Below, one piece after another: positions 1 to 64,000 of a stretch of 64,000 nucleotides of DNA. Origin of the DNA: Thermodesulfovibrionales bacterium. Its GTDB lineage: Bacteria; Nitrospirota; Thermodesulfovibrionia; Thermodesulfovibrionales; SM23-35. The DNA is taken from the NCBI GenBank assembly GCA_963715195.1, contig CAVQRT010000030.1, positions 192,001 to 256,000 on the forward strand, in the 5' to 3' direction. The notes below the pieces were generated by a model that was not told the origin of the DNA, made no database searches, and saw nothing but the letters and a program-made list of their open reading frames with translations. The translations under genes and the position numbers were made by a program. The first letter of the stretch is position 1; each line of letters starts with the position of its first letter.

Positions 1-1
1 A

Positions 2-811
2 GGAACTACAGTTACAGGCTTAAACAGGCCAACCCAGGTCGCAATCGATTCTGTTCATAAAGAGATTTTTGTAGCAAATAGCAGAAATTATTCGATCACC
101 GTCTTTCCTACGCTATCCGATGGAAATGTCATTCCACTGAGGACTATGGCTGGGACCGCAACCGGATTGCAAAATGGGCTCAATAACATAGCTGTTGATG
201 CTGTGAACAATGAGATTTTTTCGGCAAATTATGGCAATAAATCAGTTACGGTATATTCAAGGAATGGGAATGGAAATATAGCTCCGCTGAGGACAATCTC
301 CGGGACAGTGACCGGACTCATCGGACCGCAAAGTGTAGCTGTTGATGCTGTGAACAATGAGGTCTTCGTAATGAATTATCAACCTTCCCCCTCCCCGATT
401 GGACAACCGATCATTACTATCACTGTTTTTGCGAGGACTGCTGATGAAAATGTGGCTCCATTGAGAACGATTGCGGGTAGTGCTACAGGATTACGTGGAG
501 CGGACGGAATAGCAATTGATACTGAACTGAATGAAATTTTTATAGCAAATAACGACTCCATCTCTGTTTTTTCAAGAACCGCTGCAGGGAATGTCTCCCC
601 CTTGAGGACAATTTCAGGAAGCTCAACCGGCTTGCGAGGGGCAAATGGCATAGCAATTGATCATGCAAGAAATGAGATCTATGTAGAAAATATTGATTGT
701 ATCGCCGTTTTTTTAAGAACAGCTGATGGGAATACTGCCCCCCTGAGAACGATTGCGGGTAGTGCTACAAATCTAATTTTTTCAAGTGGTTTAGCACTCG
801 AAACCCGATGA
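2..811 (+). CDS. Beta-propeller (NHL-like) repeat protein, 5'-partial
   Basis: The frame is open from base 2 (GTTVTGLNRPTQVAIDSVHKEIFVAN...). It carries at least 5 repeats of about 47 aa of the form PLRTIxGxxTGLxGxxxIAxDxxNNEIFVxN...SIxVFxRTAxGNxA. Confidence 0.8.
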   Translation, partial: GTTVTGLNRPTQVAIDSVHKEIFVANSRNYSITVFPTLSDGNVIPLRTMAGTATGLQNGLNNIAVDAVNNEIFSANYGNKSVTVYSRNGNGNIAPLRTISGTVTGLIGPQSVAVDAVNNEVFVMNYQPSPSPIGQPIITITVFARTADENVAPLRTIAGSATGLRGADGIAIDTELNEIFIANNDSISVFSRTAAGNVSPLRTISGSSTGLRGANGIAIDHARNEIYVENIDCIAVFLRTADGNTAPLRTIAGSATNLIFSSGLALETR

Positions 812-925
812 GAAACAGAGTAATTAAAAAGGCATGCTGCAGTATCTTTCAAAAAAAATTGTGTAAGAGGTTACATCTCTATATCAAGATGGAGAAACAA
901 ACTAGCAATACTCAAGGAGGAAAGA

Positions 926-1456
926 ATGACTCAGTGGATTATTGATCCTGATCATTCGGTGGCTGCATTTGTTGTCAGGCACATGATGGTTGCTAATGTG
1001 AGAGGGCAGTTTAACAGAATTAGCGGAACGATTGCCTTTGATCCGGATAATATAGCCGGGTCTTCTGTTGATGTTGGGATCGATGCCCATGGAATTTATA
1101 CCGGCATTCAAAAAAGGGACGATCATCTTCGCAGTCCTGATTTTCTTGATGTGGAACAATACCCTCATATCAAATTCAAGAGCACAAATGTTGAAGGTAC
1201 CGGAGACAATCGGTTCAGAATCGCAGGTGATCTTACTATTCGTGGAATTACAAAAAAAGTGATACTTCTGGCGGAGGTTGCAGGGCCGGAAAACAGCCCT
1301 TACGGTGAGACCAGCATCGGGTTTGCGGCGAGTGGATCACTTGACCGTGAAGATTATAACATTATGTGGAATGTGCCTCTTGGGAGCGGAGGGGTAATGG
1401 TAGGGAAAGAAATAACGATCGCCATTGACATAGAAGCAGATAGCCTAGAGAAATAA
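926..1456 (+). CDS. yceI: YceI family lipid/polyisoprenoid-binding protein
   Basis: Motifs W-x-IDPDHS-x-AFxVRHMM, RDDHLRSPDFLD and GDLTIRG; GGAGG RBS upstream. Confidence 0.9.
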   Translation: MTQWIIDPDHSVAAFVVRHMMVANVRGQFNRISGTIAFDPDNIAGSSVDVGIDAHGIYTGIQKRDDHLRSPDFLDVEQYPHIKFKSTNVEGTGDNRFRIAGDLTIRGITKKVILLAEVAGPENSPYGETSIGFAASGSLDREDYNIMWNVPLGSGGVMVGKEITIAIDIEADSLEK

Positions 1457-1485
1457 ACTGCTAACACATTGATAATAAAAAGAAA

Positions 1486-2025
1486 TCATGAAATTTTATT
1501 CTTGCCCGGCTGGCACTTGATACCCTCAAAGGCATAAATAATTCTTCTCTCCATTTCCTTGCGTTTTTCCGGAAACGGAATTTTTTGAAAATTCTTTATC
1601 AGTATAGTAGCCTCATGGCGTGTAGGAAGATTCTGAACTGGTACTTGAGTAAAGGAATTGCTTATGATATCAAATATTTTTGCTTTTTCACCGTCAGTAA
1701 TTACTGCATAGGGTATTTGATAATCCATAATTGCCCGAGCGAACGCAATGACATATCTCTCCCATGACTCGATCCCTGACGGGACACACCGGATTACCAT
1801 AAAGCCCGTTCCCTCAAGAGTAATCATAAAGTCGATACCTGCTGTAGCTTCTCCTGTACTCAATATTACTCTGAACTGCGGATCGATTTGTATTTCCTCC
1901 GGATGAAAACCTTTATCTTCAGTTAGAATCTCGTACAGAACCCGTTGAACACCCCGAAGCTGCATCCTCTCAATGAATTCCTTTTCAGCAATCTTCTCCT
2001 GGATTAATTTTTCACGATCTTCCAT
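1486..2025 (-). CDS. Stand-alone HsdR-N-terminal-like (PD-(D/E)xK fold) protein
   Basis: LTEDKGFHPEEIQID...IDFMI...YQIPYAVITDGE pattern. Start moved to ATG at 2025 because the upstream extension runs through a parS site. Confidence 0.65.
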   Translation of the reverse strand: MEDREKLIQEKIAEKEFIERMQLRGVQRVLYEILTEDKGFHPEEIQIDPQFRVILSTGEATAGIDFMITLEGTGFMVIRCVPSGIESWERYVIAFARAIMDYQIPYAVITDGEKAKIFDIISNSFTQVPVQNLPTRHEATILIKNFQKIPFPEKRKEMERRIIYAFEGIKCQPGKNKIS

Positions 2026-2092
2026 GTCGTAACCCCGCTTTTGGTTACATTTTATAATGATATGGTAAGTCATATCAAGATTCTTTCTATAT

Positions 2093-2108
2093 TGTTCCAC
2101 GTGGAACA
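2093..2108. promoter_or_regulatory. parS: parS site 1 (ParB-binding palindrome)
   Basis: TGTTCCACGTGGAACA matches the canonical parS consensus. The perfect palindrome extends over 2090-2111. Confidence 0.9.
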
Positions 2109-2341
2109 ATAATAGAACTTGAAAATGGATTTTATTAAGAAAGAGGCGGGCAGATATGTGGGAAAAACCTCTCATGAGCAGAATTTATGATATTAAGATT
2201 GCAAATTGTAGTGAATGAATAAATGTAGCTTGTTCTGTTTATCAGCCGCCTGCGAAGATGCTGCATGAGAGCTTTCCCTCATATCTGCCTGCCGTAAACT
2301 GCATTTTTCGAGTCAAATATCCGTATGCTGATAGATGACAT

Positions 2342-2357
2342 TGTTCCACGTGGAACA
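2342..2357. promoter_or_regulatory. parS: parS site 2
   Basis: A second exact TGTTCCACGTGGAACA, 249 bp from the first and about 90 bp upstream of smc. Confidence 0.9.
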
Positions 2358-2444
2358 GGTCTGACGTAAGAGAACGGTATTAGATCGGAATCGTGCAAGA
2401 ATTATCTTGTCTGCACGGTATTCATATTGTATAGTATTTGGGAA

Positions 2445-5400
2445 ATGCGAATAGATAAAATCGAATTAATAGGGTTTAAATCCTTTACGGACAGGACAAC
2501 ATTTCATTTTCATCCCGGGATCACCTGCATAGTCGGTCCGAACGGATGCGGAAAAAGCAATATTGTTGATGCATTCCGATGGGTCCTTGGAGAACAAAGT
2601 GCAAAGAGCCTGAGGGGTGAAAAAATGGAGGAGGTTATTTTTAATGGTTCTGCTTCAAAGAAACCCAAAGGAATGGCTGAAGTCACCATTTTTTTATCCG
2701 GAATAAACAATTCACCGGAATCTGACACAACCAGAGAGGTCTCTGAAGCTTCAACAGACACCGTATCGGTTACAAGACGCCTTTACCGGTCCGGTGACAG
2801 CGAGTACATGCTCAACAAGAGTCAATGCAGGTTAAAGGACATAAAAGACCTTTTCCTTGATACAGGGCTAGAGGTGAAAAGCTACTCTATCCTTGAGCAG
2901 GACAGAATAGCCGAAATTCTGAATGCGAAGCCTCTGGAAAGGCGGTTCTTAATAGAAGAAGTAGCTGGTGTTATGAAGTACAATGTGAGAAAGAAAGAGG
3001 CCATATCCAAGCTTGAATCTTCGAGAGCAAATCTTCAGAGGATAAACGATATTATTACAGAGGTGAAAAAACAGATCAGTTTTCTCGACCGTCTCGTGAA
3101 AAAAGCCGAGAGATATAAGAAGCTTATATCCGAAATTCATGCCATAGAACTAAAAATAGCAAAACGGGATTATCTGTTTCTCAAAAATTCATTTCAGGAT
3201 ATTACTACTGAACATAACGCCCTAAAAGAACAGGAAACAGAGAAAAAGGCCGGCCTTTCAAAAATTGAGAATGATATTGAGACAAAAAAACTGAAACTCC
3301 TCGAAAAAGAGAAGATTTTGGAACAAGTTCAGACTACGTTTTTTAATCTCGAAAAAGAGATAGCTGCATTGGAAAAAACTATTGCCGTAGCAAGGACAGA
3401 AAGAGACAATTTCAAAGAATATCTTATAAAACTCCGTAACCAGGACGAAGAATATACAAAAAAAGAAGAAGATTGTACGCTCCGGAGATCAGAATTAGAA
3501 AGGATCGAGAGAGAACTCGCGGAATCTGTAGAGAGACAGGAAGAGCTGCTTGCTGATAAATCTGAGCATATGCGCACACTTGAAGATGAGTTGATGGAGA
3601 CCGAAGACCTGCTTGAGGGAAAGAGACGGGATGTTTTCAAGATTTCAGAGGAACTCAGTATGCTGAGAAATGTACAGAGCAGACAGCAGACCGCTCTTGA
3701 GGGTTTGAGCCACAGGGAAGAGACGGCGAAAAAAGATACCGAGAATGTCAAGAAAGTACTTTCGGATCTGGATTTCTCCTTAAGTGAGATGGATTCAAAT
3801 CTGCTCGTAAAAAATAATGATATTCTGCTTCTGAAAGATCAAAAAACTACAAAATTCAATGAATTATCCGCCGAAAAGGACAGAGTCGAGCAACTTCGGG
3901 AAAAACTGGCTAATCGTAAAGAAGACCTTGCCTCATACAATACCAGAATCGAGTCACTCAATGAGGTTATTTTTGATGGGACGACAAAAGAATTCCTGAC
4001 CGGCGATTTCGATTTTCAGCTCATAGCGTCTCTGGCAGATATATTCGAGATAGAACACGAGTATGAAAAGGCAATAGAAAGTGTACTTTCGGAAAAAGTG
4101 AATTCGTTTATTCTTTCATCCTATGACGATATCGAAAATGCAGTGATGCGATTAAAAGAAAAAGGCTTGGGAAGAACTTCTTTTATCCCTGTTCATCCCC
4201 CTTCACAAGGTTTCAATGCAGATGCTCCAGAGGATGTGATGGGAAAAGCTCTTGATTTTGTTAGAACGAAAGAAGAATTTCTGAATATTGCACAAAATAT
4301 TTTGGCGAATGTTTTTATTGTGAAAGACATTAGGACCGGGCTCCGGTTAATTTCCTCAGGCCATCGATCATTATATGTAACACGCGAGGGGGAGGTTATT
4401 GAACCATCCGGCGCCGTTATCGCGGGAGAAATAAAAGGCGTATTTAAGAGAAAACGGGAGATCCGGGAGATTGAAAGCGCGCGAGAGGAGACCAGGACCA
4501 AAATTCATCAACTACAGACCTCTTTGACTGCAGGCCAGCAGGGCATTGAATCAAAAGAGGTAGAGCTAAAAAATATCGAGACAGCCATAACTGATAAAGA
4601 AAAAGAGATTTCAATTATGAAGCTTACATCAGAAAACTACAGGGAAGAGAAAGAGAGAAGGAGCAGGAAACTGGCTTACCTTTCTCTCGAGATTGAGCAG
4701 ATAGCAAGGGAAAAGGCATCTGTCGAAAAGCTTCTGAATGAGAAGGAAGAGGAAATTCGTTTAGTCGAATCAAAAAAAGCGGGTACTGAACGGAGTGGCT
4801 CATCTTTGCAGGAGGAAATTTCCCGGAAGAGATTGAACCTTGATGAATACCGGTCAGAAGTAACCGATATACGGCTTGCAATTACCTCTTTCAGGGAAAG
4901 GTTGGAGGCTGTTAGCAAGGAAAAAGAGAACATTTCCAGGGAACTGGATGAAAACAAACAGAAAATGGCTTTTCTTGCTGAGGAAGTATCATCAACAAAG
5001 ATACGCATACAGCATCGTGAGGAAGAAACGGCTGAAATAGAATTACAAATCAAAGGGTTGGTTGCGGAGGCAGACAGGTACAAAAAAGACGTTTCAGAGC
5101 GAAAGGAAGTAATCGATGCCGAAAATGAAGAACTGTTAACTGCAGATCATGAGCTGAAAGAGATCAGAAAAGAGGTCGAATCTCTGTCGACAAGGATTGC
5201 TGAACTCGAGATACAGAAAGCTGAGCATAACGTGAAGATGGAAACCCTGCGGGAACAGATCTATCAAAATTATGGATTAGCCATAGATACTCTTGAAACG
5301 GAACCACTGACTGCTGAAGATGAAGAAAGACTTGTTGATCTCAGATCAAAAATCAATGAACTCGGGCAGGTCAATATCGGGACCATTGAGGAATATGAGG

Positions 5401-5960
5401 AGCTGCGTTCGCGGTATGAATTTCTCAAAAATCAACAGGAAGATCTGGATAAGTCCATAGCCGAACTTGAAGAGGCAATAGCAAAGATCAATGTGACAAC
5501 CAGGAAAAAACTCAGAGAGGCTTTTGAAGCCCTAAGGACCAAATTTGCGGAGGTTTTTGAGTCACTTTTCTCCGGCGGGAGGGCGGAACTGGTCATGACT
5601 GATGAGAATAATATCCTTGAGACAGGAATTGATATCATTGCCCAGCCTCCCGGAAAGAGGCTGCAGAATATCAATCTCCTGTCAGGGGGCGAAAAAACGC
5701 TTACAGCACTCTCGTTGCTCTTTGCAAGCTTTCTCATTAAACCGACCCCTCTCTGCATTCTCGATGAAGCAGACTCGGCACTGGATGAGGTAAATACTGA
5801 TAAATTTTCGAATATGGTGAAGGATTTTTCGAAGGGCACCCAGTTTATTGTTGTTACCCATAACAGAAACACCATGGGGGTTGCGGATTATATTTACGGG
5901 ATCACGATGGAAGAAGCAGGGGTATCAAAAGTTATTTCAATGCAGCTTGTTGAAGCGTAA
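2445..5960 (+). CDS. smc: Chromosome segregation protein SMC
   Basis: Walker A GPNGCGKS, long coiled coils, central hinge (VTREGEVIEPSGAVIAG), LSGGE signature, Walker B ILDEAD. Start at ATG 2445 (MRIDKIELIGFKSF). Confidence 0.97.
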   Translation: MRIDKIELIGFKSFTDRTTFHFHPGITCIVGPNGCGKSNIVDAFRWVLGEQSAKSLRGEKMEEVIFNGSASKKPKGMAEVTIFLSGINNSPESDTTREVSEASTDTVSVTRRLYRSGDSEYMLNKSQCRLKDIKDLFLDTGLEVKSYSILEQDRIAEILNAKPLERRFLIEEVAGVMKYNVRKKEAISKLESSRANLQRINDIITEVKKQISFLDRLVKKAERYKKLISEIHAIELKIAKRDYLFLKNSFQDITTEHNALKEQETEKKAGLSKIENDIETKKLKLLEKEKILEQVQTTFFNLEKEIAALEKTIAVARTERDNFKEYLIKLRNQDEEYTKKEEDCTLRRSELERIERELAESVERQEELLADKSEHMRTLEDELMETEDLLEGKRRDVFKISEELSMLRNVQSRQQTALEGLSHREETAKKDTENVKKVLSDLDFSLSEMDSNLLVKNNDILLLKDQKTTKFNELSAEKDRVEQLREKLANRKEDLASYNTRIESLNEVIFDGTTKEFLTGDFDFQLIASLADIFEIEHEYEKAIESVLSEKVNSFILSSYDDIENAVMRLKEKGLGRTSFIPVHPPSQGFNADAPEDVMGKALDFVRTKEEFLNIAQNILANVFIVKDIRTGLRLISSGHRSLYVTREGEVIEPSGAVIAGEIKGVFKRKREIREIESAREETRTKIHQLQTSLTAGQQGIESKEVELKNIETAITDKEKEISIMKLTSENYREEKERRSRKLAYLSLEIEQIAREKASVEKLLNEKEEEIRLVESKKAGTERSGSSLQEEISRKRLNLDEYRSEVTDIRLAITSFRERLEAVSKEKENISRELDENKQKMAFLAEEVSSTKIRIQHREEETAEIELQIKGLVAEADRYKKDVSERKEVIDAENEELLTADHELKEIRKEVESLSTRIAELEIQKAEHNVKMETLREQIYQNYGLAIDTLETEPLTAEDEERLVDLRSKINELGQVNIGTIEEYEELRSRYEFLKNQQEDLDKSIAELEEAIAKINVTTRKKLREAFEALRTKFAEVFESLFSGGRAELVMTDENNILETGIDIIAQPPGKRLQNINLLSGGEKTLTALSLLFASFLIKPTPLCILDEADSALDEVNTDKFSNMVKDFSKGTQFIVVTHNRNTMGVADYIYGITMEEAGVSKVISMQLVEA

Positions 5961-6049
5961 TAACCAATCTTCTCTTTTCAGATATCTTCCTACTCGTATA
6001 AAATAAACAGATACGCGGCAAGAGTTTATTTGGTTTGTTTTGAGATATT

Positions 6050-7426
6050 ATGGTGACCATCCCAATAAATATAGCCCGGATTGGAGACCGGCTTCCGGAT
6101 ATAGCATTTTCTACCGCTCCCGAGGACCTCATTTGCTACGGCTTTGATGCATCTGGAATTGAGATTTGCCCGTCTGCTGTCGTCTGGCCTCGCACAACAG
6201 AAGATGTTGTTAGGGTAATGAAATACGCCTGCGAACATGAAATCCCCGTTGTTCCCAGGGGGGCCGGGACAGGAGTGACAGCAGGAGCAACACCGTCAAA
6301 AGGTTCAATTGTCTTGAGTTTTGAAAAAATGAAGAAAATCATAGAGATAGACGCTCAGAACCTGAACGTTCTCTGTGAACCCGGGGTTATAAACGGGAGA
6401 CTCCAGCGCGAGCTTGAATGGAACGGGCTCTTTTATCCGCCTGACCCTGCGAGCATGAATTTCTGCACGATCGGCGGTAATGTTGCAGAAAATGCAGGAG
6501 GACCAAGGGCTCTGAAATACGGTGTTACGAGAGATTATGTCATGGAAATAGAGGCTGTTCTGCCAGATGGTGAAGTAATGACAACGGGGGTTAAAACGAC
6601 CAAGGGAGTCGTAGGATATGATCTGACACGATTATTGACAGGATCAGAAGGCACCCTGGCTGTTTTTACGAAAATCCGTCTCAAAATTCTTCCCCTGCCC
6701 GAAGATGTTGTCACCTTGCTTGCCGTTTTTACGGGCCTTGAATCAGCGGGTGATGCAGTGACAAACATTATTGCTTCTAAAATCATCCCGAGAACTTTAG
6801 AATTCATGGACCGAAAAGCGATTGAAGCAGTCGAAACATATAGGCCCATAGGGCTTCCAACAGATGCAGAGGCTTTACTTCTTATAGAGCTGGACGGTCA
6901 GCCGTCCGCGATTACACGGGAGGCAGAAAAGATAGTTGATCTCTGTGCAGGGCTCGGAGCAGAAATCAATATGGCAAAAGATGAATTTGCCAAGAACAAC
7001 CTGTGGGCATCACGGCGTGCTGTGTCTCCCGCCCTCTATCATGTTAAGCCAACGAAAATAAATGAAGATATTGTAGTTCCGCGCAACAGGATAACAGAAA
7101 TGCTCAGGCATCTGAGAGGGCTCTCTGAAAAGAGCGGAATTACCATCGTGAACTTTGGCCATGCCGGAGACGGGAATATCCATGTGAATATTATGGTTGA
7201 CAGGAATGATACAGAAGAATATCAGAAAGGTTCAGATCTCGTTGAGCAGATCTTCAGGAAAGCCCTTGAACTGGGCGGCACCATATCAGGAGAACACGGC
7301 ATCGGCCTGACGAAGGCAAAATACGTGAATATGGAACTTTCCAGACGCGAGGTGAAAGTCATGGAGTCCATAAAAAACGTTTTCGATCCCAAAAATATCC
7401 TCAATCCGGGCAAAATCTTCTCATGA
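6050..7426 (+). CDS. glcD: FAD-linked oxidase, GlcD/D-lactate dehydrogenase family
   Basis: PRGAGTG, YPPDPAS, TIGGNVAENAGG, GHAGDGNIH, GEHGIG, DPKNILNPGK. Confidence 0.88.
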   Translation: MVTIPINIARIGDRLPDIAFSTAPEDLICYGFDASGIEICPSAVVWPRTTEDVVRVMKYACEHEIPVVPRGAGTGVTAGATPSKGSIVLSFEKMKKIIEIDAQNLNVLCEPGVINGRLQRELEWNGLFYPPDPASMNFCTIGGNVAENAGGPRALKYGVTRDYVMEIEAVLPDGEVMTTGVKTTKGVVGYDLTRLLTGSEGTLAVFTKIRLKILPLPEDVVTLLAVFTGLESAGDAVTNIIASKIIPRTLEFMDRKAIEAVETYRPIGLPTDAEALLLIELDGQPSAITREAEKIVDLCAGLGAEINMAKDEFAKNNLWASRRAVSPALYHVKPTKINEDIVVPRNRITEMLRHLRGLSEKSGITIVNFGHAGDGNIHVNIMVDRNDTEEYQKGSDLVEQIFRKALELGGTISGEHGIGLTKAKYVNMELSRREVKVMESIKNVFDPKNILNPGKIFS

Positions 7427-8310
7427 GAATTCTTCTACCCACAGACGGTTCTGAATATTCCGAAGCTGCTGCAAAATTTCTCCTCAGACTGAATCTGTCA
7501 TCTCATGACGAAATCTCCATCCTCCATGTTATCAGTGAAGAACCATTCCAAGACAGTGAAGATTATTACTCCAGGAGGATCCTGGAGGTTAAGCACACTA
7601 TCGCGCCCAGAATAATCGATAACCTGGTGAATATCCTGAAAGCAGGGCCTGCACAAATCAAAAAGGCTATCGTGCCCGGTTATCCTGATACCTGTATTAT
7701 CGATATGTCGATAAACCGAAATGCCGACCTGATTGTTATGGGTCCGAAAAGAGTAAAGGGAATCCGGTCGCACATTGTCGGCAGCATAACGAAATCAGTG
7801 TCTATCAATTCCACGAAACCGATACTCGTTATCAAACCGTCCGGTGACGGCATTTCCGACAGAATGAAAATCCTGTTCCCGACGGATGGCTCTGATTTTG
7901 CGCTGAAGGCCGGTGAACTATTAATGTCAATGCCCTTGCATGACACCACGGAAATAACCTTACTTCATGTAATCACACCTGCTTTTTACGACATTCCCGA
8001 GCAGTATATGTCGAAGATGGATACAGGAATGAAAAAAGATTTGAAAAGTCTGATGGATAAGGAATTCAGCGCATCCGACAATATTGTCGCACAGGCAGCA
8101 GATTACCTGCGCGGACGTTTCCCACATGTTCATTCGCTTATAAAGACGGGTGATCCTACGGATGAAATACTGGGGACAGCGTATGAATTGCAATCAGACA
8201 TTATTGTACTCGGCAGCAAGGGCATGGGAGGGTTCAGAGGAGTGATCGGCAGCATATCACGATATATCCTCAGTGTCGCCGAATGCTCTGTCCTGATAGG
8301 AAAAACGTAA
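7423..8310 (+). CDS. Tandem universal stress protein
   Basis: Two USP domains (ILLPTDGS...ADLIVMG...VGSIT; ILFPTDGS...IIVLGSKG...IGSIS). Confidence 0.9.
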   Translation: MRILLPTDGSEYSEAAAKFLLRLNLSSHDEISILHVISEEPFQDSEDYYSRRILEVKHTIAPRIIDNLVNILKAGPAQIKKAIVPGYPDTCIIDMSINRNADLIVMGPKRVKGIRSHIVGSITKSVSINSTKPILVIKPSGDGISDRMKILFPTDGSDFALKAGELLMSMPLHDTTEITLLHVITPAFYDIPEQYMSKMDTGMKKDLKSLMDKEFSASDNIVAQAADYLRGRFPHVHSLIKTGDPTDEILGTAYELQSDIIVLGSKGMGGFRGVIGSISRYILSVAECSVLIGKT

Positions 8311-8510
8311 AACATACAGTGCAGATATTGCCCGAAAAATTATGTGACTCACTGATTTGATGTAAATATCTATCATTGCTCTTTGAATAAAAATACGCAC
8401 GAAACTATTCTTTTAAGGTACATTATAGTATCGAATAATAATTTTTCTCGCACAATCTGCACGTTTAAAGTCAAATGTATTTTTTGGTTTAAGGTTATGG
8501 GGAAATCATT

Positions 8511-9446
8511 ATGGCAAGGGAAACGGTTCCGGGACCTGTGAAAATCGCTATACTCGGTGCGCCGGGCTGCGTGGGGCAGAGCCTGATCAGTAAGCTGCTC
8601 GAAAAGAAAGAGTACGCCGTCGTTGCTTCCTACAGGACTGAACATGAAATACCAAAAAATATCCGGAGCGACCGTCTTCTCTGGAAGCAGGTAAATCTTC
8701 TCGATCCGCTTAGTGCAGAGAACTTTTTCAGGGAAGCGGAGGTCTTAATCTATCTCATTCACTCCCTTGGCGCAAAGAATTTTGAAGAGCTTGATATCCA
8801 ATTGGCAAATGCAGCGGGAACTGCCGCACAGAAAACCGGAGTTAGGAAAATCATTTACCTTGGCGGGATTGTTCCCGAGGGGGAAAAGGTATCTGCCCAT
8901 TTAACGAGCAGAATGAAAACAGGCCAGGCGCTTGCATCTTATGGTATTCCTGTTGGAGAAGTTCGGGCGAGCATTCTTTTAGATACCTGCAGCGCATCAT
9001 ATCTTATCGTTTATTACCTTGCCAAACGGCTCCCGGTCATGATAACGCCGCTGTTGCTCAATTCTCTCTGCGCACCGATTTCACTCGATGATGCAGCGAG
9101 TTGTATTGAAGCCATGGTCAGGAGGAACATACAAGGACATGAGATTTTTGAAATAGGTTCCGACATTGTCCGTTACCGGGATCTCCTCTCTTTGTGCGGA
9201 AAGGCAATACGGGGAGTGAAAAGCGTCATCATTCCGGTCCCGCTGTTTGCCGTCCATCTGTCCTCGCTCTGGATAGAATTAGTCACCGGTATACCAAACA
9301 GTGTCGGGAGGGCACTTGCTGAAGGGCTGAAGACAAATACTGTTCCTTCGAGGAACCGGTTCAAAGAAGTTACGGGAAGAGACCCAATCCCGCTGGAAAC
9401 CGTCCTGCATCAGCTTGCAGAAAAGATGAAGAACAAGGCAGGATGA
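8511..9446 (+). CDS. Atypical SDR / NAD(P)H-binding protein (YbjT-like)
   Basis: GAPGCVG Rossmann motif, YLIHSL, IIYLGG, SAHLTSR, RLPVMITP. Confidence 0.8.
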   Translation: MARETVPGPVKIAILGAPGCVGQSLISKLLEKKEYAVVASYRTEHEIPKNIRSDRLLWKQVNLLDPLSAENFFREAEVLIYLIHSLGAKNFEELDIQLANAAGTAAQKTGVRKIIYLGGIVPEGEKVSAHLTSRMKTGQALASYGIPVGEVRASILLDTCSASYLIVYYLAKRLPVMITPLLLNSLCAPISLDDAASCIEAMVRRNIQGHEIFEIGSDIVRYRDLLSLCGKAIRGVKSVIIPVPLFAVHLSSLWIELVTGIPNSVGRALAEGLKTNTVPSRNRFKEVTGRDPIPLETVLHQLAEKMKNKAG

Positions 9447-9481
9447 AAATTTTTATGAATTGGGCCCTGTTATAAACATAA

Positions 9482-9964
9482 TCATGAAACTTCCCAGATT
9501 GTCACGCTCTGAAATTGTGTGACATGGATGCAGGTGGATATTTCTACGAGGATCAACGCCGTTTTCGGAGAGTCGGTGACTTTTCCCAACCGTGAATGTT
9601 TTTCGGTAAATACCCTGATCAGCCTCTCCCATTGTGTACCCTTTCTGACTGGATGCGCCTTTCCCAAAATTGTAATAGACTCGGCAGACAGGTAGTCATC
9701 AGGGGTATTCTTTCTGGTATCAATGAGGAGGGAAACCCGTTCATTTTTCAGGATATTCGTATACTTCCGCGTTGACCTGGGCGTGATGAATATAAGCCCC
9801 TTTGTATCCGGCGTCAACGCATAGGCAATAAGAGAAGTATATGGCTGTCCGCCGTATTCAGTAGCAAGGACAGCATGAGGCTGGATTTTGTCTAACATGG
9901 AGAGCCGGTCCGGAACGGATACGGTCCCCTTGATCACTTTATCAGGAATGTTGCCGTGTTTCAT
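9482..9964 (-). CDS. Pyridoxamine 5'-phosphate oxidase-like FMN-binding split-barrel protein
   Basis: AVLAT...QPYTSLIAY...TPRSTRKYTNI...VSLLIDTR. Confidence 0.8.
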   Translation of the reverse strand: MKHGNIPDKVIKGTVSVPDRLSMLDKIQPHAVLATEYGGQPYTSLIAYALTPDTKGLIFITPRSTRKYTNILKNERVSLLIDTRKNTPDDYLSAESITILGKAHPVRKGTQWERLIRVFTEKHSRLGKVTDSPKTALILVEISTCIHVTQFQSVTIWEVS

Positions 9965-10188
9965 TCTATCCCACCTAATTCATAAGTTAGACGGCAGATA
10001 TTGTATGTGAGCGGATTTTTTTGCCGATAGTCAAATGTCGTATCTTAATAAATGTAGAGGCAAAAGCCTCGAAGGTCTCCCGATCTTTATCGGGAGACTG
10101 AGAATGAGCGAAAATACTGTATCTGCCGGCATATGTAACCTCTATGCACAAAAAAGACGATTTCCTCTTGCCTAATGCGCCTGGTATC

Positions 10189-11532
10189 TTACATTGTCTG
10201 AACAGATGCAATGTATTTTTGCACGTTAAATTTCGATTTACAGCCCTGATAACTCATGTAACGTATCTTCCCAAAGACAGGGCGATCAGCCCAGGCGCGG
10301 TCATGCACACCCCCTATGCTCCATGCTATACCAGCAAACCCATTGGGGTCTCTTCCATCCAGTTCATATTTGTCATTAAGGTAGATTGCCGTTTTTAGAG
10401 CCTGTTCGGGGGTCTGTGCCCATTCAAGAATCTTTTTTGCCCAGTACATTCTCATGTAACCGTGCATCTTGCCCCGTATTGTCATTTCCATCTGTGCAGC
10501 GTTCCAGAGGTCATCATGTGTGCGTGCTTGCTCAAGTTGATCCAACGTGTATAGATATGCTCGCCGGTCCTTTCTGTGAGTATGCAATGTCTTTTTTGCC
10601 CACTCGGGAAACCCCTCAAATGTATCATAATCAGGATTATAAAAACAGAAATTATCAGCAAGCTCCCTGCGGACAATGAGTTCTTCAAGAAAAGACTCCC
10701 TCGAAATTTTGCTCACATGAGACCCGGATACTTCAAGTGCAATCCTCTGGGCAGAAATCTGGCCAAAATGGAGATAAGGGGATAAATTTGACTGTCCGTC
10801 TGCGGTTGGGTCATTTCGCTGTACAGGATAGGACAATAACTTTTTTTCTATAAAATCCCTGAGCAGACGGGAAGCCGCATGCTCTCCTGGTTTTATCCAC
10901 GTAACTTCCGGAATATGCCCGGCTCTGATATTCTTCACACTTTTCACCCAGTCTGTTTGGGGTATTGTAGCTTTCCAGGGGAAAGGGTGTTTTTTGATTT
11001 GGGGAAATGCTTCAAGAAATTCCGGCAGTAACCGGCGAATTTTTGGTCTGAGCGTATATGCACCAAATTCCTGTTTCGGCGAGGACATCCAGCAGGGGAT
11101 GATATTATGCGCATCGACTTCATACACCGGAACATCTAACTTCTTTAGAACAGCATCGGTCCATTGCCTCTTCAGGCGCAACGGATCGAAATCCTTGACC
11201 AGAGCAGATATTTTGTGATTCATGACAAGTTTGGGGATCTCCTCCTCCGGTGAACCGGTGAGAAGGAAAAACGGGATATTTTTTCCCAGAAGATTCCTCT
11301 CAACTTCCCGAAGTCCCTGCAGCATAAAACGATACTGCCGTGTTGTCGCTCCGAGAAAGTCCTGCACGAGCACGAAAATAACGCAAAAGGGTGCCCCCTG
11401 TTTCATCGCCAAGTGCTGACCGAATAAGAGTGCCCAGTTATCCCGTACTCGCTGGTCACGGCTCATCCACAGGGCAACAGGACCATTTTTAACGGTGCCG
11501 CTTTTCAATGTTCTGACTCGTTTGCTATTCAT
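10189..11532 (-). CDS. phr: Class II CPD DNA photolyase
   Basis: WMSRDQRVRDNWAL, SNLSPYLHFGQIS, EELIVRRELADNF, GKMHGYMRMYWAKKILEW, DGRDPNG. Start likely ATG 11532 (alternative 11568). Confidence 0.93.
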   Translation of the reverse strand: MNSKRVRTLKSGTVKNGPVALWMSRDQRVRDNWALLFGQHLAMKQGAPFCVIFVLVQDFLGATTRQYRFMLQGLREVERNLLGKNIPFFLLTGSPEEEIPKLVMNHKISALVKDFDPLRLKRQWTDAVLKKLDVPVYEVDAHNIIPCWMSSPKQEFGAYTLRPKIRRLLPEFLEAFPQIKKHPFPWKATIPQTDWVKSVKNIRAGHIPEVTWIKPGEHAASRLLRDFIEKKLLSYPVQRNDPTADGQSNLSPYLHFGQISAQRIALEVSGSHVSKISRESFLEELIVRRELADNFCFYNPDYDTFEGFPEWAKKTLHTHRKDRRAYLYTLDQLEQARTHDDLWNAAQMEMTIRGKMHGYMRMYWAKKILEWAQTPEQALKTAIYLNDKYELDGRDPNGFAGIAWSIGGVHDRAWADRPVFGKIRYMSYQGCKSKFNVQKYIASVQTM

Positions 11533-11614
11533 GTCAACGTATTTTTTATGAAAAAAGTAAGGATCCATTACTATACTATACAGCAACGTTTTTATCTTGT
11601 GAGGAGAAAGAGAA

Positions 11615-11773
11615 ATGTGTGCTAATGGCCGTCCAAATGCAAAGGATGTCTTGGAAAATATGAAAAGCCGGATGCCTCTTGGTCGGAAGATCCGGCTCAT
11701 TCTAAAAAATTCCGCAACCAAACTGAGGAAACTGCAGAGCTGCTGCGGAAACAAGGGGGAACCCGGCTGCTGA
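11615..11773 (+). CDS. Small Cys-motif protein (52 aa), not in ORF track
   Basis: GAGGAG RBS. Translation MCANGRPNAKDVLENMKSRMPLGRKIRLILKNSATKLRKLQSCCGNKGEPGC*. It fills the gap between phr and pheA. Confidence 0.7.
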   Translation: MCANGRPNAKDVLENMKSRMPLGRKIRLILKNSATKLRKLQSCCGNKGEPGC

Positions 11774-11912
11774 ATGAAATAACTCTCGCACCAGCCGGTG
11801 CATTGAAAAAATACATAAGAACGAGTAATATTAATCTCTAAACATCAGAGGGGAAAGCAGCAAGAATTCCTGTCTGCGGAAGAATACATAAGGGGCATTG
11901 CCGGACAATCGT

Positions 11913-12983
11913 ATGCATAACGTCGAAAAATTGCGGAAAGAGATCGACAAAATTGACGATGAAATCCTCAACCTCCTGAACAAGCGTTCAAATATTGTTC
12001 TTGAAATAGCCCATGTAAAAAGGAATGAAAATGCAAAATTCTATTCCCCTGAGCGTGAAAGGCAGATCTTAGAACGCCTTACAGACCTCAATCAGGGGCC
12101 TTTTCCCAATGAAACGCTGAAAGTTATTTACCGGGAAATCCTGTCCGCTTCCCTTTCCCTTGAGGAACCACTGAAGGTCGCATGTTTAGGTCCCCTTGCC
12201 ACATTCACTCATCTTGCGGCGCTGCGGCATTTTGGTTCATCAGCCCAGTTTATGCCTGTTGAGAGCATAAAGGACGTCTTCGATGTTGTTGAAACTGCGA
12301 AGGCTGATTTCGGTGTTGTACCGATCGAAAACTCAAACGAAGGTGTGATCAGTTATACGCTTGATATGTTTATTGATTCTGAGCTCAGGGTCTCTGCCGA
12401 GGTGATGCTCGAAATAACCCATAACCTCCTCTCACTGAGCGGGGATAAATCAAAGATCAAAAAGGTGTATTCTTTTTCACCGGCGACGGCTCAATGCAGG
12501 CGGTGGATTCAGCAGAACCTTGCAGGAATTCCCATTGTTGAGGCGACAAGCACAGCCAGGGCTGCAGAGCGTGCCTCAGCGGATCCTGAAGCCGCTGCAA
12601 TTGCAAGTGATCTTGCTGCTGAAATCTATAATCTGCAGTTTATAGAGAAGAATATTGAGGACAGCAGACAAAATTATACACGGTTTCTCGTTATTTCGAA
12701 AGAATTTCCTCAACAGTCCGGACATGACAAGACCTCGATCATGTTTACACTGAAAAATAAACCCGGGAGCCTTTATAAAACCCTTGAGCCGTTCAAAAAA
12801 GCGGACATTAATCTGACGAAAATCGAATCGAGGCCGTCGAAAAGAAAGGCGTGGGAATATATATTTTTTGCAGACATGGAAGGCCACATAGAAAATAAAA
12901 AATTGAGAAAGGCAATTGATGCGGTAAAAGACAACTGTCTCTTCCTCAAAATTCTCGGCTCTTATCCTTACGGAGGATTGTAA
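11913..12983 (+). CDS. pheA: Chorismate mutase / prephenate dehydratase
   Basis: AroQ domain (LRKEIDKIDDEILNLLNKR), PIENSNEG, NYTRFLVI, INLTKIESRPS. Confidence 0.95.
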   Translation: MHNVEKLRKEIDKIDDEILNLLNKRSNIVLEIAHVKRNENAKFYSPERERQILERLTDLNQGPFPNETLKVIYREILSASLSLEEPLKVACLGPLATFTHLAALRHFGSSAQFMPVESIKDVFDVVETAKADFGVVPIENSNEGVISYTLDMFIDSELRVSAEVMLEITHNLLSLSGDKSKIKKVYSFSPATAQCRRWIQQNLAGIPIVEATSTARAAERASADPEAAAIASDLAAEIYNLQFIEKNIEDSRQNYTRFLVISKEFPQQSGHDKTSIMFTLKNKPGSLYKTLEPFKKADINLTKIESRPSKRKAWEYIFFADMEGHIENKKLRKAIDAVKDNCLFLKILGSYPYGGL

Positions 12984-14074
12984 TGATCAAACCACCTCGC
13001 TACGTGTCAACCATCAAACCTTATGTTCCCGGAAAACCGGTGGAAGAGCTTGAACGTGAACTGGGAATCACAGATTCTGTCAAGCTTGCGTCGAATGAAA
13101 ATCCCCTTGGTCCTTCTTTATTCGTCCTGAAGGAAATCATAAATGATCTTGCCAATACGGGAAGCTCGGTCAGTTTGAACCGGTACCCTGACGGAAACGG
13201 TTACTATTTGAAACAGGTATTATCCCAAAAACTGGCTGTTTCCGAGGATGAGATAATCCTCGGAAACGGTTCAAACGAAATCATAGATATCGCGGTACGG
13301 ACATTCCTTCAACCGGGAGATGATGCTGTTATGGCTCATCCGTCGTTTGTTGTTTATCCCATGTCGACGCAGGCACAGGGAGCCAACGCGATACAGATAC
13401 CGTTAACAAATCATACTCACGATCTCGAGGCGATGGCTGATGCAGTAACCCCGGGCACAAAGATTGTTTTTGTAGCAAACCCGAATAATCCGACCGGAAC
13501 GATGAATAAGAAGCCGGAATTCGACAAGCTCATGAAAAGGATTCCTGAAGGGGTATTGGTCATCGTTGATGAGGCCTACTGTGAATATGTCACCGGCCCT
13601 GATTATCCCGACAGCATGCGATATCTCAGAGAGGGGAGAGAGATATTGATACTCAGAACGTTCTCAAAGATTTATGGACTCGCAGGGCTCAGAATCGGGT
13701 ATGGGATCGGAGGGAAAGATATCATCGCCGAGATGAATAAACTCAGGCCTCCCTTTAATACCAGTTCTCTGGCACAGAAGGCGGCTCTCTGGGCATTACA
13801 AGATGAGGATCATCTCCTGAGGACAAGGGAAATCAATGATCAGGGCAAAAAATATCTCTATAGAGAACTTGATTCCATCGGGATGAAATATGTGCCTACA
13901 GAAGCGAACTTTATTTATATTCCCTTAAAACAGAATGCGCAAACCCTTTACGCCTCATTGCTCGAACGGGGCGTGATCGTCAGGCCCGTGGGGCAGCATG
14001 AGATAAGGGTTACCATCGGCTTACCGGAAGAAAATAGAAGATTTATTGATGCCTTGAAAACGGTCATGGGTTAG
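12983..14074 (+). CDS. hisC: Histidinol-phosphate / aromatic aminotransferase
   Basis: KLASNENPLG, NPNNPTG, VDEAY, RTFSKIYGLAGLRIG. Confidence 0.95.
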   Translation: MIKPPRYVSTIKPYVPGKPVEELERELGITDSVKLASNENPLGPSLFVLKEIINDLANTGSSVSLNRYPDGNGYYLKQVLSQKLAVSEDEIILGNGSNEIIDIAVRTFLQPGDDAVMAHPSFVVYPMSTQAQGANAIQIPLTNHTHDLEAMADAVTPGTKIVFVANPNNPTGTMNKKPEFDKLMKRIPEGVLVIVDEAYCEYVTGPDYPDSMRYLREGREILILRTFSKIYGLAGLRIGYGIGGKDIIAEMNKLRPPFNTSSLAQKAALWALQDEDHLLRTREINDQGKKYLYRELDSIGMKYVPTEANFIYIPLKQNAQTLYASLLERGVIVRPVGQHEIRVTIGLPEENRRFIDALKTVMG

Positions 14075-14139
14075 CGGTCTTTCGGATCAAAGCATTTCGA
14101 ATAGTAACAAAAACCATTGACCAGTGAACGGAGGATAAC

Positions 14140-15165
14140 ATGGATATTATTGTCTTAAGTCCGGGTGCAACTGCAAAAGATTTGAAACATCTTGTCAAGA
14201 AGCTTGAGGGGCGGGGTCTTCGGGTCAATATCTCGAAGGGGACCGAGAGAACAATCATTGGGGTTATCGGGGATACCTCAAAAATCACCGAAGACGAAGA
14301 AAATGCCATACGGGTGATGCCTGGTGTTGAAGATGTGATGAGAATCCTGAAGCCATTTAAGCTTGCGAGCAGGGAATTCAAGGGAAAAGACACAACAATC
14401 AACGTTAAAGGCAGGCTTATCGGCGGTAAAAAAATACAGGTCATTGCCGGGCCATGCGCCGTGGAAAATAGGACTGTTCTTATGGCCATCGCAAAGAAAG
14501 TCAAGGAAGCAGGGGCGGGATTTATCCGAGGGGGTGCCTTTAAACCGAGAACCTCTCCCTATTCCTTTCAGGGTCTCGGGGAGGAGGGACTGAAATATCT
14601 GGCAGATGCACGGACAAAGACAGGACTTCCCGTTGTTACCGAGATTATGGACCCCAGAGACATGGAGATTCTTGCCCAGTACGCAGATATTATACAAATT
14701 GGAACGAGAAATATGCAGAATTTCAGGCTACTTCTTGAAGTCGGCCTCTCCCTGAAACCAATCTTGTTAAAACGGGGTCTGTCAGCGACGATAAAAGAAT
14801 GGCTTATGGCAGCAGAGTACATCATGTCCAGAGGCAATCAGAACGTAATCCTTTGTGAACGGGGGATACGAACCTTTGAAACTGCAACGCGGAATACACT
14901 TGATTTAAGCTCAGTCCCTGTTCTCAAAAAGCTTACCCATCTCCCTGTTTTTGTTGATCCGAGTCACGGAGTGGGGAAATGGGACCTTGTCGCTCCAATG
15001 GCAAAAGCAGCCGTGGCAGCAGGCGCAGACGGGCTCATCATCGAGGTTCATACAAACCCTGAAGAAGCCTTGTCTGACGGCGAGCAGTCATTACGGCCAC
15101 ATGACTTTAAGAAACTGATGAAAGAGTTGAAACCTATTGCTTTGGCAGTGGGGAGAGATATATAG
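14140..15165 (+). CDS. aroF: DAHP synthase, class I-beta
   Basis: [36 protein letters not shown]. Confidence 0.95.
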
Positions 15166-16020
15166 GTGTATTTTCAGAATGTAACGATACTCGGTGTCGG
15201 GCTCATTGGGGCATCCCTTGCTCTCGCACTCAAACAATACGGACTCTCCAAAACTGTCGTTGGGTACGGCAGAACACAGGGGAATCTAATCCGGGCACAA
15301 GAGCAGGGGATTATCGATTCTTTTGAATCGGATCCGGCAAAAGCCTGTAATAATGCTGATCTCATCATTTTCGCGACCCCGGTCGGGGTCTTTATCGATA
15401 TCGCTAAAAGGATATCTCCGGTCTTGCAACAGAATGCAATCGTTATCGATGTCGGCAGTGTCAAAGGAGGCCTTGTGCGGGATATGGAGAGATTACTTTC
15501 ACCCCGTGGTTTTTTCGTCGGAGGACACCCGATTGCAGGGAGTGACCGCTCAGGAATTGATGCCGCGTCAGCGCAACTTTTTGAGCAAGCCAGGTGCATT
15601 CTCACACCAACGCATGATACTGACAGAGATGCTCTTGAGAAGATTATCGCCATGTGGCGCACCGTCGGATCACTGGTAACACTGATGGAACCCGAAGAAC
15701 ATGATCGGATCTATGCTGCCGTGAGCCATTTGCCTCACCTCCTGGCATACGAACTTGTCAATACGGTTGAGGACATAAACAGCTCCTATCTCACATTCTC
15801 CGGACAGGGTTTTAAGGATACAACACGGATAGCATCAAGCCAGCCGGAACTCTGGCGGGATATCTGCAGGCACAATCGGGAGAATCTCCTTGCATATTTA
15901 GAGGCGTATAAAAAAAACCTCGACCGAGTGAGTCATTATCTCAGGGATGATGACAGTGAAGCCCTTCTCTTGGATTTCCACAGAGCACGGACACTGAGGG
16001 AGAGCATTGGACAGGATTGA
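15166..16020 (+). CDS. tyrA: Prephenate/arogenate dehydrogenase
   Basis: GVGLIGAS, DVGSVK, GHPIAG, HD...VSHLPH, TTRIASS. Confidence 0.93.
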   Translation: MYFQNVTILGVGLIGASLALALKQYGLSKTVVGYGRTQGNLIRAQEQGIIDSFESDPAKACNNADLIIFATPVGVFIDIAKRISPVLQQNAIVIDVGSVKGGLVRDMERLLSPRGFFVGGHPIAGSDRSGIDAASAQLFEQARCILTPTHDTDRDALEKIIAMWRTVGSLVTLMEPEEHDRIYAAVSHLPHLLAYELVNTVEDINSSYLTFSGQGFKDTTRIASSQPELWRDICRHNRENLLAYLEAYKKNLDRVSHYLRDDDSEALLLDFHRARTLRESIGQD

Positions 16021-17296
16021 ACTGCATAAGGCAGGGCATTTTAAAGGAGAGTTTTCTCCGACTCCTGATAAATCAATATCCCACAGGGCGATACTGTTCG
16101 CTTCACTGGCGAAGGGGAGAAGCGTTCTCAGAAATTTTCTCAGGGCCGAAGATCCGTTAAGCACCTTGCATGCGTGCAGGGCTCTTGGAGCAGATATTGA
16201 TGACAGCGGGGAAGATATCATTGTACAGGGCAAGGGTATTCATGGCCTCGTGGAGCCATCTGATGTAATCGACTGCGGCAACTCCGGAACAACGATGAGG
16301 CTTCTTGCGGGCGTACTTTCGGGCAACCCGTTTTTTTCGGTACTTACCGGGGATGCATCGCTGAGAAAGAGACCTATGGCAAGAGTCATAGAACCATTAA
16401 GCCTTATGGGAGCGGACATTCTTGCACGTGCAGAAGGTACATATCCGCCTCTTGCGATAAAAGGAGGCTCCCTGCAGGGTATCGCCTATTCCATGCCGGT
16501 TGCGAGCGCACAGGTAAAATCAGCCCTTATCCTTGCAGGTCTTTACGCATCCGGAGACACCTGCGTTGCTGAGCCGGTTAAATCAAGAGATCATACCGAA
16601 CGAATGTTGCCGGCATTCGGACCAGATATTGCTGTAAATGGCCTCAGCGTGACTATAAAAGGCGGCACAGAATTACGGGGTGCCGAGATCGCTGTGCCGG
16701 GCGATTTTTCATCAGCTGCTTTTTTCATTGTTGGCGCTTTATTGATTAGGAATGCTGATATAACCATAACGGGAGTCGGAATAAATCCGACGAGGACCGG
16801 ACTTCTTGGTGTTCTCAGGGAGATGGGTGCTGCTATAGAGATATCTCATGTCCGGGAAGTATCTGGTGAACCGGTTGCGGATATCCATTGCAGGGGAGGT
16901 GCAGCGCTGAAGGCGATAGCCATAACGAGAGAACTAATTCCCGCACTGATTGATGAATTTCCGGTGCTTTGTGTGGCTGCCACACAGGCTGCCGGAGTTA
17001 CGACGATCAGCGGTGCGGAAGAACTGAGGGTAAAGGAGTCCGACAGAATCAGGAGCATGGCAACAGAACTTAGGAAGATGGGAGCAGAAGTAGATGAATT
17101 TCAGGATGGTCTAAGCATCAGAGGCGGGAGTCTTCTGAGGGGTTCTGCAATCGAGAGTCACGGAGATCACAGAATCGCCATGGCAATGGCTGTGGCAGGT
17201 CTCATTGCAGAGGGGACAACAACGGTACATGGTATAGGTTCCGTGAATATATCATTCCCCGGATTTTTTCAGCTTTTGAGGAAATTGATATCATGA
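16007..17296 (+). CDS. aroA: EPSP synthase
   Basis: DKSISHR, DCGNSGTTMR, SAQVKSA, RDHTERM, LRVKESDRI, DHRIAM. Confidence 0.97.
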   Translation: MDRIELHKAGHFKGEFSPTPDKSISHRAILFASLAKGRSVLRNFLRAEDPLSTLHACRALGADIDDSGEDIIVQGKGIHGLVEPSDVIDCGNSGTTMRLLAGVLSGNPFFSVLTGDASLRKRPMARVIEPLSLMGADILARAEGTYPPLAIKGGSLQGIAYSMPVASAQVKSALILAGLYASGDTCVAEPVKSRDHTERMLPAFGPDIAVNGLSVTIKGGTELRGAEIAVPGDFSSAAFFIVGALLIRNADITITGVGINPTRTGLLGVLREMGAAIEISHVREVSGEPVADIHCRGGAALKAIAITRELIPALIDEFPVLCVAATQAAGVTTISGAEELRVKESDRIRSMATELRKMGAEVDEFQDGLSIRGGSLLRGSAIESHGDHRIAMAMAVAGLIAEGTTTVHGIGSVNISFPGFFQLLRKLIS

Positions 17297-17949
17297 GACA
17301 GGTTATTGCTATTGACGGCCCTTCCGGCTCCGGGAAAACAACGATCGCAAAGCTTCTCGCACAGGAGATTGGATATGGGTATCTTGATACCGGTGCACTC
17401 TACAGAGCCGTCGCTTTTTCTTTGAGAAAACATGCGATTGAGCCTCATGACAGTGATGACAGGCTCATGGATGTTCTGTGCAATACCTTTGTTTTGTTCA
17501 AAAACGGGAGGGTGTTTCTGAACGATCACGATGTGACGGATGATATCAGATCAAAGGATATTGACCACTTCTCTTCGGTGTTTTCAGCGCGGAAAGTTGT
17601 GCGGGACTTCCTCCTTGATTTCCAGAGGAATGCCCTGTTGCATGATAACCTTGTCATTGAAGGCAGGGATACGACCACCGTCGTGTTCCCTGATGCAAGA
17701 AAGAAAATTTTTCTGGATGCATCTGTGGAAGAGCGCGCCAGGAGGCGGTATCTTCAGTACAAGGGCAAGGGAATCGATATGAGCATGGAAGAGGCAATGG
17801 ACAGCATCATAGAAAGGGACAAACGGGATGCCTCCCGGGACATAGCTCCTCTGGTGAAAGCACCCGATGCCCTTCTGATCGATTCATCGAACCTCACGAT
17901 AGAAGCAGTAAAAGACAGAATCCTTGATTTCGTCAGAAAAGATCCTTAG
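17293..17949 (+). CDS. cmk: Cytidylate kinase
   Basis: IAIDGPSGSGKTT, DTGALYRA, EGRD, RDKRD. Confidence 0.95.
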   Translation: MRQVIAIDGPSGSGKTTIAKLLAQEIGYGYLDTGALYRAVAFSLRKHAIEPHDSDDRLMDVLCNTFVLFKNGRVFLNDHDVTDDIRSKDIDHFSSVFSARKVVRDFLLDFQRNALLHDNLVIEGRDTTTVVFPDARKKIFLDASVEERARRRYLQYKGKGIDMSMEEAMDSIIERDKRDASRDIAPLVKAPDALLIDSSNLTIEAVKDRILDFVRKDP

Positions 17950-17997
17950 GTCTGCTGATCTGAGTATTACGGGTATTTGTTGCTGCAGGGGATACAG

Positions 17998-18834
17998 GTG
18001 GAGATAATCATTGCAAAGACAGCCGGATTTTGTTTCGGCGTAAAGAGGGCTATCAACATAGCCTTCAAGATAGCCAAGGAAAAGCGGAAAGGGGTATTCA
18101 CACTCGGTCCGATTATTCACAACCCCCAGGTTGTGGAGAAGCTTATTGGGAAAGGGATTGTCCCCATTTACGACATAAGGGGAAGAAAAAATATCAGGGC
18201 ACTCATCGTAAGAACTCATGGGATACCTCTGGATGTCTCGCGGAAGCTTGACAGCATGGGGTGTGAAATTATTGATGCAACATGTCCGTTTGTAAAAAAG
18301 GCTCAGTATTATGCTAAACTCCTAAGTGAAGAAGGGTATCAGGTAGTCATTCTGGGAGAGAAAAACCATCCAGAGGTAAAAAGTCTTATGAGTTATGCCA
18401 GCAAGAACGCAATCGTGGTGAACGCTCAATCGCCTCTCCCCCGTCTAAAAAGCAGGGTTGGTATTGTTGTACAGACTACACAGCCCCTTGAGGCTTTGAA
18501 AAAGGTTATCTCTGAAGCCACCGAACACGCGAAGGAGATAAAAATATATAATACGATATGTAATTCAACCGCCCAGAGATTAAAGGAAACTGCATACGTG
18601 GCCGCAGGGGTTGATGTAATGTTTGTCGTCGGCGGAAAAAATAGCGCCAATACAACTCAGCTCACAAAGCTCTGTGAGTGTCTGTCTGTACCGACATATC
18701 ATATAGAAACCGCTTCTGAGATAAACAAGATACGGATCAAGAAAGCAAAAAAGGTCGGTATTACTGCCGGGGCGTCAACGCCCGCATGGATTATCAGAGA
18801 TGTTGAAAATAGAATCAGAGATATAGGAGGATAA
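17998..18834 (+). CDS. ispH: 4-hydroxy-3-methylbut-2-enyl diphosphate reductase
   Basis: AGFCFGVKRA, IIHNP, DATCPFV, NTICNST, SANT, GITAGASTP. GTG start at 17998. Confidence 0.95.
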   Translation: MEIIIAKTAGFCFGVKRAINIAFKIAKEKRKGVFTLGPIIHNPQVVEKLIGKGIVPIYDIRGRKNIRALIVRTHGIPLDVSRKLDSMGCEIIDATCPFVKKAQYYAKLLSEEGYQVVILGEKNHPEVKSLMSYASKNAIVVNAQSPLPRLKSRVGIVVQTTQPLEALKKVISEATEHAKEIKIYNTICNSTAQRLKETAYVAAGVDVMFVVGGKNSANTTQLTKLCECLSVPTYHIETASEINKIRIKKAKKVGITAGASTPAWIIRDVENRIRDIGG

Positions 18835-18841
18835 TGGTTGC

Positions 18842-20428
18842 GTGGAACTGAAAAACGACGAAATGGAAAAGCTGTATGCTGAAACCTTTCATAGTATTCA
18901 GGAGGGCTCGATACTGAAAGGAAAGATCTTATCCCTTCGGCAGGATGGGGTTATTATCGATATCGGCTATAAATCTGAAGGATTTATTCCGATCGATGAA
19001 TTCTCCGGAGAGGAGATAGGTTCCCTGCAGATCGGTGCTGATTTAGAGGTCTTTGTTGAGAAAATTGAAGATGCTGAAGGGACGCTCAAGCTCTCAAAAG
19101 AGCGTGCTACCAAGATAAAGGTGTGGGAAATGCTCGAAAATGCCCTTCGGGACGGAAGTTCGGTCGAAGGCACGATTGTCGGAAAGACAAAAGGGGGTTT
19201 TTCTGCTGATATCTCCGGTGTTGCGGCTTTCCTGCCAGGCTCGCAGGTCGACATAAAACCGCTTAAGAATATTGATAACCTTGTCGGGAAAAAACTGTCT
19301 TTTCGGGTATTGAAACTGAACAGCAAACTTTCCAATGTCATTGTATCGAGGAGGGCGATTCTTGAAGAAGAGATGCAGAAGAAGAAGGCAGAGACACTCG
19401 AAAACCTGAAAGAAGGACAGGTAATGCATGGTATCGTGAAAAATATCACTGATTATGGTGTTTTTGTTGACCTCGGTGGCATAGACGGTCTCCTCCACAT
19501 ATCGGATATCTCTTGGGGAAGAATCAATCATCCGTCCGAATTCTTTGTGATCGGTGATGAAATAAAAGTTATTGTCCTGAAGTATGATGAGGCAAATGAG
19601 AAAGTGACGCTGGGATATAAACAGAAAAAACCCGATCCATGGAGCCTTGTTGATGAAAAATATCCTGTCGGGAGGCGGGTGAAAGGAAAGGTTGTCAGCA
19701 TTACCGATTACGGAGCATTCATAGAACTTGAGGAAGGGCTGGAAGGGCTTGTGCATATTTCAGAAATCGACTGGTTGTCGAGGCTGAAGCATCCTTCAAA
19801 ATATTTGTCCATAGGCGAGACCGTTGAGACCCTTGTCTTGAAGGTCGACAAGGAGGAACGGAGGCTTTCCCTGAGTATAAAACAGATCAAGCCGAGTCCC
19901 TGGTCACTGGTCTCGCAACGGTACTCAGTTGGTCAACGGGTATCGGGCAGGGTCAAAACGATAACTGATTTTGGGGTTTTTGTCGGTCTGCCTGAGGGCA
20001 TCGATGCCCTGATCCATATATCAGATCTTTCCTGGACGAAACATATCAAGCATCCATCGGAATTACTGAAAAAGGGTCAGAAGATTGATGCTATTGTCCT
20101 AAGCATCGAGCCGGAAGCAGAAAAAATGGCACTTGGGTTGAAACAGCTGGAGCAGGACCCGTGGTTGCATGATATTCCTGAGCGGTTTAAACTCGGTTCA
20201 GAAGTTACGGGGAAAGTCCTCACCCTTACGGATTTCGGCATATTCGTTGAGCTCGAAGGCGGGGGCGAGGGTCTTGTTTATTCATCTGAAATAGCAAAGC
20301 CGCAGGCAGAGAACGTAGAAGATGTTATCAAGCCGGGCGATACCATCGTGATTCGAATCATCAAAATAGACTGCGAGGAGCGGAAGATCGGGTTGAGCAT
20401 GAAAAATCTGAAAAGGACACAAGATTGA
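18842..20428 (+). CDS. rpsA: 30S ribosomal protein S1
   Basis: Six S1 repeats (ITDYGVFVDLGGIDGLLHISDISW etc.); follows cmk-ispH. Confidence 0.97.
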   Translation: MELKNDEMEKLYAETFHSIQEGSILKGKILSLRQDGVIIDIGYKSEGFIPIDEFSGEEIGSLQIGADLEVFVEKIEDAEGTLKLSKERATKIKVWEMLENALRDGSSVEGTIVGKTKGGFSADISGVAAFLPGSQVDIKPLKNIDNLVGKKLSFRVLKLNSKLSNVIVSRRAILEEEMQKKKAETLENLKEGQVMHGIVKNITDYGVFVDLGGIDGLLHISDISWGRINHPSEFFVIGDEIKVIVLKYDEANEKVTLGYKQKKPDPWSLVDEKYPVGRRVKGKVVSITDYGAFIELEEGLEGLVHISEIDWLSRLKHPSKYLSIGETVETLVLKVDKEERRLSLSIKQIKPSPWSLVSQRYSVGQRVSGRVKTITDFGVFVGLPEGIDALIHISDLSWTKHIKHPSELLKKGQKIDAIVLSIEPEAEKMALGLKQLEQDPWLHDIPERFKLGSEVTGKVLTLTDFGIFVELEGGGEGLVYSSEIAKPQAENVEDVIKPGDTIVIRIIKIDCEERKIGLSMKNLKRTQD

Positions 20429-21273
20429 AGAAATTTATTATCGTGTTTGCTGTGCTTCTGGTGATTGTCATTATCATCAGTCTGGTTCTCGCCCTGCTCC
20501 AGAAAAATCTGCCCATCGGCGACAAGGTCGCGCTTATCCGTATTGAGGGACCGATTCTCGATTCGGGGAATATGATTGATGAACTCAAAGATTATGTGAA
20601 GGATCTCTCAGTGAAGGCTATAGTCCTTCGGATTGATAGTCCGGGTGGGGCCGTAGCACCCTCGCAGGAAATTTATGAAGAAGTGAGAAAGGCCGTTTCG
20701 AAAAAGACCATCGTGGTATCGATGGGCTCTATTGCGGCATCCGGTGGATATTATATTGCATCGCCTGCCACAAGGATTATTGCAAACCCGGGAACCCTCA
20801 CAGGGTCCATTGGTGTGATAATGGAAATACCTAACATGGAAGGGCTCATGAATAAAATAGGTGTCAAAACCGAAGTCATAAAGAGCGGCAAGCACAAGGA
20901 CATCGCTTCGGTATTCCGTGGTATCAATAAAGAAGAGCGGGAAATCCTGCAAACTGTGCTTGACAATGTGCATGAACAATTTATCAATGCTGTTTCCGAG
21001 GGAAGAAATATGCTCCGTGAGGATGTGCTGAGGATTGCTGATGGACGGATATACACCGGAGAACAGGCACTTAAGGCCGGCCTCATTGATGAACTCGGGA
21101 ATCTTGAAGATGCAGTCAAAGCAGCAGCAAAACTCTCCGGCATAAAAGGAGAACCATCAGTGGTCAGCAAAGAAGAGAAGTTTTCGCTGATCAGTCTCCT
21201 CAGAGGCAAGATGCCAAAGGAATTGACGGATATGTTTCCTTCAGTGAGTGTTAAGTACCTTTTTACACCCTGA
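20425..21273 (+). CDS. sppA: Signal peptide peptidase SppA (36K type)
   Basis: LRIDSPGG, AASGGYYIA, TGSIGV, KSGKHKD. Confidence 0.95.
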   Translation: MKKFIIVFAVLLVIVIIISLVLALLQKNLPIGDKVALIRIEGPILDSGNMIDELKDYVKDLSVKAIVLRIDSPGGAVAPSQEIYEEVRKAVSKKTIVVSMGSIAASGGYYIASPATRIIANPGTLTGSIGVIMEIPNMEGLMNKIGVKTEVIKSGKHKDIASVFRGINKEEREILQTVLDNVHEQFINAVSEGRNMLREDVLRIADGRIYTGEQALKAGLIDELGNLEDAVKAAAKLSGIKGEPSVVSKEEKFSLISLLRGKMPKELTDMFPSVSVKYLFTP

Positions 21274-21344
21274 CAGGGAATTCATGAATTAAAAATTTTT
21301 TGCTTGATGTTCCAAACCATGATCAACGAATGAAAGGAGGGAAT

Positions 21345-21626
21345 ATGACGAAATCAGTCCTGGTAGAAAAGGTATCTGAGAGAATCGGCAGCCTTACGAA
21401 AAAACAGACGGAAATCGTTGTTGACACCGTTTTTGACAGCATAAAAGAAGCCCTTGTGAAGGGAGAAAAGATCGAAATCAGAGGGTTTGGAAATTTTAAG
21501 CCGAAAGTCCGGAAACCCCGAAGGGCCCGTAATCCGAAAACAGGGGAAAGAGTCGATGTGCCCGGGAAACGTGTTCTGCATTTTAAGGTGGGGAAAGCCC
21601 TCAGAGATGCGATGAACCCCGGATAG
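21345..21626 (+). CDS. ihfB: Integration host factor beta / HU family
   Basis: MTKSVLVE...IEIRGFGNF...ARNPKTGE...FKVGK; AGGAGG RBS; usual position after rpsA-sppA. Confidence 0.9.
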   Translation: MTKSVLVEKVSERIGSLTKKQTEIVVDTVFDSIKEALVKGEKIEIRGFGNFKPKVRKPRRARNPKTGERVDVPGKRVLHFKVGKALRDAMNPG

Positions 21627-21739
21627 GATTACATTCGCAAAGCGTTCATACCAGCAGATTACTGCGGGTACCAGTTACACAGAGCAGTAAGCATACGTAT
21701 ACTCCTGTCAAAAACCTTGCCTGATGATACAATGATCAC

Positions 21740-23332
21740 ATGAAAGGAAAAGTGTATTTAGTCGGCGCAGGACCGGGTGACATCGGCCTGCTTACCATTA
21801 AAGGACTGAAATGTCTGAGGAAAGCCGATGTTGTCATCTATGATTTCCATCTGAATGCACAGGTTTTGAATTACATTAGTCATAACGCCGAATTTATCTA
21901 TGCGGGGAAACGGGGCGGTCATCACACATTGACTCAGGATGAAATCAATAACATCCTTGTCCGGAAGGCAAAGGAAGGAAAAATTATCTGCAGACTGAAG
22001 GGCGGAGACCCCTTTGTTTTTGGCCGGGGGGGGGAGGAGGCAGAGGCTCTGTCAAGGGAAGGAATAGCATTTGAAGTAGTACCGGGCGTGAGTTCGGCCA
22101 TCGCAGCGCCTGCATATGCCGGGATCCCCCTGACCCACAGGCTTTTATCTTCTTCATTTGCCGTTATTCCAGGTTATGAAGATGCCGCAAAAAAGGAGAG
22201 CATGATCGACTGGTCAAAGCTCGCAACGGGAGTCGGTACCCTTGTTTTTCTTATGGCGGTAAAAAACGTGGATCTGATTGTTCGAAAATTGATGGAGCAC
22301 GGCAGACCTTCTGAAACCCCCGTTGCTGTTGTCAGATGGGGTACGCGGCCTGACCAAAAGACGATCGTTGGGACATTGGAGAGCATTCCGGCGATTGTCA
22401 GGGAAAAGCATATCCAACCGCCTGCAGTAATGATTGTCGGTGAAGTGGTCAATCTGCGGAAGACCCTGAAATGGTATGAAAAAAAGCCGCTGTTCGGATA
22501 CCGGATACTGGTGACTCGGGAACATATGGAAGGATTTGAACGATTGGAAGAAATGGGTGCAGAGATTCTGGAATTTCCGACGATCGAAATTATTCCGCCG
22601 GCAAGCTATGCAGAGCTTGATTCCTCTATTGAACGCATCACGTCATATGACTGGATTGTCTTTACCAGCCGGAATGGCGTGAAATATTTTTTCAGGCGGT
22701 TTTTCGAAAGAGATAAGGATATCAGGGAACTGAAAGGGATAAGAATCTGCACGGTCGGGACAAAGACTGCACAGGAAGTTAAGAACTATGGCATGAAAGT
22801 TGATTTGATACCCGGTGATTTCCGCGCAGAGGGCCTCATCGAGTCATTCGTGAAACTCGGCCAGGGGCATAGTACTGCTTCCGGACAGAAAATCAAAAAC
22901 TCAGGATTTCTCAAGGGCATGCGCTTCCTGCTTCCGAGGGCAGAAAAAGCACGGGAGATATTCCCTGAGAAAGTAAGAGAGCTGGGTGGAGAAATCGATG
23001 TCCCTGTTGTGTACAGGACTGTAAAACCTGAATCGCGGGGAAAAAGACTCCGGAGATTTTTACGGGAAGGAAGGATTTCGATGGCTACTTTCACGAGCGG
23101 AGCAACGTTTGATAATTTCAGAGAAATTATGGGCGAGGATGCTGACGAATATTTGCAAGGGATCCCTATTGCGGCCATAGGCCCGGTAACGGCAAAGTCA
23201 ATCGAAAAAGCAGGGCTTCGTGTTGACATAATGCCGAAGGAAGCCACTATAGAAGCAATGGTAGAAGAGATTATACAATGGATACAAAAGAAGCATGCAA
23301 AAGAAATCAAATCAGACGATCAAAATACTTAA
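21740..23332 (+). CDS. cobA: Uroporphyrinogen-III C-methyltransferase / synthase fusion (CobA-HemD)
   Basis: VYLVGAGPGD, RLKGGDPFVFGRGGEE; C-terminal HemD domain (FTSRNGV, AIGPVTA). Confidence 0.93.
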   Translation: MKGKVYLVGAGPGDIGLLTIKGLKCLRKADVVIYDFHLNAQVLNYISHNAEFIYAGKRGGHHTLTQDEINNILVRKAKEGKIICRLKGGDPFVFGRGGEEAEALSREGIAFEVVPGVSSAIAAPAYAGIPLTHRLLSSSFAVIPGYEDAAKKESMIDWSKLATGVGTLVFLMAVKNVDLIVRKLMEHGRPSETPVAVVRWGTRPDQKTIVGTLESIPAIVREKHIQPPAVMIVGEVVNLRKTLKWYEKKPLFGYRILVTREHMEGFERLEEMGAEILEFPTIEIIPPASYAELDSSIERITSYDWIVFTSRNGVKYFFRRFFERDKDIRELKGIRICTVGTKTAQEVKNYGMKVDLIPGDFRAEGLIESFVKLGQGHSTASGQKIKNSGFLKGMRFLLPRAEKAREIFPEKVRELGGEIDVPVVYRTVKPESRGKRLRRFLREGRISMATFTSGATFDNFREIMGEDADEYLQGIPIAAIGPVTAKSIEKAGLRVDIMPKEATIEAMVEEIIQWIQKKHAKEIKSDDQNT

Positions 23333-23508
23333 TCCAAACAGTTCAGACATTGTTCAAAAAATTATGCAACTCGATGATTTAATGAAAATATTTTTTATCT
23401 TTTTCTGAATAAACATATCGGTGAAACCATCAGGTGAAGGGACATTATGGTATCGAAAAATAAATTTTCTCACACTATGAGCACTTTTCAAATACATTTT
23501 CTGGTTTA

Positions 23509-25536
23509 ATGAATCTGCCTGAACTTGATGCCCTCCTCTTTTTCCTCGTAAATCTAAATCTTCAGAACAGCTTCTTTGATCTCGTGATGCCTTTTATTAC
23601 CAAAAATGTCTGGATGATTTTTCTGCCCCTTTTTCTATGGTGTGCTGCAAAGGACAGGAAAACAGCACTGCTTGCCCTTGTTCTCGGAGTTGGGGCGCTC
23701 CTGCTGGCTGACTGGACATCGAATACCCTCAAACATTTCTTCGGACGTGTCAGGCCATGCCATATGCTGGACGGAGTGAGATTGCTTGTAGGGTGCGGGG
23801 AATCATTTTCGATGCCTTCCAGTCATGCAGTGAACGCCTTTGCATTTATGACCCCTTTTTACCTGCTGCTGCAAAGGAACCGGATCCGTTACCTTTTTCT
23901 TGTCGTTGCTGTTACGGTGGGCTTCTCAAGAGTCTATGTGGGCGTTCATTATCCCTCTGACGTCCTTGCGGGGGCACTGATTGGTATGCTCGTGTCGGTA
24001 TTGGTTTTGCATTCGTATCGGGTGGCATCGAAGAGGTTTCAGAAAAACCCTTTGTCAACGGTGCTGACAGTTTCCCTCATTTGTATCGGACTTTTCCGTA
24101 TCTATTACATTCAGAATGGTCCGCTGGAGCTGAGTCCTGACGAAGCACATTACTGGGAATGGTCCCGCAGGCTCGATCTCAGTTACTATTCGAAGGGACC
24201 AATGATCGCATACCTTATTCATCTCGGCACCGGCCTCTTCGGGGATACGGTTTTTGGCATCAGGATTATGGCTGTTGTTTTTTCAACACTGAGCAGTATG
24301 GTGCTGTATTTTTTCGGAAGAAGGGTTTATGACGAAAAGGCCGGATTGCTTTCGGCACTTATCATTCAGATAATCCCCCTTTTTTCAGCCTATGGGGTTA
24401 TCTTTACCATTGATTCCCCGTTTATATTTTTTTGGATCCTGGCGCTTTTTTTATTCGGGGAATCTCTCCACCAAACTCATACTGCGCATCCTAAAACGAT
24501 TCTCTCCTGGAGCATGCTCGGCCTGTCTGTAGGGCTTGGTTTGTTGACTAAATATTCCATGGCGTTCTTCTATCCCTGTGCTTTTCTGTTCCTGTTGATT
24601 TCGAAGGAGACGAGAAAAATTCTTCTGACAAAAGGTCCTTACCTTGCCTGTATCCTGAGTATCCTCATATTCAGTCCGGTCATTGTGTGGAATGCAACCC
24701 GCAACTGGGTGACACTCAGGCATACTGCGGGGCAGGTCCATATTGCGGAGGGATTGCAGATTTCCCCTCTGAGCTTCCTGGAGTTCATCGGATCGCAACT
24801 CGGGGTAATAACGCCTCTATTGCTGATATTGATGATTGTTGCCCTTGTGCAATTGCGGCGGAAATACCCTGGCTCTCTTCTGTTCTGGTTTTCTGTTCCG
24901 GTGATCGGTTTTTTTCTTCTGAAGAGTGTTCAGGGAAAGGTCCAGGCGAACTGGGCACTGCCGGGTTATGTCACAGGCATCGTCGCTTTTGCAGCTTACG
25001 CCCTAAAAAAATTCCTTCACGACGCGAAATGGAAAAGGATTTTGACAGCGACTGCACTTTCCATGGCATTGACCGTCACTTCCATAGCCCATTACCCGGC
25101 CATACTCAACCTTCCCGTGCGCTTTGATCCTGCGGCACGCCTCACCGGATGGAAAGACCTGGGGTCAGAAGTCTCAGCGTTCTATGAAGAAATGTTACTC
25201 AACAAACCGGTATTTATCTTCTCTGACCGTTATCAGATTTCAAGCCAGCTTGCTTTTTATGTTCGGGGGCATCCCGTAACGTATTGTATCAACGGAAACC
25301 GGAGGATGAACCAGTATGATCTGTGGCCATCATTTCATACGTTCATCCACTCTGATGCAATCTTTGTCAGAACAGGCGATGTGCGTATTCCGGAACACGT
25401 GGCAGGCGCTTTTGAGAAAGTTGAGAAAAAGGTATTTACCGCTTATACTAAGAAGCATGCAAAAATCAGAGACTACTCCATTTTCCTCTGTTACGATTTC
25501 AAGGGATTAGATCCGGAGAAACCGGTGACATACTGA
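23509..25536 (+). CDS. PAP2 phosphatase fused to ArnT/GT-C (GT83/PMT-like) glycosyltransferase
   Basis: N-terminal PAP2 motifs KHFFGRVRP, PSSH, SRVYVGVHYPSD. C-terminal part has PDEAHYWEWSRRLDLSYYSKGP, GLLTKY and multiple TM helices. Confidence 0.85.
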   Translation: MNLPELDALLFFLVNLNLQNSFFDLVMPFITKNVWMIFLPLFLWCAAKDRKTALLALVLGVGALLLADWTSNTLKHFFGRVRPCHMLDGVRLLVGCGESFSMPSSHAVNAFAFMTPFYLLLQRNRIRYLFLVVAVTVGFSRVYVGVHYPSDVLAGALIGMLVSVLVLHSYRVASKRFQKNPLSTVLTVSLICIGLFRIYYIQNGPLELSPDEAHYWEWSRRLDLSYYSKGPMIAYLIHLGTGLFGDTVFGIRIMAVVFSTLSSMVLYFFGRRVYDEKAGLLSALIIQIIPLFSAYGVIFTIDSPFIFFWILALFLFGESLHQTHTAHPKTILSWSMLGLSVGLGLLTKYSMAFFYPCAFLFLLISKETRKILLTKGPYLACILSILIFSPVIVWNATRNWVTLRHTAGQVHIAEGLQISPLSFLEFIGSQLGVITPLLLILMIVALVQLRRKYPGSLLFWFSVPVIGFFLLKSVQGKVQANWALPGYVTGIVAFAAYALKKFLHDAKWKRILTATALSMALTVTSIAHYPAILNLPVRFDPAARLTGWKDLGSEVSAFYEEMLLNKPVFIFSDRYQISSQLAFYVRGHPVTYCINGNRRMNQYDLWPSFHTFIHSDAIFVRTGDVRIPEHVAGAFEKVEKKVFTAYTKKHAKIRDYSIFLCYDFKGLDPEKPVTY

Positions 25537-26483
25537 TGACGCTTTCTGTCGTGATCCCTCTCTACAATGAAGAAGAGAATATTCAGCTTCTTTACGACCG
25601 GTTAAAAAAATCTCTTGACCCTATGGGGCAGGAATACGAAATCTTGTTCGTCGATGACGGGAGCACCGACCGGACACTTTCCCTCCTCGAAAAAATTCAG
25701 GCTGATGATAAACGGGTAATGGTACTAAGTCTCCGGAGAAATTTTGGACAGACCGCGGCATTTGCAGCAGGGTTTGATTTTGCCCGGGGAGATGTTGTTG
25801 TTACCATGGATGGCGATCTGCAGAATGATCCATCTGATATACCGAAACTTATCGGCATGATAAAAGATTACGATCTTGTGAGCGGCTGGCGGAAAGAAAG
25901 GAAAGACCCGTTTTTTACCAGAAGGTTACCTTCTATCATAGCGAACTGGCTGATAAGCAATGTCACCGGCGTCAAACTTCATGATTACGGATGTTCACTC
26001 AAGGCTTACAGGAGGGAAGTAATAAAGAATCTCAAGCTCTATGGAGAGATGCACAGGTTTATCCCAGCCGTTGCGAGCTGGTATGGAGTCCGGGTTGCGG
26101 AAGTTGAAACCGTCCATCACCCGAGACTTTACGGCAAATCAAAATACGGCATATCCCGTACGATCAAAGTTGTCCTAGACCTGATCACGGTAAAATTCCT
26201 CCAGAGCTTTTCCACGAAACCGATTCAGTTTTTCGGGCCTGTCGGCATGGTGAGCGGCATTCTTGGATTCCTCATCCTGCTTTATCTGAGCATCGACAAA
26301 CTCTTTTTCGGGAATCCTATAGGGGGCAGACCGCTGATTTTGCTGGGAGCTCTCCTGATAATCGTCGGTATCCAGCTTATTGGAATGGGACTTCTGGGAG
26401 AAATGCTCGTGAGGGTATACCATGAGAGCCAGAGAAAACCTATTTACGTAATGAAGAAGATCCTTGGCCCTGAAAGCAAATAA
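25536..26483 (+). CDS. Polyprenyl-phosphate glycosyltransferase GT2 (ArnC/GtrB-like)
   Basis: SVVIPLYNEEENI, VDDGSTD, RNFGQTAA, MDGDLQNDP; two C-terminal TM helices. Confidence 0.9.
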   Translation: MTLSVVIPLYNEEENIQLLYDRLKKSLDPMGQEYEILFVDDGSTDRTLSLLEKIQADDKRVMVLSLRRNFGQTAAFAAGFDFARGDVVVTMDGDLQNDPSDIPKLIGMIKDYDLVSGWRKERKDPFFTRRLPSIIANWLISNVTGVKLHDYGCSLKAYRREVIKNLKLYGEMHRFIPAVASWYGVRVAEVETVHHPRLYGKSKYGISRTIKVVLDLITVKFLQSFSTKPIQFFGPVGMVSGILGFLILLYLSIDKLFFGNPIGGRPLILLGALLIIVGIQLIGMGLLGEMLVRVYHESQRKPIYVMKKILGPESK

Positions 26484-27396
26484 AATCCTCCCGGCCGCAA
26501 TCAAGCTCTGCATAAGCTCGGCACTCCTGTATTTTATTTTTGCCAGGACAGGCCTCACCGAGATACTCAGAACACTCGGCGGTATCAACATTTTTGCATT
26601 TATTGCAGCGATTTTCCTCTATCTGCTTGCTCAGCTGATTTCCACCTTGCGTTGGAAGTTGCTGCTTCCCGGCGGATTCGGGTTGAAAAAGCTCTTTTCG
26701 TTGTACATGATCGGAGCTTTTTTTAATTCTTTTCTTCCCGGGATCATCGGAGGAGATGCGATCAAGGGGTTTTATCTTTACAAAACAACCGGCAAGGTCG
26801 GCCTTGCGCTGGCGTCTGTTTTTATGGACAGATATCTTGGCCTAGTGGTTTTAATTGCGATATGTGCTGTGGCTTTCCCTTTTGGATATCAATACCTGCA
26901 TGGAACAAACATAGCATGGGTTTTACTGTCGGTAATTCTGTCTTTTATCATCGGGAGCTTTCTGTTTTTCGGCCTGCGTATTGGGAAACAGATTAAACAC
27001 CTCGCAGATCTGTACAATTATTTCCATATCTACCGCAACGAGAGGGGCACCATAGGAAAAGCACTGCTTCTTTCAGTATTTGTTCAGCTCGCCGGGTTCT
27101 CAGCCGTGTATATCCTTGCACAGGGGCTTGGACAAAATATCCCATTTCTTTCACTCTTTATTTACCTGCCGCTCATTATATTGGTTTCGATGATTCCGAT
27201 ATCAATCTCCGGCCTCGGTGTTCGGGAAGGAGCATTCGTTCTGTTTTTTGGCTTTATCGGAGTAAAGCCCGAGGCTGCCACAGCAATTTCCCTGTCCTGG
27301 TTTATATCAGCTTCGGTTGGAAGTCTCATCGGTCTGATTGAATATGTGAAGTTTAAAAAAGAAGAAAACGGCATACCGATTCAAGAAGATCAATAA
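26464..27396 (+). CDS. Lysylphosphatidylglycerol-synthase-TM / flippase-like membrane protein
   Basis: RWKLLL...FFNSFLPGIIGGDA...IPISISGLGVRE. Confidence 0.85.
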   Translation: MALKANKILPAAIKLCISSALLYFIFARTGLTEILRTLGGINIFAFIAAIFLYLLAQLISTLRWKLLLPGGFGLKKLFSLYMIGAFFNSFLPGIIGGDAIKGFYLYKTTGKVGLALASVFMDRYLGLVVLIAICAVAFPFGYQYLHGTNIAWVLLSVILSFIIGSFLFFGLRIGKQIKHLADLYNYFHIYRNERGTIGKALLLSVFVQLAGFSAVYILAQGLGQNIPFLSLFIYLPLIILVSMIPISISGLGVREGAFVLFFGFIGVKPEAATAISLSWFISASVGSLIGLIEYVKFKKEENGIPIQEDQ

Positions 27397-27405
27397 GGAG
27401 GAACG

Positions 27406-27906
27406 ATGGTTCTTTATCTTGTGCGGCACGCAGATGCCAGGAAGGAAGAAGAGGACCCTTTGCGAGCATTATCCGAAAAGGGCATCTCCGATATTACCCG
27501 GATCGCTTCCTGTGTCCGGCAATTGAACCCTCATGCCCTTAGAATATTTCATAGCCCCAAATTGAGAGCGAGACAGACAGCAGAAATTTTATCCGAGTAT
27601 CTGAATCCTGTAAAGGGTCCTTCAGAAGTGGATGGCCTGTCACCCCTTGATCATCCTGATATCTGGGCAGTTCGTATACAAAATACATATGATGATACGA
27701 TTCTCGTCGGGCACCTGCCGCATCTCGGGCGTCTTGCATCCTTGCTCCTGTGCGGGAATTTGGCGAAGAATGTCATCGCGTTCAGAACGGCGTCTATCAC
27801 CTGCCTCAAAAGGGATGACGCAGGGCTATGGAGTTTAGCCTGGATGCTGACCCCTGAAATTCTTCTCGGTGAACAAGGAACAGGATATACGTGTGATAGC
27901 TTATAA
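27406..27906 (+). CDS. sixA: Phosphohistidine phosphatase SixA
   Basis: LYLVRHADA, HSPKLRARQTA, LVGHLP. Confidence 0.9.
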   Translation: MVLYLVRHADARKEEEDPLRALSEKGISDITRIASCVRQLNPHALRIFHSPKLRARQTAEILSEYLNPVKGPSEVDGLSPLDHPDIWAVRIQNTYDDTILVGHLPHLGRLASLLLCGNLAKNVIAFRTASITCLKRDDAGLWSLAWMLTPEILLGEQGTGYTCDSL

Positions 27907-27918
27907 CGGAGTCATGAT

Positions 27919-29301
27919 ATGAAATTGCAATTCCTTGGTGGTGCGAGGACCGTTACCGGCTCCTGCTTCTACATCGAATGTAACCAACTAAAAATCCTTG
28001 TGGATTGCGGGCTCTACCAGGGTGAAAATTCTGAAGAAATTAACAGGGTGCCCTTTAACTTCAAGCCTGAAGATATCGATTTCATTTTTATCACTCACGC
28101 GCATATAGACCATTCCGGTATGCTCCCGAGAATTGTACGTGAGGGGTTTGCGGGCAAAATACTGACGACGCCGGCAACGCGGGACCTTCTTGAAATCATG
28201 CTCTATGACTCCGCACAGATACAGGAAAGCGACGCTGCATGGCAGACAAAAAAAGCTGTCAGGGCTGCAAAGGTTTCTGTCTCGCCGCTTTATACCGTTG
28301 AGGATGTAAAAAATACAATGCCTTTTTTTGAAATGAAACCATACGATACGATTTTTCATCTTGGCAGAGGGATCAAGTACCGGTTTTTAGATGCCGGGCA
28401 TATCCTTGGTTCAGGAACCCTTGAAGTCTGGTTTCAGGACAGCGGGGGAGAAAGGAAGATAGTTTTCTCCGGAGATATCGGGAAAAAAGACAACCCGATT
28501 ATCAGAGACCCATCTGCCCCTGTTGAGGCAGATTTCATTGTCATGGAGTCAACATATGGCAACAGGCGGCACAAGGCATTGAGTGACAGTATTGATGAAC
28601 TGGTCCAGGCAATCAAAATAACGTTTAAAAAAGGTGGAAACGTTTATATTCCCTCATTCGCCGTCGGCAGGACGCAAGACCTCCTCTATATCCTGAACGA
28701 CCTTGTGAGGGAGAAGAGGCTTTACAATATTCATGTCTACCTTGACAGTCCTCTCGCAGAAGAGGCAACAAAAGTCTACCTGGCACACCCTGAAGTATTT
28801 GATGAAGAGGCAAAAAGACGATTTTCCACTGATGAATTTGATGATTCTCTGAAGCTTCACTTTATACAGAGCGTTCAGGAATCGATGGCTTTGAACAGAA
28901 TCAGGTCCGGGATTCTCGTGATCGCCGGGAGCGGCATGTGTGAAGGTGGAAGAATGCGGCACCATCTGAAGCATAATTTGTGGAGGCAGGAATGCAGCAT
29001 CATATTTGTCGGGTATCAGGGGAAGGGTACGCTGGGAAGGCAGATTGTGGATGGTGCGAAATTTGTAAATGTCCTTGGCGATGAAATAGCGGTCAGGGCG
29101 TCTGTATATACCATCAACGGTTTTTCAGCCCATGCGGATCAGGCTGAACTTGTTGACTGGATTTCCTGTTTCAAAAATTCACCCGAGGTATTCATTGTAC
29201 ATGGGGAGGAAGATGTTGCGGTTGCTTTCGGTGAATTCGTGATGGAGAAATTCGGGTTTCGTACCCATGTGCCTGAAAAAGGAGACGTATTTGAGATATA
29301 G
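27919..29301 (+). CDS. MBL-fold metallo-hydrolase with beta-CASP domain (putative RNase)
   Basis: THAHIDHSG, AGHILGS, FSGDIG, MESTYG, GSGMCEGGR, FSAHAD, VHGE. Confidence 0.9.
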   Translation: MKLQFLGGARTVTGSCFYIECNQLKILVDCGLYQGENSEEINRVPFNFKPEDIDFIFITHAHIDHSGMLPRIVREGFAGKILTTPATRDLLEIMLYDSAQIQESDAAWQTKKAVRAAKVSVSPLYTVEDVKNTMPFFEMKPYDTIFHLGRGIKYRFLDAGHILGSGTLEVWFQDSGGERKIVFSGDIGKKDNPIIRDPSAPVEADFIVMESTYGNRRHKALSDSIDELVQAIKITFKKGGNVYIPSFAVGRTQDLLYILNDLVREKRLYNIHVYLDSPLAEEATKVYLAHPEVFDEEAKRRFSTDEFDDSLKLHFIQSVQESMALNRIRSGILVIAGSGMCEGGRMRHHLKHNLWRQECSIIFVGYQGKGTLGRQIVDGAKFVNVLGDEIAVRASVYTINGFSAHADQAELVDWISCFKNSPEVFIVHGEEDVAVAFGEFVMEKFGFRTHVPEKGDVFEI

Positions 29302-29322
29302 GTCCTGTGCCAAATTACACGC

Positions 29323-30168
29323 GTGCTGACCCGGATAACAGAAGAAACCTTCGAATGCCTTCTTCATTGTTTCGAAAGTGCATCAATCGTTGAACTCAGA
29401 GATGTTGCCTTCATTGATCCCTACGGCATGATAAGTATTCTTGAGATCGGAGAGTATTTACAATCCAGGGGAATTCAAAAAAATCTGGTTCTTCCTGAAT
29501 CTGAAGAAGTACTGAAATACCTTGAACGCATGGATTTCTTTTCATGTGCCGAAAGATATTTTGGATTTTTACCCGGAAAGCCGGTCATAAAAAACAAATA
29601 CCTGAGAAATATGGGTTCCGACGTCCTGCTGGAGATTACACCGATCATCAAATCCGATGATATCCACTACATTGTGGGAAAGGTAAAGGAACGAAGTCAC
29701 TCGATCCTGACAAAACATCTTCACTATGATGAAAATGCAATCAATCACTTTATCGTGTCTTTGTCAGAGATTTGCCAAAATATTATCGAGCACAGCGAAT
29801 GCAAGGGTTTCGTCGGCATACAGAAGTACCACTTTCAGAATCTTAATAAGAATATGGCGAAGATTGCCGTTATGGATATCGGGAGGGGGTTCAGAGGATC
29901 ACTTTCGGAAAGGTTCTCATTGAAAAGCGATAGCGAGGCTATCGGGAAGGGCTTGCTTCACGGTGCATCACGGTTCGTTGACAAAGGAAGAGGACACGGA
30001 TTATCCGCAGTAAGGAGATTTGTGAAACACTGGAACGGGAAACTTTCAATCCGTTCAGGAACTGCAAAATTGTCGATCATACCGGGTTGGGCGAAAGGCA
30101 AAACCAGGGAGCAGAATCTCCGGTATTTCCCGGGAGCCCAGATAAATATTCTGCTGCCGGAGGTATAA
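29323..30168 (+). CDS. STAS-like domain + GHKL (HATPase_c) protein
   Basis: N-terminal ELRDVAFIDPYGM is STAS-like. N-box EICQNIIEHS, G1 DIGRGF, G2 GRGHGL. No H-box or TM segment. Confidence 0.75.
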   Translation: MLTRITEETFECLLHCFESASIVELRDVAFIDPYGMISILEIGEYLQSRGIQKNLVLPESEEVLKYLERMDFFSCAERYFGFLPGKPVIKNKYLRNMGSDVLLEITPIIKSDDIHYIVGKVKERSHSILTKHLHYDENAINHFIVSLSEICQNIIEHSECKGFVGIQKYHFQNLNKNMAKIAVMDIGRGFRGSLSERFSLKSDSEAIGKGLLHGASRFVDKGRGHGLSAVRRFVKHWNGKLSIRSGTAKLSIIPGWAKGKTREQNLRYFPGAQINILLPEV

Positions 30169-30198
30169 ACTTTCCGGAGAATGTTTTACAATACCCCT

Positions 30199-30591
30199 AT
30201 GAAAGCCGGTAAAAATCTTGTTATTGTCGGTGATCGAGTTCTTATCGATCCTGATGAAGGGACCGATAAGAGGAGTTCAGGGCTTTATCTTCCTCCGACC
30301 GTCAGGGAAAAGGAAAAAGTGCTCAGCGGATATGTTGTGAAGACGGGACCGGGGTATCCTGTTCCCGACCCAACTGTATCTGATGAGCCATGGGCTGACA
30401 GCAGGAAAAAGGAAGTAAAATATGTTCCGCTGCAGGCAACAGCAGGGGATTACGCCATATTCCTGAAGGAGGTTGCTGTGGAGATAGAGTTTGAGGAGAA
30501 GAAATATTTGATCGTCCCCCATTCCGCAATCCTCGCCCTTGTACGCATAGACTTAACAGAAGTGGAACACGAAGGCGAATCTGAGTCCTAA
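30199..30591 (+). CDS. Orphan GroES-family (Cpn10) protein with extended loop
   Basis: GDRVLI, SSGLYLP mobile-loop-like motif, VVKTGPG, KYLIV...ILA; an extra insert after GPG; no groEL in the window. Confidence 0.8.
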   Translation: MKAGKNLVIVGDRVLIDPDEGTDKRSSGLYLPPTVREKEKVLSGYVVKTGPGYPVPDPTVSDEPWADSRKKEVKYVPLQATAGDYAIFLKEVAVEIEFEEKKYLIVPHSAILALVRIDLTEVEHEGESES

Positions 30592-30679
30592 GCCCTTGGC
30601 ATCTCTTTTGTCACTCAATAGAAGAAGTCATTATCTGACAAGAAAACATCCTCAATGAATATCCAATGGCAAAATTTTC

Positions 30680-30733
30680 TTGACAATTATTTTTACTATA
30701 TGATTCAATTGATTCAATTGAATAATCATATAG
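30680..30733 (+). promoter_or_regulatory. Promoter with nested inverted/direct repeat (operator candidate)
   Basis: TTGACA at 30680-30685. 10-bp inverted arms CTATATGATT (30696-30705) / AATCATATAG (30724-30733). Tandem TGATTCAAT x2 at 30701-30718. Palindrome ATTCAATTGAAT at 30712-30723. Confidence 0.55.
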
Positions 30734-30776
30734 AATAGTTTTTGATGATTGATAGCTCGAATAATACAGAAAAATT

Positions 30777-30881
30777 ATGATCCTTGGTAACGAAGATATA
30801 AAAGAACTGATCGCCGAGATTCCGGAAGGACATAGGCAAATGAGTGCAGAATGCAAATTTATTCTCTCTATAAACTCCTGA
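30777..30881 (+). pseudogene. Short ORF / truncated gene remnant
   Basis: MILGNEDIKELIAEIPEGHR... resembles the N-terminus of a conserved hypothetical family as I recall it, but it stops after 34 codons and overlaps the next gene. Confidence 0.4.
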
Positions 30882-31417
30882 AAGAAGAACTTCAAAACGG
30901 TTCAGCGGATCTGGTAACGCGGCAATCAGGCCAGATTATCAGAAACCGGATTGAAAAAGATATCGAAAAAGAAATAGACGGTGAGATCATTGCCCTTGAT
31001 TTTTCAAAGATTGGTATTATTGATTACTCCTGCGCTGATGAAATTATCGCAAAGCTCACCTCCCGACTTCTGAGCGGTGAGTACGGAGATAAATACATCA
31101 TTCTCATGGGCCTGAACGAAAATCAGAGGGAGAATATTGAAGTCGCCCTCGAACGGAAAGAACTTGCGGTTATGGCTCTGATGTGGAACGGGAAGGGCAT
31201 CTTGCTCGGGAGTCTCAATAAATATCTCAATGAAACCCTGAATCTGATAATCCAAAGAGGAACAATAACTGCAAAAGAACTCTCAGATATTATGCATCTT
31301 GAGGCGAATACAAGCGGTACGAGATTGCTGAATCTCCATAAAAAGCGCCTCGTAAAAAGAATAGATGAAATACGCAACGGCGGACGTGTCTGGACATATG
31401 AAAAGATTCCATCCTGA
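30851..31417 (+). CDS. STAS-like (DUF4325-like) domain + C-terminal winged-helix protein
   Basis: LVTRQSGQIIR...IALDFSKIGIIDYSCADEII is STAS-like. ITAKELSDIMHLEANTSGTRLLNLHKKRLVKR...GRVWTY is wHTH-like. Confidence 0.7.
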   Translation: MQIYSLYKLLKEELQNGSADLVTRQSGQIIRNRIEKDIEKEIDGEIIALDFSKIGIIDYSCADEIIAKLTSRLLSGEYGDKYIILMGLNENQRENIEVALERKELAVMALMWNGKGILLGSLNKYLNETLNLIIQRGTITAKELSDIMHLEANTSGTRLLNLHKKRLVKRIDEIRNGGRVWTYEKIPS

Positions 31418-31429
31418 AAGGAAATACTA

Positions 31430-32803
31430 ATGGAATTCATGCTTGCTATAATCGGTGGGATTCTTATCGGAGCAATCAGTGCCTGGTTTATTGCCTCATT
31501 CATCGAGCAAAAAAAACATAGGGAACAGATTGCCAGCATGCAATCTTTGTATGCGGATGAAATAACTGAGCTGCGCGAAAAGGCAAGCGGAGCCGAAGCG
31601 AGAATTGAGGAAATCAGGCTGCACCTGCAACAGAAAGAATCCGAAATAGATCAGACACGGGATGAACTCAATGCTGAACGGGATTCGAAAGCGCGTCTCG
31701 AGGAAGCACAGAAGCATCTTAAAGGAGAAATAGCACGATTCCAGGATATGGAGAATAAATTGAGTGAAACCTTTAAAGCACTTTCTTTAGATGCCCTCTC
31801 AAAAAATTCTGGTGAGTTCCTGAAACTTGCCGACAAAGTACTCGAGTCCAAGACTGCTGAAGGCAAAAAAGAACTTGAAAGCAAGAAAGAGCTCATAGAC
31901 CAGAATATTGAAGCGATCAGCAAAACGTTATCTGAAGTTCAGAAAAGAATTGAGGATGTGGGTAAGACAAGCGGGGAGAAATTTACAGAGGTTTCCACAC
32001 TGATCAAAAAACATGAAGATGTCACACTGAAGCTGAAGGAGACGACCGAACATCTGAGTCATGCTCTGGCAAACCCGAAAAAAAGAGGAGAATGGGGAGA
32101 GCGGATGGCCGAAGACATCATCAGACTGGTTGGTATGGTGGAAGGGGTCAATTATATGAAACAAAAGACCCTTGAAAGCTCATCCGGCAGGCCTGATTAT
32201 ACATTTTTGCTGCCCAATAACCTGAAAATCAATATGGACGTTAAGTTCCCGATCGATAATTACATCCATTATCTGAATGCTGACACAGAACATGACAGGA
32301 AACGATTCAGGGATGAACTTCTCAAGAATACAAAGGGAATGATCAGGCAGGTGACGACCCGTGATTATATCAACCCTGCTGAAAATACCATTGATTATGT
32401 GATTGTTTTTATCCCGAATGAACAGGTCTTCAGTTTTATCAACGAATCCGACACCACGATTATGGATGAGGCACTAAAACAGAAGGCTATTCTTTGCTCC
32501 CCGTTTACCCTGTACGCAGTCCTTGCAGTTATCCGGCAGGCTGTCGAAAATTTCAACCTTGAAAGAACTGCCTCAGAAATACTCGAACTGCTCGGTGAGT
32601 TTTCCAAACAGTGGAATTCCTATAAAGAAAGATTCAGGCTCATGGGAGAAAGGTTAGACGCTGCAAAGAAGGAATATGATATCCTGATAACAACAAGAAC
32701 AAATATGCTCGAAAAACCCCTAAAGAAAATCGAGGATTTGAGGGGACAAAAAGCGATAGACATGGAGGAACAGCTTAAACTTGACGAAGCACCTTTGCTC
32801 TGA
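31430..32803 (+). CDS. rmuC: DNA recombination protein RmuC
   Basis: N-terminal TM and coiled coil, RGEWGE, RPDYTFLLP, DVKFP, VFIPNE. Confidence 0.9.
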   Translation: MEFMLAIIGGILIGAISAWFIASFIEQKKHREQIASMQSLYADEITELREKASGAEARIEEIRLHLQQKESEIDQTRDELNAERDSKARLEEAQKHLKGEIARFQDMENKLSETFKALSLDALSKNSGEFLKLADKVLESKTAEGKKELESKKELIDQNIEAISKTLSEVQKRIEDVGKTSGEKFTEVSTLIKKHEDVTLKLKETTEHLSHALANPKKRGEWGERMAEDIIRLVGMVEGVNYMKQKTLESSSGRPDYTFLLPNNLKINMDVKFPIDNYIHYLNADTEHDRKRFRDELLKNTKGMIRQVTTRDYINPAENTIDYVIVFIPNEQVFSFINESDTTIMDEALKQKAILCSPFTLYAVLAVIRQAVENFNLERTASEILELLGEFSKQWNSYKERFRLMGERLDAAKKEYDILITTRTNMLEKPLKKIEDLRGQKAIDMEEQLKLDEAPLL

Positions 32804-32893
32804 TAAGTTTTTTCATTATGGATGAGGAGCATTGAATAGCATATGCATTAGATTTTTTCAAAACAGAAGGCTATATTCTTAAAGGAGGGTATC

Positions 32894-33175
32894 ATGTCAG
32901 AGAAACTCAGTCACGAGGAATTTGTAAAGAAAGCGATTGTAAGTCTGAGAAAGGAGGGATATAAGGGAATCCACAGCGTTTATTCAGGATTTAATGAGGC
33001 ATGTAAAAAATATTTTAATGGTGAAAATCCCGTTGAACTTACCAATAAGTTAGCCGCTGAGGGAAAGATCATCATAAGACCGGTTAAAGGTGGGGTAATG
33101 CTCTATCTGCCTGAGGAGGCACCTGCCACAAAAAGTTCTGCTGACGAGGCCTTAAAAAAAATGGGAATTGAATAA
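32894..33175 (+). CDS. Small conserved-looking basic protein (possible winged-helix)
   Basis: Strong AAGGAGG RBS; 93 aa containing KGIHSVYSGFN...LAAEGKIIIRPVKGGVMLYL. Confidence 0.75.
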   Translation: MSEKLSHEEFVKKAIVSLRKEGYKGIHSVYSGFNEACKKYFNGENPVELTNKLAAEGKIIIRPVKGGVMLYLPEEAPATKSSADEALKKMGIE

Positions 33176-33197
33176 TATCCAGAAAATCTTACACAAA

Positions 33198-33746
33198 TTA
33201 CCGGGGTTTTTGCAGGGGTACAGCCTGTATTTCTAAGGATTTGAGCCATTGATGGATCTCCTTTCTCATGGCTTTTGCATTGAATCCATGCCATCGCTTC
33301 CGTTCCCTGGGAAAGCTGACCAGGGTATCCTTAAACTTCCTGAAGGCGCCCTTGCCATTCAATGCCGCGAAGAGTTTTTCTTTCATGAATGGGTCCACGA
33401 CACTTTCAAGAAAATCATTCATGGTTTGATAGGCAGTCCGGTTTTCCCGCTCAGGGATACGGATATACCGTCCGCTTTCATCGAGGAGAATTTCGAGAAC
33501 CATTTCCATTTCGTCCGTCATCCAGTCAGGAATTTCGGGTTCTTCATCAAATTCAATGTATTCAATATCCTCTTCTATTTCTTCGAGATCATCATCAGAC
33601 AACCGTGCTTTCAATTCCTTCACTATTTCCTCTGATAAAGGCATCACCTCCCCGGTCTCAAGATCAAGGAAATAGTCAAATGTATCCCGTACCACATCTT
33701 CCATAGCTTTCTGAATTTCATCAAAGTCAACGTAAAGTCTTTTCAT
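33198..33746 (-). CDS. UPF0158 family protein
   Basis: YFLDLETGEV, RYIRIP, AYQTMNDF, GKGAFRKFKD...RWH. Confidence 0.85.
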   Translation of the reverse strand: MKRLYVDFDEIQKAMEDVVRDTFDYFLDLETGEVMPLSEEIVKELKARLSDDDLEEIEEDIEYIEFDEEPEIPDWMTDEMEMVLEILLDESGRYIRIPERENRTAYQTMNDFLESVVDPFMKEKLFAALNGKGAFRKFKDTLVSFPRERKRWHGFNAKAMRKEIHQWLKSLEIQAVPLQKPR

Positions 33747-34158
33747 ATCCAAGTTGATTGAAAAAATCATTTTTTTCACAGGCCTTTCTCCAATCACAGG
33801 CCCTGCAAAATTCCTGTGACCATTGTTGGAATACTACAGGGATGTTTCCCCTGAGCGCCGGCCAACGGACGATGTCCCTAAGGCTCAGTTCCAGCAACTC
33901 CAATGCCTTTCTATCCATTGCCTGTATTTCCTGGTCAGATTCGCTGTTGTAAAAACATTCTTTTCCCTTTAGATACGGGCAGATATTACAGATATCATCC
34001 GCTCCTGAGACCACCTCTATCTGTTCGTCGGCCTCAGCTTTTTTCAGGATTTCTCCAAGATTTACTATAAATTCCGGAGAATAACCCTGACCTTTGAAAA
34101 AATGAAGGCAGATTAGGTGATGTCCCCTCAGTTGTAGCATAGTCTGGTTTGCTGCCAT
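33727..34158 (-). CDS. DUF1284 family Cys-rich protein
   Basis: LRGHHLICLHFFKGQGYSPEF, DDICNICP, CRACDW...C. Confidence 0.85.
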   Translation of the reverse strand: MAANQTMLQLRGHHLICLHFFKGQGYSPEFIVNLGEILKKAEADEQIEVVSGADDICNICPYLKGKECFYNSESDQEIQAMDRKALELLELSLRDIVRWPALRGNIPVVFQQWSQEFCRACDWRKACEKNDFFNQLGYEKTLR

Positions 34159-34188
34159 GTCATATATATTAGCAAGCTTAACCTGAAG

Positions 34189-35019
34189 CTATGGCTTCCT
34201 GAGCAAGGGATCTGGTATCCCAGCCTCCTCAAATCCCTTTGCCCTGAAAATGCAGCTGTCACACCTCCCGCAAGGAATGGCATTGGAGACTTGAGCGGTA
34301 AGATTTGGAAATCCTCTCCGATTCTTTTGAACTTTGTATGTTGAACTTTGAACTTTCTTTGGTTGCGGGTCGTAGCAGCTCCACGTCAAAGCGTAATCAA
34401 CTCCCAGCTCAGTCCCCTGACGGATGATTTCCGATTTTTTCATTGCTATAAGAGGAGCATGTATTTTAAGGCGGATACCTCCCTCGACGGAAGCCTTGGT
34501 AGCCAGGTTCGCCATGTTCTCGAAGGCCAGGAGATATTCAGGCCTGCAGTCGGGATATCCACTGTAGTCAACTGCATTCGCACCGATGAAAATATCCGCT
34601 GCTTCGAGGACCTCTGCCCATGCAAGAGCAAAGGAGAGAAAGATGGTGTTCCGGGCCGGGACATAGGTAACCGGGATGAGGGATGAAGGATGAGGGATGA
34701 AGGATGAGGGCTCGTCGGCCTTTGTCTGCATCGCTTTATTCTTCCAGCCCGATTCATTGTTCATGTTTTTTTTGGGAACATTTATTTCTGATGTCAGCGC
34801 AGAACCACCGATATCTCTCAGGTCAAACCGGATAACGAGATGTTTTTTCACATCGTAAGATGATGCGAACAGCCGTGCTGATTCAAGTTCTCTGACATGC
34901 CGCTGGGAATAATGAAAACTCAGGGCATATACACCATATCCTTCTTTTTTTGCGATTGCAAGCGTTGTGGAAGAATCAATGCCTCCACTCAGGAGGACAA
35001 CTGCCTTTTTCTCAGTCAT
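34189..35019 (-). CDS. queC: 7-cyano-7-deazaguanine synthase with two repeat-derived insertions
   Basis: [42 protein letters not shown]. Confidence 0.95.
34328..34355. repeat. Heptamer tandem repeat (TGAACTT) inside queC
   Basis: TGAACTT TGTATGT TGAACTT TGAACTT, encoding [10 protein letters not shown]. Confidence 0.6.
34674..34708. repeat. Heptamer tandem repeat GGATGA(G/A) x5 inside queC
   Basis: GGATGAG GGATGAA GGATGAG GGATGAA GGATGAG, encoding [13 protein letters not shown]. Confidence 0.85.
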
Positions 35020-35093
35020 GATGCGTTTGGATTTGACAGGAGAAACATTCAACTGCATTGAGGAACACAATAATCCTGACCGCCATTGATCTA

Positions 35094-36143
35094 TTAAGAG
35101 ATATCGTCTGCGGTGCCTTCTTTTCCGTCCGGTCCGGCACTCCGGATAAGAAAGGACTTATCATCGAAACGATAAATATACGGATTTCCCCATGGGTCTG
35201 TTTCCGGAGCTATCGTGTGCACCGCTGGAGGATACGAGCCATGTTCAAATTTGTAAGCTGCAATCCCGAACCGCAGGTCATCGACACCTTTTGATGCGCG
35301 GAATCTCTGAAAGACATCATGAGATCCCCAAAAAATAGAAAGCAGAGACAGAATAACTGCAGCGGCAATTACAATTGCAGGAAGATACTGATGATGGATA
35401 TATAATTTTTCCCCCGGAGCAGGCGGATGCTCCTTCATAACCGGAGCAGGCTCTCTTGCCTCAATGATATTCTTTTCTATGAGAGAAACCAGAGTTTTCG
35501 AAACAGCGAAGTCATCCTTGCCACTGATATCGATAATAGTACTTACGTCGTTGTCTCCATCGACGAGGAACAGGATGTCCCTCTCTTCTTCTGAAAGGGC
35601 TGATACGTCGTCGGTCTGTTGCCTGAAGACCGTATCGAGTGTTATCTTCCCCTCGATGAGCGTCCATTCATCAACGATCCTCAGGCCTTCCATAAGCAGA
35701 TGCTGTGTATCTATCGATATCGGAATATCCTTATCTACAGGAATGGCCTGCGGGGTGAACTCATAGGTTCCTTCTTTCCAATTGAATATCTGGATGATGG
35801 TCTCTTTTATCTGCCCTATGAGGATTTCCTCGATGTCTTCCTTTTTTACGATGCCCTTTCGGATCAGGAAATTGCCGAGTCTGACGTTGGATCTCTGTTG
35901 CTCATCGAGCAGGGCTTGGAGGTTTTCTTCGGGGAAAATGCCTTTTTTGGCAAGGACTTTGCCGAGACGGTTTGCTTCCATCCTCCTCTTGGATTCAGCA
36001 CCTACAATGTATCCATCTATAAATAACAGTCTTATCTTATCCAGCTTTCCTTCGAGATTCAGGACACCCGTCTTACGCTGGAAAAAGATCAGCTGCAGAA
36101 TATCAGCAAGGCCAAAATCTCTGAGCGATCCCTCTAAAGCCAT
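35094..36143 (-). CDS. DUF4388 protein with TM and GspG-like C-terminal domain
   Basis: [19 protein letters not shown]...KTGVL...WKEGTYEF...LLMEGLR (DUF4388). Then a TM segment and DPWGNPYIY...[16 protein letters not shown]. Confidence 0.8.
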
Positions 36144-37801
36144 CCTTTTGCGAGCCTCCTTCTCGTTGCTGTATTCGACAGAAGATATGTGGAAACAATA
36201 AGGACTATTGAGCCGAGGTTAAGCCATGCGTGGGAAAAGCGGTACATCTCGATCGTAAAAAATGAGTTCATGATCAAAACAAAGATAGAAAAGAAAAAAA
36301 TCCAGAGAAAAAAGAATCCATACAGAATATTTCCGCCACGGATAAGGCCCCATCCCGGAACGATAAGGGAAAAGGTTTTTATCAGGTTCCTTCGCCTCTT
36401 CTGGTATTCATAAACTGCAAGCAGACGTGCAATTCTCTCCTTTGCATCGAGTTCATCGAGCTTGATTAATGATCGATAACACTGCCGGCACATGCGGCCC
36501 CACAGAATATGCTTTTCACATTTGGTACAGAGAATCTTTCCGCACTTGCTGCACCGGTATGCCCAGGTTTTGAAACGTTTGTTTACGATGAAGTATATCG
36601 CGATGAAAAAAATTCCGATCAACGGCATCACAAAAGGAGGGACATACGACAAACCGCCGGTGAAGGTCGCTTTTGTCTTTGTTTTGGCATATTCATACAG
36701 ATCTTCCATCGGCAGGGTTTCATCGACAACAAACCTGTTAGGATTTCTGCTGTACAGAGACCTGTATCGGGAGACGGCAGCTTGATCAAGCTTTTGGGCT
36801 GCAAGGAAGAATTCTTCGCCTTTATCGAAATCGAGTGTCTCCCTGTATACCTGACTCAGGTTATAAAACGCAGATGTGAGTTGAGCACGTTTGAGGGATT
36901 TTTTATACAGCTCTTGTGCTTTTTCCAGATTGTTGATCGCAACATAATTGTTTGCAAGGTTAATGTATGTCCTTGCATCTGGTCTTATGGCAACGAGCTT
37001 TGTATTCAGGTCAATCGCCTCCTGATATCTCCCGGTCTGTTTGAGAGCCAGTGCATAAGAGAAGATCTCAACGGGGTTCTGGCTTCCGGGAAGGAGGGAG
37101 AGGGCATAGGTATTGTCCTTCGCTTCGTTCACCTGCACGACAGCCTTTAATGTGCCTGAGGCAGACGCATAAAATATTGTTGATACCGTCTTGAATACCC
37201 ATGGTGAGACAAGCAGAAACGCAACATAGAAGAAGAGGATAATCCGGTCCCATTTTTTCTGATAAAAACTTATGAGCAGAAGGAGCCCGCCGGGCAGGAA
37301 AAGCGGTCCAAAAAGAGCGCTGCTGAGCACAAGCAGCAGGAAAATTTTTGTTTTTTCCTCACGAATATCGTGGGAAAGCAGGGGCAGGTCTTGAGGAAGG
37401 CGAATTAAGATAAGGATGAGAATCGAAACGAAAAAGGAGAGGACAGCACTTATCAGCACTGATGACATCATCATAAATGACCACCAGAAGTTTCTCTTGT
37501 AGGCTGCAATACCCTGAAGCAGGTAATCGAATGCTTCAAATACACTCCTGGGCGACATGGAAAGGGTTTCCTTGGCGGTTTCAAAGTATGTCGCCGGGAG
37601 GTCCGGAGAGTATTTTTGTGCATCCCTGAGAAGGGAGGGCGCATTTTCCCTGTTCGTTTTTGAAGCATTCATGAGCAGGTAGGAATACGGTTCGGAGTTT
37701 CTTATTCCTTTGTCTAGTTGCTCTTCGTAGAGATCCTTACCCCAAGATAGTGATGGTATGATGAAGATGAACACAAGACAGGACAGGATGTATTTTTTCA
37801 T
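36134..37801 (-). CDS. Polytopic membrane TPR protein with Cys zinc-finger
   Basis: Signal peptide, several TMs, TPR-like helices (YINLANNY, FYNLSQVY), CSKCGKILCTKC...CRQC. Confidence 0.75.
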   Translation of the reverse strand: MKKYILSCLVFIFIIPSLSWGKDLYEEQLDKGIRNSEPYSYLLMNASKTNRENAPSLLRDAQKYSPDLPATYFETAKETLSMSPRSVFEAFDYLLQGIAAYKRNFWWSFMMMSSVLISAVLSFFVSILILILIRLPQDLPLLSHDIREEKTKIFLLLVLSSALFGPLFLPGGLLLLISFYQKKWDRIILFFYVAFLLVSPWVFKTVSTIFYASASGTLKAVVQVNEAKDNTYALSLLPGSQNPVEIFSYALALKQTGRYQEAIDLNTKLVAIRPDARTYINLANNYVAINNLEKAQELYKKSLKRAQLTSAFYNLSQVYRETLDFDKGEEFFLAAQKLDQAAVSRYRSLYSRNPNRFVVDETLPMEDLYEYAKTKTKATFTGGLSYVPPFVMPLIGIFFIAIYFIVNKRFKTWAYRCSKCGKILCTKCEKHILWGRMCRQCYRSLIKLDELDAKERIARLLAVYEYQKRRRNLIKTFSLIVPGWGLIRGGNILYGFFFLWIFFFSIFVLIMNSFFTIEMYRFSHAWLNLGSIVLIVSTYLLSNTATRRRLAKGWL

Positions 37802-38391
37802 GCCCGTTGTCCGATTTTCCGTTCAGTACCTTTCATCAGCCGTCTGATGTTATCCTGATGCCTGATGATGATAAAGACAGAAATAAGTAAAGATACAAAA
37901 AATTTTGTTGTGTCCTGTGAATGGATAAGCAGCACGTTGAGCGGTAACAGCGTGAAGGAGACAATTGCCCCCAGAGACGAATACTTTGTAAACAGAACAA
38001 CCACGGCCCAGATAATAACGGTAAGAAGCGCTCCGTATGGTACATAGAACAAGAGAACTCCGATGCTTGTCGCGACGCCTTTGCCTCCCCTGAAACCGAG
38101 AAAAATAGAAAAATTATGGCCCAAAATTGCCGACATGCCTATGAAACCCTCGAAAATCGGTTCAACACCTGCATACTTTCCTATGGCGACTGCAAGCGTT
38201 CCTTTCAATATGTCTCCCAACAGGGTGAGAATGGCCGGCCATTTTCCGAGGGACCTGAGAACATTAGTCGCACCGATGTTTCCGCTCCCGACCTTCTTCA
38301 GATCAATCCCTTTTGCCTTAGCCGTTATTATACCAAAGGGAATGGATCCGAGAACAAACGCAACAGCAATAAGGAAAATAATTTTAGTCAT
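37798..38391 (-). CDS. plsY: Glycerol-3-phosphate acyltransferase PlsY
   Basis: GSIPFG, GSGNIGATNVLR, GHNFSIF, GGKGVAT, RHQDNI. Confidence 0.96.
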   Translation of the reverse strand: MTKIIFLIAVAFVLGSIPFGIITAKAKGIDLKKVGSGNIGATNVLRSLGKWPAILTLLGDILKGTLAVAIGKYAGVEPIFEGFIGMSAILGHNFSIFLGFRGGKGVATSIGVLLFYVPYGALLTVIIWAVVVLFTKYSSLGAIVSFTLLPLNVLLIHSQDTTKFFVSLLISVFIIIRHQDNIRRLMKGTERKIGQRA

Positions 38392-38397
38392 AAAACG

Positions 38398-38934
38398 TTA
38401 TTTGATTTTTTTGCCGAATAATATTGTGTATTGTATCCCGGAAATTATAGATACGATGAGGGCTATCCATATGAAAACGATTCCGATATCGTAGAGATCA
38501 AGACCGAGAATACTTGTATTGAGAATAAGGCAGAGGATCGCGATTATCTGCGCAGTCGTCTTGATTTTCCCCCCGAGTTCAGCAGCGATGACGATATCCT
38601 TCGAAAGAGCGACCACCCTGAGTCCTGTTACCAGAAATTCTCTCGCTATAATGGTTATTGCGATCCAGGCGGGCAGCCTCGCCATATCGACAAGTACTAT
38701 GAGAGCAGATATGATCAGAAATTTATCCGCAATCGGGTCGAGGATAATCCCGAATTTTGTTATATCACCTGAACGGCGTGCAAGGTATCCGTCGAGAAAA
38801 TCTGTGAGTGAAGCAATGCCGAAGATGAGTGCGCCCCAAAAAGGACGCATATAGACGGTAAGAACAAATACCGGGATGAGGACAATTCTGCTCAACGTCA
38901 GAATTGTCGGGAGATTGAGTTTAAGCGTTCCCAT
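38398..38934 (-). CDS. pgsA: CDP-diacylglycerol--glycerol-3-phosphate phosphatidyltransferase
   Basis: NLPTILTLSR, TDFLDGYLAR...FGIILDPIADK, GKIKT. Confidence 0.95.
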   Translation of the reverse strand: MGTLKLNLPTILTLSRIVLIPVFVLTVYMRPFWGALIFGIASLTDFLDGYLARRSGDITKFGIILDPIADKFLIISALIVLVDMARLPAWIAITIIAREFLVTGLRVVALSKDIVIAAELGGKIKTTAQIIAILCLILNTSILGLDLYDIGIVFIWIALIVSIISGIQYTILFGKKIK

Positions 38935-39475
38935 TTGTTCTATCTTTCCAGAGACCCTTTGCTTTGAGGAGCAAATCACAGATTTCTCTGACAGCTCCCC
39001 TGCCTCCCCCTTTTGTGGTTATTAACTGGGCGAAGGCTTTGGTCTCGTCATCGGCGTCAGCAACAACCACTGACAGACCCGATCTTTTCAGAACGGGGAT
39101 GTCAACAACGTCGTCACCAATGTAGGCAATCTCACTGTAATCGAGGGAATATTTTCTGGCGAGTTGATCATACGCAGTGGTCTTGTCATAACACTTCTGA
39201 AAGACATCTCGTATGCCGAGTTCATCTGCCCTCTTTTCAACAACCTTTGACTGTCTGCCCGTAATCAGTGCCACATGAATACCGGCCTTCATCAGCATTT
39301 TTATGCCATGACCATCCCGGACATGAAAAGATTTGAGCTCGTTCCCGAAATTGTCGAGGATAATGCTGCCGTCTGTCAATACACCGTCGACATCAAGTAT
39401 AAGAAGTTTGATTTTTTTTGCAGCTGTGAGGATTTCTTTCTTTGGAATGGTTTTTCCCTTATATAGCTGTGGCAT
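38921..39475 (-). CDS. kdsC: KDO 8-phosphate phosphatase
   Basis: LDVDGVLTDG, FHVRDGHGI, ITGR, YIGDD, GGRGAVRE. Confidence 0.93.
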   Translation of the reverse strand: MPQLYKGKTIPKKEILTAAKKIKLLILDVDGVLTDGSIILDNFGNELKSFHVRDGHGIKMLMKAGIHVALITGRQSKVVEKRADELGIRDVFQKCYDKTTAYDQLARKYSLDYSEIAYIGDDVVDIPVLKRSGLSVVVADADDETKAFAQLITTKGGGRGAVREICDLLLKAKGLWKDRTNGNA

Positions 39476-39650
39476 AAGTAAATTTGTTCGTAAAAGAAAT
39501 AGTAACAACGAAAAGTATATCAGAGACAATGAGAAAAGTCATTGAAACCTATCGAATAAATGCACATTTGTCAAGGCCCGGGGCGGCACAATGAAGCCGA
39601 AAGCATGTATCGGTGATCATGTTATAATGGGGCTATCAAAGGTGAATACC

Positions 39651-39846
39651 ATGAAACAGGCAGGAGATATCAGAAAATACGCTGTGCCGGTTGGGAGCCT
39701 CCGCTGGATCTGCCCCGAGAATATCTTTCAGTTTGAGTGCACATCAGATATAGAGCCATTAAAAGAATTCATCGGACAGGTTTCGGGCTGTTGATGCAAT
39801 TAATTTCGGACTTGCCATTGAGTGGGACGGCTATAAAAAATTATGA
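39651..39846 (+). pseudogene. Remnant of a Lon-like AAA protease N-terminus
   Basis: LRWICPENIFQFECTSDIEPLKEFIGQ, then after a frameshift near 39781 RAVDAINFGLAIEWDGY; the rest of the gene is absent. Confidence 0.7.
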
Positions 39847-40769
39847 ACAGACGATACAATGCCTTTAGCGCATACATGAAGAGCCGTTTTGGGTGTCCGG
39901 TTTACAAAGTTAGTGTGGACGCAGGGTTTACCTGCCCCAACAGGGACGGGACAATTGGGACTTCAGGGTGTATATACTGTAATAATGATGGCTTCAGGCC
40001 TGCTTCCTGCAGTCCTTCCTTCACGGTTACCGATCAAATTCATAGCGGGATCGAATTTGTTCAAAAGCGATACAGAGCCGGGAAGTATCTTGTTTATTTT
40101 CAACCGTATACAAATACGCATGCTCCTGTCGATACACTGGAGAGACTTTATACAGAGGCATTGGCAAATCCTGCGGTTATCGGTCTTGCTATCGGGACAA
40201 GACCTGATTCGGTTGACGACCGAAAGATAACGCTTCTTCAGTCATTGGCGGAGGAACACTTCATCCTGATCGAGTACGGCATGCAGTCCATGTACGACAA
40301 AACCCTTGAGTTTATCAATAGGGGACACGATTACCATACATTTCTGAGTGCACTTGAAATAACAATCAACAAAGGGATATTGATCGGCGCTCATATCATT
40401 ATCGGATTTCCAACAGAAACTCGTGAAGAAATGCTTGCCATGTCAGACGAACTCTCGCATCTTCCGATCGATTTCCTTAAGATCCACCATCTTCAGGTGA
40501 TAAAAGACACCCCCCTTGCAGTTCTGTATTGTGAAGACCCCTTTCCTGTATTCGGCTATGATGAATACATTGATTTCGTTACTGAATTCCTCGGGCGGCT
40601 TTCACCGCGGATTGCGCTGCAGAGGCTTTTTGCTGAAGCTCCTGACAACATGCTGATTGCACCACAGTGGGGCAAAAACAGGCAGGAAATCCTCAGGGAC
40701 ATCGAAAAGATGCTTGCGCAAAAGGATACGTGGCAGGGTAAGAACCAGAATATGTACCAAAAGATATAG
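39843..40769 (+). CDS. TIGR01212 (YhcC-like) radical SAM protein
   Basis: AGFTCPNRDG...GCIYC, YFQPYTNT, GTRPD, INRGHD, KIHHL. Confidence 0.92.
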   Translation: MNRRYNAFSAYMKSRFGCPVYKVSVDAGFTCPNRDGTIGTSGCIYCNNDGFRPASCSPSFTVTDQIHSGIEFVQKRYRAGKYLVYFQPYTNTHAPVDTLERLYTEALANPAVIGLAIGTRPDSVDDRKITLLQSLAEEHFILIEYGMQSMYDKTLEFINRGHDYHTFLSALEITINKGILIGAHIIIGFPTETREEMLAMSDELSHLPIDFLKIHHLQVIKDTPLAVLYCEDPFPVFGYDEYIDFVTEFLGRLSPRIALQRLFAEAPDNMLIAPQWGKNRQEILRDIEKMLAQKDTWQGKNQNMYQKI

Positions 40770-40781
40770 CAGGAATATTCT

Positions 40782-42680
40782 CTATTTTTTCTGTGCGTAC
40801 CCGATCTTTTTCAGTGCATCCTCAATTTCCCCAAGAATTGAAGGGTCATCAATGGTTGATGGAATAGGGTACGGTTCCCCGTCGGCAATCTTCCTCATAG
40901 TACTTCTGAGTATTTTCCCCGAGCGGGTTTTCGGGAGTCTTGTCACAGCGGTTGCTTCCTTAAAGCAGGCTATAGGGCCGATTTCATTCCGTATCATCTG
41001 TACGAGTTCCTTCTTGAGGTCTCCTTCTTCTCTGATAATACCTGCTTTCAGGACAACGAGCCCGACAGGAAGCTGCCCCTTCAGGGAATCCTGAGCGCCG
41101 ATCACCGCGCATTCGGCAACATCTCTATGCTGCGCGACAACTTCCTCCATCGCACCTGTTGAAAGACGGTGGCCGGCAACATTGATTACGTCATCTACTC
41201 TTCCCATGATGTAAACATAGCCGTCTTCATCGATATAGCCGCCATCGCTTGTGAAATAATATCCCGGGAAGATCTTCATATAGGATTCGATGAATCTCTC
41301 ATCTGCATTCCAGAGGGAGGGCAGTGTTCCGGGTGGAAGAGGAAGTTTTATCACAACCAGCCCTTCTTCTCCGGGATTCAGGTTTTCCCCGAGATTGTCG
41401 ATAATCTGAACGTCGTAGCCGGGCACTGGTTTTGTGCAAGAGCCGGGTTTTATCGGAAATTGTTCTATCCCCATGCAGTTAGCGGTAATCGGCCAGCCGG
41501 TTTCGGTCTGCCACCAGTGGTCAATGACCGGTTTCTTTAGCATATTATGTGCCCAGTGATAGGTATCTGGGTCCAGTCGCTCACCGGCAAGGAAAAGATA
41601 CTGAAATTGTGAAAGATCATATTTTTTAACATATTGTCCTGATGGGTCTTCTTTTTTAATTGCCCGGAATGCGGTTGGAGCGGTAAAGAGTGTTTTCACA
41701 CCGTGCTGGGAGATGACCCGCCAGAAAGCGCCAGGGTCGGGTGTGCCAACAGACTTTCCTTCATAGAGAATGGTTGTGCACCCGGTTATTAATGGTCCGT
41801 AAAGAATGTATGAGTGGCCGACAACCCACCCCACATCGGAAGCGGCCCAGTATACTTCACCCGGTTTTGTATCGTAGATATGCTCAAGGCTCCATCTGAG
41901 GGCTACTGCATGTCCGCCGTTGTCTCGTACAACACCCTTTGGTTTCCCGGTTGTCCCGGATGTGTAGAGGATATACAAAGGATCGGTTGCTTTGACAGGA
42001 ACGCATGGAACAGGTTCTGCGCCGCTGGCGAATTCTTTCCAGTCGAGGTCGCGATTCTGTATCATCTCCGCCTTAATAAAGGGCCTTTGGAAGATTACAC
42101 ATTTCTCCGGTTTGTGTATTGCGAGTTCGATCGCCTTGTCCAGCAAGGGCTTGTATTCGATGAGTCTTGTCACTTCAACGGCACCTGATGCGGAAACCAC
42201 AATTTTTGGTTTGGCGTCATTAATTCTGAGAGCAAGTTCATGCGGAGCAAATCCGCCAAATACAACGGAATGAACCGCGCCGAGACGGGCGCAGGCAAGC
42301 ATTGCAACGGCAGCTTCCGGTATCATCGGCATGTAGATAACGACGGTATCCCCTTGCTGAATACCGAGGTTTTTCAGCGCACCGGCAAAGCGGGATACCT
42401 GATCAAGCAGCTCCCGATAGGTAAATTTCTGTATTGTTTTTGTTACCGGGCTGTCATAGATGAGTGCTATTTGATCTGCCCTTCCATGTTCCACGTGCCT
42501 GTCGAGGGCATTGTAACAGGTATTGAGTTCGCCTCCGGTAAACCACCGGTAAAAGGGAGGATTTGTTGAATCGAGTACCTTATCCCACTTTTTATACCAC
42601 GTAATCGCTTCAGCAGCTTCTCCCCAGAATCCTTCCGGGTCCTCTATGCTTTTCCGGAAACGTTCATCAAACTTGCCCAT
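40782..42680 (-). CDS. prpE: Propionyl-CoA synthetase
   Basis: NTCYNALDRH, YTSGTTGKPKGVVRD, DHWWQTETG, PKTRSGK. Confidence 0.9.
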   Translation of the reverse strand: MGKFDERFRKSIEDPEGFWGEAAEAITWYKKWDKVLDSTNPPFYRWFTGGELNTCYNALDRHVEHGRADQIALIYDSPVTKTIQKFTYRELLDQVSRFAGALKNLGIQQGDTVVIYMPMIPEAAVAMLACARLGAVHSVVFGGFAPHELALRINDAKPKIVVSASGAVEVTRLIEYKPLLDKAIELAIHKPEKCVIFQRPFIKAEMIQNRDLDWKEFASGAEPVPCVPVKATDPLYILYTSGTTGKPKGVVRDNGGHAVALRWSLEHIYDTKPGEVYWAASDVGWVVGHSYILYGPLITGCTTILYEGKSVGTPDPGAFWRVISQHGVKTLFTAPTAFRAIKKEDPSGQYVKKYDLSQFQYLFLAGERLDPDTYHWAHNMLKKPVIDHWWQTETGWPITANCMGIEQFPIKPGSCTKPVPGYDVQIIDNLGENLNPGEEGLVVIKLPLPPGTLPSLWNADERFIESYMKIFPGYYFTSDGGYIDEDGYVYIMGRVDDVINVAGHRLSTGAMEEVVAQHRDVAECAVIGAQDSLKGQLPVGLVVLKAGIIREEGDLKKELVQMIRNEIGPIACFKEATAVTRLPKTRSGKILRSTMRKIADGEPYPIPSTIDDPSILGEIEDALKKIGYAQKK

Positions 42681-42799
42681 CAGATGCCTCCTCACAGAGT
42701 TTTAAAAAAGTGAATTATCTTAGCATAAACACGCCACGTTATTGCATGTAAGCTGTAATTCTTCTGTTTGGCATTCCGGAGCTGTGATACAATTAATAC

Positions 42800-43633
42800 A
42801 TGATTATTCCTTTGAGGATTCTCGGCAGAACAGGGGTTAAGGTCACCTCTATCGGACTCGGCGGAGAGGGAATTCTTCGGACTTTCAACCATGACAGGGA
42901 TGCATATGCCCTTATCAACAGGGCCATCGATCTGGGTATCAATTATTTAGAATCGGCCAGGGCATATGCAGGGAGCGAATCATACTATGGAATGGCACTG
43001 AAAGAGCGAAGAAAAGACATATTTCTTACAAGTAAATCCCATGCAAGAGATAAAAAGGGAGCGATTGAACATCTTCAAGAGTCGCTAAAAAACATGCATA
43101 CGGATCATCTGGACCTCTGGCAGGTACACGACATGAGGACAGAAGATGAGATGCGGGAAGTTTTTGGCCCGGGCGGAGCGCTGGAGGCCTTCTTACAAGC
43201 GAGGGAAAAGGGATTGGCACGTTTTATCGGAGTGACCGGCCACCATGATCCTGAGATATTGAGGAAATGCATCGAAATTGCCGATTTTGATACGGTTTTA
43301 ATGCCTGTAAATCCAGCTGAAACGCACTACAAGAGTTTTATCGAAACGGTCCTCCCTGTTGCAGAAAAAAAGAATATGGGTATTATTGCCATGAAGGTGT
43401 ACTTCAGGGGCTTTGCTGCAAGAATTCCGTGGTACAAAAGCATGGAACCGTTTCTTCATTTTGCACTCTCTTATCCGGTAAGCACAGCTGTCATCGGTTG
43501 TGATACCCTTGAGCAGCTTGAAGAGAACGTGAGGTTCGCTTCTCAGTTTGCCCAGATGTCTGAAGAGCACATGAAACAACTCTCAACTGATATCAGGCCA
43601 TTGTCCCGCCAACTCATGTATTACAAGCCGTAG
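42800..43633 (+). CDS. Aldo/keto reductase
   Basis: LGRTGVKVTSIGLG, GINYLESARAY, TDHLDLWQVH, RFIGVTGH, IAMK. Confidence 0.9.
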   Translation: MIIPLRILGRTGVKVTSIGLGGEGILRTFNHDRDAYALINRAIDLGINYLESARAYAGSESYYGMALKERRKDIFLTSKSHARDKKGAIEHLQESLKNMHTDHLDLWQVHDMRTEDEMREVFGPGGALEAFLQAREKGLARFIGVTGHHDPEILRKCIEIADFDTVLMPVNPAETHYKSFIETVLPVAEKKNMGIIAMKVYFRGFAARIPWYKSMEPFLHFALSYPVSTAVIGCDTLEQLEENVRFASQFAQMSEEHMKQLSTDIRPLSRQLMYYKP

Positions 43634-44042
43634 CGTTCCCACATATAGTTCCGGGTTCATGAAGTTTTGTCAGATGTTAAGGTATAATTCCATTCAACCC
43701 GTGTGCCTCCTTAGCCCGGTAGAATAGAGTACAGGTTCCCTAATTCCAACGAATGCGATTTCATAATCCCTTGATAATGAAGACTTTCCTTTAAATTTTC
43801 ATCGATTTGCAGATTCTTGATAATTGAGTATGTTTTGATATAGTTATGCCGGTTTGAATTTGAAACAGCGAGGAAGTTTATACCCGAAAAAAGCTTTTTT
43901 TATTACCGCACAATTACAGGATGTGTCCCAGTATATTCACGGTAGAACTGATTGAAAGGGACTGTGCCCGGGTTAAACGGGGGCCACTTCTTGAAGACAA
44001 CGTTGCATTCGAATAAGCGTCAAGTAAGAAAATAGGAGCTTC

Positions 44043-44588
44043 CTACAAAGCCATAAGAATCATCACCATCTGGCGGCCTTCCATTTTAGGCTGAATTTCG
44101 ACTTTTGCGATATCCGCCACTTCCAACACCAATCTGTTTAAAACCTTCGCCCCCAGTTCCTGGCGACTCATTTCTCGTCCTTTAAAACGCATTGTTACTT
44201 TAACCTTATCTCCATGCTCAATAAATTTCCGAGCACTCCGCTTCTTGAACTCGTAGTCATGGGTATCGATTAACGGGCGCATCCTGATTTCCTTGAGGGT
44301 TTGCGTCGCCTGTTTTTTTCTGGATTTTTGAAGTTTCTTGCTCTTGTCGAACTTGAACTTCCGGTAATCCATGATCTTACAGACCGGCGGATCAGCATTG
44401 GGGCTGATTTCCACAAGATCTAAATCTCTTTCCCTAGATAACTTCAAAGCAGATTCAATATCCATGATGCCGATTTGCCCTTCATCGGCAACGACTCGTA
44501 TCTGTTTGGCTTTAATCAGCCTGATCTGGTTGTTTATGCGGGTAAGATCAGCGACCCTGCCGGGCAATACTCGTCTTTGATTAGCTAT
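44043..44588 (-). CDS. infC: Translation initiation factor IF-3, probable AUA start
   Basis: RINNQI, LDLVEISPNADPPVCKIMDY, KEIRMRP, GDKVKV, EGRQM. AAGGAGG lies 8 nt before an in-frame ATA at 44588. Confidence 0.93.
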   Translation of the reverse strand: MANQRRVLPGRVADLTRINNQIRLIKAKQIRVVADEGQIGIMDIESALKLSRERDLDLVEISPNADPPVCKIMDYRKFKFDKSKKLQKSRKKQATQTLKEIRMRPLIDTHDYEFKKRSARKFIEHGDKVKVTMRFKGREMSRQELGAKVLNRLVLEVADIAKVEIQPKMEGRQMVMILMAL

Positions 44589-44725
44589 TGTGTATTCCTC
44601 CTTTTAGTTTGATATCCTGTGCGGGTAGAAGCACCGAACGGCCTATTCTATAGGCCCTGAAGGCGGCAATATCCGCAGTAACGTAAAACGTTAACAGAAA
44701 AAAAGTTTTTATTATTAGAATCTTA

Positions 44726-44920
44726 TCAAAATCTCCTACGCTTCTTAGCCTTCGCTCTTGTCTTACGAGCCTCTGCTCGTTTTCGTTTTTCTTTTATCGA
44801 AGGTTTTTCATAAAAACTTCTCATCTTGATTTCTTTGAGAAGTCCTTCAGTCTGAACTTTACGCTTCAGAATTTTGATAGCTTTTTCTATATCATTGCCG
44901 ACTACTCTTATCTCTATGAT
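44726..44920 (-). CDS. rpsU: 30S ribosomal protein S21 (missed by ORF track; no canonical start)
   Basis: IEIRVVGNDIEKAIKILKRKVQTEGLLKEIKMRSFYEKPSIKEKRKRAEARK...F*. Only ATT/ATC/ATA codons lie between the upstream in-frame TAA and the conserved N-terminus. Confidence 0.9.
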   Translation of the reverse strand: MIEIRVVGNDIEKAIKILKRKVQTEGLLKEIKMRSFYEKPSIKEKRKRAEARKTRAKAKKRRRF

Positions 44921-44923
44921 AAT

Positions 44924-45256
44924 TTATCTCCTGTCTCTTCCATAACCTGATCCCCTTCCCTGTCCGAGACCGCCCCTGCCTCGGCCGAAACCCCGTCCTT
45001 CCTTTGGCTGTTGAGGTCTTGCCTCATTGACGATCAAAGCACGGTCCATAAGTTTTGTGCCGTTCAGCTGTTCTATGGCTTTTTTAGCGTCGTCTGCGGA
45101 CGACATTTCAATAAAGCCAAAACCCTTGGAACGCCCCGTGTCGATATCAGTAATTATTTTTACCGATTCAACCTCTCCAATACCTGAGAAAATCTCGCGG
45201 AGAGATTCCTCTGTTGCACTGAAAGGGATACTTCCTACATACAGTTTCTTGCTCAT
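44924..45256 (-). CDS. RRM RNA-binding protein with Gly/Arg-rich tail
   Basis: RNP2 LYVGSI, RNP1 KGFGFIEM, VNEARP, RGG-rich C-terminus. Confidence 0.95.
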   Translation of the reverse strand: MSKKLYVGSIPFSATEESLREIFSGIGEVESVKIITDIDTGRSKGFGFIEMSSADDAKKAIEQLNGTKLMDRALIVNEARPQQPKEGRGFGRGRGGLGQGRGSGYGRDRR

Positions 45257-45436
45257 ACTTTAACCCCACTTGAAAGAATTAAGATTCCCTAACGCCTTAA
45301 AGCTTTGAGGCTTCTCTGACTTCAAAGGTAGGATACTATAGAATAACACTTCATAGATTTAAAAATCAGAAGAAAATAAATATGTCTGATCCAACGCTTT
45401 TGTTTTTTTGATATACATTTTTGCCGAAATAGGTAT

Positions 45437-45745
45437 ATGAATAAGGTCATTGTCCTTGAAGTCGTCGAATCTCATGGATGCAATAGTCGACGCCGGATTG
45501 GTGACAAATCCTATTTCGATGGGGCAGGCAATTTACTCACCGAACGAAGTCCGAAGAAAATCTGTGTGTTTGCCCTGAGCAACGCGGTAATGATGATTTT
45601 TACTGTCAGTGAAATGCTGTATGCAGGGGTTGACCCGAATACAATGCGTTTCAAGTGGACTCATTGTTTTGACGCAGGGCTGCAATGCGGTGGATGGGGA
45701 CGTATTGTTCTCGATCTGCATGTAGAAGATAGTAGGACAGCTTAA
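45437..45745 (+). CDS. Cys-rich hypothetical protein, possibly N-terminally truncated
   Basis: VVESHGCNS...FDGAGNLL...IC...CFDAGLQCGGWG. Confidence 0.55.
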   Translation: MNKVIVLEVVESHGCNSRRRIGDKSYFDGAGNLLTERSPKKICVFALSNAVMMIFTVSEMLYAGVDPNTMRFKWTHCFDAGLQCGGWGRIVLDLHVEDSRTA

Positions 45746-45795
45746 TACCACTAAACGATACATGAATGTGGGGATAAATGATCTAATACTCGAGA

Positions 45796-46449
45796 TTACT
45801 TTATTTTGTGTCTTACTAATTTTCCCTTGCACATGTAAATAACCATCTCTGCAATGTTTGTTGCATGGTCAGCAATGCGTTCAAGATATTTTGCGACATA
45901 ACTGACTCTGACTGCTCGTGATATATTACGTTGATCCTGCATCATATAGAAAAGAAGTTCATTAAAAACCTGTTCCATTAGCCTGTCTATTTCATCATCC
46001 TTCTTTATTACAGCATACGGTAGGTTTGTACAGCCTCTAACATAGGCATCAAGAGAATCCCTTACCATTGCCTGAGCAATCTCTGCCATACGTGGGATAT
46101 CTATATAAGGTTTTAATTGTGGTTCCTTATTCAACTCTAACGCTCTGTTAGCAATACTAACTGATAGGTCACCTATCCTTTCAAGGTCTGTTGTGATCTT
46201 TAAAGTTGTTGCTATAAATCTTAAATCTCTTGCCTTCGGTTGCCCAAGAGCTAAAAGCCTTATGCAGTCTTCATCTATTGCAACATCTAAATCATTAATC
46301 TTTCGGTCTCTTTTAATAACACCCCTTGCAATGTCGTTCTTCCTTTCAACGAGAGATTTAACAGAATCTTGTATTGCTTGCTCAACTAATGCACCAAGTC
46401 TTAAAACATTATTTCTTAATTCAACTAATTCATTATAGAAGTCAACCAT
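45796..46449 (-). CDS. phoU: Phosphate signalling protein PhoU (orphan, no pst genes)
   Basis: QPKARDLRFI, TDLERIGD, DDEID, LERIADHATNIAEMVIY. Confidence 0.95.
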   Translation of the reverse strand: MVDFYNELVELRNNVLRLGALVEQAIQDSVKSLVERKNDIARGVIKRDRKINDLDVAIDEDCIRLLALGQPKARDLRFIATTLKITTDLERIGDLSVSIANRALELNKEPQLKPYIDIPRMAEIAQAMVRDSLDAYVRGCTNLPYAVIKKDDEIDRLMEQVFNELLFYMMQDQRNISRAVRVSYVAKYLERIADHATNIAEMVIYMCKGKLVRHKIK

Positions 46450-47407
46450 CTATTTGCCTATCTTATTGATTTTCATTAAATCTATTAGATTTTTAAATTA
46501 TTTGCAAGCGCTACCTCACGCTACCTGCAGAGCTAACTTTAGGAGAGGAAGGAATAGACAAGCAGGGTACTTACCTCTTGGTGTTTGAACCACACCATTT
46601 GTCAGACAATACATTTTCAGGAAGAAATTTAACTCTGCAATCACCGCCATCTGAAAGAGAACATGAAAATGAATCAATGCTTATTTTCGTGTTGCATCCT
46701 CGCAAATAAATAGTGGAGTGTTGTAAAATTTTGTAAGTAAAAAAAGAGATTAGCGTGATGATTCAAACCGTATTAGAAGAAAAAATAGAACATCAAAAGG
46801 AGTTAATTTGTAGGGATTTCGATTTAGATTGTTTGAACGTTAACAGTCCCACTCGATGTGCGATTGGGGGCGAAGTGGTAATAAATGAAAAGTGCTATTA
46901 TTTTCTGCCCATTAAGGGCATTTGCCCTATGATTAAATTTTGACAGGAAATTATTACCAACAGCATTTGTTGACAAACTGTGAACAAGATTGTCTAATAT
47001 CCCTTCCAACCCTCTCCGTGTAAGAACCCTTATCCCTTTGCCTAAACTTTAGTCATACAAAATATGCATTAAAATCAAAGATATTATATGAGTAATATTA
47101 GGTCTGCTTTAAGAACATCCATACTGATAGCTGCAGACCTTACTCTATCAAGGAACTATCTGATAAGGCTGTTAAAAAGATCTGAAAATACCTGGCTTCA
47201 TTCATCTTGCGCATGGCTCCGTTAAAACTATGTGATCACCTGAACGCTCCAAACATTTGGTAGATGTCATCAGTGTTTGGTTCAGGAAGAATCGAGATAG
47301 CGACTTCATCTGCTATGCAGGTTATCAAGTTTTCATAGACGATTATGATATGATCTGATAAATTATTTTTCTTTTTTTAACCTCGTCTTAAGTAATAATG
47401 TTTCATT

Positions 47408-48583
47408 ATGCTTAAAAATACTCCGTTTATTTTACTTTGTATTTCAGGGTTGTTTGCCATATTCAGTTCAACCATTTCAAAAAGCCCTGTACTACCCTTA
47501 TTTAGCGAACATCTCGGAGCAACGCCAACAGGAGTAGGCATCATTGCAGGCGTATCAGCATTTACTGGAATTATTGCCAGTATACCAGCAGGAATATTCT
47601 CAGACAGATTAGGAAGAAAACGAATGATGGTATTTTCAGCAATTATTTTTTCCACAGCACCCTTTCTCTATCTTTTTGTAACCACAATATGGCAGCTTGC
47701 TCTGGTAAGATTCTATCACGGTTTTGCCACAGCTATTTTTATCCCTGTTGGGATGGCATTAGTTGCCGATATCTTCCAAGAAGACAGAGGAGAAAGAATT
47801 GGATGGTTTTCTACATCAACTCTTACTGGAAGGTTTATGGCCCCGATAACTGGTGGGAGTCTTTTAGGATTCTTGTCTTATAACCCTGCTCTGAGTTTCA
47901 AGGCCGTATATCTCCTCTGCGGCATCGCAGGACTTATAACGCTTTTTTTTATATTCCGTTTGCCCAATCCAGCCGAAAAAGTCGAAATTAAAGAATCAAA
48001 AATAAAAACATGGATGCTTTTAAAGCCTGTTATATCAGATAAAAACATTTTGTTAACCTGTATAGTTGAGGCATCAATACTTTTTGCCTATGGAACCTTT
48101 GAAACCTTCCTACCACTTTATTGCAAAAACATCGGGTTGAGTGCCTACGAAATCGGGGTTTTTCTGTCAGCTCAAATTATTACACTTGCACTCACAAAAC
48201 CTATGATGGGAAGATTATCCGATAGACACGGTAGAAAACCTCAAATATTTGTAGGCACAATCGTTGGCTCAATTTGTATCGGGAGCTTTTTCATTTCTAA
48301 ATCCTTTATAGCTTTTCTCCTATTGAGTGTATTGTTTGGTCTGTGTCTTTCCATTGTTACCTCTGCAACGGCTGCATTTATCGCCGATTTGAGCAGACAA
48401 AGCACAAGGGGATCAGCAATGGGAACCCTCGGTTCCATAATGGACATAGGGCATACAACAGGTCCCATCATTGCTGGAATTATTGCCTCACAGTTTGGGA
48501 TAGGATATTCTTTCTTGGGTGCTTCGCTTATGCTTATTGCTATTGCCTTGCTTTTTTTCAAAGGGGTTATATCGGGAAGTTGA
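47408..48583 (+). CDS. MFS transporter
   Basis: About 12 TM segments; GIFSDRLGRKR and GRLSDRHGRK motif A. Confidence 0.92.
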   Translation: MLKNTPFILLCISGLFAIFSSTISKSPVLPLFSEHLGATPTGVGIIAGVSAFTGIIASIPAGIFSDRLGRKRMMVFSAIIFSTAPFLYLFVTTIWQLALVRFYHGFATAIFIPVGMALVADIFQEDRGERIGWFSTSTLTGRFMAPITGGSLLGFLSYNPALSFKAVYLLCGIAGLITLFFIFRLPNPAEKVEIKESKIKTWMLLKPVISDKNILLTCIVEASILFAYGTFETFLPLYCKNIGLSAYEIGVFLSAQIITLALTKPMMGRLSDRHGRKPQIFVGTIVGSICIGSFFISKSFIAFLLLSVLFGLCLSIVTSATAAFIADLSRQSTRGSAMGTLGSIMDIGHTTGPIIAGIIASQFGIGYSFLGASLMLIAIALLFFKGVISGS

Positions 48584-49004
48584 TGAGGAAGAGTATTTAT
48601 TTCTATTTGAACTCTTGATAATCAATTCTGCTCATAATGAAGCGGAGTGCAAGAGGCATTCGATTAGCTATTCGATCAAGCGAACTCAAGGATTACAGAT
48701 CTTGAAATTATTCCCACAAAGCGGAGCCCATCGGTAAAAGGTATTCTCAGTATCCCGTTCTCAAGCATAGTATCCAATGCATCGCCAAGTGGTGCATTGC
48801 ATCTTTGAAGACTTTGTTAAAGTCTCCCAATAGCGGATATCCAAGTTTATCCTTAGCATGATTGTTTGTGGGAACAAGATTCTTCCTTTTGAAATAAAAA
48901 TAAAGAAATATGCCTATCACTATGATTATTAATATTAGTGAATCCATATGTGTCACTCAGGATAGAATGCCGATTATTATAATGTCAGAATTATACCAAG
49001 GTTC

Positions 49005-49110
49005 AAAGGGGAGAGATATAGAGAGAAATGGGGAGGACAGTTTGAGCCAACCAGGGAGGGGGAGACCCTGATTGAGAGAAAGGAGTGAAGTCAAACTGTC
49101 CTTTCTCTTA
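49005..49110 (-). ncRNA. Candidate structured sRNA with C/U-rich loops
   Basis: 12-bp stem AGGACAGTTTGA/TCAAACTGTCCT (49034-49045, 49091-49102) enclosing a 10-bp hairpin that pairs fully only on the minus strand (G-U pairs); loop UCUCCCCCU. Confidence 0.45.
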
Positions 49111-49176
49111 GGATATCCAAAAGATATGAGGGAAGTATGAAGGAACTATGGAGATCGTGTGAATAGCATTGCAGCT

Positions 49177-49917
49177 TCAACTTTTCTGCATGACAAAAAA
49201 GACTGAGCCGTACCATTGATAATATTTCTTGTACATGTCTATTTCTCGTTGTTCGTTATCCAAGACGGCAAGGGCTTCGGTATTATTAATATATTTCTCT
49301 CTGAGATTCCTGATCCGCTCTTCCAAAGGATTGTAATACTCGATCCACCATGCATCTTCAGGCAAAGTGAAGTGCCCAAGAAGAGAGTATCCATGCTTTG
49401 AGATGATTTCCATGTTCTCGGCAACGGTCTTTATCTCAGGATAGAACTTCTTCCAGTATTCATAAATCTCTTGAGGGGGGTCTGGCTGTAGCCATGTCAT
49501 CTCGTGAACTACTAAGAATCCCTTTGGTTTTATTAAGCGCCGCCATTCGGTCAACCCTCGTTCAAAGCCCATGATGTAAATAGATCCCTCAGCCCAAATG
49601 ATATCAAAGCTCTCCTCCGGAAACTTCATATCAAACATTGAGCAGTTTATGGCATGGACACGATCTGAGAGTCCGGCTTCCTTTATCTTCTCCGTCAGTT
49701 GATCCAAATATGGCTGATGGGTATCTATCCCTATCACTTCCCCTTGGGTTAATCGTGCAAGCTCCATTGTTTGTCCTCCCGGACCGCAGCCTATGTCGAG
49801 AATACGGGGCTTGTCCATATCAGGAAGCAAATAAAACGCCTGTCTGGTATATCGGTTTCTCCCGGGGCCTTCTCTTGGAAGATTGTGATGAATCTCAAAG
49901 AAAATATCTGTAGTCAT
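49177..49917 (-). CDS. Class I SAM-dependent methyltransferase
   Basis: LPREGPG, ILDIGCGPGGQT, FDIIWAEGSIY. Confidence 0.9.
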   Translation of the reverse strand: MTTDIFFEIHHNLPREGPGRNRYTRQAFYLLPDMDKPRILDIGCGPGGQTMELARLTQGEVIGIDTHQPYLDQLTEKIKEAGLSDRVHAINCSMFDMKFPEESFDIIWAEGSIYIMGFERGLTEWRRLIKPKGFLVVHEMTWLQPDPPQEIYEYWKKFYPEIKTVAENMEIISKHGYSLLGHFTLPEDAWWIEYYNPLEERIRNLREKYINNTEALAVLDNEQREIDMYKKYYQWYGSVFFVMQKS

Positions 49918-49944
49918 GAGTAAGTTGCAGCACCATTATATCAG

Positions 49945-50040
49945 GTTTAGGAGGGTAGATTTAAGTTTGGAAGAAAGGAGGGAGAGCAGCCAGTAGGAGG
50001 GTATTACTGGCTGCTAACTCATGAAGAAAGTTATTCGCTT
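49945..50040 (-). ncRNA. Candidate sRNA/leader with CCCUCC loop
   Basis: Perfect 11-bp stem AGCAGCCAGTA/TACTGGCTGCT (49985-50015). On the minus strand the loop is AUACCCUCC, followed by two more CCCUCC motifs. Confidence 0.4.
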
Positions 50041-50063
50041 AAATATAAGAATACATCGGAAAA

Positions 50064-50101
50064 ATGAAGAAATAACGAAGGAAACGTGAAAACATTGTGA
50101 A
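50064..50101 (-). promoter_or_regulatory. Four 11-bp-phased direct repeats (OmpR/PhoB-type box array)
   Basis: Minus strand TTCAC-N6-TTCAC-N6-TTCGT-N6-TTCAT, followed by a TGTATTCT -10-like element. Confidence 0.4.
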
Positions 50102-50484
50102 TGTTGCTTATCAGACGTTCAGGATCCACAATATGAAATCCTACTTGCGCCTAAGAACAAACGCTTTTTGCGGGCTCTAAAATAATGCGAACTGCTTCAT
50201 CGAGTCCGCACGGTGAGTAATGTCATAATGCTATTTGTATCACCTGCTTATCAACACCCTGCAAAAATCAAAATCGCCGAAAAGTACATCCGGAACTAAA
50301 TACGCCAGAATTTGTATACGGAGAATATTTCGAAGGGAAATAAATAGCAGGTAATCGGAGAGAGGAGAGTGTTTCTTTTGGGAGCAAATGACCTAAGAAG
50401 CCAATTGCGTTATGGAATAGGATAAACATCATTATCAAAGTGCAAACCGAATCGTTCAGCGCCATTTTTTTCCTTCTTCTTTTA

Positions 50485-50742
50485 TCATTCTTTCATATTC
50501 GTCCTTTCATATTCGTCATGAGTTCCTATCCACACCCAAATATAGTCGTCACCGTCTTCGACCGCGAGCGCTCTATAATTTAGACCAGCGCGGACAGACC
50601 AAAATTGACCTATTTTCTTAAAATAAAGAGATGGATGAGACGGATTAACTCATAATAACTCGAATTGCTTCTTTGCTATCTTTTGAACAGGAGCGGGCGG
50701 GTTTCCAAAGTATTTCCAGAAACGCTCTGTTGTGCGATGCAC
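50485..50742 (-). pseudogene. Inactivated RelE/ParE-superfamily toxin
   Basis: HRTTERFWKY...KQFELL*VNPSHPSLYFKKIG/QFWSVRAGLNYRALA...WVWIGTHDEYE. In-frame TGA at 50650-50652, a frameshift near 50608 and a 14-bp tandem duplication (50490-50517). Confidence 0.8.
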
Positions 50743-50943
50743 CTAAAGATCCCTGAGTTTATTGGTAGCTTTTGCCTTCTTTGCTTCCCTCAGTAAAAAA
50801 TCCAAGTTTCCCGAGGCTGAGTCTGATAAGATTTGTTTGTCCCATTGTTGCCAGTCTTTCTCTGAGAACCACTGCCTCAGCAAAATATAGTCTTCCTTGG
50901 GTAAGGTGTTTATGGCTTCTTTTATTTCTTCAACCTTCGACAT
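50743..50943 (-). CDS. Cognate antitoxin-like small protein (66 aa)
   Basis: MSKVEEIKEAINTLP...WDKQILSDSASGNLDFL; GGAGGAG RBS; abuts the toxin GTG. Confidence 0.75.
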   Translation of the reverse strand: MSKVEEIKEAINTLPKEDYILLRQWFSEKDWQQWDKQILSDSASGNLDFLLREAKKAKATNKLRDL

Positions 50944-51283
50944 TGTCGGCTCCTCCAAAAATAAAAAACTTATAATATTGTACATCATTTTATTAGGGAA
51001 TAAACCACTAGCTCCCTGGCGATATAGTCAGTTAAACGGGTAGCGATGTGTTCAGGCATAAATGCTACTTCCATCTCTCGCCCTGATTTTGGTTCAGTGG
51101 AAATGAATAGAAATGACACTTGTGAAGACAAAAAAAAGTGAACTGCTGGTCTTAAACTTTTCAGGGTGTGAAAGATACCTGCTAATGTTGAATTTGAGGC
51201 GATAATGAAATATGTCGATTTTAGAAAGAACATTGCAAATTAGTTTTTATAGGTTTTGCTTTTTTACAATGGTGGCTCAACAT

Positions 51284-52341
51284 TCACAATCCCTTGCAAT
51301 ATTGACTCGGGAAGTATTTCTTCTGGAAGTACAAGGCAACATTCACAAGCCCTATTAATACTGGCACTTCAACTAACGGACCAATAACCGCAGCGAATGC
51401 CTGACCAGAATCTATTCCAAATACAGACACAGCGACAGCGATGGCAAGTTCAAAGTTATTGCTTGCAGCCGTAAACGATAGAGTGGTTGTCTTCTCAAAC
51501 CTGCACCGAATCTTCTTCCCATGAAAAGAGCAAGACCATGATTATGAAATAGAGCAAGAGTGGTATCGCTATCCTGATAACATCAAATGGCAACTGTACA
51601 ATATACTCCCCTTTGAGAGAGAACATCACAACTATCGTGAATAACAAAGCTATCAATGTTATGGGACTGATTTTAGGGGTGAATGCTGTGTCGTACCAGT
51701 GCCGTCCCTTGATTTTTATGAGACTGAAACGAGTTATTATCCCTGCAATGAATGGGATGCCAAGATATATGAAGACACTCTTTGCGATCTGCCCCATAGT
51801 GATATTTACTACAGCCCCTTTCAGGCCTAACAAGGGCAGAAGCACTGATATGAATACATATGCATAAACAGAAAAGAAGAATACTTGAAAGAGTGAGTTG
51901 AATGCTACAAGACCTGCTGCATATTCCCTGTCTCCACATGCAGAGATCATTCCACACTATTACCATAGCTATGCAGCGTGCGAGTCCGATCAAAATCAAT
52001 CCTATCATGTATTCTGGATATCCCTGCAAGAACATAACAGCAAAAACAAACATCAAAACAGGGCCTACTATCCAGTTTTGAATCAGTGATAGACCAAGCA
52101 CTCTTTTGTTTCTGAAGACCTCCCCGAGTTCCTCATACTTAACTTTGGCAAGAGGAGGATACATCATGAGAATAAGACCTATGGCAATAGGTATATTTGT
52201 CGTACCAACCTGAAAGAGATTAATGAAGTCTTTCACCTGTGGGTAGAAATAGCCGATACCGACACCGAATGCCATGGCAATGAATATCCAGAGCGTGAGG
52301 AATCTATCGAGAAATGACAGGCGTTTTGTAAGTTCAGACAC
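51284..52341 (-). pseudogene. acr3: Acr3 arsenite efflux transporter, frameshifted
   Basis: [30 protein letters not shown], then frameshifts near 51945 and 51495-51530. The C-terminus [11 protein letters not shown]...GPLVEVPVL is in another frame. Confidence 0.88.
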
Positions 52342-52389
52342 AAATACCCCTTGGTATATTTTGTATCCTTTCGAAGTATAAACGAAAAA

Positions 52390-52827
52390 ACTCAGGAAAG
52401 TGTTCGAATAAATTCTTTCACTTTGGATCTTTATTTGATCTCGGACTTCCCGTGTTTTGAACAGCTTCTCTTGATGGGTACCTATAAACGACGAAGGATC
52501 TTCAAATGACCAGTGTAAGCGTTTGGCAATTCCAGGGAATACAGGACATGCTTGTGCAGTTGCATGATCACAAACAGTAATAACATAATGAAAAGTTCTT
52601 CCTGATGTTACAAAATCAAACACTCCCTTTGTCTGATTAGTTGAGATATCAAATCCCTCTTCTTTCATTACCTCAACCGCTAAAGGATTCAAGGTGCCAG
52701 GCGACAGCCCTGCACTCTCTACTTCAAATCGCTCTCCACCGCAATGTTTCAAAAATGCTTCGGCCATTTGGCTTCTTGCTGAGTTATGAACACAGACGAA
52801 CAACACTTTTATTTTTTCGGTAGCCAT
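52390..52827 (-). CDS. arsC: Thioredoxin-type (LMWPc) arsenate reductase, 3' end apparently frameshifted
   Basis: [19 protein letters not shown]...ACPVFPG, HWSFEDP. A natural-looking end ([10 protein letters not shown]) lies in a shifted frame. Confidence 0.85.
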
Positions 52828-53297
52828 GCAATGAATATATCAGATAAATGTTACAAGAATGTTAAAAGATTTCTCGTGTTTAAAAGGTTCATTAATGAAT
52901 ATTCCTGATTGAATTTAGTATTTCTAAGGATGCAATAGGCAGGATTTAGTTCAGGAAGGACTGTTGCCTTTGAAATCAATCATTGAAACTGAGTCATTGT
53001 AGATGAAGTGTGCAGTGTCTATGTTTGTGTGGAGCAGCGAAATATTAGACCAAAAACCTATCCTGAGGCACTGCGCCTAAATTGTGCCCATTTTGTATCC
53101 TCTCCATTTTCTTCTGCATTTCATTGTGCAAAGGTATGACCTTCTCAGATGCGCTCATCAAATCCGCATTGATGATGTTTTGGGTTAGGTGCGATATTGA
53201 GATGAAAATCAACAATTTTATATATAACGTCTCCTTTCTGTTCAACACTCACCACTGTTACGCTGAAATAATATTTATAGTTCGCACATTTATTTCT

Positions 53298-55274
53298 TCA
53301 GAGTTGAATTGATAGTCCAGCAAGGAAATTTCTTTTTGGTGATGGATAGAATGCTTTTTCAAGAGGGAATCCTCCAAGCACGCCATATTCTGAACACTCC
53401 TCATCCAGAATATTGTTTACAGACAGGAAAAGCTCCAGAGATTTCCATTGATACTGCACTTTACTGTTAAGAACAAAGTAGCTCTCTTGGTCGCTGTAAG
53501 TGTTTGAAAAATCGCTTATGAAGGGACGCTCCCCAACATATAACCCGTTCAGAGTGAGAGTGAGGCCGTTGCGAAAAGTAGAAACGGCATCAAAAGATAC
53601 GGTATGTTCGGGGACGTTTGGAACCGTGCTCCCGTCGAATGCTCCTCCGCGTATCTCTGCATTGATATATGTATATGCCCCCCTTAAGGTTAACCAGTCC
53701 ACTGGTTTTGCAGAACAGGCAATCTCAATGCCGTCACGACGAGTCTTTCCATCTAAATTTTCGTTTGTGTAAGTTATTGGATTAAAGAGTATTTCATCAT
53801 TTGTATCCATTCTAAAAAAGTTTACATGGACATATATTTCATCAGAGAAATAATGTCTAACCCCAATCTCGTAATCATCGGTTGATTGAGGCTTTAAATG
53901 GGTATTTACTGTATTGGTGAAGAAACTATAGAGTTCATCAAGCAGGGGATATCGAAAGCTCCTTGCAAAACTAAGGTAAATATAAGATTTCTCATAGAAA
54001 GCATAGTTTACACCGGCGGTGTAGAGATCTTTTCTCATATCTATTTCATCGGGAGTGCTCGGACTAAAAGTAAATTGTGCTTTATCATGTCGATATCCTC
54101 CTGATAGATAAAGTGTATCTGCAATATTTATATCGTCATGTAAATAATAACCATAATTTTCCTTCTGAAGATCAAATTTTCCTATGGAACCAACCCCGAA
54201 AAAAAGAGACTCATTCACAATATCATTATCGGCATTAGCGTAATCCATCCCAAGAGTAAACGTATTCTTAGCTTTCCCTAGAGAATTTTTCAGAAGCACT
54301 TGTGGCGACAATGTCACGGTTTCAATCTCGCTATCACCTTCAAAATATCCAAAATCACCAGTAGCGAAGGAGAAAAAATCCCTTTTTCTGTAAGCTATGT
54401 CGAATTTCAATACATCATCATCGAGAAAATAGAACATAGGGTCAACTTTGAAATAATAATCCTCAACATCTATATAATCATCAGGATGTTTAGAATCAGT
54501 CCTTGAAGCCCCCGCAGCAAAATCGCTCTCTTTCAATGCACCTGGAAGACCTGTGATGTCTTTATGATATCCACTGTTAAAATGTAATTTCAGGAAATCA
54601 CTTGCCTCATAATTTAAGTTTAATCCAACATCCTTCGCTTCTGTGTCACTGTTGTCCCTATATCCATCCGATGTTAAATAGTCACCTGATAAATTGTAGG
54701 ACAGGTTCTCATAACTACCACTCACATATCCATTGGCTTTGAAGGTGTCGTAACTTCCGTTAGCTAACTCGCCTCCAAATTTCAACGCATCTCCTTCTTT
54801 TGTAATGATGTTAATCACACTTCCGCTTGCATTGTCGCCATAAAGGACGGCTCCTCTTCCACCACGCATAATTTCAATCCTTTCAACACTTTCAAGAGGA
54901 ACGAGAGTCCAGTCAACGGCGCTTAGATCAGGTTCATTGACTCGTCTTCCGTCTATCAACAGAAGTGTATTTGAAGAAGCGGTTTCTCCAAAACCACGCA
55001 AGTCAACGTTGAATGACCGGCGGTTTCCCGTAATATCACTGACATGAATTGCAGCCTTCGTTGCAAGAAGTTCAGGGACATCCTTCGAGGATGAATTTTC
55101 AATATCATCTCTGGTGAGAATGGTAACGTTGGCCGGAACTGTTGATGCAATTTCCTCATACCGTGTTGCAGTCACAACGAGATCATCAAGTGTGACATGC
55201 AGTTCGGCTGCTGAAGTTGAAAGCCAAGAGAAAAAAAGAAGAAAGAACAACGATACAACAAGTAGATTTTTCAT
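53298..55274 (-). CDS. btuB: TonB-dependent receptor, probable cobalamin transporter
   Basis: Signal peptide, TonB box LVVTATR, plug (LLIDGR, ERIEIMRG..LYG), beta-barrel; cobalamin riboswitch directly upstream. Confidence 0.85.
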   Translation of the reverse strand: MKNLLVVSLFFLLFFSWLSTSAAELHVTLDDLVVTATRYEEIASTVPANVTILTRDDIENSSSKDVPELLATKAAIHVSDITGNRRSFNVDLRGFGETASSNTLLLIDGRRVNEPDLSAVDWTLVPLESVERIEIMRGGRGAVLYGDNASGSVINIITKEGDALKFGGELANGSYDTFKANGYVSGSYENLSYNLSGDYLTSDGYRDNSDTEAKDVGLNLNYEASDFLKLHFNSGYHKDITGLPGALKESDFAAGASRTDSKHPDDYIDVEDYYFKVDPMFYFLDDDVLKFDIAYRKRDFFSFATGDFGYFEGDSEIETVTLSPQVLLKNSLGKAKNTFTLGMDYANADNDIVNESLFFGVGSIGKFDLQKENYGYYLHDDINIADTLYLSGGYRHDKAQFTFSPSTPDEIDMRKDLYTAGVNYAFYEKSYIYLSFARSFRYPLLDELYSFFTNTVNTHLKPQSTDDYEIGVRHYFSDEIYVHVNFFRMDTNDEILFNPITYTNENLDGKTRRDGIEIACSAKPVDWLTLRGAYTYINAEIRGGAFDGSTVPNVPEHTVSFDAVSTFRNGLTLTLNGLYVGERPFISDFSNTYSDQESYFVLNSKVQYQWKSLELFLSVNNILDEECSEYGVLGGFPLEKAFYPSPKRNFLAGLSIQL

Positions 55275-55315
55275 GTTTCCTCCCTCGAGAAATTTAAAGA
55301 TTTGTTACTTTCAGG

Positions 55316-55471
55316 GTGGATAGGTCTTCCGGCTTAGGGCTTCCTACTTGCCTGCCTTCCCATCACGGTATCGCCCATGACAGTGGTTTATGTGTGGCTT
55401 TCGTTCCCTTCACGGCTGCGGGGCAGCGGGAGAATCACCTATGTAGTTCACTCCTCTTCCCTGACATCCAC
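55316..55471 (-). promoter_or_regulatory. Cobalamin riboswitch
   Basis: Minus strand: GTGGAT...AGGGAA...GTGAA...GCTGCCCCGCAGCCGTGA...CCACTG...GGGAAGG...AAGCCGGAAGACCT...ATCCAC (B12 box, P1 closure). Confidence 0.92.
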
Positions 55472-55852
55472 TCAATTGGAAATACAGAATTAATTCAGTT
55501 ACTATCACCTCCTCTGGCAAGATATGTTATCAAATTGCCTATCGAAAATCTACATAAAGCTAGGGCGGTCTATCAAGAATACATGCGAGGCTGAGTTCTC
55601 GGAGCATACATTCATAGGGTTTAGACAGGAAATCCGCAATATTTGAAATTTTCAGCGATGAACAGTTCTATGGTATGCCGTGCAAAACCGCAAAAGGTGT
55701 TACGGCTGAAGATATCCTCTGACCTGTCAAAGCCAAATACCTTGCTCAGTTCTGCAAAGATCTGATGAATGTCAGAATCCTTGAAAATATCCTGGTCAGT
55801 ATAGGTTTTTCTGAACCAGAAATATTATATATGTCCCAAATAAGCACTTTTT

Positions 55853-56422
55853 TCAAAACTCTAAAATGATCTCTGAAAGAGGACGTTTCGGAACATGATG
55901 GACGTCCTTTTCGTCCCGCCAGTACTTTATATCATCCTTTTGTACTTCCTCAATTAAAACAGTTTCTTTGCGCACTCCGAGGGCAATGACAAGCAGTATT
56001 TCATATCTTTCAGGAATCTTCAGAGAATCTCTCAATTTTTCTCTCTGCACTGAACCGACTATACATCCGCCAAGATCCCTTGCTGTGGCTCCAAGAAGAA
56101 TACTGTGAGCTGCTATTCCGTGATCACATCCAAAGTTCTTCGTAATTTCTGTATCGCCAAGAATGACTATATATGCTGATGGCCTCTCGCCTTCCTTAGG
56201 ACCAGGCCATTCTTTCAGATATCCAGCCCACGCAAGATGGGGATAGATAAGACTATTCTTGTCTGGAGTATTAGAAATTATGTATTTCAGAGGTTGGAGA
56301 TTTGCGGATGACGGTGAAAGTCTGGCGAGGTTTACTAAATCTTTCAGTATTTCAGTACTTATACTTCTATCCTGATAAAATCTTCTGCAACTTCTGTTTT
56401 TCCGAATAAGGTTTTCAATCAT
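55853..56422 (-). CDS. Nitroreductase family protein
   Basis: NRSCRRF, ARLSPSSANLQPL, WAGYL, DHGIAA, HVPKR. Confidence 0.92.
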   Translation of the reverse strand: MIENLIRKNRSCRRFYQDRSISTEILKDLVNLARLSPSSANLQPLKYIISNTPDKNSLIYPHLAWAGYLKEWPGPKEGERPSAYIVILGDTEITKNFGCDHGIAAHSILLGATARDLGGCIVGSVQREKLRDSLKIPERYEILLVIALGVRKETVLIEEVQKDDIKYWRDEKDVHHVPKRPLSEIILEF

Positions 56423-56570
56423 TGTGCGCCACCTCTTCCAATGCATCTTTCTTCAGTGATTTCTCTGCAAGCTTCCTCTTTTTAGACGGCATTATTTTCC
56501 CTTTTAAGGAGGTTAAAGGGATCCTCTCCCTGGATGCTTTTTTGAGTAATTTCACTGTTTCCTTCTTCAT
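56415..56570 (-). CDS. Small Lys/Arg-rich protein (51 aa), not in ORF track
   Basis: MKKETVKLLKKASRERIPLTSLKGKIMPSKKRKLAEKSLKKDALEEVAHND*; its stop overlaps the nitroreductase start. Confidence 0.5.
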   Translation of the reverse strand: MKKETVKLLKKASRERIPLTSLKGKIMPSKKRKLAEKSLKKDALEEVAHND

Positions 56571-57087
56571 TCTGTTCAATCTCTCTTGTGCTTTTTGTTT
56601 ATATTATATCTGAAATTTTATACTCAAAAGTGGCATTATGCCCTGTCATAAAATCGCAATAGAAATAGATCGTTTTTATCTGATAAAGAAGGACTGTATC
56701 AGATTGCTGAGCATTTCAATGACGTCATGAGAGTATTGAAAAAATACACCATAGGCAATTGCTTCATGTCATAGAAGAAGGTATTAAATATTTTTAGGGA
56801 GATAATCTATAATCGAAGCTTTTCAAATTATTAATTCAGAATAATTTCGGCTCAAAATAATCTCTAAATGGTTCGCACCGGTCCTTCCTTCCCGCAATGT
56901 TATCGAGAAGCCCATCTATAAATGAGATAGGCAATTGGACCGGAAGAGTGCATTTGGAAAAAGCCTTCTTAAAGCCTGTGTATTTCGATGAGTTTACCTG
57001 CTTATTGACCAGCCGCTTAATAATTTTCAGACAATCTTCCAAAAGACATCATGCGTTATAATATTTTCTGGCTCATATCATTTATAA

Positions 57088-57678
57088 ATGGAGACAAAAA
57101 GCTCTATGCCGAAAAGAGCAATCATAGACATCGACAACACCTTATGGCATTTTTGTGATGCACTTCATGATGAATTGAAGAAGCTTAACAAGAAATTCCC
57201 ACCCCCTGACAGTTGGACTCATTGGGATCTCTGGGAAGGGTACTGTTCGGAGGAGGACTTCTACAGTGCTGTCAATGCCATTCATTTAAATCAGAACAGT
57301 GATAGCTATCTGCCCTATCCAGAAGCAAGAGATTTTCTCTGCAACCTCAGAGAAAATGATTACCATATCACTATAGCGAGCCACAGGTCACCCGATCACA
57401 GAAAACAAACCGAAATGTGGCTCGATAAGCATGGTCTTGTCTATGACGAATTGCACCTCTCTTTTAATAAAACCCAGTTGTTTGATGAATTTACCGATGT
57501 TGTTGTTGATGATGCACCACGAGTATTGGAGAAAGCAGTGCAGAAAGGTGTGATAGCCATAGGGTTACTGTTCCCGTGGAATCGAGCTTATGCAAATAAC
57601 GGATTCACACTTCTCAACAGTCTGAACGACATTTTGAACTATATCCTAAAAGGAAGGTCGGATGATCCTCAAGAATAG
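57088..57678 (+). CDS. HAD-superfamily 5'(3')-nucleotidase-like (NT5C-like) protein
   Basis: IDIDNTL motif I, PYPEA, IASHR, WLDKH, VVDDAP, PWN. Confidence 0.75.
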   Translation: METKSSMPKRAIIDIDNTLWHFCDALHDELKKLNKKFPPPDSWTHWDLWEGYCSEEDFYSAVNAIHLNQNSDSYLPYPEARDFLCNLRENDYHITIASHRSPDHRKQTEMWLDKHGLVYDELHLSFNKTQLFDEFTDVVVDDAPRVLEKAVQKGVIAIGLLFPWNRAYANNGFTLLNSLNDILNYILKGRSDDPQE

Positions 57679-57733
57679 GGATTCAGCGCAGTCGGATACA
57701 GACACACTATCATCCTTCTAAGGAATAATTCCA

Positions 57734-59077
57734 ATGCAACCACTATCACAAGAAGAACAATACTCAGGGTTACCTGTTTTTACCCTTTCCGAATTAAACA
57801 CAAGTATCAAAGAAGCTTTAGGACTTGCCTTTCCTGAATCGGTATGGGTTGTTGCCGAAATATCTGAGATTAGATGCAATTCCAAAGGGCATTGTTATCT
57901 TGAACTCGTAGAAAGAGAGGAAGAAGAAACCATAGCCCAAATCAGAGCAAACATATGGGCATATACGTTTAGAGGCATCGCTTCCAAGTTTGAAAAAGCA
58001 ACCGGAGAAAGCCTGAAGCAGGGCATGAAGGTATTACTCCAGGTCAATGTGACGTTCCATGAAGTCTACGGTCTTAGCCTAAACGTAAGAGATATAGACC
58101 CCACTTATTCACTTGGGGAAATGGTAAGGAAAAAGAGAGAAATCATTGACCGGTTAACAAAAGAGGGCTTGCTGCAATTGAATAAACAGATCCCCTTACC
58201 CTTAGTGCCCCAAAAAATTGCTGTCATATCCTCAGTAACAGCAGCGGGGTATGGTGATTTTATAAATCACCTTGTTGATAACCCCTACGGCTACAAAATC
58301 TTTCATACGCTTTATCATTCCGCGATGCAGGGTCAGGAGGCCGAGTCATCCATCATTTCCGCTTTAAGGAAAATAAGGGGCCACAAAGATCTTTTTGATG
58401 CAGTAGTAATAGTAAGAGGCGGAGGTTCACAGATTGATTTGAGCTGTTTCGATACCTATGGGCTTGCTGTCGAAGTGGCACAATTCCCCCTGCCTGTTAT
58501 CACCGGAATAGGGCATGAAAGGGATGACACGGTAGCAGACTTAGTAGCCCACACAAAGCTTAAAACACCCACCGCGGTAGCCGAATTTCTGCTGTCAGGA
58601 ATGAGCAGCTTTGAAGAAAGGCTATCGAATGCGCAGAGGACATTAGCTCATCTGATAGACGAATCAATGAAGGAAGAAACCCACCGGTTTCAGTATCTTG
58701 TTCAACATTTCAGACATATTGTTCGAGACAGGTTCAGCGGTGAAATGAGCAGGATAGAGATAGTCTTGCACAAACTTATTCATGAAACAACGCAGTCAAT
58801 AAACAGCCACAATAGCAGTCTGAAACTCGATATGAGCAGGATTGTTGGCGGATTAAATAAACTTTTCCAGCAAAAGGAAAACAGGATAAAGCATTGTGGT
58901 CAGGCACTAAGGCTTCTCGATCCAGTAAATGTCCTGAAAAGGGGCTACAGCATTACATACTTTAAAGAAAAGGCTGTCAAGGATATTGCAACCTTGCAGG
59001 AAGGGGATATAATAAGAACCAGGGTTTACAAGGGGATGGTCAAAAGCAAAGTGGAGGCTTTACATGCGGAAGAATAA
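57734..59077 (+). CDS. xseA: Exodeoxyribonuclease VII large subunit
   Basis: OB fold WVVAEISE...GHCYLEL, RGGGS, TGIGHERD, KTPTAVA, LKRGYS. Confidence 0.95.
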   Translation: MQPLSQEEQYSGLPVFTLSELNTSIKEALGLAFPESVWVVAEISEIRCNSKGHCYLELVEREEEETIAQIRANIWAYTFRGIASKFEKATGESLKQGMKVLLQVNVTFHEVYGLSLNVRDIDPTYSLGEMVRKKREIIDRLTKEGLLQLNKQIPLPLVPQKIAVISSVTAAGYGDFINHLVDNPYGYKIFHTLYHSAMQGQEAESSIISALRKIRGHKDLFDAVVIVRGGGSQIDLSCFDTYGLAVEVAQFPLPVITGIGHERDDTVADLVAHTKLKTPTAVAEFLLSGMSSFEERLSNAQRTLAHLIDESMKEETHRFQYLVQHFRHIVRDRFSGEMSRIEIVLHKLIHETTQSINSHNSSLKLDMSRIVGGLNKLFQQKENRIKHCGQALRLLDPVNVLKRGYSITYFKEKAVKDIATLQEGDIIRTRVYKGMVKSKVEALHAEE

Positions 59078-59282
59078 ACTGACCTATACATCGGCGATTA
59101 CCGAGCTTGAAAAGATTGTGGAAGAAATTGAATCCGGTGAAATAGATGTTGATGTTCTTACGGAAAAGGCAAAGAGGGCATCGGAGTTGATAAAATTCTG
59201 TAAAGACAGGTTGCGAAATACGCAGAAAGAAGTCGAGAAAACCTTAATTGATATAGCCGACCCTAAGGCTGAAGAAGAGTAA
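59064..59282 (+). CDS. xseB: Exodeoxyribonuclease VII small subunit
   Basis: YTSAITELEKIVEEIESGEIDVD...LIKFCKDRL. Confidence 0.93.
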   Translation: MRKNKLTYTSAITELEKIVEEIESGEIDVDVLTEKAKRASELIKFCKDRLRNTQKEVEKTLIDIADPKAEEE

Positions 59283-59729
59283 TGTCCTGAGAGCAATAGC
59301 GAATCCTACGGCCATTATCTGCATGAAGCATCTCGGGGAACCGATGAAAGTCCTCTCGTAACCTATTGGGAGCCAAAATCTGTAAGCAGGGAAATAACGT
59401 TTCAGGAAGACACGAATAACTGGCAGATCATCGCAAAAACCATAGCCGAAGTTACCAGGGAAGTCGTTGACGATATCAAGGAGAAAGGGTACAAAAGCAA
59501 AACGGTCACCCTGAAGGTGCGATTCAGTGATTTCAAGACTTATACGAGGACAATTACACTTCAGGAGCCGACTGATTCACTCGAACATATAAGGAGATCA
59601 GTATTCCAGTGTCTTAAGAGGATTGAACTGAAAATGAAAGTCCGGCTCATCGGTGTGCGCCTGACACATATTGTTAAGAAGAAGATTAACGATAAAAAAT
59701 GCACTGTTAGATCAGGTCGATTTCTATGA
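59283..59729 (+). pseudogene. dinB: DinB (Pol IV) C-terminal remnant (little-finger domain)
   Basis: Open frame with no start: YGHYLHEASRGTDESPL...EPKSVSREITFQED...KTVTLKVRFSDFKTYTR...VRLIGVR. The catalytic domains are absent. Confidence 0.8.
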
Positions 59730-59870
59730 GAGCCCGAAATACCCTAAGAAATGTTGACCTTGATAAAGAATGGTTAAGAAAGCAGTTAATCCAACTCGCC
59801 CTTCCCTAAAACGCTCTTCCCCGACCCAAACGACTCTTGCAATATTTCCCCTAAAGAGTAAAATATAATT

Positions 59871-60046
59871 AAGAAAAGGAATTGCGATACTCAGGACGGG
59901 ATTAACCTGAGGATCAGACTCAGTAAGGGAGCAGGAGTTAGATGCAGGCGAGTAGCCCTCCCGCAACGAGGAGGAAACCCAAAGCATTTACCGAAGCACC
60001 CACCTGAAAGAAAGGGCTCAAGGTATCCCGCATCTGAGATCGCAAA
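59871..60046 (+). ncRNA. ssrS: 6S RNA
   Basis: Rod-like fold: TTGCGAT/ATCGCAA, CTCAG/CTGAG, CGGGAT/ATCCCG, ACCTGAG/CTCAAGGT, central bubble, GGGAGC/GCACCC with CACCCACCTG, TAGATGC/GCATTTA. Promoter TTGCAA-N16-TAAAAT at 59837-59864. Confidence 0.75.
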
Positions 60047-60180
60047 TTATTCTGGAGCCATTTAAGGGTATTTGGTCATCCTGGCAGGAAAAGCTGAAGT
60101 TGATATTGCCAGCGTAAAGAGGTTGTCCAATCAGCTTAAACCCTTAAAATGGCTCTATTTGTTTTATGGGGTAAACAGCT

Positions 60181-61494
60181 TCACACTTTGATATGTAGCA
60201 GGGGCAATCCAAGCCTCTGTCTTTTATTCTCACCCTTAAACAAATTTGTTGCCCTCTGGGGGACATCGTCCCGTTCTCCCTCATGCTGAGCCTGTATTTT
60301 TGTCGGCAGGCTTGCTGCGTGATGGACTGTGTATTTCCCAAACAGTTTTGACAGTTCATCGACAGCATGATAAATCCTGGACATCTTCTCTATCCTTGCA
60401 GGGTCATCAAAAAGTGTATGCTGAACAGCTATCTCTGAGACGAGGCCGGCCAGGATAATTCCTGTCTGACGATAAAAGCTGTGAAGCTTATAAACACGTT
60501 TAAACCCGTCCCGTAATGGGCCAAAAAGGTCTGATGGATAGGCGGTAGGGCGGGTCAATTTCATCTCGATCCCGCTATTTCTGAACTCCTTCGTCCTGAG
60601 AAAGATTATGAGCCTTGTTGCAGCGAGGTTATAACGCCGCGCCTTGATACAGGCATTCTCCAGGTTTTTTGCAAGCTGGGCAAAGATGAATGTTTCATCG
60701 TTAGAGGGAGGAGTAAAGGTCTTCGCTTTGCTGATAGACTGGTAGCTGCTCTTTTCTTCTGTGGTAACGGGATAGACAGACCGTCCATTCAGCTCATGCC
60801 AGATTTCCTGGTAGGGCTTGGAGAGGTGATTCCTTATAAAGTGTTCGTCCTCTTTGGCAAACTGCAGTGCTGTTATAATGCCGTACTTTCTCAGGAAAGC
60901 AGCTGTGTTGGGTCCAATCCCCCAGACTTTTTCGACAGGAAGATCTTTGAGATAGAGATGAATATCCCTTCCCGGAATGACGGTAAGTCCGTGTGGCTTT
61001 TTATGCTTTGATCCTATTTTTGCAAGAACCTTGGAAATACTCAGTCCAATTGATACGGTAAGCCCCAATTCTTCTTCAACCGCTTCCTGCATCTTCTGGG
61101 CAATCATTCCATAAGAGCCATGAAAACTTCTCCTCAGTCCTGTCAGGTCGGCAAAAGCCTCATCTATCGAGTACTCCTCCACATCAGGTGAAAAGCGTCT
61201 GAGTATCTCAAACATTCGGAGGGAGAAAAGGCTGTATGTCTCATAATCAGAGGGCAGGATAATGATATCCGGGCAGACCTTCTTTACTTCATAGAGGCTC
61301 ATCCCCCTTTTAACACCACTGGCTTTCGCCTCATAGCTAGCTGCTGCAACAATTCCCCGTTCCTTGCCCGTTATAACAGGTTTCCCCATGAGCTCCGGGT
61401 GGATTGCCTGTTCGCAGGAAGCAAAGAAGGCGTCTGCATCCAGATGGATGATCGCCCTCGGCCACGAATGGATCGTTAAAGGCTGGTTATCCAT
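60181..61494 (-). CDS. Y-family translesion DNA polymerase (UmuC/DinB-like)
   Basis: IHLDADAFFASCE, AASYEAK, YSIDEAF, VWGIG, little-finger domain and C-terminal extension. Confidence 0.93.
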   Translation of the reverse strand: MDNQPLTIHSWPRAIIHLDADAFFASCEQAIHPELMGKPVITGKERGIVAAASYEAKASGVKRGMSLYEVKKVCPDIIILPSDYETYSLFSLRMFEILRRFSPDVEEYSIDEAFADLTGLRRSFHGSYGMIAQKMQEAVEEELGLTVSIGLSISKVLAKIGSKHKKPHGLTVIPGRDIHLYLKDLPVEKVWGIGPNTAAFLRKYGIITALQFAKEDEHFIRNHLSKPYQEIWHELNGRSVYPVTTEEKSSYQSISKAKTFTPPSNDETFIFAQLAKNLENACIKARRYNLAATRLIIFLRTKEFRNSGIEMKLTRPTAYPSDLFGPLRDGFKRVYKLHSFYRQTGIILAGLVSEIAVQHTLFDDPARIEKMSRIYHAVDELSKLFGKYTVHHAASLPTKIQAQHEGERDDVPQRATNLFKGENKRQRLGLPLLHIKV

Positions 61495-61516
61495 ATGTTT
61501 CCTGAAGGAGGTAAAA

Positions 61517-62110
61517 CTACCGGTATTTTCTGACTACTGCCGTTACTACACCGGCAATCTTGAGTTCTTTTCTCGGTCTGATCAGCTGATACTTGGGATT
61601 TGCGGGAATGAGCACTACGCTCTCACCGCGTTTTTTAAGGTATTTCATCGTCCATTCACCGTCGACCTCGGCAATGACAATGTCTCCACTCTTGGGTTGT
61701 TCTCCCTTATCGACAAGCACCATATCACCGGGGAGTATGCCTGCCTCTGACATCGAATCTCCCGATACTTTCAGTAAAAAGGTTGCCTCAGGATTCTGTA
61801 TGAGGAGATCATCGAGAGACAGGTTATCAGCGAGCTCCTCCTCGGCAGGACTTGGAAATCCTGCCTCTACTGTTCCGAGCAGTTTTACCGGTAATCCTAT
61901 GGAGAGCGCTATAAGCCTTCCCTTATCATCTCGTTCGAGAACTTTTAGTTTTTCGAGTTTGTTGACGAGTCTATAGACCGCGTTTTTGGACCGAAATCCA
62001 GTCATCTCTGCTATTTCTGAATAACTCGGCATTCTGCCTCTCTGAAGATAAAAATTGGCTATCTTCTTGATTCTGCTCCTCAGCTTGTCTTCTCTGACTG
62101 TATTCTTCAT
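61517..62110 (-). CDS. lexA: LexA-type DNA-binding domain fused to UmuD-like S24 peptidase
   Basis: MPSYSEIAEMTGFRSKNAV (LexA wHTH); VEAGFPSPAEE...LSLDDLLI..PEATFLLKVSGDSM (UmuD-like); catalytic Ser (GDSM) and Lys (TMK). Confidence 0.85.
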   Translation of the reverse strand: MKNTVREDKLRSRIKKIANFYLQRGRMPSYSEIAEMTGFRSKNAVYRLVNKLEKLKVLERDDKGRLIALSIGLPVKLLGTVEAGFPSPAEEELADNLSLDDLLIQNPEATFLLKVSGDSMSEAGILPGDMVLVDKGEQPKSGDIVIAEVDGEWTMKYLKKRGESVVLIPANPKYQLIRPRKELKIAGVVTAVVRKYR

Positions 62111-62116
62111 GGCTTC

Positions 62117-62146
62117 ATTATAGAGTGAACGATAGTTCACTGTCAA
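62117..62146 (-). promoter_or_regulatory. Consensus sigma70 promoter with SOS-box-like operator in the spacer
   Basis: TTGACA (62146-62141), N18, TATAAT (62122-62117). Palindrome AGTGAAC-GATA-GTTCACT at 62124-62141. ATG lies 6 nt after the -10. Confidence 0.8.
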
Positions 62147-62198
62147 TAGATTTGGTTATACATATAAAAGACTTCTTCGTTTTATGGTACTTTATGAT

Positions 62199-62525
62199 AT
62201 GTGTGGCTGTTTTGTGAAAAGCAGCACCATCAAGAAAATCGCGGAATATTTTGACGTAGATCACCCCTCATTCGAGTTCGAGCCAAGCTATAACGTGGCT
62301 CCAACACATGACATACTAATAAGATCATAAGTATGAAGACATTAATTATAAAATCCCTCCTAACCTCCCTTTGCCAAAGGGAGGTTTTATACCCCTCTTT
62401 GGCAAAGAGGGGCGTGGGGAGATTTTTTGAGAATGATGTCTTACTTATGCACTCCTTAGTAACTATCATCAAAATCGGGGAGTAAAGCAGTTGGTTAAAT
62501 GTCACTGGGGATTTCCGTATTTGGT
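62199..62525 (+). pseudogene. SRAP/YedK (SOS response-associated peptidase) remnant
   Basis: MCGCFV...EPSYNVAPTHDI, interrupted by a repeat element. It resumes, frameshifted, as NRGVKQLVKCHWGF and is then truncated. Confidence 0.8.
62314..62461. mobile_element. MITE/REP-like palindromic element flanked by TA
   Basis: Imperfect terminal IRs (CTAA...CATAAGTA..AAGACAT / ATGTCTTACTTATG...TTAG). Internal hairpins CCTCCCTTTGCCAAAGGGAGG and CCCCTCTTTGGCAAAGAGGGG. TA at both ends. Confidence 0.7.
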
Positions 62526-62702
62526 TATTTTTACTATACCAAAAGACATATCTAATGAGCATGAACATGCGTCCCTATTTATTCTATTTATTTATCCACC
62601 TATTTATTTGCCGTGAAACAGTAGAAACCTTTTAATGGTTACGGTATACTTTTTTGCGGCTATACTGACAGCAAAGGGGTAGAACATCTGTACTAACAGG
62701 GT

Positions 62703-63146
62703 ATGACAAAAAATATTTATACCTTTTACATGCCGGGTGAAGAGCGTATCTTCCTTAATTATTTTCACGGGATTACATTCGCATTCCTGCTGTTATTTAG
62801 CTTACTCGGGTTTTTTATCACGAAGTTATCAACGGTGGATGCCATCTTCCATGCGCTTGTTTTTGTCCTGCCGTTCTATGGCGTGATTCTGATGTTTAAA
62901 AAGCGGTTTGCCAACGAGGTGACGCTTGATTTTGATGTTCGTAAGATTCGCTTTGTATTCCAGGATGAGAGGGGCACGATTGAAAGAGAGTTTCTTGAAA
63001 TCAAGAAAGTCAATTTTGGGTTTTATCTCACCTTTGTAATGAAAGATGCCAGAATAATGGTCAAACGACCGGATAATAAAAAGGAAATATTCCAGTTGCT
63101 AAAATCCGTTTTTACGGTTGACCGTGGTATTTTTTCAATAAACTAA
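62703..63146 (+). CDS. Hypothetical membrane protein (2 TM + small beta domain)
   Basis: 147-aa ORF with two hydrophobic segments. Confidence 0.65.
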   Translation: MTKNIYTFYMPGEERIFLNYFHGITFAFLLLFSLLGFFITKLSTVDAIFHALVFVLPFYGVILMFKKRFANEVTLDFDVRKIRFVFQDERGTIEREFLEIKKVNFGFYLTFVMKDARIMVKRPDNKKEIFQLLKSVFTVDRGIFSIN

Positions 63147-63768
63147 GAGCGACTAGGATTAAGGGCTTCACTTCTTTAAACCAGACCTGACCTGACGCCT
63201 TCGACTTGACAAATTTGTTCGCTGGTCACCGCGCTACACATAACAAAACTTGCTTTTTCTCGTATTTTCAATTGGTTAAATGCAATTATTGCTGCTTAGA
63301 AAACATTATCGGGCTGTGACATTGACGATTCATGACGTTCATCCGCAATGATCACTAGTATTGGAAAGAAACCCCCGATACTGCTTTCGTAGATTTTAAA
63401 CTTCTTCAAACACGCATTTATTACATATTGGGTCGGATGCGACTTTGAGATGAAAATCAACGTTTTGTTATACATAAAAACGCGAGGTTTATTGAGAAAA
63501 AGGAAGGCAAAATTGATATCTCAAGCGTGACCATCATTCGTTCCTTTCATAATCCTGTCATCTCTATTTACAGGAATATGGATGTATCTGTCTTACAAGG
63601 CAATAATCAATGTATACTGAGGAGAAGGAAAGCATATGGAACAAAAAGACTATACCGAGATATTAGGTGTAAGCCAAATAGGCAGTCAAGAGGTAACGTC
63701 AGGGATAGGCCTTCAAATATCATCCTGATAGAATCAGCGGTAAATTTAAAACAACTCCCAAGGATTGA

Positions 63769-64000
63769 ATGACTGACATACTACTTACGATTTTCAGCGG
63801 AATAGCCATAGTGGTAGGTATTGCAGGATGTATCTTGCCAGCTTTGCCTGGCCCCCCAGTATGTTACGCTGGATTAGTACTCTTGCAGTTCACTTCAAGT
63901 CAGCCATTTACTACCAAGTTTCTGCTTATCTTTGCGGGATTAACAATTCTGGTAACACTACTTGATTATGTCATACCCGTATACGGCACGAAGAAACTGC
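63769..64000 (+). CDS. DUF456 family membrane protein, 3'-partial
   Basis: MTDILLTIFSGIAIVVGIAGCILPALPGPP...LDYVIPVYGTKKL runs off the window end; not in the ORF track. Confidence 0.8.
   Translation, partial: MTDILLTIFSGIAIVVGIAGCILPALPGPPVCYAGLVLLQFTSSQPFTTKFLLIFAGLTILVTLLDYVIPVYGTKKL

Follow-up and report, generated by a model that had tools for sequence, protein, structure and literature searches.

An accessory RRM-bS21-IF3 operon with conserved AUA codons as probable starts in Thermodesulfovibrionales

Non-canonical start codons serve as a 'handle' for the control that IF3 exerts over its own synthesis and, to our knowledge, very few genes besides infC make use of it, sigR in Streptomyces being an example. 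The translational autoregulation of infC operates through AUU in E. coli and AUC in Streptomyces (passages of PMC5472188 and PMC5499595), whilst the GTC start of Streptomyces sigR is repressed by IF3, as shown by IF3 overexpression and by fidelity mutants (same passages of PMC5472188). As to the ribosomal protein, bS21 paralogues that alter ribosome function have been described in Francisella tularensis and surveyed by McNutt et al. 2023 (excerpts of PMC9976891 and PMC13374519), and in the Flavobacteriia rpsU is autoregulated through an extended Shine-Dalgarno (SD) sequence and sequestration of the anti-SD by bS21 (excerpt of PMC9976891).

The locus described here lies at 44043..45256 of a window of 64,000 nucleotides (the whole stretch of DNA that was analysed), and comprises genes for an RRM protein, a bS21 paralogue and an accessory IF3, all of them on the minus strand as read from the window sequence. 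An RRM-protein gene followed by an S21 gene is also the arrangement of rbpA1-rpsU in Anabaena, to which the Thermodesulfovibrionales locus adds an IF3 gene and AUA starts; as Sato reportedly found in 1994, the rbpA1-rpsU gene cluster of Anabaena variabilis is cold-regulated. This cyanobacterial analogy is the one ground for suggesting that the RRM-bS21-IF3 module may be induced by cold or stress. As with infC elsewhere, non-canonical starts are used by the accessory IF3 gene, the housekeeping infC of the same genome and the housekeeping infC of most Thermodesulfovibrionales, here all AUA, and the accessory gene has a strong SD; unlike infC, the IF3 gene of the window is a second or third copy standing behind RRM and S21 genes, and its product has a longer linker than the housekeeping copy together with family-specific residues. 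The bS21 paralogue in turn resembles sigR in being a gene other than infC with a conserved non-canonical start and a strong SD, sigR output being set by IF3 relative to its operon partner (PMC5472188, in the passages cited). Whereas sigR encodes a sigma factor, the putative AUA-start target is in this case a ribosomal-protein paralogue encoded beside an IF3 paralogue.

As in Francisella and the surveyed lineages, multiple rpsU genes are present per genome, with a copy number that varies among close relatives; however, the excerpts of PMC9976891 and PMC13374519 make no mention of a non-canonical start or of an IF3 gene alongside, and Nitrospirota are not named in the part of the bS21-paralogue lineage list that the excerpt of PMC9976891 contains. 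Like rpsU of the Flavobacteriia (same excerpt), the S21 gene of our locus would putatively be controlled at translation through its own initiation region, but the special feature here is the start codon, as the 16S tail (3' end ...GGATCACCTCCTTT) and SD usage are ordinary in this genome. Searches of one library of papers returned no description of a bacterial IF3 paralogue and no AUA-start S21.

The RRM gene (44924..45256, minus strand) has an ATG start and encodes 110 amino acids with a Gly/Arg-rich tail; its product scores 88.2 bits against Pfam RRM_1 (PF00076; cut-off 20.7) and passes NCBIfam NF058537 (Rbp_regulator) marginally (101.7 bits; cut-off 100). Such a gene sits directly 5' of 49 of the 63 accessory S21 genes examined, a pairing that is general in Thermodesulfovibrionales. 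Upstream, a consensus scan picks out a putative promoter-like site, TTTAAA-17-TATAGT (45335..45363, minus strand; 9/12 matches), whose second hexamer, along with a T-rich stretch before it, is kept when the upstream regions of 7 and of 19 orthologous loci are aligned. The intervening 5' leader of about 75 nt (45257..45334, minus strand) is conserved in sequence across the 19 orthologous loci, for which RNAalifold returned no consensus fold. Searching 44043..45256 and its surroundings (43800-45600) against Rfam at E<=10 gave two chance-level matches only and none below E=8, and a terminator scan found none on the minus strand 3' of the IF3 gene. The locus is flanked by an aldo-keto-reductase-like ORF on one side and a PhoU-like ORF on the other. 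The source bacterium is a sediment Nitrospirota, and its genome has about 10-12 cold-shock-domain genes.

A first-pass annotation of this DNA had the rpsU frame opening TAA-ATT-ATC-ATA-GAG straight after the RRM stop, with AGGAG 7 nt before the ATC and no ATG, GTG or TTG until about residue 32, and the sequence bears out each of these readings. Past the RRM stop (TAA, 44926-44924) the frame continues as ATT ATC ATA GAG ATA AGA GTA and so on to a TGA at 44728-26, such that the bS21 paralogue spans 63 codons from an ATA at 44917-44915 (44726..44917, minus strand), with ATC (44920-44918) and ATT (44923-44921) as alternative starts. The RRM gene directly precedes the S21 gene, the distance from RRM stop to ATA being 6 nt, and the earliest canonical in-frame start is the ATG at 44824, residue 32 counted from the ATA. 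The frame matches PF01165 (63.5 bits, cut-off 27, profile positions 2-54 of 55) and TIGR00030 (55.7 bits, cut-off 28.95, positions 2-57 of 58), and since position 2 of the S21 profile aligns with Glu, position 1, the Met, falls on the ATA. Read directly from the sequence, the AGGAG lies inside the last RRM codons (44928..44932, minus strand), 4 nt from the ATT, 7 nt from the ATC and 10 nt from the ATA; 'AGGAGA TAA' is common to 19/20 ATA orthologues.

The RRM-S21 arrangement recurs in 20 genomes from 11 genera, with TAA, an ATC or ATT at codon -1 and ATA at codon 0 in every one of the 20, and this recurrence of TAA-ATC/ATT-ATA is, on sequence conservation, more than chance. Codon 0 is invariant as ATA in these orthologues; at the Ile positions 2 and 9 both ATA and ATT are found (and, once, GTA at position 9), and codon -2 is free (ATT, GTT, ACC, GCT, ACT or GTC). 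Across the same set, dN/dS stands at 0.10 over codons 2-31 and at 0.09 from residue 32 on, which shows the S21 coding frame, by this sequence measure, to be under purifying selection. Fourteen of the 20 frames contain no ATG, GTG or TTG at all, despite a dN/dS of about 0.1, and it is on this account that ATA is most likely the real S21 start, the neighbouring ATC or ATT being the alternatives.

More widely, the codon before Glu-Ile in 63 related accessory S21 genes is TTG in 35, ATA in 20, ATC in 3, GTG in 3, ATG in 1 and TCG in 1, and the ATA position aligns with TTG, GTG or ATG in 39/40 of the other accessory S21 genes. Genes with ATA and with ATC group together in a single clade among the TTG genes (support 97/100), and on this phylogeny the AUH-start clade arose once, from TTG-start ancestors. 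The suggestion that both S21 and IF3 start at AUH codons is thereby upheld by ATA or ATC conserved across orthologues: a start other than ATG, GTG or TTG, conserved behind an SD, is found for S21 (ATA 20/20, ATC 3/3) and for IF3. The AUH codon is kept within the clade, which speaks against the point mutation or pseudogene that the first-pass annotation had named as its refutation, but this conservation does not extend to distant relatives, where the position is TTG, GTG or ATG. As to which AUH codon is used, ATC better fits the SD statistics, yet homology favours ATA. Genome-wide, the spacing from AGGAG to ATG peaks at 5-8 nt, with 10 nt in the tail, and so fits ATC (7 nt) better than ATA (10 nt); in the TTG-start relatives of the accessory S21 family the SD spacing is commonly 9-10 nt. 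Three stand-alone ATC-start S21 paralogues have an SD and no upstream ORF, implying de novo initiation at AUH.

Public records reflect the difficulty of the frame. NCBI records of relatives carry S21 products of 63 aa and 64 aa, which imply non-canonical starts, and other gene callers yield truncated products of 43-59 aa; taken together, gene callers place the N-terminus of the AUA-start S21 in at least five different ways, or miss the gene, a matter of consequence for gene annotation. A genome-wide heuristic (SD, AUH start and coding-like extension) returned 17 candidates, mostly noise, and since it missed infC, which has early TTG codons, it serves as no more than a rough indication that non-canonical starts are rare. 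An AUA-specific initiator tRNA was considered and rejected: of the three tRNAs with a CAU anticodon in the genome, a single one has the features of an initiator, and it is an ordinary one; no AUA-reading initiator is present.

The accessory IF3 gene (44043..44588, minus strand) encodes 181 aa from an ATA at 44588-44586 and contains both IF3 domains (TIGR00168, 211.6 bits against a cut-off of 60; IF3_N 94.5 and IF3_C 120.3 bits). Its product aligns over 164 residues (E=1.4e-45) to the solved 180-residue IF3 chain 8jsg_A, which we take to be E. coli IF3. The AAGGAGG that had been noted 8 nt before the in-frame ATA is indeed there when read directly (44597..44603, minus strand, that is 44603-44597 against the ATA at 44588-86), and AAGGAG is invariant in 13/13 aligned S21-IF3 loci. 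An in-frame TAA (44606-04) stands 6 codons 5' of the ATA, with AAG GAG GAA TAC ACA between, and in two relatives (L167 and L170) an in-frame TAA stands 2 codons before it. Relatives keep the ATA, save one (L045) with GTG in its place; the downstream TTG at 44567 is not conserved, being ATG, TCG or CCG in others. In the accessory protein, Phe and Arg occupy the residues aligned with E. coli Tyr75 and Lys97, and an otherwise invariant C-terminal Pro, presumably a fidelity site, is replaced by Ala. We rejected the Phe as special by itself, since the solved chain 5me0_Y has the same residue, as do 7/72 alphaproteobacterial IF3s.

Between the S21 and IF3 genes lies a spacer of 137 nt (44589..44725, minus strand), in which an alignment of 13 loci reveals a conserved promoter-like pair, TGTTAAC ... 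GGATATTG, so that the IF3 paralogue may also be transcribed separately. The spacer includes a hairpin, GGCCTA-TAGAA-TAGGCC, at about 44656-44640, and RNAalifold over the 13 loci gave only a weak consensus fold (-7.0). In one genus (L015) the spacer is a mere 15 nt, so the 137-nt form is not essential.

As first proposed, this IF3 copy lies outside the usual thrS-infC-rpmI-rplT context, being preceded by the RRM and S21 genes, and its setting marks it as an accessory copy, although that context is no requirement for membership of the IF3 family. The genome holds four S21 and three IF3 genes. A search for second copies, which the first-pass annotation had recommended, located a housekeeping rpsU with an ATG start beside dnaG, elsewhere in the genome, and a housekeeping infC with an ATA start in a thrS-infC-rpmI-rplT-pheS cluster on another contig (C8); the genes of our locus are accessory on that account. 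The third IF3 gene, a second extra copy, is on a contig (C16) with a GC content of 41%, the large contigs being at about 46%, and might derive from the 6.6% contamination of the assembly.

Amongst relatives, S21 genes number 1-4 per genome, varying between close relatives, and at least 23 AUA- or AUC-start S21 genes occur in 22 genomes. The AUA-start S21 is co-inherited with an extra IF3: of 57 family genomes, 19 have both, 1 (85% complete) has the S21 only, 3 have the IF3 only and 34 have neither. In 14 genomes the operon of the AUA-start S21 also contains a second IF3 gene, begun at the same codon, and in 4 genomes of one genus the two co-occur even though unlinked. The parts of the operon are nonetheless separable, given two genomes of the same genus in which an ATC-start S21 is present and the extra IF3 absent, and another (G006) that retains the RRM and extra IF3 genes with an internally deleted S21. 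In four RNA-library runs, contigs identical to the window cover 44598-44887 and 44299-44584, and one from a relative spans the RRM 3' end, S21 and the beginning of IF3; such contigs come without strand, ends or level, their uncovered stretches mean nothing and DNA carry-over is possible, and they offer a weak hint that the locus is expressed.

Bringing these observations together, we propose that this is an accessory RRM-bS21-IF3 initiation operon; its AUA starts are conserved and no usable canonical start is at hand, so synthesis of both bS21 and IF3 is likely lowered by the discrimination of IF3 against non-canonical starts, a model that we hold to be somewhat on the probable side. In outline, the promoter-like site would drive an RRM-S21(-IF3) transcript, on which 30S subunits would bind the AGGAG in the RRM 3' end and initiate at the AUA, or the adjacent AUC, just past the RRM stop. 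The combined activity of the housekeeping and accessory IF3 would then reject part of the AUA complexes, as on infC, such that rising IF3 would bring falling output of the S21 paralogue and of the extra IF3. We suggest that the S21 paralogue might take the place of housekeeping bS21 in a share of the 30S subunits and, with the RRM protein, shift the choice of mRNAs that are initiated. That IF3 may repress S21 synthesis is deduced only from what is established about IF3 proofreading and from the precedent of sigR, and it is weakened by the modest response of AUA to excess IF3 in E. coli extracts: with an optimised initiation region and a 10-fold IF3 excess, an AUA mRNA was unaffected in rich medium and reduced by just 20-25% in minimal medium, as against a fall of >60% for AUU (PMC5499595, in the passages cited).

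The same passages of PMC5499595 lend weight to a different account, in which AUA is a weak start that fixes a low output of S21 relative to RRM, with coupling at the RRM stop or tuning by nutrients and ppGpp, and with no specific sensing of IF3; they describe AUA as barely IF3-sensitive in vitro, and nutrient limitation and ppGpp as strongly depressing all non-AUG starts. The wider S21 family already prefers a weak TTG (35/63), and the 6-nt interval between RRM stop and ATA holds in 20/20 orthologues, with the SD inside the RRM 3' end, as coupling would have it. Yet the three stand-alone ATC-start paralogues have no upstream ORF with which to couple, and a pure weak-start scheme leaves the co-inheritance with an extra IF3 (19/20) unexplained, so that we regard this account as a credible but lesser possibility. 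IF3 overexpression lowers re-initiation in E. coli (PMC2268962, in part), which counts against coupling as a sufficient answer and also means that coupling and gating by IF3 are not exclusive.

The frame shared by RRM and S21, with a TAA and three sense codons between them in 20/20 orthologues, would also permit S21 to be made as an RRM-S21 fusion by read-through of that single in-frame TAA, with no start of its own. We consider this very improbable, given the conserved SD ahead of the AUH codons, the ATC-start paralogues that stand alone with no RRM gene upstream, and the many TTG-start relatives in which the RRM stop is out of frame or overlaps the S21 start; no signal for read-through was seen at the locus. 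Harder still to credit is a decaying pseudogene that has lost its start codon: the internally deleted S21 of G006, and an accessory S21 (L158) with TCG at the start position, are in its favour, but a dN/dS of 0.10 for the 20 orthologues, which come from 11 genera, a constant length of 63 codons in 20/20 and an invariant start region run counter to it here.

Returning to the proposed restraint of the operon by IF3, a bolder version can be entertained, albeit as an unlikely one: that RRM, AUA-start bS21 and extra IF3 are inherited together as an alternative kit for initiation. The extra IF3, with its Phe, Arg and Ala substitutions and its longer linker, would on this view be functionally altered and would proofread start codons in a different manner, and it would thereby license or specially meter AUA-start messages, for example its own and that of S21. 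If true, a fraction of the ribosomes could be switched to another mode of initiation, with ribosome composition wired to initiation-factor activity. And if IF3 does meter S21, ribosome heterogeneity through the swapping of bS21 paralogues would be tied directly to initiation-factor levels, and these bacteria would provide a natural system in which to ask what role bacterial IF3 paralogues play.

Direct reading of the frames agrees with the layout described in the first-pass annotation, that is, an RRM gene, a bS21 gene and an IF3 gene in one operon, the latter two with Shine-Dalgarno (SD) motifs and no canonical start; all three lie on the minus strand. The RRM-type RNA-binding protein gene (45256-44924 (-); ATG start, 110 aa, RRM_1 88.2 bits) ends in a TAA (44926-44924) that stands in the S21 frame and is followed by ATT, ATC, ATA and then GAG ATA AGA GTA; the bS21 gene, including these three ATH codons, extends over 44726-44923 (-) (PF01165 63.5 bits, TIGR00030 55.7 bits). 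Its SD, AGGAG (44932-44928), lies 4, 7 and 10 nt 5' of the ATT, ATC and ATA respectively, and the earliest canonical start in the frame is an ATG 32 codons 3' of the ATA. The IF3 gene encodes both domains (TIGR00168 211.6 bits) and has the SD AAGGAGG (44603-44597), then 8 nt, then an ATA (44588-44586); six codons 5' of this ATA the frame has a TAA, with no start codon among the intervening codons. The RRM and S21 genes share a frame, one TAA and three sense codons lying between them in all 20 orthologues with ATA, and a 102-aa ORF of unknown kind (45437-45745 (+)) is divergent from the operon, between it and a PhoU-like gene.

We drew on 41 relatives and the family's 57 genomes to assemble a set of 63 accessory S21 genes, all with the N-terminus Glu/Asp-Ile-Lys/Arg-Val; the codon directly 5' of it is TTG in 35, ATA in 20, ATC in 3 and GTG in 3, with one gene each for ATG and TCG. 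The window ATA therefore occupies the site of a canonical start in 39 of the 40 non-AUH relatives, and position 1 of the TIGR00030 profile also falls on it. The 20 ATA and 3 ATC genes form one clade (97/100) amid TTG-start genes in a maximum-likelihood tree of only 66 columns, consistent with a single TTG-to-AUH change. The non-canonical start claimed for S21 in the first pass proves, on checking start-codon conservation, to be shared by the orthologues: the ATA is invariant in 20/20 (11 genera), as is the TAA of the RRM gene; Ile codons 2 and 9 are ATA or ATT (one GTA at 9), codon -1 is ATC (12) or ATT (8), and codon -2 is free, with six codons for four amino acids. ATG, GTG and TTG are absent from the whole S21 frame in 14 of these 20 orthologues, the length is exactly 63 codons in every one, and dN/dS comes to 0.10 for codons 2-31 and 0.09 for the remainder; together, these features argue that a protein is made from the frame and that a canonical start is impossible. 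At one locus of the TTG-type clade (L158, G022:C169), the start position of the accessory S21 is a TCG right after an in-frame TAA, which marks either another loss of the canonical start, independent of the first, or a mistake in the consensus.

By homology and invariance, we favour ATA rather than ATC as the probable S21 start codon. SD spacing fits ATC (7 nt) better than ATA (10 nt), and across the genome the AGGAG-to-ATG distance is most often 5-8 nt; TTG-start accessory S21 relatives often use 9-10 nt. Public calls for the orthologues (P0001-P0069) differ in N-terminus (64, 63, 59, 54, 47, 44 and 43 aa), with both starts represented in NCBI records of relatives (63-aa MEIKV... and 64-aa MIEIRV...) and truncated products of 43-59 aa given by other callers.

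The non-canonical IF3 start likewise stands, ATA being retained in the accessory IF3 genes of relatives (GTG replaces it at locus L045), with an in-frame TAA just two codons 5' of the start at loci L167 and L170; the downstream TTG of the window gene reads ATG, TCG or CCG in relatives. Across the order, most housekeeping infC genes use an ATA start preceded by GGAGGTGA, thus an AUA start is the norm for infC in this lineage, and the design is the same as that established for infC, a non-canonical start repressed by IF3 (PMC5472188; PMC5499595). The window IF3 shares 45% identity with the housekeeping copy, having a linker four residues longer, and 50-57% with alphaproteobacterial IF3s. In a comparison of 24 accessory with 22 housekeeping and 72 alphaproteobacterial sequences, all 24 accessory proteins align Phe with E. 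coli Tyr75 and Arg with Lys97, and have Ala in place of a C-terminal Pro, each at an otherwise conserved site. Altered proofreading through this Phe is only a lead, because Phe is also natural at that position in other IF3s.

The source genome (2.81 Mb, 97.8% complete, 6.6% contamination) does hold further rpsU and infC copies, with four S21 and three IF3 genes in all. Housekeeping rpsU adjoins dnaG and starts at ATG (MPYVRVKE...) behind GGGAGGAGG, and housekeeping infC, part of thrS-infC-rpmI-rplT-pheS, has an ATA start preceded by AGGAGGTG; this makes the window operon an accessory one, in support of the earlier reading of it as an accessory module. A second S21 gene, with a TTG start, lies 3' of a different RRM gene, and a third, on contig C6, is stand-alone and lacks a canonical start (AGGAGATGATCT ATT ATC GAG ATA AAA), an in-frame TGA lying just 5' of the start region. 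The remaining IF3 gene (G000:C16:11443-11985 (+)) has 67% identity to the window copy and also starts at ATA; it stands alone behind an FKBP-like ORF on a contig of 41% GC (vs ~46% for large contigs) and may belong to a contaminant, although similar stand-alone copies are present in other Nitrospirota MAGs (L039-L044). A purN-like ORF outside the window (IAVLRIGVIASGRGSNFQALIDA...; G000:C7:143093-143747 (-)) seems to start at an ATA 5 nt past GGAGG, its earliest canonical start being 87 codons downstream, and may be a further AUA-start gene of this genome. The closest public loci come from Nitrospirae, Thermodesulfovibrionales or Candidatus Sulfobium MAGs, and the DNA runs with most of the window are estuary, marine sediment, sediment or seawater metagenomes.

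An RRM gene lies directly 5' of 49 of the 63 accessory S21 genes, and the RRM-S21-IF3 triple occurs in 14 genomes. Among the 57 family genomes, ATA-type S21 and accessory IF3 are both present in 19, S21 alone in one (G020, 85% complete), IF3 alone in three (G004, G006, G070) and neither in 34, in a set where relatives are not independent and one deletion would remove both genes from most genomes. They also co-occur without close linkage, on separate contigs in four genomes of one genus and, in G042, with the accessory IF3 ~1.2 kb upstream; presence is patchy inside genera (e.g. 3/6, 1/7, 1/3), S21 and IF3 being gained or lost together. The parts are nonetheless separable, as G006 keeps RRM and IF3 with an internal deletion in S21, and G001 and G002 have a stand-alone ATC-start S21 without the extra IF3. 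The G006 lesion (L123, G006:C22, ~1234-1350) combines deletion and frameshift (TAA ATT ATT ATA GGG ATA, then out of frame) and may reflect either genuine loss of the S21 component or faulty assembly.

Orthologues conserve, 5' of the RRM gene, the promoter-like TTTAAA-17-TATAGT (45363-45335 (-)) and a ~75-nt leader (45257-45334 (-)); the leader yielded no consensus fold in RNAalifold and no Rfam family. It contains a small 5' hairpin, CUUUG-AAGU-CAGAG, with arms that covary in some relatives (CUCUA...UAGAG). The S21-IF3 spacer (44589-44725 (-)) holds a conserved promoter-like pair (TGTTAAC/TGTTGAC ... GGATATTG) and hairpins (13 loci), so there may be a second promoter for IF3, and the spacer could serve as internal promoter and leader; in one genus it is just 15 nt, without pair or hairpin. 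The spacer hairpin GGCCTA-TAGAA-TAGGCC shows some compensatory changes. RNA-library contigs identical to the window span 44598-44887, 44299-44584 and 44376-44562, and one from a relative runs from the 3' end of the RRM gene across S21 into the 5' end of IF3; these hint only weakly at expression, since carry-over of DNA is possible in such libraries.

IF3 destabilises 30S complexes at non-canonical starts, which infC exploits for feedback (PMC5472188; PMC5499595), and IF3 represses the GTC start of Streptomyces sigR, holding SigR below its partner (PMC5472188). By analogy, the gating of S21 synthesis by IF3 proposed in the first pass is plausible. Counting against a simple form of this reading, a 10-fold excess of IF3 in vitro left an AUA mRNA, its initiation region optimised, unaffected or cut by only 20-25%, and lowered an AUU mRNA by >60%; nutrient limitation and ppGpp, moreover, depressed all non-AUG starts (PMC5499595). 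For these reasons the main rival is that AUA is simply a weak start, dependent on coupling or growth state, without specific sensing of IF3. As for coupling, the stand-alone ATC-start paralogs carry an SD and have no upstream ORF, so it is unnecessary in the clade; re-initiation is also reduced by IF3 overexpression (PMC2268962). A single ordinary initiator tRNA and a normal anti-SD are present in the genome, and non-canonical starts look rare across it, so no generally relaxed start-codon rule applies. It is also conceivable that S21 is made as an RRM-S21 fusion by read-through of the TAA, but we found no sign in its support.

The rbpA1-rpsU cluster is reportedly cold-regulated. By likeness to that cluster, and given the statement that the IF-to-ribosome ratio goes up under cold stress (PMC5499595), the operon might be induced by cold or stress, as suggested in the first pass. 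The genome has a large set of RNA and translation regulators for its 2.8 Mb (~10-12 cold-shock-domain, four RRM, four S21 and three IF3 genes), the first two kinds forming a large RNA-chaperone set that has no bearing on the timing of the operon.

Our literature search, of journals outside subscription, retrieved no publication describing an S21 gene with an AUA start, nor any about IF3 paralogs in bacteria. The overall observation of an AUH-start RRM-rpsU-infC operon is borne out and strengthened; known kinds are combined here, namely IF3-metered non-canonical starts, bS21 paralogs and RRM-rpsU clusters. Returning to control by IF3, we propose that total IF3 activity would meter the extra IF3 as well as the S21 paralog, rendering the module self-limiting, and that the paralog would displace housekeeping bS21 on some subunits, a swap of the sort proposed for bS21 paralogs in general (PMC9976891) and reported for Francisella (PMC13374519).
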